DNA from: Escherichia coli
GTDB lineage: Bacteria > Pseudomonadota > Gammaproteobacteria > Enterobacterales > Enterobacteriaceae
Length of the DNA: 32,848 nt
Reading direction: 5' to 3' (one strand)
Assembly: GCF_003334315.1 (NCBI RefSeq)
Contig: NZ_QOWR01000053.1
Shown here: positions 1 through 32,848 of the stretch, piece by piece
Layout: each line of letters opens with the position of its first letter
How positions within the stretch are numbered: the stretch's first letter is position 1
Translations under genes and position numbers: made by a program
Notes under the pieces: generated by a model
The model's input: only the letters and a program-made list of their open reading frames with translations
Database searches by the model: none
What the model was told of the DNA's origin: nothing

Positions 1-10899: not shown

Positions 10900-12336
10900 T
10901 TACACCCGTCCGTAGCGATCCGCGAAGCGCACCACATCATCCTCTTCGAGATAAGAGCCGGAGCGCACTTCAATTAAATCGAGCGGAATTTTCCCCGGGT
11001 TTTCCAGGCAATGCGTCGCCCCCAGCGGAATATAAATGGACTCGTTTTCACCAAGCAGTTTGATATCACCGTCGATAGTGACTTTTGCCGTTCCCGCGAC
11101 CACCACCCAGTGTTCCGCGCGGTGATGGTGCATCTGTACCGACAAGCCTTCGCCCGGTTTCACGGTGATGCGTTTCACCTGGTAGCGGTCGCCCGCGTCG
11201 ATAGAGTCATATTTGCCCCACGGGCGATAGACTTCGCGATGTACCCGATGCTCATGGCGACCATCGGCTTTGATCTGCTCGACCACTTTTTTCACATCCT
11301 GCACCGCGTTACGGTCGGCAATCAGCACTGCATCTTTGGTCTGCACTACCACCAGATCTTTCACCCCGACGGTGGTGACCAGGCCAGATTCGGCGTACAC
11401 ATAGCTGTTTTCGGTTTTGTGATTAATCACATCGCCGTGGCAAACGTTGCCTTCCGCGGTGTGGGTGCTGATCTCCCATAATGAAGACCAGGAACCGACA
11501 TCGCTCCAGCCCGCATCCATCGGTACCACAACGGCATCTGCCGTACGTTCCATGACCGCGTAATCCACCGACTCTTCCGGGCAGGCCAGAAACGCTTCTT
11601 CATCCACGCGAATAAAATCGAGATCCGGATCGACGGCGCTCATCGCTTTTTCACAGGCGTCGAGAATATCCGGGCGATATTTTTTCAGTTCTTCGAGATA
11701 GCGTCCGGCGCGGAACAGGAACATACCGCTGTTCCAGTAATATTCGCCGCTTGCCACATAGGCCTGAGCGGTTTCCAGATTCGGTTTTTCGACAAACTGC
11801 GCCACTTCAAAGGCCACCGTATCCTGCTCACCCGCCGACACTTCACCGCGACGAATATAGCCATAACCGGTTTCAGGTAGATCCGGCACAATGCCGAAGG
11901 TCACCAGCTTGCCCGCTTCGGCATATGGCATGGCATTACGCACGGCGGCACGGAACGCGTCTTCATCGGCAATCACATGATCCGCCGCCAGCACCAGCAT
12001 TAACGGGTCGCTCTCCGGGCTATGACGTTTTGCCGCCAGCGCCGCCAGCGCAATGGCAGGTGCAGTGTTACGCCCTGCCGGTTCGAGAATAATGTTCTCG
12101 GTGAGTTTGTTCAGTTGACGCAGCTGTTCCGCGACAATAAAGCGGTGCTGCTCATTGCAAATCACCACCGGGCTTTCGCACTCCACGCCGTTCAGGCGGC
12201 AGATGGTGGTTTGCAGCATGGTGAGATCGCCTTTCAGGCATAAAAACTGCTTGGGGTAAAGTACGCGGGAAAGCGGCCATAAGCGGCTACCGGAGCCACC
12301 TGCCATCACGACTGGATAGAGTTTCGACTGCGCCAT
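10900..12336 (-). CDS. cpsB: Mannose-1-phosphate guanylyltransferase CpsB (ManC)
   Basis: 478 aa, N-terminus [31 protein letters not shown] (nucleotidyltransferase motif) with a C-terminal cupin-type domain. Confidence 0.93.
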
Positions 12337-12338
12337 AA

Positions 12339-13562
12339 TTATCCCCGAATATCATTTATAAATTGACGTAACACGTTCTCTTTATCGAGCGTGCGTTCGG
12401 CATATTCACGTGCCACCGTGTTGTGTTTGGGCAGCAGGAGCGCCTGACGAATCCCCGCCACCAGCGCCTCGACCGATTCCGGTTCTACGCAAACCGCAAT
12501 GCCCGGAAAGGTTTCGCAAAGCTGCCCCAGTTCTGTGTGGGCTTCTGCGGTAATCACCGCGTTACCGCCTACCGCCAGAATATTGGTCAGTTTCGACGGC
12601 AATACGGCATCTGCCGCGCCGCGTTTTTGCACCACCAGATGGCAATCGCCCATCTTCAGCAGTGCGGGTAAAGCGTCATACGATTGCAGCGGGAAAAATT
12701 GCATGTTGCGCAGTCCACGCTGCTGCGCCATTTTTTCCAGCCGCGCTTTGCCGCCGCCCTGCCCGACAATGGCAAAAATCAGCGGTTCATCGCGCAGGCG
12801 ATCGGCAGCTTCAATAACGTTTTCCAGCCCCTGCTTTTCACCAATATTGCCGGAGTAAAGAATGATTTTTTTGTTATCCGGCAGGCCAAGCTGGTTACGA
12901 AGGGCATCAACATCGGCATCTGCAACATGCTGAAAACGGGCAATTTCCGACCAGTTGGGGAAGAAAATGACGTTTTCCGCCGCCACGCCTTTTTCGATGG
13001 CTTTATTCATCATCGAACGCGAAATCGTGGAGACGTTATCGACGTTATGCAATCCGCTACGTTCGAACGCCGTTGCCAGCTGTGCCACTTTGCCGCCTTT
13101 GCCTTTTCCGGCAAGGCCCAGCCCCAGCATGGCGTCCACTTCGTAATCCTGAATATGCAGCACGGTACGCGCACCAGAGAGTTTCGCCAGCAGGCGCATT
13201 CCCGGCGTGCAAAACAGCGTTGGCACCACGCCGATAATGCGATCCGGCTTCCAGCGACGTTGCGCCATCAGAGGAAAGAAACTGCTGACGGCAAAACTGC
13301 TGAGATGTAACAGGCGTTTCAGGGTGCTCGGCTGTTTTGGCACGTACAGCGGGCAGCGCCACACCGTGGCGGCCCCCTCTTCTCGTTTGTAGCGCCAGGC
13401 GGAATAGTTCTCACCCACCTGCCATTGCGGGTAGTAAGGCGGTGCGGTAATGACCCGCACCTCATGACCTTGTGCCGCCAGCCATTCCACCATCTCGCCG
13501 GTGTATTTGCCGATGCCGGTTAACTCCGGCGAGTAGTTAATGCCGTAGACCAGTATTTTCAT
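12339..13562 (-). CDS. wcaI: Colanic acid glycosyltransferase WcaI
   Basis: 407 aa, [35 protein letters not shown]; position between cpsB and gmm. Confidence 0.9.
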
Positions 13563-14041
13563 AATCCGGGTACTCCGGCACGCTTCTCAGCGAGAAAATA
13601 GGCGCGGCTGTTAGCGTGAACATCGTTACTGGCGAGCAGCGCGTCCGGCGTCAGCCAGCGGTAATCGTCATGCTGCTCATCCGGCAGTAACAGCTCTTCT
13701 TCCGCTACTCTGAAGCGAAAACCGAGCACCACATAGTGAGTGGTGAAATCCGTGCCGGAGAAGTTATCGTCATAAAAGTGCTGCCAGACACCGTAAAACT
13801 GGCCTGCTGTTATCGGCAGACGCAGCCCCAGTTCCGCCATCGTCAGCCGCTCAAATGCGGCTTCCAGCGTTTCGTCTTTCTGCACGCGCCCTCCCGGCAC
13901 AAACCAGTAACCCTGCGCCGGGCGGTTGGTTCTTTTGCCAAGCAGAAACTCGCCGCGACTGTTCTCGACAATAAAGTCGAGAGAGACAAGCGGTGTGGAG
14001 CGCACTACCGTGGCAAAGTCTTCCTGACGTAAAAACATCAT
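13559..14041 (-). CDS. gmm: GDP-mannose mannosyl hydrolase (Nudix) Gmm/WcaH
   Basis: 160 aa with Nudix-like segment [29 protein letters not shown]; 4-bp overlap with wcaI. Confidence 0.9.
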
Positions 14042-15006
14042 TACCCCCGAAAGCGGTCTTGATTCTCAAGGAACCACTGGTAAGTGCTGGCAAGCCCCGC
14101 TTCCAGTGAGATTTCGTGATACCAGCCAAGCTGATGCAGGCGCGTCACATCCAGCAGTTTGCGCGGCGTGCCATCCGGTTTGCTGGCATCAAAAACCACC
14201 CGGCCTTTGTAACCCACCACTTTGGCGATGGTTTGCGCCAGTTCACGGATGGTGCAGTCAACGCCCGTGCCGACGTTAATGTGCGACAACATCGGCTGGG
14301 TGTTTTCCAGCCAGACTTCGTGCGCCAGCTCCATCACATGAATGCTTGCCGCCGCCATATCATCGACGTGCAGAAATTCACGCATCGGTGTACCGCTGCC
14401 CCACACCACCACGTCCGGCGCATTCTGTGCCGTCGCCTCGTGGAAGCGACGCAGCAATGCTGGGATCACATGCGAATTACTCGGGTGGAAGTTGTCATGC
14501 GGGCCATACAGGTTGGTCGGCATGACCGAGCGGTAATCGCGTCCATACTGGCGGTTGTAAGATTCGCACAGTTTGATCCCGGCGATTTTGGCAATGGCGT
14601 AAGGCTCGTTGGTCGGCTCCAGCGTGCCCTGCAACAACTCGCTTTCTGCCATCGGCTGTTTTGCCAGTTTCGGGTAGATGCAGGACGATCCGAGAAACAG
14701 CAGTTTGTTCACGTCGTTCTGATGCGCGGCGTGAATGATGTTGCTCTCAATCATCATGTTCTGGTAGATGAAATCCGCCGGATAGGTGTTGTTGGCGACA
14801 ATGCCGCCCACTTTCGCCGCCGCCAGATAGACCTGGTCAATGCGTTCGCTGGCAAAGAAATCATGCACCGCGCGGCTGTCCAACAGGTTCAGTTCATCGC
14901 GGGTGCGTAATACCAGCTCCACATCACCGCGCTGTTCGAGCTGTCGCCTGATGGCGGAACCGACCATCCCGCGATGGCCAGCGATAAAAATGCGTTGTTT
15001 ACTCAT
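14041..15006 (-). CDS. fcl: GDP-L-fucose synthase Fcl (WcaG)
   Basis: 321 aa, [27 protein letters not shown] (Rossmann GxxGxxG) and a short-chain dehydrogenase/epimerase fold. Confidence 0.93.
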
Positions 15007-15008
15007 GC

Positions 15009-16130
15009 TTATGACTCCAGCGCGATCGCCACGTCGTAGCCGTGAGATTTCAGCAGAGAGTGTTTTTTCGCCGCTTCGAGGTCATTAGCCACCATTTCAG
15101 ACACCATCTCTCTGAGGGTGATTTCTGGTTTCCAGCCCAGTTTTTCATGCGCTTTGGTCGGGTCGCCGAGCAGCGTTTCAACTTCTGCCGGACGGAAGTA
15201 ACGCGGGCCAACGGCGATAATCACATCGCCCGGTTTAACGCCCGGCGCGTCATGCCCGGTGACGGAAACCACAATGCCCTTCTCTTCAACGCCCGTGCCT
15301 TCAAAGCGCAGTTTGATGCCCAGCTGTGCTGCCGCCATTTCCACGAACTGACGTACGGAGTACTGAACGCCGGTCGCGATAACGAAATCTTCCGGCTGTT
15401 CCTGTTGCAGCATCATCCACTGCATTTTTACGTAGTCTTTGGCATGGCCCCAGTCACGCAGGGAGTCCATATTGCCGAGGTACAGACACGACTCCAGCCC
15501 CTGGGCGATGTTGGCGATTGCGCGGGTGATTTTGCGGGTAACGAAGGTTTCGCCGCGGCGCGGGGATTCATGGTTAAAGAGAATACCGTTACAGGCGTAC
15601 ATGCCGTAGGATTCGCGGTAGTTAACGGTGATCCAGTAGGCGTACAGTTTGGCGACCGCATATGGAGAGCGCGGGTAGAACGGCGTGGTTTCTTTCTGCG
15701 GAATTTCCTGCACCAGACCGTACAGTTCAGAGGTGGAAGCCTGATAGAAACGGGTTTTCTTTTCCAGACCGAGGAAGCGGATCGCCTCGAGCAGGCGTAG
15801 CGTACCCATCGCATCGACGTCTGCGGTATATTCCGGTGACTCAAAAGAAACCGCAACGTGGCTCATTGCGCCCAGGTTGTACACTTCATCCGGCTGCACT
15901 TCACGCAAAATGCGCGTCAGGTTGGAGGTATCACTCAGGTCGCCATAATGCAGATGGAATTTCGGGTTGCAGGTGTGCGGATCCTGATAAATGTGATCCA
16001 CGCGCTCGGTGTTGAATGACGATGCACGACGCTTAATACCATGTACCTCGTAACCTTTTTCCAGCAGAAACTCTGCCAGGTAAGAACCGTCTTGTCCGGT
16101 TACACCGGTGATGAGAGCGACTTTTGACAT
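15009..16130 (-). CDS. gmd: GDP-mannose 4,6-dehydratase Gmd
   Basis: 373 aa, [48 protein letters not shown], a highly conserved Gmd N-terminus. Confidence 0.95.
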
Positions 16131-16156
16131 GTCTTATTCCTCTGTATTTTTTGAAT

Positions 16157-16705
16157 TTATTCAGTTTCAACGCGTTCGCGTATCACCACTGCGGGATTCC
16201 CCCGGCAAACCACATTTGCCGGAAGCGATTTAAAAACACTGCTTCGCGCCCCCACGACGGTGCCGTCGCCGATCGTGACGCCAGGGGCAACAAAAACATC
16301 TGTCGCCAGCCAGCATTTCTCGCCAATCACAATAGGCGTGGCGTTAATGGTGAAATGTTGACTTGCATGGTCGTGGCTACCGGTGCATAAATAACTTTTT
16401 TGCGATATCACCGAATGTGCGCCAATGGTTATTTCACCGAGGGTATATAAATTGACGTCATCGCCGACCCACGCGTAATCACCTAAGGTTAATTTCCACG
16501 GATAGGTAATTTTTACTGACGGACGAATAACTACGTTTTTTCCTATTTTTGCTCCGAATAAACGTAATAAAAAAGCCCGCCAGCGATACAATACTTGTGG
16601 CGACCAGGCAAATATTGTTGCCTGTACTGCCCACCATAATTGCACTTTAATAGCGTTGCCGCCCCGGAACCCTTTCGGCACCGAGAAACCGCTTAAATCC
16701 TGCAT
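16157..16705 (-). CDS. wcaF: Colanic acid acetyltransferase WcaF (hexapeptide-repeat family)
   Basis: 182 aa with hexapeptide-repeat segments (ITIGAHSVISQKSYLCTGSHD...VAPGVTIGDGTVVGARSSV). Confidence 0.9.
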   Translation of the reverse strand: MQDLSGFSVPKGFRGGNAIKVQLWWAVQATIFAWSPQVLYRWRAFLLRLFGAKIGKNVVIRPSVKITYPWKLTLGDYAWVGDDVNLYTLGEITIGAHSVISQKSYLCTGSHDHASQHFTINATPIVIGEKCWLATDVFVAPGVTIGDGTVVGARSSVFKSLPANVVCRGNPAVVIRERVETE

Positions 16706-16720
16706 CGTTTTCCCTTATAT

Positions 16721-17467
16721 TCAGCTTTTGTTATATAAGGCTTTCGTCTTTGAGGTAGTACGTTGGCGTAAATGCCAGGATAATTCTGCCCAGAAGCCAG
16801 GCACATGTAATATCTGCCGTTGGACTTTTTTGGCGTCAGCACACAATTCCATATTATTGGTGGTTGATACCCCACCCATGGAAAATTCAGACACCAGGCC
16901 ATTGAGTTTTTTAAATGCATAACCTGCTTTATACATTTTAGCTGCCAGCGCGTAATCAGAAGAAACTTTATATTCCAGGTCATAACGCCATTTTTTCAAA
17001 CCGGATACCGGGAAAAATATCGCCTGATGGCTGGCGGGCAGGCTGTGATAAATATACCAACCCGGTTTAGCACTACGCTTAATTTTATGCCCGTCGCCAA
17101 AATCCAGCAGCGCATCGCCGGTGATCATCACGTTATCTTTTTGCATTTTTAACTTACGAACAAAATTTGCGGCATCCTGATGAAAAATATCGCCCGAATT
17201 GAGAAACAACGCGAACTTGCCTTGTGCCATCGCAATGCCCTTGTTCATGGCGTCGTAGATACCGTTATCTGGCTCGCTGACAAAGCGTAGGTTATAGATA
17301 CTATTGAGATTCTCCAGATACTCACGGGTACCGTCGTTGGAACCGCCATCGACAACAATCCATTCGAAGCTGATATCGTCCGCCTGCGCCAGATGCGCCA
17401 GCGAGGCATGTGTTTTGACTATCCCTTCGAGGTTACGAAACGCGACAGTGATTATGCTAAGCAACAT
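16721..17467 (-). CDS. wcaE: Colanic acid glycosyltransferase WcaE (GT2 family)
   Basis: 248 aa, [20 protein letters not shown]...[12 protein letters not shown] (GT2 DxD-type motif). Confidence 0.9.
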
Positions 17468-17477
17468 GTTCTTATTC

Positions 17478-18695
17478 TTACCTCGTAATATTTAACGCTT
17501 TTCGCAAAATAAACGGACAGACGATTAAAAATGCATATTCCGGGCTAAATATCGAACCGGTAAAAAACAGCGAAACCGGAGTAAAAAGATATAATTGCAC
17601 GCGAAAATTGCGGTTATCACCAAAAGCGTTGATCATCATTTTTATCACTTTCCCCATGTACCACAGCGATAAAAACACCGCGAACCAGGAAAAATAAATA
17701 ATCAGCAGATACAAACCATTGTCTATGGTTTTTCCGACATCCGCACCGTTAAATATTCCGAATGATGCGACATATTCATAAAGTGAGCCAAATCTGACTA
17801 CACCGTCAATATGGGTCAAAGAATAACCGACCATCACCAGCGGACCGACAATACGATAATACGATGACGATCCTTCCGTACCTAAATCGCCCAGACGGGT
17901 GGAAATATAAGGAAACGCGATTACCACACCAACCAGGAATACAGCCAGAGAAATCAATGCTAACGGTAACTTCTTCTTAATCGCCTCTTTATTCAGATAT
18001 TGAAATGCCCACTCCAGCAAATAAAACAGGATAAAGGTCATAACCCCTGAAAACGATCCGGATAATATTATCCCTGCGAGAATCATAGCATCGGTTTTAG
18101 GCGTTTTGATACCAAACTGTTTGATGCTGAGCCAAATTGAGATTAATGCCAGAGCGAAAAATGCCGGTTCGAAATAAAGTGCTGTCGTGCGCTTGCCGCC
18201 GAATTTAATGAAATTCAGTACATAGCTGTTGCTGTAAATCAGATATTTCGAAATCGACTCCATAATACTGCTGCCGCCGGTGAGGATAATTTGCGCCATC
18301 TCCACCGCCGCCAGCGCCACCACCAACCCGACCACCAGATAAAAGAAACGTAATATCTTGCGATGGTTGTGTGGCGAAATCGTTTTAAAGCGAATACTCC
18401 ACACCATGCCAATAATGATCACAATATAGACAAACAGCATGGTTGAAGTGACGTATTTACTGGCATCCAACGACTGACCAAACAGATAGTTGAACGCCGT
18501 GAGTCCCGCACCAATCCCTAAGGCAATCATCAATTTTTTAACGCTGATGCGTTCTAAAAACAGCAGTAACAAGACAGGTAAAAAAGTGACGATAGTGATG
18601 GGGAAACTTTCACCAAGCTGGGCGATTTTGACGTTAACCAGCAGGTAGATCAGCGGCAGCAGCAGGTAGCTACAGATTCTGATAGAAGTTGACAT
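17478..18695 (-). CDS. wcaD: Putative colanic acid polymerase WcaD (Wzy-like)
   Basis: Multi-TM protein starting [26 protein letters not shown]; ATG at 18693-18695 chosen over the upstream start in the ORF track; AT-rich gene. Confidence 0.88.
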
Positions 18696-19887
18696 ACTCC
18701 TCCAGCATCTGTTGTCCACTGTAGGCGGCGCGGCTGCGTTGGCTGAACTCAGCCAGCGTGGTACCAAATATCGCCTGCGCGATTTCCGGTTTGCTTAACT
18801 GCACCAGTTGCAGCACCTCTTCTTCACTGACGGTTTTACCACCGGATTTTTGCAGCACTTCCCGCGCCGCATCGCTATGGGTGGCGATCACCGGCACGCC
18901 AATCGATAGCGCCTCACACAAAATCAGCGGGTAGTTATCGACGCGAGAACTGAACACCAGCGCATCCATTTGATTGAGCGCGCTCATCAACTTGCGCTTG
19001 TCAGTTTCAAAGCCGTGATTAACCACGTTGCCAGCGGTGAACGGCGAGAACTTACCAAAGGTATGCAGTTCAATTTTGTCGCCCAGCGCCATCATCTCAC
19101 GCACCAGTTGCTGGTTAGTCTTGCCGTCGTAACGCAGGTCATGCGCCACCACCGCGATTTTCGGCTTGCCCTGGGTTTCGCGCACCGGAGGCAAGTCCGC
19201 CAGAATCGCTTCGGTTGCCATATCAATACCATTATTGATAATCCGGCAACGCCCTGGCCCGTACAGACTATTGAAAGCGTCAGCCACATGCTGGCTGGGG
19301 GAAATAAACTGACAGCCCAGCGCCAGCATCTCGCGGAATAACTGGCGTTTGCCCGCCACCAGCTGGTGCGCGCGATCAATCTTCACCGGCGGATAGTTAT
19401 TTAAGGTCGGGCATTTCTGGCAGCCCGTTTTCCAGCCTTCGCAACCGTCGGTAAAGGCGCAGCGTCCGGTAACGCTCCAGTGGTCGTGCAGCGTCCAGAC
19501 CAGAGTGACATCCGGTTTGTGGTTTTTCACCTTTTCGCAAAAGCGCACCACGCTCTTAAGATTTAGCCAGTAGCTGTGCAGCACATGAAAATGCAGGACC
19601 ACTAGCCCCGGTGTGCGAGTAATGGTGCGATATAACTCATTGAAATTGCCAAACAGATCGCGATTAAATAGACGAAACAGGGCAATGTTCGCCATCGCGG
19701 TCATCCGCGGCGTATGTTTGATGACCTGCGGATAGTTTTGATGGCTGACGCTCTCTTTGCCGCCTTTGCCGTAACCGTAGACAAAATGTGACGCCAGCCC
19801 CTGTTGCAGCGCACGCTGGTGGAGATCTAACGCCACACCTGCTGCCCCGCCTTCCGCCAGTCGCACATTAAATTGCAAAATATTCAT
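18670..19887 (-). CDS. wcaC: Colanic acid glycosyltransferase WcaC
   Basis: 405 aa, MNILQFNVRLAEGGAAGVALDLHQRALQQG; its 3' end overlaps the wcaD start. Confidence 0.9.
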   Translation of the reverse strand: MNILQFNVRLAEGGAAGVALDLHQRALQQGLASHFVYGYGKGGKESVSHQNYPQVIKHTPRMTAMANIALFRLFNRDLFGNFNELYRTITRTPGLVVLHFHVLHSYWLNLKSVVRFCEKVKNHKPDVTLVWTLHDHWSVTGRCAFTDGCEGWKTGCQKCPTLNNYPPVKIDRAHQLVAGKRQLFREMLALGCQFISPSQHVADAFNSLYGPGRCRIINNGIDMATEAILADLPPVRETQGKPKIAVVAHDLRYDGKTNQQLVREMMALGDKIELHTFGKFSPFTAGNVVNHGFETDKRKLMSALNQMDALVFSSRVDNYPLILCEALSIGVPVIATHSDAAREVLQKSGGKTVSEEEVLQLVQLSKPEIAQAIFGTTLAEFSQRSRAAYSGQQMLEEYVNFYQNL

Positions 19888-20372
19888 TTAATTACCTTCA
19901 CTCGCGCTTTTTCTCCCACCACCAGCGCGTTGTCCGGGACAGAGTCGAGCACCACGCTGCCCGCACCCACGGTGACGTTGTTACCAAGCGTGATATCACC
20001 AAGAATAATGACGTTGGCACCGAGTTCGACGCCGTTGCCAATGTGTGGACATGCCATGTTATCGGCACCACGATTGCCGATAGTGACGCCGTGGCGAATG
20101 GTGAAATCATCCCCCGCCACCACGTTTTTATTGATCACTACGGCGTAACCGTGATGGATAGTAAAGCGGCGGCCAATGGTCGCGGCGGCCTGGATTTCAT
20201 AACCGAAAAAGCATTCGGTGATAATGCGATACAGCACCAGCAGCGGGGCCGCCCACAGATTGTTGAGGACGTTCTTTTTGCGCCACACCGAACAAAAATG
20301 AGCAACGCGATAGGCAAGAACCATGCAGCACGGGCGTAAACTCCAGCTGTTGGCACGCAGATCTTCCAGCAT
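19884..20372 (-). CDS. wcaB: Colanic acid acetyltransferase WcaB (serine acetyltransferase-like, hexapeptide repeats)
   Basis: Translation from MLEDLRANSWSLRPCCMVLAYRVAHF with hexapeptide repeats (IGNGVELGANVIILGDITLGNNVTVGAGSVV); ATG at 20370-20372. Confidence 0.88.
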   Translation of the reverse strand: MLEDLRANSWSLRPCCMVLAYRVAHFCSVWRKKNVLNNLWAAPLLVLYRIITECFFGYEIQAAATIGRRFTIHHGYAVVINKNVVAGDDFTIRHGVTIGNRGADNMACPHIGNGVELGANVIILGDITLGNNVTVGAGSVVLDSVPDNALVVGEKARVKVIK

Positions 20373-20374
20373 CT

Positions 20375-21214
20375 TTAGCGCCCCCAAATACCATCAGCCA
20401 GACGTTTGCCGTTACGCACCGACAGCAGCGTCAGCAAAGTGCGCCAGGTCATACGTTTATTGCGGATCTGGTAGAGGGTAAACAGCTGATATTTTTTGCT
20501 AGCGCGGTCGAATTTGTCTTTGTGCTTGCGGTAAAAGTGGAAATATCCGGAGAATTTTTTCGGTGACGAGGTGATCTGCATTTCACCGTGATTGATATGC
20601 AGGATCTGCGTCGCTTCTTCCACTTTCCACGGTTCGCCATATTCCACCACCATCCGCAGGAAGATGTCGTAATCCTGTGCCGCTTTCAGTTCGGTATCGA
20701 ACAAACACTCTTTGAAACGCCATGCCCAGGTAAAGACCTGATTGCCAATGATATTGCGTTTATAGAACAGGCGGCGTGAATACGGCGATTTGGGATACAG
20801 TGGCAAACTTGCCGGTTGGGAATAGACTTCACCCTGGCAAACGTAATCGTTAGCGTACAAAAAGGCGTGAGTGACCAGTTGCTGTTTATGGGCGAGGAAG
20901 ACGCTCAGACGGTTGGGTGTCCATTCATCATCATCATCGATCCCGGTGATGTATTCCCCTTGCGCCAGCATAATCGCCTGGTTACGCACCGCGCACGCCC
21001 CGCTGTTAATGTCGTTGTGAATGTAGGTAATACGCGGATCGTTGAGGGCGCTGACGTACTGTTGCAGTTGTTCCCAGGAGGTGGAGCAATCATCCACGAT
21101 GATCATCTCCCAGTTGCTGTAGTCCTGGCGCAGGACCGATTTTATCGCCCGAATCGCCAGTTGTTGGCGGTTCCAGGTCGGCATATAGATTGAGATCAGC
21201 GGATTGTCTTTCAT
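20375..21214 (-). CDS. wcaA: Colanic acid glycosyltransferase WcaA (GT2 family)
   Basis: 279 aa, MKDNPLISIYMPTWNRQQLAIRAIKSVLRQDYSNWEMIIVDDCS, a GT2 N-terminal signature. Confidence 0.9.
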   Translation of the reverse strand: MKDNPLISIYMPTWNRQQLAIRAIKSVLRQDYSNWEMIIVDDCSTSWEQLQQYVSALNDPRITYIHNDINSGACAVRNQAIMLAQGEYITGIDDDDEWTPNRLSVFLAHKQQLVTHAFLYANDYVCQGEVYSQPASLPLYPKSPYSRRLFYKRNIIGNQVFTWAWRFKECLFDTELKAAQDYDIFLRMVVEYGEPWKVEEATQILHINHGEMQITSSPKKFSGYFHFYRKHKDKFDRASKKYQLFTLYQIRNKRMTWRTLLTLLSVRNGKRLADGIWGR

Positions 21215-21224
21215 AGGTTTTTCT

Positions 21225-21306
21225 CCCGGCTTATGAGCTGGTTTGCTTGCCGGATGCGGCGTGAGCGCCTTATCCGGCCTACGGGGCGGTGCGAATGCAG
21301 GCGTCG
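21225..21306. repeat. REP-like palindromic element in the wzc-wcaA intergenic region
   Basis: gccggatgcggcgtgagcgccttatccggcctacgg... matches the REP consensus family (gccggatg...cttatccggcctac). Confidence 0.8.
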
Positions 21307-23469
21307 TTATTTCGCATCCGACTTATATTCGTATTCGTAATAGCCATAATCCTGATACGCGCTGGCGCGGCGGAAGATGGAGTTCAGAATCACCCCTTTC
21401 ACCGGAATACCGTTTTGCTCAAAGCGGCTCAGACTGGTTTCCACTTCTTTCAATGTGTTGACCGCATAACGCGCCACCATTAACGTGGTTCCAACATGAC
21501 GACCAACAATTGCCGCATCGGTCACTGCCAGAATCGGCGGCGTATCAATCAACACCAGGTCATAGTTTTTACTCGCCCAGTTCACCAGTTCGGCAAAGCG
21601 TTCGCTCATCAACAGTTCAGAAGGATTTGGCGGCACCTGACCGCGCGGGATCAGGTCAAATTTGGCAATAGAGGTCGGTTTAGCTGCGGTAGTAATATCG
21701 CCCTGACCAATCAGAATTTCCGACAGGCCATTGACGTTATTGGTGCCCAACAGCTCATGGGTGTAGCCTTTGCGCATATCGCAGTCGATCAACAACACCC
21801 GTTTATTGGTCTGGCTGATCACTGCCGCCAGGTTGGCGCAGACAAAGGTTTTACCGATTGACGGGCTAACCCCGGTCATCATCAACACATTGTTCTGCGC
21901 CTGCATCATCGCGAAGTGCAGACTGGTACGAAGACTGCGGATGGCTTCAATCGCCAGATCGGTTGGATTCCCCACCGCCAGTAGCTGGCTCTGTTTATAG
22001 CGTTTAACCCCTTTGATGGTTTTGACGCTATCGCGCGCTTTCTGCCACTCCGACAGCGGGATGCTGGCATAGACGCTGATACCGTGTTCTTCCAGCACCT
22101 GTGGGCTTTCGATGCCGCGATTAAACAACGAGCGCAGCAGTACACCCACGATAGAAAGCATCAGGCCGAGGATAATCGCCCCAAGGATAATCAGCCCTTT
22201 CTTCGGTTTCAGTACACCAGGCTGGGTGATTGCCGGGTCAACAATGCGCACATCGCCGACGGTGCTGGCTTCGGTGATTTTCAGCTCCTGCTCTTTATTC
22301 AGCAGTTGCATATAGACCTGCTGACCAGACTCGACATCGCGGGTCAGGCGCACAATCTCCTGCTGGGTTTTCGGCATCGCCGTTACGCGACCGTTAAGTT
22401 TGGCTTTCTCTTCTTCCAGCGCCTGCCGTTTCTCCAGCAGCGTGCGATACGCCGGGTGAACTTTGGTGTACAGCTTGGAGATTTCCGCTTCTTTAAAGGT
22501 CAGTTCGTTCAACTGTGCGTCGATGTTCACCATCGAATCGAGCACCGCTTTCGCTTCCAGCGGCAGATCAACAGAATCTTTATCCTGACGGAAGGCATTC
22601 AGTTTGTTTTCAGCAACATCGAGGCGGCTACGTACTTCCGGTAACTGTTGCGCGAGGAAAGCGAGGCTTTTCGACGCTTCCGCCGATTTGCGCTCAATAT
22701 TTTGTTCCTGATAGTTACGGGCGATGCTGTTAAGAATGTCGCGGATCTGTTCGCGATCTTCACCGGTATAAGTCAGGCTCAGTACGCCTGCGTCTTTGCC
22801 GTTCTCCGTTACCGTCAGGCTGTTTTGCAGTTGGTTGATCATCCCCAGCGTGGAGTATTTGGTGACGGTAAACTCACTGCCCGGGCTGGCGTGAATAGCT
22901 TCAACCATCAGCGTGACGCCTTCTTTTTTCAGCATCTGGCCCGCTTGCCCACGGGCGCTAAAGCCGCCATCACTGCTCAAAGTGTAGTTTTTGTTGTCCA
23001 GCACATTAAGTGTAAACACCTGATCCGCCATCTCTTTCGGGCGGTTAAAGGTGGTCACTTTCACCGTCTCGTTCTGGCGTCCCATCAGGCGATCCCAGCC
23101 CGCACCGAAAATCGGGAACGTGTTTTTGCTCACCGCAATATCGAGGTCGAGATCGTCCACCGTTTTACCAAGCACCAGACGCGAACGAATCAACTGGATC
23201 TCGGCGTCCGATGCAGGCGGTTTGTTGGCTAATGCCGAACCAATGTCCTGCACTAACGAATTGCCGCTGTTTTGCTCGATTTGTACCAGTGCGTCGGCAC
23301 TATAAATCGGCGTAGCGAAGAAGGTGTAAACCACGGCACAGAGGGCGAATACAGCGGTGATGCCAATCACCCACCAGCGCGCTTCAATGATGGTGCCGAC
23401 CAGGCGACCAATATCGATTTCATCACTGCCCGTTACCGGAGCGGCATGTTGTTTTACTTTTTCTGTCAT
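21307..23469 (-). CDS. wzc: Tyrosine autokinase Wzc (polysaccharide co-polymerase, BY-kinase)
   Basis: Translation from MTEKVKQHAAPVTGSDEIDIGRLVG; contains Walker A (GVSPSIGKT) and a C-terminal tyrosine-rich tail (YQDYGYYEYEY); ATG at 23467-23469. Confidence 0.93.
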   Translation of the reverse strand: MTEKVKQHAAPVTGSDEIDIGRLVGTIIEARWWVIGITAVFALCAVVYTFFATPIYSADALVQIEQNSGNSLVQDIGSALANKPPASDAEIQLIRSRLVLGKTVDDLDLDIAVSKNTFPIFGAGWDRLMGRQNETVKVTTFNRPKEMADQVFTLNVLDNKNYTLSSDGGFSARGQAGQMLKKEGVTLMVEAIHASPGSEFTVTKYSTLGMINQLQNSLTVTENGKDAGVLSLTYTGEDREQIRDILNSIARNYQEQNIERKSAEASKSLAFLAQQLPEVRSRLDVAENKLNAFRQDKDSVDLPLEAKAVLDSMVNIDAQLNELTFKEAEISKLYTKVHPAYRTLLEKRQALEEEKAKLNGRVTAMPKTQQEIVRLTRDVESGQQVYMQLLNKEQELKITEASTVGDVRIVDPAITQPGVLKPKKGLIILGAIILGLMLSIVGVLLRSLFNRGIESPQVLEEHGISVYASIPLSEWQKARDSVKTIKGVKRYKQSQLLAVGNPTDLAIEAIRSLRTSLHFAMMQAQNNVLMMTGVSPSIGKTFVCANLAAVISQTNKRVLLIDCDMRKGYTHELLGTNNVNGLSEILIGQGDITTAAKPTSIAKFDLIPRGQVPPNPSELLMSERFAELVNWASKNYDLVLIDTPPILAVTDAAIVGRHVGTTLMVARYAVNTLKEVETSLSRFEQNGIPVKGVILNSIFRRASAYQDYGYYEYEYKSDAK

Positions 23470-23471
23470 TC

Positions 23472-23915
23472 TTATACCTGCTCTGCGTTCAATGCCTGCG
23501 CCCACTGGCGGGCAGACCGTTCAAGTAATGTGTACACCGCTGCAAACGTTTCCCGGCTTTTGCGATACGGATCGGGGATTTCACATTCGTTATCCCAGTG
23601 ACCAAACAGCATCACTTTGCCGCGCATCTCCGGTGCCATCTCGCATAAGCGTTCGATATGGCGCTTTTCCATGGTCAAAATCAGGTCGTAGTTGCGACAC
23701 AGGCGGCGGCTGATTTGACGGGCACAGTGACCTTCCAGAGACAGTTGATGTTCTGCGGCGACGCTGATAGCAGTAGGGTCAGCGCCCTTACCGACCAGCG
23801 CGCCGAGTCCAGCGGACTCCACTTTCAGCTCCGGGTGATAACGTTGCAGTAAGCGTTCCGCCGTCGGGGAACGGCAAATATTGCCGACACAGACAACTAA
23901 GATGTTGTTAAACAT
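23472..23915 (-). CDS. wzb: Low-molecular-weight protein-tyrosine phosphatase Wzb
   Basis: 147 aa, MFNNILVVCVGNICRSPTAERLL (CX5R P-loop phosphatase motif). Confidence 0.95.
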   Translation of the reverse strand: MFNNILVVCVGNICRSPTAERLLQRYHPELKVESAGLGALVGKGADPTAISVAAEHQLSLEGHCARQISRRLCRNYDLILTMEKRHIERLCEMAPEMRGKVMLFGHWDNECEIPDPYRKSRETFAAVYTLLERSARQWAQALNAEQV

Positions 23916-23920
23916 GACGA

Positions 23921-25060
23921 TTACCAGTTATGAATGTCGCTGGCTGTATCCGTCATGTAACGGACACCGCTAATAGTTGGCAGCAACTGATTGATCAGAC
24001 GGTTCCAGCGGGAAACCGGGGCGGTGGTGACATACACCACGTCATAAGGTTGCAGGCGGAATTCTGTCGCCATCACCAGCGACGTGGCATCGGACATATC
24101 CAGCTGGTAGATATTGGCAATCTTGCCGTTACGCCCGCCCTCGCCTTTCAGCGGACGAATGACAAAGATGCCGCTGGCGTTGGAGGTGGTCATGTCGATG
24201 CCTTCAGCATTGCCCAGGGCTTCGGTCAGGGTCATGCCGCTAAAGTCCATTTTCAGGGTGCTCTGTTTCTTCACTTCACCCATCACAAATACTTTCAGAT
24301 CATCATTACGCGGCACGTAGAGAATATCGCCGGGATAAAGCAGTCGGTTCTGATTGAGGTCGCCGTTTTGCATCAGCGCCTGCAAAGAAATGCGTTCTTC
24401 ACGACCATTGTGTGTTAGCACCACGTTGCGCCAGTCAGCGGTGTCGGTCAGGCCACCTGCGGCGTTGATGGCGTCGAGAATGGTCAGTGGTACGTTGGTG
24501 ATCGCCTGTTGGCCGGATTTATTCACCTGTCCGGAGATATAGGCCTTTTGTGAGCGGAAGGCGGCGATATTAACGTCCACCTGCGGGTCAGCGATGTACG
24601 TCGCTAAGCGCCCGGTAATATCACTGCGGATTTCAGCGAGCGTTTTCCCCACCACGTGAACCTTGCCGATATACGGGTAAAACATAGTGCCGTCAGGCTG
24701 TACCCAGTTGCCGGTGTCGCTGGAGCTGCGGTACTGACCGGCTGGCGTGGTGAGTTCCGGGTGATCCCAGACGGTGACATTAAGAACGTCCCCCGGCCCG
24801 ACGCGATACTGGTAATTCGCGATCTCGCTTTCCAGCGTCATATTGGGGCGCGCTACGTTGGGTCGTGGACGTAATTGATCAATCAGGCGCGGGGTCAACG
24901 GATAAACATTCACCATTTTGTCGAGATCGAAATCAGCGTCCTGCTGTTTGATGACGTCTTTGCCCATCGTCGACATATTGCTGCCCGGAAGTACTGTGCA
25001 ACCGCTTATCAAGGTTACTGACACCAATAATGGCATCAATTTCATTTTGGATTTCATCAT
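23921..25060 (-). CDS. wza: Outer-membrane polysaccharide export lipoprotein Wza
   Basis: 379 aa, lipoprotein signal [21 protein letters not shown]; polysaccharide export (Wza) family; first gene of the colanic acid operon. Confidence 0.95.
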
Positions 25061-25238
25061 TGTTTATTTATCACTTTGGCAGAGTAATTATCCTGTGCAC
25101 TATTAATAGCAATGTCGCCATGCACATTTACCTTGCAGTTAATTGAATAAAAATTTAACTGGCATCAGTCCTAAAAAAATTGATTTCATCCGCAGGCTAT
25201 TGACAGAATAATTCAGACTGGTCTTTCAGGCATCCAGA

Positions 25239-25277
25239 CACGCTACCGCCCCTGGCTTTTTAGCTACCAATACACTG
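25239..25277 (-). promoter_or_regulatory. JUMPstart/ops element in the wza 5' leader (RfaH-dependent antitermination site for the colanic acid operon)
   Basis: cacgctaccgcccctggctttttagctaccaatacactg is near-identical to the element at 873-911 and contains the reverse complement of ops GGCGGTAGCGTG at 25239-25250. Confidence 0.85.
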
Positions 25278-25464
25278 ATTTAGCTTAATTTTTCACACCC
25301 TCTCAGCATACAGTCGTTGATGAGAAAGGGTTATTGCGGAAATTAACTTCCGAATATAAGGTGACATTATGGTAATTGAATATTAGCTCTCCAATAATGT
25401 AGGAGGAAGTGTTACAGCTAACGGAATAGCAGGCAAGGTAACAATTCGGCGATTGGCTATTTTT

Positions 25465-25478
25465 AAGAATTATATTAA
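25465..25478. promoter_or_regulatory. Candidate RcsAB box upstream of the wza promoter
   Basis: taagaattatatta resembles the RcsAB box consensus as I recall it (TaAGaatatTCctA) and lies about 400 bp upstream of the wza start, upstream of the JUMPstart. The match is partial and no matrix scan was done. Confidence 0.35.
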
Positions 25479-25718
25479 GTGTCATTCAATATGGTTTTTA
25501 GGAGTTTCTTTAGGTTGACAATATTTAATATTGCGTCTCAACATGCGATATTTCTTAAATAATGTTTTATCATTACCACTTTTAATTCAGGGATAATGTG
25601 AGGTTATTATCCTCAAATAATATGAGATAAATAGTGCTGCAACATTGCATTTTTGCCCCGATTTATCCATGATCGAATTGTGACATTTGTCATACAACGA
25701 ATAGGTTTTGTACTTACT

Positions 25719-27302
25719 ATGGAATGGATTGCCGATCCGTCTATCTGGGCCGGGTTAATCACGCTGATTGTGATCGAACTGGTCCTCGGCATTGATAACC
25801 TGGTCTTTATTGCCATCCTCGCCGAAAAACTACCGCCGAAGCAGCGCGACCGCGCACGGGTTACCGGGCTGTTGCTGGCGATGTTAATGCGCCTGTTACT
25901 GCTGGCGTCAATCTCCTGGCTGGTCACCCTGACTCAACCGCTATTCAGCTTTCGCTCGTTTACCTTTAGCGCCCGCGACTTAATCATGCTGTTTGGTGGT
26001 TTCTTCTTGTTGTTCAAAGCCACGATGGAGCTGAACGAACGGCTGGAAGGGAAAGACAGCAATAACCCCACGCAACGCAAAGGTGCGAAGTTCTGGGGGG
26101 TGGTGACACAAATTGTGGTACTGGACGCCATCTTCTCACTCGACTCGGTGATTACCGCCGTCGGGATGGTCGACCATTTACTGGTCATGATGGCCGCCGT
26201 GGTTATCGCTATTAGCCTGATGTTGATGGCCAGCAAGCCGTTAACGCAATTTGTTAACAGTCACCCGACCATCGTTATTCTCTGCTTAAGCTTCCTGTTG
26301 ATGATTGGCTTTAGCCTGGTGGCAGAAGGTTTCGGCTTCGTCATTCCGAAAGGCTACCTGTACGCTGCCATTGGTTTCTCGGTGATGATCGAGGCGCTCA
26401 ATCAGTTGGCTATCTTTAACCGGAGACGTTTTCTTTCCGCTAACCAGACGCTGCGCCAGCGGACTACCGAAGCGGTAATGCGCCTGCTTAGCGGGCAAAA
26501 AGAAGATGCGGAACTGGACGCCGAAACCGCGTCCATGCTGGTGGATCATGGTAACCAGCAGATCTTTAATCCGCAGGAACGGCGGATGATTGAGCGGGTA
26601 CTTAATCTTAACCAGCGTACCGTCAGCAGCATTATGACGTCGCGCCACGATATTGAGCATATCGATCTCAACGCGCCGGAAGAAGAAATCCGCCAGTTGC
26701 TGGAGCGAAATCAGCATACGCGGCTGGTGGTTACCGACGGTGATGACGCAGAAGATTTGCTCGGTGTTGTTCACGTTATCGACCTGCTACAACAGTCTCT
26801 GCGCGGCGAACCGCTCAACCTGCGGGTGTTGATTCGCCAGCCGCTGGTGTTCCCGGAAACCTTGCCGTTGTTACCTGCCCTGGAGCAGTTCCGTAATGCC
26901 CGCACGCACTTTGCTTTTGTGGTGGATGAGTTTGGCTCGGTGGAAGGGATTGTGACATTAAGTGACGTCACTGAAACCATTGCCGGTAACTTACCGAACG
27001 AAGTGGAAGAGATCGACGCCCGCCATGATATTCAGAAGAATGCGGACGGTTCCTGGACGGCGAATGGTCATATGCCGCTGGAGGATCTGGTGCAATATGT
27101 GCCGCTGCCGCTGGATGAAAAACGTGAATATCACACCATTGCCGGGCTGTTGATGGAGTATTTGCAGCGTATTCCAAAACCTGGCGAAGAAGTTCAGGTG
27201 GGGGATTATTTGCTTAAAACGTTGCAGGTAGAAAGCCATCGCGTGCAGAAGGTGCAGATTATACCGCTGCGTAAGGATGGCGAGATGGAGTACGAGGTGT
27301 GA
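25719..27302 (+). CDS. yegH: Inner membrane protein YegH (TerC-family membrane domain with CBS pair and CorC/HlyC C-terminal domain)
   Basis: Translation from [39 protein letters not shown] (TerC-like) followed by CBS-type and transporter-associated regions; ATG at 25719. Confidence 0.9.
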
Positions 27303-27350
27303 TGGCATGTAGGCCTGATAAGACGCGTAAAGCGTCGCATCAGGCGTTTC
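27303..27350. repeat. REP element immediately downstream of yegH
   Basis: gtaggcctgataagacgcgtaaagcgtcgcatcaggcg is a REP palindrome. Confidence 0.8.
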
Positions 27351-27438
27351 GTTCAACCGGGAGAGTATGTGACATTGAAGGCTGTTCCGTTCACTTTATG
27401 TTCCTCGCTACTATGGAACGCTCAAGTCGGTGAACGTG

Positions 27439-27467
27439 CCAGGGTGGCTCAATCGCCACCACCCTGG
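27439..27467. other. Perfect 9-bp stem with 11-nt loop hairpin in the yegH-asmA convergent intergenic region
   Basis: ccagggtgg (27439-27447) and ccaccctgg (27459-27467) are exact reverse complements; a further palindrome gcccacatccatgtgggc lies nearby. Confidence 0.5.
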
Positions 27468-27699
27468 CAACCCGGGCTCCCGGCGGTAAATCGCCGCTAG
27501 CGCGGTTCCCTCATCTTATTCCTTTCGGCTATCGGGTACGGGCGCGAGGTAACATCCCTGTAAAACGCGCCCTCAGCCCACATCCATGTGGGCTGCCCCG
27601 GCCTACAGGAAACGATTCGGCGATTTACAGCCGGACCAACCCCCTCGCGGAAATATCTTGCTTTTACTGATGATTCATCTTTGCTGAAAGTAATCTACG

Positions 27700-27752
27700 T
27701 GATTGCCTGATGCGACGCTTTACGCGTCTTATCAGGCCTACAGGACTGGTCA
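27700..27752. repeat. REP element downstream of asmA (convergent terminator region)
   Basis: gcctgatgcgacgctttacgcgtcttatcaggcctaca is a REP palindrome. Confidence 0.8.
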
Positions 27753-27761
27753 CCTGGTAAC

Positions 27762-29615
27762 CTACATCTTCTCCAGCAACTTCTTCACATCTTTGCCATT
27801 GCGGGAATCTTTATTCCGCTCGGCCCAGTCATTCAGACGACGTTTCGCTTCGTCCTGTAGATGTTTGCGCAGTAACTGATCCACTTGCAGACTGTAATTG
27901 AGTTGCTGCCAGTTGCCATAAACCCGCAGCGGTACTGGCGTTTCTTTAAGGAAATCAATCAGTTTGCTTTCCCCGTTCCAGCCACCCACGACCCGAATAT
28001 CAAACTGGGTGTCGCAGGTTTGATCTGCCAGATTCAACATGCCTTCCCCTGTCAGCGCCAGCACAGGCGATTGACCTTGCATGTCGTTTAACGTCACGAC
28101 GCCATCCTTCAACGTCAAATCGGTGGTAAAGCGGTCAAGACGCGTTACGTTATCGAAGTTTTCAGCGGCCTTCACATCACCACCATTACGTTCTACCGCT
28201 TGCTGAATCATCTGCTGGAAGTTCATCCCTTCCATGCGCGTCTCGGCCATTTCGACATGTGCCTGTCCTTGCCAGTTATGGCGGAATGCGTCAGCATCTA
28301 TGTCAGCACCGGAGAAATCACCAGCCAGTGACATCTTTCCGGTCAACGAAATCGGATAGTTAAACGCCTTCAGTATGGTACCAATCTCAACGTTTTCCAG
28401 CCGTGGCTGGAAGTTTATCCGCGGATTTATTGATGTCGCGTCCAGCGTGCCCGGCAGTGAAACCTGTCCACCGTTAAGCTTGCCCTGCAGTTGAGTAATT
28501 TCCAGCAAACCCGACTTGTTGGTCATTTGCGTGGCAACATCTGTAAAATTCATTCCGCGCCAGCGCACGTTACTGGCCTGCAACAAAATATCAGCCGTAA
28601 AGCCTTGCAGTCCCTGATAGGCCGGTTCATCAATACGCGAAGAAATGACCGGGCGCGGCAACGTTGATTGGCTCTGCCCCTGCTGCGCGGCACCGTTTTC
28701 ACCGTTCGCTGTTTCATTAAGCGGGATGAGGTTGTCAAGATTCAGCTGCGGGAATTGCAGTCTCAGCTGCCATTCCGGTTGCTCTGTCAGCGTGACCTGT
28801 GCTTGCCCGCTCAGCGTACTGTCATTGGCGGTCAAACTAATTTGGTTAAATGAAAGGCGTTTATGTGACTCCTGCCATTGGGCCTGGAAACTCCCTTGCC
28901 CTTGAATACCTTGTTTTGGTAAATCGGCACCCTGCAACTGCCAGTTAATTTGTTCAATAGCCGCCGTTAAATCATGCGGATAATCAGAAGCATCCACCGT
29001 ACCGTTAAGGGATATTGTGAGATCGCGCTGATCGCGATTAACCCGCCCGGAGAACTCAAATGAGCCACGATGTTGGGGATCTTGTTCCATTTGCAGGCGG
29101 ATATTGCGGATTGTCACCTGCTCGTCATCTTCATGCTGGAACACCAGCACGCTGTCCGCCACCTTAAGACTGGATATATCAAACGACCATCCGCGATCGT
29201 CTGACAGATCCGGCAAGGTATTGTCGCGCGGTGCAACCGGAGCGTCTTCACTGCGCACCGCTTCCGTCTGCGGCGTCAGTTGGATCACTGCCCCTTTTAG
29301 CATCACCTGCTTAACGCTCAGTTGATGACTCAGTAGTGGTAAAAGCGCCACGTCCAGGCGCATGTTGTCGGCGCGAACCAGTGGCTGGGTCGCGCCCTGG
29401 GCGGTGAGAGACATTCGCCCGGAGAGGATACTAAGTTGCGGCCAGACGTGCCAACGCAGTGGCCCGTCGAGCTGCAATTGATAACCGCTACGTGCAGCAA
29501 CTTGCTTGACCATATAGTCGCGGAAATCATTCGGATTCACCAGCAACACTAACGCAGATAACCCGGCCACCAGCACGACCAGGAGTATCATCAGCGTCGT
29601 CAGAAATCGTCTCAT
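27762..29615 (-). CDS. asmA: Outer membrane assembly protein AsmA
   Basis: 617 aa, MRRFLTTLMILLVVLVAGLSALVLLVNPNDFRDYMVKQVAARSGYQLQLDGPLRWHVWPQLS, the AsmA N-terminal anchor and family. Confidence 0.93.
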   Translation of the reverse strand: MRRFLTTLMILLVVLVAGLSALVLLVNPNDFRDYMVKQVAARSGYQLQLDGPLRWHVWPQLSILSGRMSLTAQGATQPLVRADNMRLDVALLPLLSHQLSVKQVMLKGAVIQLTPQTEAVRSEDAPVAPRDNTLPDLSDDRGWSFDISSLKVADSVLVFQHEDDEQVTIRNIRLQMEQDPQHRGSFEFSGRVNRDQRDLTISLNGTVDASDYPHDLTAAIEQINWQLQGADLPKQGIQGQGSFQAQWQESHKRLSFNQISLTANDSTLSGQAQVTLTEQPEWQLRLQFPQLNLDNLIPLNETANGENGAAQQGQSQSTLPRPVISSRIDEPAYQGLQGFTADILLQASNVRWRGMNFTDVATQMTNKSGLLEITQLQGKLNGGQVSLPGTLDATSINPRINFQPRLENVEIGTILKAFNYPISLTGKMSLAGDFSGADIDADAFRHNWQGQAHVEMAETRMEGMNFQQMIQQAVERNGGDVKAAENFDNVTRLDRFTTDLTLKDGVVTLNDMQGQSPVLALTGEGMLNLADQTCDTQFDIRVVGGWNGESKLIDFLKETPVPLRVYGNWQQLNYSLQVDQLLRKHLQDEAKRRLNDWAERNKDSRNGKDVKKLLEKM

Positions 29616-29636
29616 GGTATCCTCAATGGGCCTGAA

Positions 29637-30218
29637 TTAGTCTTTATCGATTCGGCTGGCTACCGCGCCCTGCTGGTTGCGATACTTCGCATCTTCACGG
29701 CGGTTGTAAGGTCGCGCCGCCGGGCCGGAAAGCGGCTCAAAGCTCAGCGCACCAATTAACATGCCCGGACGCAGCGCCAGCGGCAGCTTACCGGAGTTGT
29801 AGAACTCCAGCACAATGCAGCCAGACCAGCCCGGATCGATGCGGTGCGCGGTGACGTGCACCATCAGCCCCAGACGCGCCAAAGAGGAACGCCCGTCCAG
29901 CCAGCCCACCAGATCGGCTGGCAGCGTCACCGACTCCAGCGTCACCGCCAGCGCCAGCTCTCCAGGGTGAAGATAGAACGCCTCGCCCTCGTCGAGAACG
30001 ATCTCATCGCTCATCACGCGGTCAAGCGCGGCGCTCACTTCATCTTTGGGACCGCTCAGATCGATAAACGCTGCCGTGTGACCACGGAAGGTACGAAATT
30101 TATTGCCCAGGCGTACATCCACCGTCGCGCCGTTAATACGCTCCACTGGCGGACGTGGGTTGATCGACAAACGGCCTTCATCAAGCCAAGCTTCAATATC
30201 TCGGTCACACAGACGCAT
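29637..30218 (-). CDS. dcd: dCTP deaminase Dcd
   Basis: 193 aa, [38 protein letters not shown], a highly conserved Dcd sequence. Confidence 0.95.
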
Positions 30219-30309
30219 GGCATTTTCTCCTTTCGCGCATCACTCCCTTAACGCCAGTTACGTCAAGGGCATACCAGGTTATCACTGAACGGTACACAAT
30301 TTATCAAGC

Positions 30310-30951
30310 TTATTCAAAGAACTGACTTATTTTCGCTTTCAATATATCGATCGCGATGCGGTTTTTCCCGCCGCGCGGCACGATAATGTCCGCATATTGT
30401 TTAGAAGGCTCAATGAATTGCAGGAACATCGGGCGCACGGTTTTTTGATATTGCGCCATCACGGAATCCATTGAACGCCCACGCTCGTTAACGTCACGCT
30501 TGATGCGGCGCATCAGGCAGATATCCAGCGGGGTATCAACGAAAATGGAGAAGTTAAGTTCGTCACGCAAACGCGCATCCGTCAGCAACAAAATGCCTTC
30601 GAGAATGATGACCTTCTTCGGCTCAACCGTCACCGTTTCTTTCATACGCGTATGTTCAACATAGCTGTAAACCGGCAGGTCAATTGCCGAGCCGCGTTTC
30701 AACGCTTGTAAATGCTCAAGCAACAGGCTGTGATCCATCGCGCTGGGATGGTCGTAGTTGGTCTTAACGCGTTCTTCCATCGACAGATGGCTTTGATCTT
30801 TGTAATAGCAGTCTTCGGGAATTACGCCGATGTGTTCATCACCGACTTGCTCACGTAATTCACGATAAAGGGTACTGGCAATAAGACTCTTGCCGGAAGC
30901 CGATGCGCCAGCGATACCGATAATGACGCACTGATGAGACTGATCAGTCAT
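30310..30951 (-). CDS. udk: Uridine/cytidine kinase Udk
   Basis: Translation from [37 protein letters not shown] (Walker A); ATG at 30949-30951 chosen over the upstream start in the ORF track. Confidence 0.93.
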
Positions 30952-31268
30952 ATATTTAGCGACCTGATTAACCTGGATGTTAGGAAGGGGGCGACGAAGC
31001 GCCAAACGCGGCAATTATAGGGATTTCATCCGTCTGATACCAGTCGAATAGCGTTGCCGCGCGCTCAGAGTTAATTGTTGACAAAGAATTCCCGGTGGCA
31101 AATTACGTTGATCAGTTTTATGTAAGGTAAAAAATGTTATACGCAGTTGCGCAAATTATCCGCCTTTACGTCACTTTATGAGCAATTCGCATATAAAATG
31201 TAAAACTTTTGTACTAGCATAAACACAGAAACGAATACTGGCGACCTGGTCTTGCGGATAAAGCGGTA

Positions 31269-32777
31269 ATGAGCAAACAATCACAGCATGTATTAATTGC
31301 CCTGCCCCACCCGCTGCTTCACCTGGTCAGTTTAGGTTTAGTCTCGTTTATCTTTACCCTTTTCTCGCTTGAGCTTTCGCAGTTTGGCACCCAACTCGCC
31401 CCACTGTGGTTCCCGACGTCCATCATGATGGTGGCGTTTTATCGCCATGCCGGGCGCATGTGGCCGGGAATTGCGCTGAGCTGTTCGCTGGGAAATATCG
31501 CCGCATCCATCCTGCTTTTTTCCACCAGCTCGCTGAACATGACCTGGACGACCATCAATATTGTTGAAGCCGTGGTCGGGGCAGTGCTGCTACGTAAATT
31601 GCTGCCGTGGTATAACCCCTTGCAAAATCTGGCTGACTGGCTGCGTCTGGCACTCGGCAGCGCCATTGTTCCGCCTCTGTTGGGGGGTGTTCTGGTTGTC
31701 CTGCTGACGCCCGGAGACGATCCTCTCAGGGCATTTTTGATATGGGTACTGTCAGAATCCATCGGCGCTCTGGCACTGGTGCCGCTGGGATTGTTATTTA
31801 AACCACACTATCTGCTGCGCCATCGCAACCCACGGTTGCTTTTTGAGTCGCTGCTCACGTTAGCCATCACACTGACGTTAAGCTGGCTTTCGATGCTGTA
31901 TCTGCCGTGGCCTTTTACTTTCATTATTGTGCTGTTGATGTGGAGCGCCGTGCGTCTGCCACGAATGGAAGCCTTTTTGATCTTCCTTACCACGGTGATG
32001 ATGGTGTCGCTGATGATGGCCGCGGATCCCTCCCTGCTTGCTACGCCGCGTACGTACCTGATGAGCCATATGCCGTGGCTACCGTTTTTGCTGATCCTGC
32101 TGCCCGCCAACATCATGACCATGGTGATGTATGCCTTTCGTGCGGAACGCAAACACATTTCCGAAAGCGAAACCCACTTTCAGAACGCGATGGAATATTC
32201 CGCTATCGGTATGGCGTTAGTGGGCACCGAGGGACAATGGCTGCAAACCAACAAAGCGCTCTGCCAGTTTCTCGGGTACAGTCAGGAAGAGCTGCGCGGA
32301 CTCACCTTTCAGCAACTGACCTGGCCGGAGGATCTCAATAAAGATCTCCAACAGGTTGAAAAGCTGATAAGCGGTGAAATAAACACCTATTCAATGGAAA
32401 AACGCTACTACAACCGCAATGGCGATGTTGTCTGGGCGTTGCTTGCCGTCTCACTGGTGCGCCACACGGATGGCACGCCGCTCTATTTTATCGCTCAGAT
32501 TGAAGACATTAACGAGCTAAAACGCACCGAACAGGTCAATCAGCAACTGATGGAGCGCATCACTCTGGCTAACGAAGCGGGCGGGATTGGCATCTGGGAG
32601 TGGGAGTTGAAGCCGAATATTTTTAGCTGGGATAAGCGGATGTTCGAGCTGTATGAAATTCCTCCACATATCAAACCGAACTGGCAGGTGTGGTACGAGT
32701 GCGTGCTGCCGGAAGATCGCCAGCATGCCGAAAAAGTGATTCGTGATTCGTTGCAATCACGCTCGCCCTTTAGGTAA
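31269..32777 (+). pseudogene. dgcE: dgcE (yegE) diguanylate cyclase gene truncated after codon 502 by IS1 insertion; retains the N-terminal MASE1 membrane region and part of the PAS region, lacks the GGDEF and EAL domains
   Basis: The N-terminus MSKQSQHVLIALPHPLLHLVSLGLVSFIFTLFSLELSQFGTQLAPLWFPTSIMMVAFYRH... is recognisably DgcE. The frame ends ...LQSRSPFR followed by a TAA at 32775-32777 that lies inside the IS1 left inverted repeat starting at 32773. The full-length protein is about 1105 aa. Confidence 0.85.

Positions 32778-32848: not shown

Follow-up and report, generated by a model that had tools for sequence, protein, structure and literature searches.

The colanic acid operon of Escherichia coli contains an AT-rich block over wcaD, wcaE and wcaF, and its synonymous AT-richness is a lower compositional steady state in every lineage tested, not a fading relic. 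On balance, we favor reading the block as an ancient, conserved and maintained AT-rich domain that is coated by H-NS inside the operon. Since the dip is ancient, lies in the same place in ~23 genera and coincides with known H-NS binding, it is not evidence of recent patchwork acquisition. The H-NS targeting of wcaD-F is already published, and tables from H-NS ChIP work show the AT-rich patch; with a textbook cluster and a wcaD promoter that is a published model, the block is mostly ordinary as a genome-scan finding.

Composition and limits of the block

On its minus strand the window, meaning the whole stretch of 32,848 nucleotides that was analyzed, encodes the E. coli wca/cps cluster for colanic acid, according to the annotation of a RefSeq record that is 100% identical over 15800-19200. 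The cluster order in that record (yegH, then wza-wzb-wzc-wcaABCDEF-gmd-fcl-gmm-wcaI-cpsBG-wcaJ-wzxC-wcaKLM, then galF) equals that of the open reading frames in the window, and no mobility genes occur in its cluster annotation. The regions compared below are the following, with the gene limits of wcaF, wcaE and wcaD taken from the identical record's annotation.

16157-16705, minus strand: wcaF, hexapeptide acetyltransferase; GC 0.485, GC3 0.475, CAI 0.280
16721-17467, minus strand: wcaE, GT2 glycosyltransferase; GC 0.455, GC3 0.502
17478-18695, minus strand: wcaD, colanic acid polymerase, Wzy-type, Pfam PF27321; GC 0.426, GC1 0.419
15981-18264, minus strand: low-GC3 synonymous domain from wcaD codon ~144 through wcaE and wcaF to gmd codon ~50, from a two-change-point fit
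25061-25718, minus strand: wza leader/promoter region (wza-yegH intergenic), GC 0.348, containing ops GGCGGTAG at 25243-25250

The first-pass annotation had judged by eye that wcaF-wcaE-wcaD and the wza leader are more AT-rich than the neighboring genes, and computed GC values agree on both counts. GC over 16400-18700 is 0.438, compared with 0.555 for 9249-16130 (cpsG to gmd) and 0.533 for 18768-25060 (wcaC to wza); the difference from flanking genes is far above sampling noise (GC3 0.50 vs 0.64 over 835 codons), and the leader has the low value listed above. The remaining cps genes range from 0.51 to 0.565, and the minimum over 200-bp windows, 0.365-0.385, is reached at 17421-17780. The block is thus AT-rich over 2.3 kb relative to a genome sample with GC of ~0.517. 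A 200-kb sample of this strain's genome, scanned in 1,908 sliding windows of 2.3 kb, has a mean GC of 0.516 (sd 0.038); the block ranks at the 4.1th percentile of these windows (z = -2.06), and the cpsG to gmd flank is in the top 4.6%. Since the block sits near the 4th percentile and the flanks near the 95th, the contrast is two-sided, and the block itself is not extreme for this genome.

By codon position, the GC of wcaD/E/F minus that of 12 flank genes is -0.135 at first, -0.014 at second and -0.139 at third positions. About half of the raw GC deficit is the amino-acid composition of WcaD and WcaE, expressed at first positions, and the other half consists of A/T-ending synonymous codons in all codon families. 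For wcaF the deficit is wholly synonymous, the amino-acid composition of WcaF being normal. The codon shift is even over all families and not aimed at particular codons, with rare codons enriched 2.5-fold in the block relative to the flanks (76 vs 29 per 1000). The codon adaptation index, proposed as a further check and calculated here on a ribosomal-protein/EF reference, was low for wcaF (6th percentile) and wcaD (0.319, 14th percentile) but ordinary for wcaE (0.398, 49th percentile).

Edges were mapped by a two-change-point fit to mean GC3 per codon in 64 taxa, which gave support intervals of 18246-18309 in wcaD and 15954-16026 in gmd. Mean GC3 in these taxa is 0.483 inside the domain and 0.667 outside, with the step seen in 64/64 taxa at the wcaD edge and 63/64 at the gmd edge, and raw E. 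coli GC over 15981-18264 is 0.443. The synonymous-site block is therefore offset by ~400 bp from the 16400-18700 first noted and crosses gene boundaries, taking in two-thirds of wcaD at its 3′ end, all of wcaE and wcaF, and gmd up to codon ~50. Within wcaD, codons 1-143 have a flank-like GC3 of 0.645, against 0.463 for the remainder, in all 64 taxa. Edges within genes point to a DNA-level property rather than a per-gene one. With one edge in the coding sequence of wcaD and the other in that of gmd, the block does not have the limits by which an island is recognized, such as mobility genes, tRNA genes, direct repeats or cassette borders.

Conservation and substitution across genera

In 80 loci from ~23 genera the block occurs with conserved synteny. 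The GC dip recurs in all 63 complete loci, again from ~23 genera, although these loci are phylogenetically related and such counts are not independent events. Across loci, raw GC spans 0.423-0.490 in the block and 0.511-0.598 in its flanks; the 1-kb window of lowest GC is in every case within wcaD to wcaF. The GC3 offsets from the flanks are -0.146 for wcaD, -0.137 for wcaE and -0.158 for wcaF (negative in 63/63, 63/63 and 62/63 loci), and in 53/63 loci all three genes are lower than all 11 flank genes. WcaD itself retains 83-94% amino-acid identity between genera and has a FYMINK fraction of 0.365, and the 550 bp upstream of wza have a GC of 0.34-0.44 in 73 loci. Some 4,800 E. coli genomes carry the cluster. 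In 75 E. coli genomes it is matched at 60-80% identity; the example inspected is a decayed, IS1-disrupted divergent cluster that is uninformative on composition.

Synonymous sites are saturated and evolve as fast in the block as in the flanks (dS 1.1-2.2 vs 0.9-1.8), and despite this comparable dS the GC of fourfold sites is 0.10-0.15 lower in the block. The synonymous distance matrices of block and flanks are congruent (r = 0.86), with mean distances of 0.427 and 0.420; given this and the synteny over 80 loci, neither the patchy distribution nor the discordant phylogeny of an island is found. The wcaC-D-E-F(-gmd) order also recurs, without a strong dip, in very distant clusters whose hosts have 35-58% GC. 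These proteins thus do not in themselves entail a dip, and an old historical cause stays conceivable.

To describe the substitution process, changes were polarized by parsimony in 18 sister-pair triplets. The AT-to-GC rate per AT site is 0.066 in the block vs 0.109 in the flanks (Fisher p = 2e-35) and is lower in 18/18 triplets, by ~40%; parsimony is biased at these divergences, and the bias runs against this difference. The GC-to-AT rate is 0.090 vs 0.081. The equilibrium GC3 that these rates imply, 0.43 for the block and 0.57 for the flanks, agrees with the observed offset: the block is at its own lower steady state, since AT-to-GC changes at synonymous sites reach fixation there ~40% less frequently than in its neighbors. 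The reduction is also seen at fourfold sites, at twofold sites and at Ile codons. Neighbor-base mutation context was considered as a neutral cause and rejected, since context does have an effect, yet the reduction persists within every context (Mantel-Haenszel OR 0.56). By gene, the block/flank rate ratios for wcaE are 0.77 and 1.27, while in wcaD and wcaF the AT-to-GC rate is halved and the GC-to-AT rate is unchanged.

H-NS binding and conserved elements within wcaD

The suggestion that these genes would be preferential H-NS targets is borne out by published experiments in other E. coli strains, namely ChIP-seq in CFT073, assays of the wcaD promoter and an hns mutant of EAEC 042. H-NS represses rcsA, and the derepression of wca genes in an hns mutant could take an indirect route through RcsA. 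In CFT073, where genes count as H-NS-bound above a cut-off of 0.07, the only bound genes of the cluster are wcaD (0.36), wcaE (0.39), wcaF (0.31), wcaM (0.14) and a small ORF in the wza leader (0.82), and wcaD, wcaE and wcaF are bound by StpA as well (PMC9765446, Data set S1). Occupancy on the block is moderate beside that on the leader. In the same study H-NS occupies the wza promoter, RfaH engages the ops-bearing leader only in an hns stpA double mutant, and wza-wcaM is counted among the cryptic RfaH targets, its promoter being covered by H-NS (PMC9765446). In the EAEC 042 hns mutant at 25 C, wcaF, wcaE and wcaD are among the most derepressed genes in a published table that gives the top of the list, with derepression of about 290-580-fold for the listed genes from wcaD onward (PMC7582179). 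Both H-NS occupancy (0.31-0.39 on wcaF/E/D) and derepression upon loss of hns (330-580-fold) are therefore found in published data, from CFT073 and EAEC 042.

Within wcaD, the block holds a published promoter and two stretches of synonymous constraint.

18044-18124, minus strand: H-NS-repressed intragenic promoter fragment in sense orientation, matched exactly by the published primers (PMC7229825)
18082-18090, minus strand: extended -10 TGCTATGAT of the wcaD promoter, within the published fragment
18108-18143, minus strand: synonymous-constraint stretch 1, wcaD codons 185-196, amino-acid-normalized residual -0.269
18130-18145, minus strand: invariant 16-mer TAATCTCAATTTGGCT in wcaD, part of stretch 1
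17742-17777, minus strand: synonymous-constraint stretch 2, wcaD codons 307-318, at the FGIFNGAD motif, residual -0.287

The in vitro activity and H-NS repression of this promoter are published, and it is one of six model promoters in Warman et al. 2020 (PMC7229825); its sequence is unchanged in this window. The extended -10, TGnTATGAT, is intact in 61/64 taxa, and both of its free positions are at least 95% conserved (chance ~0.02, post hoc), while the AT-tract upstream of it is not conserved in the 64 taxa. Both constraint stretches have residuals beyond -0.257, the 1% family-wise permutation threshold. The rare codons GGA and ATA are conserved near stretch 2, and third positions that are at least 95% conserved make up 13.9% of wcaD codons 151-405 vs 2.6-6.4% in wcaC, wcaE, wcaF and fcl. 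One antisense frame through the constraint stretches runs for 50 codons or more without a stop in every taxon, and nothing argues that it is a gene. A scan for canonical sigma-70 promoters found 6 sites vs 10 expected over 12000-23000, with no enrichment in the block, and is uninformative; the sole Rfam match on 15500-19200, a sub-threshold C. elegans snoRNA model (E = 0.25), is a chance hit. A dCas9-screen paper with ‘internal promoter’ wording does not deal with this operon.

Origin and maintenance of the block

In work by Reeves and colleagues, the centers of O-antigen and capsule clusters (wzx, wzy and glycosyltransferases) are reportedly of low GC relative to nucleotide-sugar pathway genes. 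The colanic block resembles O-antigen clusters in that the polymerase and adjacent transferases are AT-richer than the nucleotide-sugar genes. O-antigen centers differ widely from one strain to the next and are plausibly subject to exchange, whereas the colanic block keeps its synteny across genera, has intragenic edges and belongs to a cluster with a GC-rich flippase (GC3 0.718). Likewise, WcaD has the low GC and rare codons of Wzy-type genes, but the low-GC3 domain is not confined to the polymerase, or to polymerase plus flippase as is usual for that class: it leaves out wcaD codons 1-143, runs through wcaE and wcaF into gmd and omits wzxC.

The first-pass annotation had read the AT-richness as mosaic ancestry, with the polymerase and some transferases of other origin than the nucleotide-sugar genes. 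Stated fully, wcaD-E-F would derive from a donor of lower GC than the nucleotide-sugar and export genes, incomplete amelioration having left the dip; as the reason for the present composition this does not hold up well, and we consider it unlikely. The composition is indeed atypical, with low CAI in wcaF and wcaD, WcaD-family genes do occur in low-GC organisms (L088 and L089, 35% GC), and D-E-F travel as a linked module in unrelated clusters. Intragenic edges are what an old homologous replacement would leave, and at a dS of ~1.2 a large starting offset need not be fully decayed. However, with the dip shared by every one of the ~23 genera, a transfer would have to be older than their radiation, and divergence is equal in block and flanks. 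A separate import of D-E-F from the low-GC colanic-like cluster L088 was rejected since the E. coli D/E/F proteins, at 44-64% identity to that cluster, are no nearer to it than the flank genes, at 47-65%, and the wcaC-D-E-F-gmd adjacency is itself ancient, being found in L088 and L092. Moreover, the partition, from mid-wcaD to gmd, is positional and not functional: GC3 is flank-like or higher in the five other glycosyltransferases, in wcaB and wcaK, and in the flippase wzxC. Lawrence and Ochman are said to have described, in 1997, an amelioration of horizontally transferred DNA that predicts an AT-to-GC excess together with host-like per-site rates. Such a model accounts for a compositionally atypical segment, but the block has neither property, with 620 AT-to-GC against 807 GC-to-AT changes in the 18 triplets and a per-site AT-to-GC rate below that of the flanks in every one, indicating that the process differs and not just the state. 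A foreign origin so old that it precedes the radiation of these genera is still conceivable.

Gene-specific protein and translation effects could instead be invoked, whereby a hydrophobic, low-copy Wzy-type polymerase uses rare A/T-ending codons and the dip combines amino-acid composition with selection for slow or low translation. This would fit the GC expected from the amino-acid sequence alone, which is 0.457 for WcaD (z = -2.8) and 0.476 for WcaE (z = -2.0), as well as the share of the deficit at first codon positions, the rare-codon enrichment and the conserved TTA, GGA and ATA codons in the most conserved WcaD motifs. We nevertheless give it little credence, since the first ~143 wcaD codons are flank-like in GC3, the low-GC3 domain runs on through a soluble GT2, an acetyltransferase and ~50 gmd codons, and wcaF has a purely synonymous deficit. 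In addition, the 12-TM flippase wzxC of the same operon has the top GC3, and distant WcaD homologs are not markedly AT-richer than their neighbors. Non-adaptive persistence is a possibility of some substance, though not our leading one: a block that is coated by H-NS, and rarely transcribed or recombined, would feel less of a GC-favoring force, be it biased gene conversion or selection for GC-ending codons, which elsewhere in the genome would keep composition above an AT-biased mutational equilibrium, and its AT-rich state would be self-sustaining and unselected. The documented occupancy in CFT073, the uniform shift over codon families, the lower AT-to-GC fixation with GC-to-AT unchanged or slightly higher, and the wcaE ratios are all consistent with a simple shift in such a force. 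The halved AT-to-GC rate at unchanged GC-to-AT rate in wcaD and wcaF is more suggestive of some A/T sites being held fixed than of a relaxed force, an argument weakened by the polarization bias, and the excess of conserved third positions in wcaD codons 151-405 goes in the same direction. Overall synonymous divergence is also equal in block and flanks, and as one operon holds all the genes, differences in transcription level are not obvious.

The maintained H-NS-coated domain that we favor builds on a block that is coated by H-NS/StpA in vivo and contains an H-NS-repressed sense promoter (CFT073 ChIP, PMC9765446; PMC7229825). A filament on the block and on the AT-rich wza leader would silence the operon interior and its distal part, blocking the internal wcaD promoter and impeding elongation, and could be overridden by Rcs activation together with ops/RfaH-modified RNA polymerase. 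The AT-richness may persist through selection for silencing or through a weaker GC-favoring force on H-NS-coated, rarely expressed DNA; the latter would equally be expected to lower the equilibrium, so that an adaptive role is only one option. More speculatively, and with much less confidence, the evidence taken together may describe a selectively maintained internal regulatory domain, an H-NS/StpA nucleation patch conserved through the history of the Enterobacteriaceae that carry it. Such a patch may bridge to the wza leader ~7 kb away and gate the distal sugar-nucleotide, initiating-transferase and flippase genes, and its promoter, formed by 18082-18090 and the invariant upstream element at 18130-18145, would be genuine and conserved rather than ‘spurious’.

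The block shares an H-NS-bound AT-rich coding region, with an AT-tract/extended -10 promoter in wcaD, with the H-NS-silenced genes bearing intragenic promoters described by Singh et al. 2014 (PMC3923964) and Warman et al. 2020 (PMC7229825). Those studies treat such genes as horizontally acquired and their promoters as spurious, whereas wcaD is a core gene across ~23 genera and its -10 is intact in nearly all taxa. With the long operons in which ops and RfaH counteract silencing by H-NS-StpA filaments (Hustmyer et al. 2022, PMC9765446) it shares the ops in the wza leader; the internal wcaD-F patch and its evolutionary conservation were not a subject of that study, and the block to elongation at the patch is our inference.

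Low GC with H-NS binding is routinely taken as horizontal acquisition, and promoters inside such DNA as spurious. Here the same signature marks a block whose position and composition are conserved in ~23 genera, with a composition at steady state and no phylogenetic sign of separate origin, which calls for caution. If its maintenance is adaptive, cells can keep AT-rich H-NS landing pads in core operons as regulatory devices, which would bear on what keeps the production of colanic acid switched off at 37 C and in rich medium. Should the regulatory-domain reading be true, a textbook target of xenogeneic silencing would be a case of H-NS acting on DNA that is kept AT-rich in a vertically inherited core operon.

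Composition and layout of the AT-rich block

The 32.8-kb window carries the colanic acid (wca/cps) cluster of E. coli on the minus strand, flanked on the left by the beginning of the O-antigen cluster (rfbB, galF) and on the right by yegH, asmA, dcd and udk. A 3.4-kb query around the AT-rich block (16400-18700) has a 100% identical counterpart in a soil isolate from Switzerland; of 5,426 complete E. coli genomes, 4,812 match it at 95–99% identity. The matching genomes are annotated gmd / wcaF / wcaE / wcaD / wcaC, so the gene names given in the first-pass annotation are correct. Any match to the query is absent from 614 of the 5,426 genomes, and ∼75 fall in a 60–80% identity class. The exact coordinates of the three block genes are:

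16157-16705, minus strand, wcaF
16721-17467, minus strand, wcaE
17478-18695, minus strand, wcaD

The 26-bp overlap of wcaC and wcaD (18670-18695) has the highest nucleotide conservation among the 14 genes analysed, as expected from two reading frames and translational coupling.

Computed GC content confirms the AT-richness that had been noted by eye: 0.438 in the block versus 0.555 in cpsG..gmd (9249-16130) and 0.533 in wcaC..wza (18768-25060), with 0.35 in the wza leader, the wza-yegH intergenic region (25061-25718). Against 2.3-kb windows drawn from a 200-kb sample of this strain (mean 0.516, sd 0.038), the block ranks in the 4th percentile and the cpsG..gmd flank near the 95th, and the eye-catching contrast is thus that of a moderately AT-rich block within a moderately GC-rich operon. 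Relative to 12 flanking cluster genes, GC differs by -0.135, -0.014 and -0.139 at codon positions 1, 2 and 3, so that amino-acid composition and synonymous sites each account for half of the deficit. The WcaD and WcaE sequences abound in F/Y/M/I/N/K, and with the codon usage of the genome they would be expected to have GC of 0.457 and 0.476 (genome mean 0.530), while the wcaF deficit is wholly synonymous. A/T-ending codons are preferred in all codon families of the block and rare codons are 2.5 times commoner. The codon adaptation index, proposed earlier as a check and calculated here against ribosomal-protein and EF genes, is low in wcaF (0.28, 6th percentile) and wcaD (0.32, 14th percentile) but average in wcaE. 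GC is also low in wcaM (2238-3632; 0.476), through amino-acid composition alone (GC3 0.561, synonymous residual about 0).

Several variants were seen in other strains and loci. The wcaK-wzxC spacer (6141-6319) holds a single ∼96-bp REP/BIME-like unit (about 6201-6292), which the otherwise near-identical strain MEI4O1-23 carries five times in tandem (L001 5957-6520), accounting for a 385-bp difference in spacer length. Some strains, APEC O1 (L093 1669-1748) and AZ148, have a ∼70-bp insertion (…gtgagcgaggaaaaccaacgcacatgcagtttgaagtatgacgggtat) between the wcaD stop and wcaE start, equivalent to 17468-17477 in the window, which may be a short ERIC/IRU-like element. In E. coli PEC414 (L007 10295-12376), which belongs to the 60–80% identity class, the colanic cluster is divergent (78% identity) and decayed, with IS1A in wcaD, a deletion reaching wcaM, and wza, wzc and wcaC pseudogenes. 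A record titled 'Chryseobacterium sp. 18061' (CACSKA010000001.1) holds an enterobacterial colanic acid cluster with WcaD 91% identical and nearly the same layout as 'Citrobacter sp. 18056' from one project; the assembly is probably mislabelled or contaminated.

Conservation of the block, and a published promoter within wcaD

Across Enterobacteriaceae, WcaD protein identity is 83–94%. We mapped 16 cluster genes in each of 80 loci (about 23 named genera), of which 63 are complete. Compared with 11 flank genes, GC3 in the complete loci is offset by -0.146 in wcaD, -0.137 in wcaE and -0.158 in wcaF (negative in 63/63, 63/63 and 62/63 loci, respectively), whereas each flank gene stays within ±0.04. 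Raw GC is 0.423–0.490 in wcaD..wcaF versus 0.511–0.598 in the flanks, and the operon's lowest 1-kb GC window falls within wcaD..wcaF in all 63. A change-point fit to the cross-species GC3 profile placed the edges inside genes, at wcaD codon ∼144 (∼18264) and gmd codon ∼50 (∼15981), with the step seen in 64/64 and 63/64 taxa. The AT-rich partition follows position and does not divide the polymerase and transferases from the sugar-nucleotide genes; AT-richness is absent from the remaining glycosyltransferases, from wcaB and wcaK, and from the flippase wzxC (GC3 0.718).

Among the six 'H-NS repressed intragenic promoters' that Warman et al. (PMC7229825) took as models, one lies inside wcaD, and the primers of that study match the window without mismatch, in sense orientation, at 18102-18124 and 18044-18061. 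The promoter and the neighbouring constrained sequences are:

18082-18090, minus strand, extended -10 TGCTATGAT of the published H-NS-repressed wcaD promoter (PMC7229825)
18108-18143, minus strand, synonymous-constraint stretch by permutation test, wcaD codons 185-196
18130-18145, minus strand, invariant 16-mer TAATCTCAATTTGGCT in the codons 185-196 stretch
17742-17777, minus strand, synonymous-constraint stretch by permutation test, wcaD codons 307-318, FGIFNGAD motif

The extended -10 is unbroken as TGnTATGAT in 61 of 64 taxa, and both positions free to vary are at least 95% conserved each, one of them within a codon that specifies A, G or V depending on the taxon; by a post hoc estimate, the chance of such conservation is about 0.02. 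The upstream AT-tract that the promoter requires (PMC7229825) is not conserved across the 64 taxa. There are hints, short of proof, that this 'spurious' promoter may be real. Both constraint stretches pass a 1% family-wise permutation threshold and are nearly invariant over the 64 taxa at a gene-wide dS of about 1.2, keeping the rare codons TTA, GGA and ATA. Codons 185-196 precede the published extended -10 by 20–60 bp. Candidate roles for the stretches are a promoter-associated element, a regulator site or translational pausing.

Ancestry and substitution process

Mosaic ancestry, with which the first-pass annotation had called the block consistent, gained no positive support from several tests: the dip in 63/63 loci, shared history, no upward amelioration, intragenic edges and distant clusters. 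Synonymous divergence from E. coli is alike (dS 1.1–2.2 in the block, 0.9–1.8 in the flanks), and matrices of pairwise synonymous distance for block and flanks are correlated (r = 0.86) and have the same mean. A search of 1.84 billion proteins gave 225 WcaD-family representatives at E <= 1e-3, a small family. Four distant clusters (host GC 35, 41, 48 and 58%) again have a WcaC-like GT4, polymerase, GT2 and hexapeptide acetyltransferase adjoining, with gmd next in two of the four, and module GC3 there is within about 0.08 of its neighbours.

Substitutions were polarised in 18 non-overlapping sister-species pairs, each with an outgroup. The block's synonymous changes comprise 620 AT-to-GC and 807 GC-to-AT, so upward amelioration is absent. 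AT-to-GC changes per AT site are fewer in the block than in the flanks (0.066 versus 0.109, p = 2e-35; lower in 18/18 triplets), while the GC-to-AT rate is almost equal, and the implied equilibrium GC3 values of 0.43 and 0.57 match the observed offset. The lower rate persists at fourfold sites, both twofold kinds and Ile, and per neighbouring-base class (Mantel-Haenszel OR 0.56); parsimony bias in GC-rich sequence would reduce the difference rather than generate it. It is therefore the substitution process that differs in the block, beyond its present state. A foreign origin through a transfer predating the family is conceivable; even so, it is not the cause of the present AT-richness.

The nearest non-orthologous WcaD relative (46% identity) belongs to a low-GC colanic-like cluster in a 35% GC genome (L088, GCA_022258985.1), ordered wzi-wza-wzb-wzc-wzx-GT4-pyruvyltransferase-wcaC-D-E-F-gmd-fcl-gmm-wcaI-wcaJ, then wcaM inverted, then gnd. 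Import of wcaD, wcaE and wcaF from such a cluster was rejected, as the E. coli genes are no nearer to it than the flank genes are.

H-NS occupancy and the maintenance of AT-richness

The preferential H-NS targeting proposed for the block is borne out by published data. H-NS-bound genes of this cluster in CFT073 (list cut-off 0.07) are wcaM (0.14), wcaF (0.31), wcaE (0.39), wcaD (0.36) and a 150-nt leader ORF (0.82), the remaining cps genes being absent from the list; StpA occupancy is similar, and the signal is gone in an hns stpA double mutant (Hustmyer et al., PMC9765446). The CFT073 wza leader is covered by H-NS, with RfaH engagement only in the hns stpA mutant (PMC9765446). The leader in the window has an ops element at 25243-25250, one of four ops core matches versus 0.7 expected by chance. 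The exact core GGCGGTAG also occurs inside wcaI (12569-12576, minus strand), on the sense (non-template) strand, and two further cores are found at 877-884, as expected for the rfb JUMPstart, and at 25830-25837 (within yegH, antisense). The leader annotation includes a hypothetical ORF of 150 nt (about 25369-25518, plus strand; L001 25570-25719); CFT073 C_RS29790, of the same length and position, has the top H-NS occupancy of the locus (PMC9765446).

Upon hns deletion in EAEC 042 at 25 C, the strongest derepression includes wcaF (582-fold), fcl, wcaE, gmm, wcaD, wcaI and gmd, and genes upstream of wcaD are missing from the printed top list (PMC7582179). This pattern, taken from the printed top list only, fits an H-NS-controlled start inside wcaD, though the derepression could be indirect via RcsA.

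With its composition, conservation, steady state, H-NS occupancy and H-NS-repressed promoter established, the block is most likely a maintained AT-rich, H-NS/StpA-coated domain within a long operon that is normally silent and depends on Rcs and RfaH. A filament on the block, possibly with a leader filament, would impede elongation and internal initiation and so gate the distal genes, and this gating could be the reason for the lasting AT-richness. Alternatively, the AT-richness may persist non-adaptively, H-NS-coated DNA being under a weaker GC-favouring force. The wcaE substitution rates agree with such a simple shift, whereas wcaD and wcaF have the appearance of a subset of A/T sites held fixed. 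In line with the latter, third positions at least 95% conserved make up 13.9% of wcaD codons 151-405 versus 2.6–6.4% in wcaC, wcaE, wcaF and fcl. Between adaptive and non-adaptive persistence, the data are mixed. The block is a known kind of feature in a textbook operon whose H-NS binding was already documented; the comparison adds, modestly, that a cluster inherited vertically holds an AT-rich H-NS domain that is stable and conserved.

Follow-up and report, generated by a model that had tools for sequence, protein, structure and literature searches.

The divergent genes wza and yegH of Escherichia coli are separated by an intergenic region that raises two questions: which of its sequences is the RcsAB box for induction of the colanic acid capsule, and is the control region intact? 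We address both in a stretch of 32,848 bp of E. coli DNA (hereafter the window), in which positions 25061-25718 lie between the two genes. Within this gap attention is directed at a 14-bp AT-rich sequence that resembles an RcsAB box and lies close to the predicted wza promoter (hereafter the proximal element), at the published RcsAB box further upstream, and at a third, distal box-like sequence (Table 1).

The wza-yegH region and its K-12 counterpart

The two divergent starts are 658 bp apart, which is the length found in K-12 MG1655 and agrees with the roughly 650 bp given in the initial annotation. The strongly AT-rich leader described there was also recovered: A+T amounts to 65% of the intergenic region, and GC is 0.31-0.40 across the gap versus 0.50-0.60 in the flanking genes. 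Alignment with the K-12 MG1655 wza upstream region, which had been proposed as a check, yielded 97.9% identity with 14 substitutions, no indels and an unchanged published box. Residues 13-379 of Wza are 100% identical to K-12 Wza. The published, proximal and distal boxes, the predicted -35 and -10 hexamers and the JUMPstart are base-for-base the same as in K-12, and 13 of the 14 substitutions fall outside the cross-genus footprints, the exception being a G to A change at 25400. The locus is orthologous to that of K-12 and contains a JUMPstart, in line with its earlier designation as the colanic acid control region. With high confidence we regard 25061-25718 as an intact control region of K-12 type for the colanic-acid (wza-wca) operon. 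The region itself is already known, and what is mildly new is only its near-invariant proximal element, a putative second Rcs-type operator near -70.

Of 5426 complete E. coli genomes, 4832 have a match to the gap, and that of O157:H7 TR01 comes nearest with 99.1% identity. The remaining 594 genomes lack a match to 25061-25718, and some of these retain just the yegH-proximal 72 bp; here the colanic acid locus has presumably been replaced or deleted.

Table 1. Features of the wza-yegH region, in window coordinates; positions such as -70 are relative to the predicted wza start.
Feature	Position	Strand	Remarks
wza, first gene of the colanic acid operon	23921..25060	-	379-aa ORF; K-12 annotation
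wza/yegH divergent intergenic region	25061..25718	.	658 bp, 35% GC; ORFs and K-12 annotation
wza leader, 3' part, to start codon	25061..25238	-	cross-genus identity 0.72, conserved sequence blocks
JUMPstart element	25239..25277	-	Rfam RF01707, 57.3 bits, E 4.6e-12; cross-genus identity 0.84
Predicted wza start, 340-nt leader	25400	-	placed from the position of the -10
Predicted extended -10, TGT-AACACT	25408..25416	-	TG and AACAnT invariant in 70 species
Predicted -35 hexamer, TTGCCT	25431..25436	-	near-invariant in 70 aligned species; 17-bp spacer to -10
Proximal element, TAATATAATTCTTA (wza sense), followed by AAAA (25460-25463)	25464..25477	-	centre about -70; cross-genus identity 0.87
Published wza RcsAB box, TAAAGAAACTCCTA	25499..25512	-	centre about -105; exact match to PMC4381331, Table S1
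TTGTCAA heptamer, just 5' of the published box	25514..25520	-	near-invariant; mean identity 0.88 over 64 non-Escherichia species
Distal RcsAB-box-like sequence, TAAGAAATATCGCA	25544..25557	-	about -150; PWM 8.7-10.2 bits; mean cross-genus identity 0.75
Candidate yegH promoter, TTGCAT, 17 bp, CATGAT	25645..25673	+	both hexamers in cross-genus conserved blocks
yegH (TerC family membrane protein)	25719..27302	+	ATG at 25719

RcsAB-box-like sequences upstream of wza

Fang et al. 2015 list 17 distinct RcsAB boxes (PMC4381331, Table S1), and a position weight matrix (PWM) was derived from these sequences. The E. coli wza box is given there as TAAAGAAACTCCTA, and the reference list of that supplement opens with Wehland & Bernhard 2000, followed by Stout 1996. 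This sequence occurs once in the window, on the minus strand at 25499-25512, is the same in K-12 and has a cross-genus identity of 0.81; it is the wza box assigned by experiment in E. coli. The initial annotation had put forward another sequence as a candidate for the RcsAB box that drives capsule induction. Since the published box is 25499-25512, the true box lies elsewhere, 35 bp away on the upstream side in wza sense, and that assignment has to be abandoned. The string on which it was based, taagaattatatta, does exist, but its coordinates of 25465-25478 are one base off, the actual location being 25464-25477.

The proximal element had rightly been called a partial match, as it agrees with TaAGaatatTCctA at 10 of 14 positions. 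A search of the gap for the consensus TAAGAATATTCCTA with up to 3 mismatches gave no match. The invariant positions T1, A3, G4, T10, C11 and A14 were tested, of which the proximal element keeps five of six in either orientation (C11 is replaced by A on the plus strand, G4 by T on the minus strand). PWM scoring, which had been suggested to evaluate the box, gives it 8.9-9.3 bits depending on orientation, below the 10.8-19 bits of the other 16 training sites and near background for a lone match, given that 0.13-0.16 matches of at least 9 bits are expected per dinucleotide shuffle of the region. The proximal element therefore falls short of a full consensus match, has a score outside the range of the known sites and differs from the site published for wza; what it does have is a conserved RcsB half-site, TC(T/C)NA as defined in PMC7913699, upstream of an Rcs-activated promoter. 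Left out of the matrix, the published wza box reaches just 8.1 bits, the corresponding leave-one-out scores being 9.3 bits for the proximal element and 10.2 bits for the distal box, so the PWM by itself cannot single out the real box among the three. As a group they do stand out: three box-like matches of at least 8 bits within 94 bp (25464-25557) compare with 0.21 expected (P about 0.001). A full-text literature search by the sequence of either the published box or the proximal element returned nothing relevant.

Conservation was determined by means of a YegH probe, with which 80 loci were fetched, one genome per species; in 68 of these wza was located divergently upstream. Together with K-12 and the window they form an alignment of 70 intergenic regions from more than 20 genera, including Citrobacter, Salmonella, Enterobacter, Kosakonia, Lelliottia, Kluyvera, Leclercia, Trabulsiella and Buttiauxella. 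Identity values are the mean match to the window base over the 64 non-Escherichia species.

The proximal element, with a mean identity of 0.87 between flanks of 0.1-0.3, is among the best-conserved upstream elements. Its spacing is fixed as well: 27 bp separate it from the -35 hexamer in 53 species and 26 bp do so in 13, and 61 of 66 species place it 34-36 bp from the published box. Orthologues of the element keep box-like PWM scores, with means of 9.4-9.9 bits and a range of 4.6-11.3 bits. The near-invariant part reads A-w-T-C-T-T-A-A-A-A and includes TCTTA (25464-25468), near-invariant in the 66 species scored; TCTTAAAA and TTAAT are near-invariant as well. A right half A-w-T-C-y-T-A-A-A-A is common to the proximal and published footprints, in which TCTTA and TCCTA-AAAA have the same orientation. 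This likeness at offset 0 is used descriptively only, because both footprints were anchored on TCyTAAA, which makes the comparison partly circular. The distal box reads TAGGAAATATCGCA in many other genera and is missing from several; in 39 of 66 species the distance from it down to the published box is 45 bp. Judged by its conservation, the proximal element is a functional-looking, near-invariant element that is distinct from the published box. Across Enterobacteriaceae the wza upstream region keeps a fixed three-element architecture, and the published box is not the best conserved of its upstream elements.

What the proximal element may be

When the gap is compared with the 350 bp upstream of K-12 rcsA, the longest common string is the 12-mer TTAATATAATTC, which lies within the proximal element and at rcsA is found 33 bp upstream of the canonical box. 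A common substring of at least 12 arises in 8% of shuffles, which means that the 12-mer alone is not significant; it is suggestive because of its position in both promoters. The E. coli rcsA promoter has two RcsA/B boxes, box1 and box2, and a YdaT site that overlaps box1 (PMC11879457); it is this YdaT site that TTAATATAATTC overlaps. The rcsA promoter thus resembles the wza promoter in that a canonical box, there TAAGGATTATCCGA-AAAA, has TTAATATAATTC about 33 bp away, and both promoters are AT-rich, activated by RcsAB and, going by the literature, silenced by H-NS. They differ in order: the AT-type box lies upstream of the canonical one at rcsA, whereas at wza it is downstream and nearer the promoter. 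The 12-mer emerged from direct string comparison; with the PWM no second strong box was found near the canonical box of either rcsA or yjbE. AAA(A) follows the canonical boxes of the RcsAB-activated rcsA and yjbE and is absent after the repressive flhD box. In K-12 a second ATTATCCTAAAA is found about 140 bp downstream of the yjbE box. A further comparison is provided by the "RcsAAB box" of Yersinia hmsC, where an extra repeated half-site accompanies a 9/14 consensus match, which shows that an Rcs site may work even when it is composite and a weak match (PMC4325325). At hmsC, however, the repeat directly adjoins the match and the promoter is a repressed one, whereas the wza sites are 34-36 bp apart and the promoter is activated.

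Our working interpretation, held tentatively and at somewhat below an even chance, is that the proximal element is a second, promoter-proximal Rcs-type operator, whose RcsB half-site TCTTA is turned toward the promoter just as TCCTA is in the published box. It has to accommodate that one of six invariant positions is broken whichever way the element is read, that the score is below that of all other known sites and that the box order is reversed at rcsA. An explanation that we find doubtful though by no means far-fetched is that the element binds another protein, or has a structural or bending role through which RcsAB at about -105 comes within reach of RNA polymerase; the likeness of the element to an RcsAB box would then be a consequence of AT-richness. 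The single-site PWM score near background fits this, as does the left half TAATAT, which departs from TAAGAA; moreover, many genera show the tandem hexamers CTTAAT-ATTAAT-CTTAAA, unlike an operator of two half-sites, A-tracts follow both boxes, and the unusually conserved spacer of the core promoter hints at further factors. Yet no IHF-like core (WATCAA) was seen by eye on either strand, the stretch that does not vary coincides exactly with the RcsB half-site TCyTA, oriented as in the published box, and the same 12-mer adjoins the canonical box at rcsA. An unlikely extension of the second-operator interpretation is that an AT-type operator TTAATATnAnTCyTA-AAAA is obligatorily paired with a canonical box some 33-36 bp away at both wza and rcsA, a two-site assembly being needed. 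The AT-type box at wza would in that case be class-I-like, at about -70, and near-invariant in more than 20 Enterobacteriaceae genera, and capsule induction would need an assembly of RcsAB/RcsB and not the textbook single box.

Three further explanations are, taken together, quite improbable. That the proximal element is the one RcsAB box for capsule induction, its partial match marking a weakened operator, could appeal to the 10/14 consensus match, to a score of about 9 bits that is similar to that of the left-out published box and to the very strong conservation. This is nevertheless very hard to maintain, with the published wza box a different 14-mer 35 bp further upstream; nor is the element degenerate in this strain, because its sequence is identical in the inducible K-12 and in other Escherichia. 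Equally improbable is that the block around it is the promoter of a divergent or upstream transcript, with TATAAT on the wza strand. This hexamer is present in Escherichia, with TATTAT or TATTAA in other genera, but a conserved -35 at 16-18 bp is absent on both strands, the flanks are variable and a promoter scan is silent there. Moreover, a better conserved -35/TGn/-10 stands at a fixed 26-27 bp downstream, and yegH has promoter-like conserved hexamers of its own (25645-25673). A functionless chance match, for which the 0.13-0.16 matches of at least 9 bits expected in each shuffled AT-rich region might be cited, is scarcely credible in view of a mean identity of 0.87 over 64 non-Escherichia species, flanks of 0.1-0.3 and a fixed spacing to the promoter. 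Should the proximal element bind RcsB or RcsAB, as a second operator would, the single-box model of capsule induction would be incomplete and regulon predictions based on the box would miss such sites.

Promoter, leader and inducibility of the operon

The core block 25438-25408 has a mean identity of 0.85 and, judged by this conservation, would contain a weak, activator-dependent sigma-70 promoter of wza. Each of its hexamers agrees with consensus at three of six positions, complemented by the extended -10, which leaves the promoter below the threshold of a consensus scan. Most other genera carry TGC-AACAAT, with AACAAT in 64 other species; Escherichia alone has a C at the fifth position of the -10, AACACT being a weaker hexamer than AACAAT. 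The 17-bp spacer is conserved nearly as well as the hexamers, which is unusual for a spacer. The single match that the consensus scan did return (TTGGAG, 17 bp, CATAAT; 25393-25366) was rejected because it is not conserved outside Escherichia, its cross-genus identity being 0.33.

The K-12 cps start was reportedly mapped by Stout in 1996 to roughly 340 nt upstream of wza, and the predicted 340-nt leader would agree with that position. At the predicted start, 25400, the window has A where 68 of the 70 aligned sequences have G; a purine here replaces a purine, and little effect is expected. The 60-mer 25386-25445 had no identical copy in the 4809 complete E. coli genomes in which it was sought.

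Between the core block and the JUMPstart the leader (25278-25399) shows a cross-genus identity of 0.33 and is variable in length too. The JUMPstart reported in the initial annotation is present as a full element at 25239-25277 on the minus strand; it matches RF01707 over the full length (1-38) and, at 57.3 bits, exceeds the gathering score of 35. An Rfam match to ARRPOF was dismissed, at 16 bits versus a gathering score of 127. Past the predicted start, positions 25239-25250 of the wza-sense strand hold the ops 12-mer GGCGGTAGCGTG, and ops, GGCGGTAGnnTG, is in the leader's non-template strand. Other long operons under RfaH/ops control (rfa, rfb, kps, hly) likewise carry a JUMPstart, and in the comparison with these no difference was detected for wza, whose long leader includes a 39-nt JUMPstart and, on its non-template strand, the ops 12-mer. 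An RfaH ChIP signal has been found at wza in CFT073 (PMC9765446). Downstream of ops, a search across genera for a consensus RNA structure in the leader found none beyond the JUMPstart hairpin.

These elements suggest the following scheme. In wza sense the order would be the distal box at about -150, the published box at about -105, the proximal element at about -70, the weak promoter and a start at 25400, followed by about 120 nt of unconstrained leader, the JUMPstart/ops (25277-25239) and the conserved leader up to the wza ATG. According to the literature, in which the binding data are from CFT073, H-NS would silence the AT-rich DNA. Phospho-RcsB together with RcsA would bind the upstream box or boxes and activate the weak promoter, as described in the literature for the published box and as we infer for the others. 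RfaH would then load onto RNA polymerase at ops and carry it through the operon of roughly 20 kb, again as known from the literature.

The concern raised in the initial annotation, that a degenerate box might bear on inducibility, is not borne out, as the boxes, the -35 and -10 hexamers and the JUMPstart all equal those of K-12. Because operator, promoter and antitermination element are of the unaltered K-12 type, there is no reason in the sequence to doubt Rcs inducibility, and nothing in it suggests operator decay or lost inducibility in this strain. A false lead on a degenerate operator is thereby removed, and what is left is a point for specialists only.

Many RefSeq E. coli genomes have a 49-aa "hypothetical protein", WP_162829205.1, annotated at the equivalent of 25369-25518 (+). 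This call spans the core wza promoter, the proximal element and the published box, and is probably spurious because regulatory footprints are present within it and their flanks are variable. On the yegH side a conserved inverted repeat, TGACAttTGTCA, is found at 25681-25692 (+), just 5' of the yegH ATG and within a cross-genus conserved block; it looks like an operator for some factor. The motif TGTCAA(T) is near-invariant at two places on the minus strand, beside the published RcsAB box (25514-25520) and in the leader past ops (25199-25205), and resembles a half-site of this inverted repeat.

Follow-up and report, generated by a model that had tools for sequence, protein, structure and literature searches.

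The 32,848-nucleotide stretch of Escherichia coli DNA analyzed here (RefSeq assembly GCF_003334315.1, contig NZ_QOWR01000053.1), referred to below as the window, carries the convergent genes yegH and asmA. The yegH reading frame ends at position 27302 and that of asmA, which lies on the minus strand, at position 27762, leaving a spacer of 459 bp (27303-27761). Our analysis leaves little doubt that this spacer is made up of a REP hairpin next to yegH (REP_a), a single, diverged copy of a structured dispersed repeat and a second REP hairpin next to asmA (REP_b) (Table 1). The central element is ~340 nt long and very probably has its sense strand on the minus strand of the window, that is, in the same sense as asmA. 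In this direction, it comprises a 5' extension, a TwoAYGGAY-like core, two 3' hairpin domains and a tail. The spacer is thus composed of known repeat classes and is neither a locus-specific RNA gene nor an oversized terminator.

Table 1. Features of the yegH-asmA spacer, in window coordinates.
Feature	Start	End	Strand	Description
REP_a	27309	27345	-	yegH-proximal REP hairpin; GTAGGCCTGATAAGACGCGTAAAGCGTCGCATCAGGC on plus strand; arms 27313-27326 / 27332-27345 (inverted repeats I1 and I4; direct family D1)
3' tail	27358	27387	-	GAACAGCCTTCAATGTCACATACTCTCCCG on sense strand; alignment A1 columns 300-330; partly conserved across the family
Helix-14 domain	27388	27436	-	CGTTCAC...GTGAACG stem around variable insert
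Helix 12/13 hairpin	27438	27468	-	Perfect hairpin GCCAGGGTGG...CCACCCTGGC; inverted repeat I6
TwoAYGGAY-like core	27479	27635	-	Closing stem P1, multi-branch stem, two loop-conserved hairpins, small hairpin
P1 stem of core	27479	27635		Long closing stem, 27479-27493 with 27621-27635
Long-range pair	27480	27634		17 nt, 27480-27496 / 27618-27634
Small hairpin of core	27494	27505		
Hairpin 2	27540	27572	-	GGGCGCGUUUUACAGGGAUGUUACCUCGCGCCC; loop CAGGGAUG at 27553-27560; helices 9 and 10
IS110-family IS target	27546	27559	+	GAGGTAACAT/CCCT, intact; insertion after AT at 27554-27555
Hairpin 1	27574	27595	-	CAGCCCACAUGGAUGUGGGCUG; loop CAUGGAUG at 27581-27588; inverted repeat I8
5' extension	27636	27704	-	~65 nt, AT-richer; adjoins REP_b
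REP_b	27705	27741	+	asmA-proximal REP hairpin, GCCTGATGCGACGCTTTACGCGTCTTATCAGGCCTAC; arms 27705-27718 / 27724-27737 (inverted repeats I1 and I5)

REP elements are imperfect palindromes of ~35 nt that match GCCKGATGCGRCGY...RCGYCTTATCMGGCCTAC and occur in hundreds of copies per genome. Both flanking hairpins answer to this description, as proposed in the initial annotation, and BLAST matches confined to the REPs were found in every E. coli genome searched. Each hairpin also gives a partial Rfam match to naRNA4, a REP-derived family, with 29.7 bits for REP_a (27312-27392, minus strand) and 37.1 bits for REP_b (27659-27738). The two REPs are mutually inverted, forming 55-nt arms with 87% complementarity, and thereby show the alternating orientation of a BIME. 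However, the linkers of BIMEs are short and canonical (tens of bp), whereas 359 bp separate the REP arms in the window, and this interval is occupied by a TRIP1/RRS-type element rather than a BIME linker, so that the composite BIME initially considered is not what lies here. REP_b is found in both types of allele at this locus, being conserved in K-12 and AGR5151. REP_a, which adjoins the 3' tail of the element, is missing from the K-12-type allele, in which only a possible degenerate remnant was discerned by eye.

The core of the central element has BLAST matches in all 5426 E. coli genomes, at a median of three places, and further E. coli copies are located at mmuM-tauA, proX-MFS, yohP-dusC and putP-efeU. 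Overall, 103 loci were retrieved across Escherichia, Enterobacter, Citrobacter, Kluyvera, Lelliottia, Silvania and Pluralibacter, with Silvania harboring at least 10 copies per genome. The middle of the spacer therefore belongs to a known family of dispersed enterobacterial repeats, which agrees with the earlier suggestion of another type of repetitive extragenic element and excludes locus uniqueness at the family level. The old repeat class 'RSA' was also considered as a candidate identity. The closest known relatives are the TRIP1 sequences, a group of E. coli intergenic repeats (Rudd, 1999; Li et al., 2024, PMC10888264) that includes the copies at dusC (TRIP1c) and putP (TRIP1b). The copies at lysO and dusC, i.e. 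TRIP1a and TRIP1c, have also been described as Replication Risk Sequences (RRS) (Pham et al., 2024, PMC11194060). The window copy shares 85.8% identity with TRIP1c over 190 nt (E = 2e-54), and its core aligns and covaries with TRIP1a-c in a common alignment (A1), although overall identity to TRIP1c amounts to only ~67%. At the level of sequence, homology is settled by BLAST and covariation, and the window copy can be regarded with high confidence as a diverged paralog of the E. coli TRIP1 repeats. It falls short of the whole-repeat identity to TRIP1a of at least 84% that characterizes TRIP1 proper and lies outside the catalogued loci; yegH, asmA and the proX locus are not mentioned in the TRIP1 paper (PMC10888264). 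Together with the copies at proX-MFS and mmuM-tauA, it represents a sister subfamily that is absent from the TRIP1a-e catalogue.

The fold of the element was assessed in an alignment of 51 diverse copies, with 69 curated base pairs in 14 helices. In these pairs, 95.1% of cells are paired, compared with ~40% when partners are slid, and 36 of the 69 pairs have changed on both sides; the covariation score (0.270) exceeds that of shuffled alignments (0.113) and was reached in none of 500 shuffles. The 14-helix fold is strongly supported by covariation. Pairing ranges from 87 to 100% in helices 1-11, including 99.7% in helix 8 (hairpin 1), in which four pairs have changed on both sides. Similar double changes affect seven of the ten pairs of helix 12/13, which is homologous to the G-quadruplex-bearing arm of RRS/TRIP1a,c, and five of the six pairs of helix 14, with 97.7% of its cells paired. 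Since G:U pairs by far outnumber A:C mismatches (103 versus 16), the fold is assigned to the minus strand of the window. This strand folds with -130.2 kcal/mol (z = -3.96, with none of 200 shuffles as good), compared with -115.5 kcal/mol (z = -2.94) for the plus strand, so that the spacer is structured beyond chance and contains the stable 'double-Y' single-strand fold known from TRIP1. Both hairpins quoted in the initial annotation, TGCCAGGGTGG / CCACCCTGGCA (27437-27447 / 27459-27469) and CAGCCCACAT / ATGTGGGCTG (27574-27583 / 27586-27595), exist and are 100% complementary. As shown by the family consensus and by a comparison of window-type with K-12-type alleles, the 5' extension has its homolog in the 5' flank of members from other genera. 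The core has a GC content of 59%. Open reading frames of 33-44 aa in the spacer were rejected as coding sequences, because their substitutions reflect compensatory base pairing and are not codon-like. It should be noted that the loops were prescribed by the pattern used to gather the 51 sequences, and their invariance in this alignment therefore holds by construction.

At the yegH-asmA locus, the element of the window is inverted relative to that of K-12 and most other E. coli. The window-type arrangement, represented for instance by strain 17MR471, is found in 42 of the 5426 genomes, while 1456 carry the K-12 type in full, as does AGR5151. The unit formed by the element's tail and the adjoining REP is kept in both arrangements, which would fit an inversion between inverted REPs, followed by the decay of one REP. 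The yegH-asmA copy is dispensable. In K-12, 178 bp of it are missing, hairpins included, which leaves half an element and a single REP, and certain lineages (e.g. O157:H7 SS17) seem to be devoid of it at this locus. A family copy is also found downstream of yegH in Citrobacter. Among 58 copies whose neighborhoods were analyzed, 31 are located in convergent, 25 in tandem and only two in divergent spacers, and 45 have an upstream gene on the same strand. Copies between tandem genes show no orientation bias (14 sense versus 11 antisense), and a rule linking orientation to transcription was rejected on this basis. At proX-MFS, the presence of the element is polymorphic, with empty alleles carrying REPs instead, and in several genera the element is flanked by REP-type palindromes.

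The stable, covarying fold could in principle signify an independently transcribed small RNA gene, as the initial annotation had considered. However, the element is dispersed in multiple copies and inverted between strains at the same locus, searches on both strands between 27200 and 27900 returned no sigma-70 promoter-like or intrinsic-terminator-like site, and no Rfam family reaches its gathering score, making such a gene extremely improbable. Only marginally better placed, and still very unlikely, is a composite BIME or bidirectional terminator, in which the REPs and the GC-rich hairpins would end and stabilize the converging yegH and asmA transcripts. While the position between convergent 3' ends, the REPs at both flanks and the general preference of the family for gene 3' ends are compatible with this role, not a single hairpin followed by a T-run was detected on either strand between 27200 and 27900. 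Moreover, the 359-bp interior is a conserved 14-helix element that is common to non-convergent loci, and K-12 copes with one REP and half an element, other strains with none.

Rfam searches of the window at gathering and permissive thresholds revealed, apart from the REP/naRNA4 matches, a sub-threshold similarity to the TwoAYGGAY RNA motif (RF01731; Weinberg et al., 2010) at 27533-27601 on the minus strand (29.1 bits). Relatives match the full model with 30.6-33.4 bits. Since the gathering score of 43 bits is reached by neither the window nor its relatives, the element is not a TwoAYGGAY member by Rfam's criterion. It nevertheless displays a long P1 and two AYGGAY-type loops, with AUGGAU in loop 1 and AGGGAU, a variant also seen in the RF01731 seed alignment, in loop 2. 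The window did not show the weak AaHKsRNA22 match obtained for one relative (L036; 31.3 versus 39.8 bits). The spacer thus does not reduce to known REP/BIME sequences devoid of additional structure, an outcome that had also been envisaged, but contains strongly covarying structure beyond them.

The loops of the core also resemble the binding sites of CsrA, whose SELEX consensus RUACARGGAUGU contains invariant ACA and GGA motifs, with GGA exposed in a hairpin loop (PMC4347634). The loop of hairpin 1 matches ACA.GGAUGU, and hairpin 2 (UACAGGGAUGU) agrees with the consensus at 11 of 12 positions, so that the element has the sequence features of a CsrA-binding RNA, with two sites whose loops contain GGA. 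It is conceivable, albeit improbable, that the element is transcribed, as part of the asmA 3' untranslated region (UTR) in the window and of the yegH 3' UTR in K-12-type strains, and that its two GGA loops contact the two faces of one CsrA dimer, acting as a CsrA-binding module, a sponge or a CsrA-dependent 3'-end stabilizer. Apart from the fit of the loops ACAUGGAUGU and UACAGGGAUGU to the SELEX consensus, this idea is consistent with the ~28-nt distance between the loop centers, the same loops in Psychromonas TwoAYGGAY seed sequences, the G:U asymmetry of the covariation, which fits RNA, and the frequent presence of a same-strand upstream gene. In addition, diverged copies that were found without loop constraint keep CA(N)GGAUG, including the 7-nt sequence CAGGAUG, which matches the repeat motif of CsrB. 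However, CLIP-seq data for K-12 (Potts et al., 2017) show no CsrA peak on dusC, ybjE or asmA, a result that depends on expression and concerns a strain whose yegH-asmA copy lacks the hairpins, and the TRIP1 loop strings occur in none of the K-12 peak sequences. The unbiased orientation between tandem genes and the lack of detectable promoters or terminators between 27200 and 27900 likewise argue against a CsrA-binding transcript, the literature searched contains no link between CsrA and TRIP1, and the loop invariance among the 51 aligned sequences cannot be counted in its favor. More doubtful still is the generalization that TRIP1/RRS-type elements, including that at yegH-asmA, are transcribed TwoAYGGAY-class RNAs whose hairpins clamp a CsrA dimer, serving as dispersed 3'-UTR modules or sponges. 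If it were true, RNA would mediate part of the effects that have been attributed to RRS acting as DNA obstacles.

The junctions of an IS110-family insertion sequence point to a different property of the element. As judged from these sequences, the loop of hairpin 2 is the specific target of this RNA-guided IS, which is 1387 bp long. Identical IS junctions are present at two different loci (L006 and L012), and 174 of the 177 genomes carrying the IS hold such a junction. The intact site in the window matches the uninterrupted target reconstructed from L006, and a match to L012, with substitutions, occurs at the same position. The 3' non-coding region of the IS contains GAGGTAACA followed by AGGG, and the guide-like segment of the IS RNA reads GAGGUAACA-AGGG. 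Its transposase matches NF033542 with 359 bits.

The element itself may be a selfish relic, i.e. an old, vertically inherited insertion of a non-autonomous mobile family without host function, whose fold was selected only for its own mobilization at the level of single-stranded DNA and which now matters for inversions and as an IS landing site. We consider this unlikely, though less so than a role in CsrA binding. The abundance of the family in Silvania, the presence of head-to-head doublets, of which one Silvania genome has three, two of them (L036 and L040) identical across the examined junction, and the presence/absence polymorphism at proX-MFS, where a REP pair forms the alternative allele, are all in line with mobility, as are the deletion and absence alleles at yegH-asmA, the REP-type palindromes flanking the element in several genera and a distribution over spacer types that is typical of tolerated insertions. 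By contrast, filled and empty proX-MFS alleles show no target-site duplication or terminal inverted repeats, and ORF clustering within 2.5 kb of ~90 copies revealed no recurring transposase, the recurrent clusters being spurious ORFs within the element and orthologous transporter genes, such as that of a ferric ABC ATPase. Furthermore, the E. coli copies are old and each is specific to its locus, Citrobacter too has a copy downstream of yegH, and deletion of RRS causes genome-wide phenotypes in K-12.

The explanation that we favor as a whole, if only by a narrow margin over doubt, combines the identity as a repeat copy with an RRS-like action at the DNA level, the only level at which an activity has been shown for the TRIP1/RRS family. 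In RRS, the exposed sense strand, which acts as template for the lagging strand, folds and blocks polymerases, leaving transient single-stranded gaps that load SSB and RecA (PMC11194060). The selected entity would be the fold of one single strand (minus) rather than the duplex. The plus strand of the window has a GC skew of -0.037, and among its 21 ORFs with a length of 250 aa or more, the minus strand encodes 16, from which we infer that the sense strand of the element is likely the lagging-strand template. On account of this polarity, an RRS-like obstacle may be expected here. It should be weaker than RRS, because the G-quadruplex that RRS require is not conserved in the window copy, which contains only a weak two-tetrad candidate (GGGAGCCCGGGTTGCCAGGGTGGTGG). 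Copies of the family are also recombination substrates for inversions, and the window copy would act as a weak obstacle and a recombination hotspot and, by virtue of the hairpin 2 loop, double as a specific landing pad for the RNA-guided IS.

Taken by itself, the obstacle mechanism remains tentative, and we rate it about as unlikely as the selfish origin or slightly less so. The G-quadruplex motif that defines RRS is absent, with a G4Hunter maximum of 1.04 at the helix 12/13 hairpin versus 2.04 in TRIP1c, and one would expect a fold of 14 helices whose loops are conserved in sequence from a functional RNA more than from a replication obstacle. The orientation relative to replication is also inconsistent across the E. 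coli copies, with the K-12-type yegH-asmA allele showing the opposite template polarity. A replication-orientation rule holds for TRIP1a, TRIP1c and the window and fails for the K-12-type yegH-asmA, proX, putP and mmuM-tauA copies, whose sense strands have leading-template polarity, as judged in part from the K-12 map.

The significance of the locus itself is modest, in that known repeat classes account for the seemingly over-structured spacer, which is dispensable in many strains. Of greater interest are links at the level of the family, none of which we found stated in the literature searched. The RRS/TRIP1 repeats, now read as G-quadruplex replication obstacles, belong to a much larger, covariation-supported structural family whose conserved feature is not the G-quadruplex. 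This fold is related to TwoAYGGAY, an orphan motif in Rfam, the loops of the family equal the high-affinity CsrA site by sequence match, and one of them is what an RNA-guided IS110-family recombinase is programmed to target.

A comparison with known systems helps to delimit the element. The hairpins at its flanks are canonical, mutually inverted REPs, and at proX-MFS a REP pair is found as the allele alternative to the element; the difference from REP/BIME arrays lies in the TRIP1-type interior. With TwoAYGGAY RNAs, the element shares a long P1 closing two adjacent hairpins, with the loops CAUGGAUG and CAGGGAUG, as well as the occurrence in multiple copies per genome, but the enterobacterial version has ~180 additional conserved nucleotides (the 5' extension and the two 3' hairpin domains). 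Similar to CsrB/CsrC and the SELEX ligands, it presents ACA.GGAUGU in hairpin loops, although with only two sites per element and without detection in CsrA CLIP-seq. The situation at hairpin 2 recalls IS621, a bridge RNA-guided member of the IS110 family that targets REPs. In both cases, a conserved chromosomal repeat is the specific target, and a guide-like sequence in the non-coding RNA of the IS matches both target flanks. However, the present IS is a different one, whose recombinase is only remotely similar to those of IS621 and ISCro4 (E about 1e-7). Its non-coding region is located 3' of the gene, and it targets the loop of hairpin 2 in a TRIP1-type element instead of a REP.

The closest correspondence is with TRIP1 and RRS. 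Compared with TRIP1, the window copy is distinguished by an overall identity (~67%) below the 84-94% that link TRIP1a-e, a 3' domain with a GTTCAC...GTGAAC stem and the GCCAGGGTGG hairpin, a location outside the five catalogued loci and a core GC content below the reported 62-65%. In common with TRIP1, it has homologous sequence and the same covarying multi-helix 'double-Y' fold, a GC-rich composition, an intergenic position close to the 3' ends of genes and to genes for membrane proteins or transporters, and a variable copy number and orientation, with the potential to mediate inversions. RRS differ in possessing the G-quadruplex motif GGGGGTGCAGGGGGCGGCGG, which is not conserved in the window copy, and in forming a near-identical pair placed symmetrically about dif, to which the window copy, dispensable in many strains, does not belong. 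Yet, both are of the same family and fold, and in both the G-richer sense strand appears in lagging-strand-template polarity.

The convergent spacer between yegH and asmA comprises 459 bp, with the yegH ORF ending at 27302 and the asmA ORF, encoded on the minus strand, at 27762. It consists of two REPs and a diverged TRIP1/RRS-family element with a TwoAYGGAY-like fold. TRIP1 repeats are GC-rich sequences of 146-273 bp with a predicted 'double-Y' RNA fold that mediate inversions, with TRIP1c, b, a, d and e denoting the copies at dusC, putP, aqpZ-lysO, alx-sstT and copA-ybaP, respectively (PMC10888264); TRIP1a and TRIP1c have also been described as 'Replication Risk Sequences' (RRS; PMC11194060). 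The yegH, asmA and proX loci are mentioned in neither study. The TerC-family genes yegH and alx (TRIP1d) both have a family member downstream.

The REPs, already recognized at both flanks in the initial annotation, are mutually inverted (55-nt arms, 87% complementary) and both partially match naRNA4, a REP-derived Rfam family. Elsewhere in the window, a full naRNA4/REP match and an algC RNA motif lie within the polysaccharide gene cluster, and of two JUMPstart RNA motifs one is placed upstream of wza and the other close to the window start, all scoring above the Rfam gathering score. The perfect hairpins noted previously are likewise present in the spacer, as is a long-range 17-nt pairing. Its interior folds more stably than shuffled sequence on both strands, best on the minus strand (-130.2 kcal/mol, z = -3.96, vs -115.5 kcal/mol, z = -2.94, on the plus strand). 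No sigma-70-like promoter and no terminator (hairpin followed by a T-run) was found on either strand of the spacer region.

Coordinates of features in the window and in loci of other genomes (L-numbers)
Feature	Sequence	Coordinates	Strand
yegH (TerC family)	window	25653-27302	
REP hairpin, yegH side	window	27309-27345	
Element 3' tail	window	27358-27387	minus
Helix-14 domain	window	27388-27436	minus
Perfect hairpin arms	window	27437-27447/27459-27469	
Helix 12/13 hairpin	window	27438-27468	minus
Core with P1	window	27479-27635	minus
Long-range pairing	window	27480-27496/27618-27634	
Hairpin 2	window	27540-27572	minus
Intact IS target site	window	27546-27559	
Hairpin 1	window	27574-27595	minus
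Perfect hairpin arms	window	27574-27583/27586-27595	
5' extension	window	~27636-27704	minus
REP hairpin, asmA side	window	27705-27741	
JUMPstart motifs (57.3 and 60 bits)	window	25239-25277, 873-911	minus
algC RNA motif (77.3 bits)	window	10624-10673	minus
Full naRNA4/REP match (75.1 bits)	window	10760-10830	plus
K-12 copy	L002, L004	2982-3254, 3487-3759	
Antitoxin-like and truncated toxin genes in strain 500010 spacer	L006	2028-2475	
IS in strain 500010, yegH-asmA	L006	2691-4077	
IS in O170:H18 strain, dusC-yohP	L012	~2108-3477	
E. whittamii yegH-asmA	L044	8472-8829	
proX-MFS spacer	L007	2315-2766	
AaHKsRNA22 match	L036	2101-2194	plus
Doublets, among others	L036, L040, L070, L115	1670-2262, 10847-11439, 1474-2067, 8354-8945	

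BLAST searches with the spacer yielded matches in 5426/5426 complete E. coli genomes, the complete spacer arrangement being present in only 42 of them. The REP-free core (27366-27650) occupies a median of three and a maximum of ten places per E. coli genome, with further copies at mmuM-tauA, proX-MFS, yohP-dusC and putP-efeU; no second copy was found inside the window. The sequence is thus dispersed rather than locus-specific, so that of the earlier suggestions the 'other repetitive extragenic element' holds; the spacer is not a canonical BIME. A scan of one genome per species, using a pattern built on the two hairpin loops, identified 103 loci in Escherichia species, Enterobacter, Lelliottia, Kluyvera, Citrobacter, Pluralibacter and Silvania, the last with at least ten copies per genome. 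In a few isolated pattern matches in unrelated bacteria, the similarity to the element ends with the pattern. The 3' half of one Silvania copy weakly matches AaHKsRNA22, an Aggregatibacter sRNA (31.3 vs 39.8 bits), a match not reproduced in the window.

The fold is conserved across the family. In an alignment of 51 copies with pairwise identities below 93%, in which loop invariance is by construction because the collecting pattern fixes both loops, RNAalifold predicted 54 pairs, and compensatory substitutions were seen in 30 of these. A curated structure of 14 helices and 69 pairs was paired in 95.1% of cells, compared with 39-43% when the partners were slid, and showed both-side changes in 36 of its pairs; the covariation score (0.270 vs 0.113 in shuffles) was attained by none of 500 shuffles. 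G:U pairs strongly outnumber A:C mismatches (103 vs 16), so the fold is under selection on the minus strand of the window, in the asmA sense. A loop-unconstrained profile search recovered 35 additional, more diverged or partial copies, which retain CA(N)GGAUG wherever the hairpins are present.

The family strongly prefers gene 3' ends: 31 of 58 copies lie in convergent and only two in divergent spacers, and between tandem genes their orientation is unbiased (14 sense, 11 antisense). The main alternative to an RRS-like role, which we consider unlikely, is that the element acts as a putative CsrA-binding RNA through its two hairpin loops. The SELEX consensus of CsrA is RUACARGGAUGU, with invariant ACA and GGA and the GGA placed in a hairpin loop (PMC4347634). 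At the sequence level, the element loops ACAUGGAUGU and UACAGGGAUGU resemble this consensus. Diverged copies also carry CAGGAUG, which matches the CsrB repeat motif. However, CLIP-seq of K-12 CsrA revealed no peak on dusC, ybjE or asmA, and the TRIP1 loop strings occur in none of its peak sequences (Potts et al.). Since 178 bp are missing from the K-12 copy at yegH-asmA, among them the two loop-conserved hairpins and the P1 5' arm, the K-12 data are uninformative on the core of this particular copy. No link between TRIP1 and CsrA was found in the literature searched.

In K-12 and AGR5151, the orientation of the element relative to the flanking genes is opposite to that in the window, and only the asmA-side REP is present, together with an apparent degenerate REP remnant adjoining yegH. 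Whichever the arrangement, the 3' tail adjoins a REP and keeps its orientation relative to it, a pattern that fits an inversion between the two inverted REPs and subsequent decay of one REP. A recent simple flip is excluded by the extensive divergence of the core-to-REP sequences. The window-type allele occurs in 42 of 5426 genomes and the full K-12-type allele in 1456 of 5426, with many truncated K-12-type alleles; the copy is apparently missing in some lineages, such as O157:H7 SS17, and it is dispensable in many strains. The window-type allele is also found in E. whittamii, Escherichia sp. E1V33 and one divergent E. coli, and in Citrobacter freundii (L064) a copy in window orientation follows a yegH-like 3' end at a distance of ~160 bp. 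The E. whittamii allele contains a ~78-bp insertion mid-core, between core positions 140 and 144. In strain 500010, a truncated gene for a RelE/ParE toxin also lies between asmA and the element, alongside an HTH antitoxin-like gene, which makes the spacer an insertion hotspot.

The element also serves, through hairpin 2, as the target of an RNA-guided insertion sequence. The same 1387-bp IS occupies the same loop position at yegH-asmA in strain 500010 and at dusC-yohP in an O170:H18 strain, with the junction GAGGTAAC(A/G)T|..IS..|ATCC(C/T)TG. The transposase of this IS scores 359 bits against NF033542, 'IS110 family RNA-guided transposase', and shows remote similarity to the recombinases of IS621 and ISCro4. 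The IS end was detected in 177 E. coli genomes, 174 of which contain the IS-element junction. In the 3' non-coding region of the IS, GAGGTAACA is directly followed by AGGG, as expected of a bridge-RNA target-binding loop, given that this combines the left target flank with the complement of the right flank, CCCT.

In Silvania, Lelliottia and Enterobacter, some diverged copies are arranged head-to-head in pairs, 17-45 nt apart. Of the three such doublet loci in one Silvania hatchlandensis genome, two (L036, L040) have the same sequence throughout the examined junction, which recalls REPIN-like mobile doublets. The proX-MFS spacer harbors the element in 544 genomes; alleles without it (L116, L117) contain one or two REP-containing sequences instead, with unchanged flanks, and their comparison with L007 revealed no target-site duplication. 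REP-like CCCTCTCCC...GGGAGAGGG palindromes likewise bracket members of the family in other genera. No recurrent transposase was found near element copies.

Our analysis establishes the homology of the element, its strand-specific conserved fold, its dispersal and its polymorphism. RRS reportedly cause polymerase blocks, transient ssDNA gaps and changes in global supercoiling, with a DNA-level obstacle and gap formation demonstrated for TRIP1a and TRIP1c only (PMC11194060). The GC skew of the window plus strand (-0.037) and the location on the minus strand of 16 of the 21 ORFs that are 250 aa or longer suggest that the sense strand of the element has lagging-strand-template polarity, like RRS. 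If the window copy acted similarly, its folded sense strand would form an obstacle on the lagging-strand template and give rise to ssDNA gaps. We regard this mechanism as a tentative and rather doubtful possibility, because the G4 on which RRS depend is not conserved in the window copy (G4Hunter 1.04 vs 2.04 in TRIP1c) and other E. coli copies lie in the opposite replication polarity.

With respect to known families, the Rfam scan of the core returned only a sub-threshold match to TwoAYGGAY (RF01731), at 29.1 bits in the window and 30.6-33.4 bits in relatives (gathering score 43), spanning the full model in some relatives. The Psychromonas sequences in the TwoAYGGAY seed are likewise multi-copy, with a long P1 stem and the same loops, ACAUGGAUGU and CAGGGAUG. 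The window copy shares 85.8% identity with TRIP1c over 190 nt (E = 2e-54) and ~67% overall, and its 3' domains are of another type, common to the proX and mmuM-tauA copies, placing it in a sister subfamily of TRIP1.
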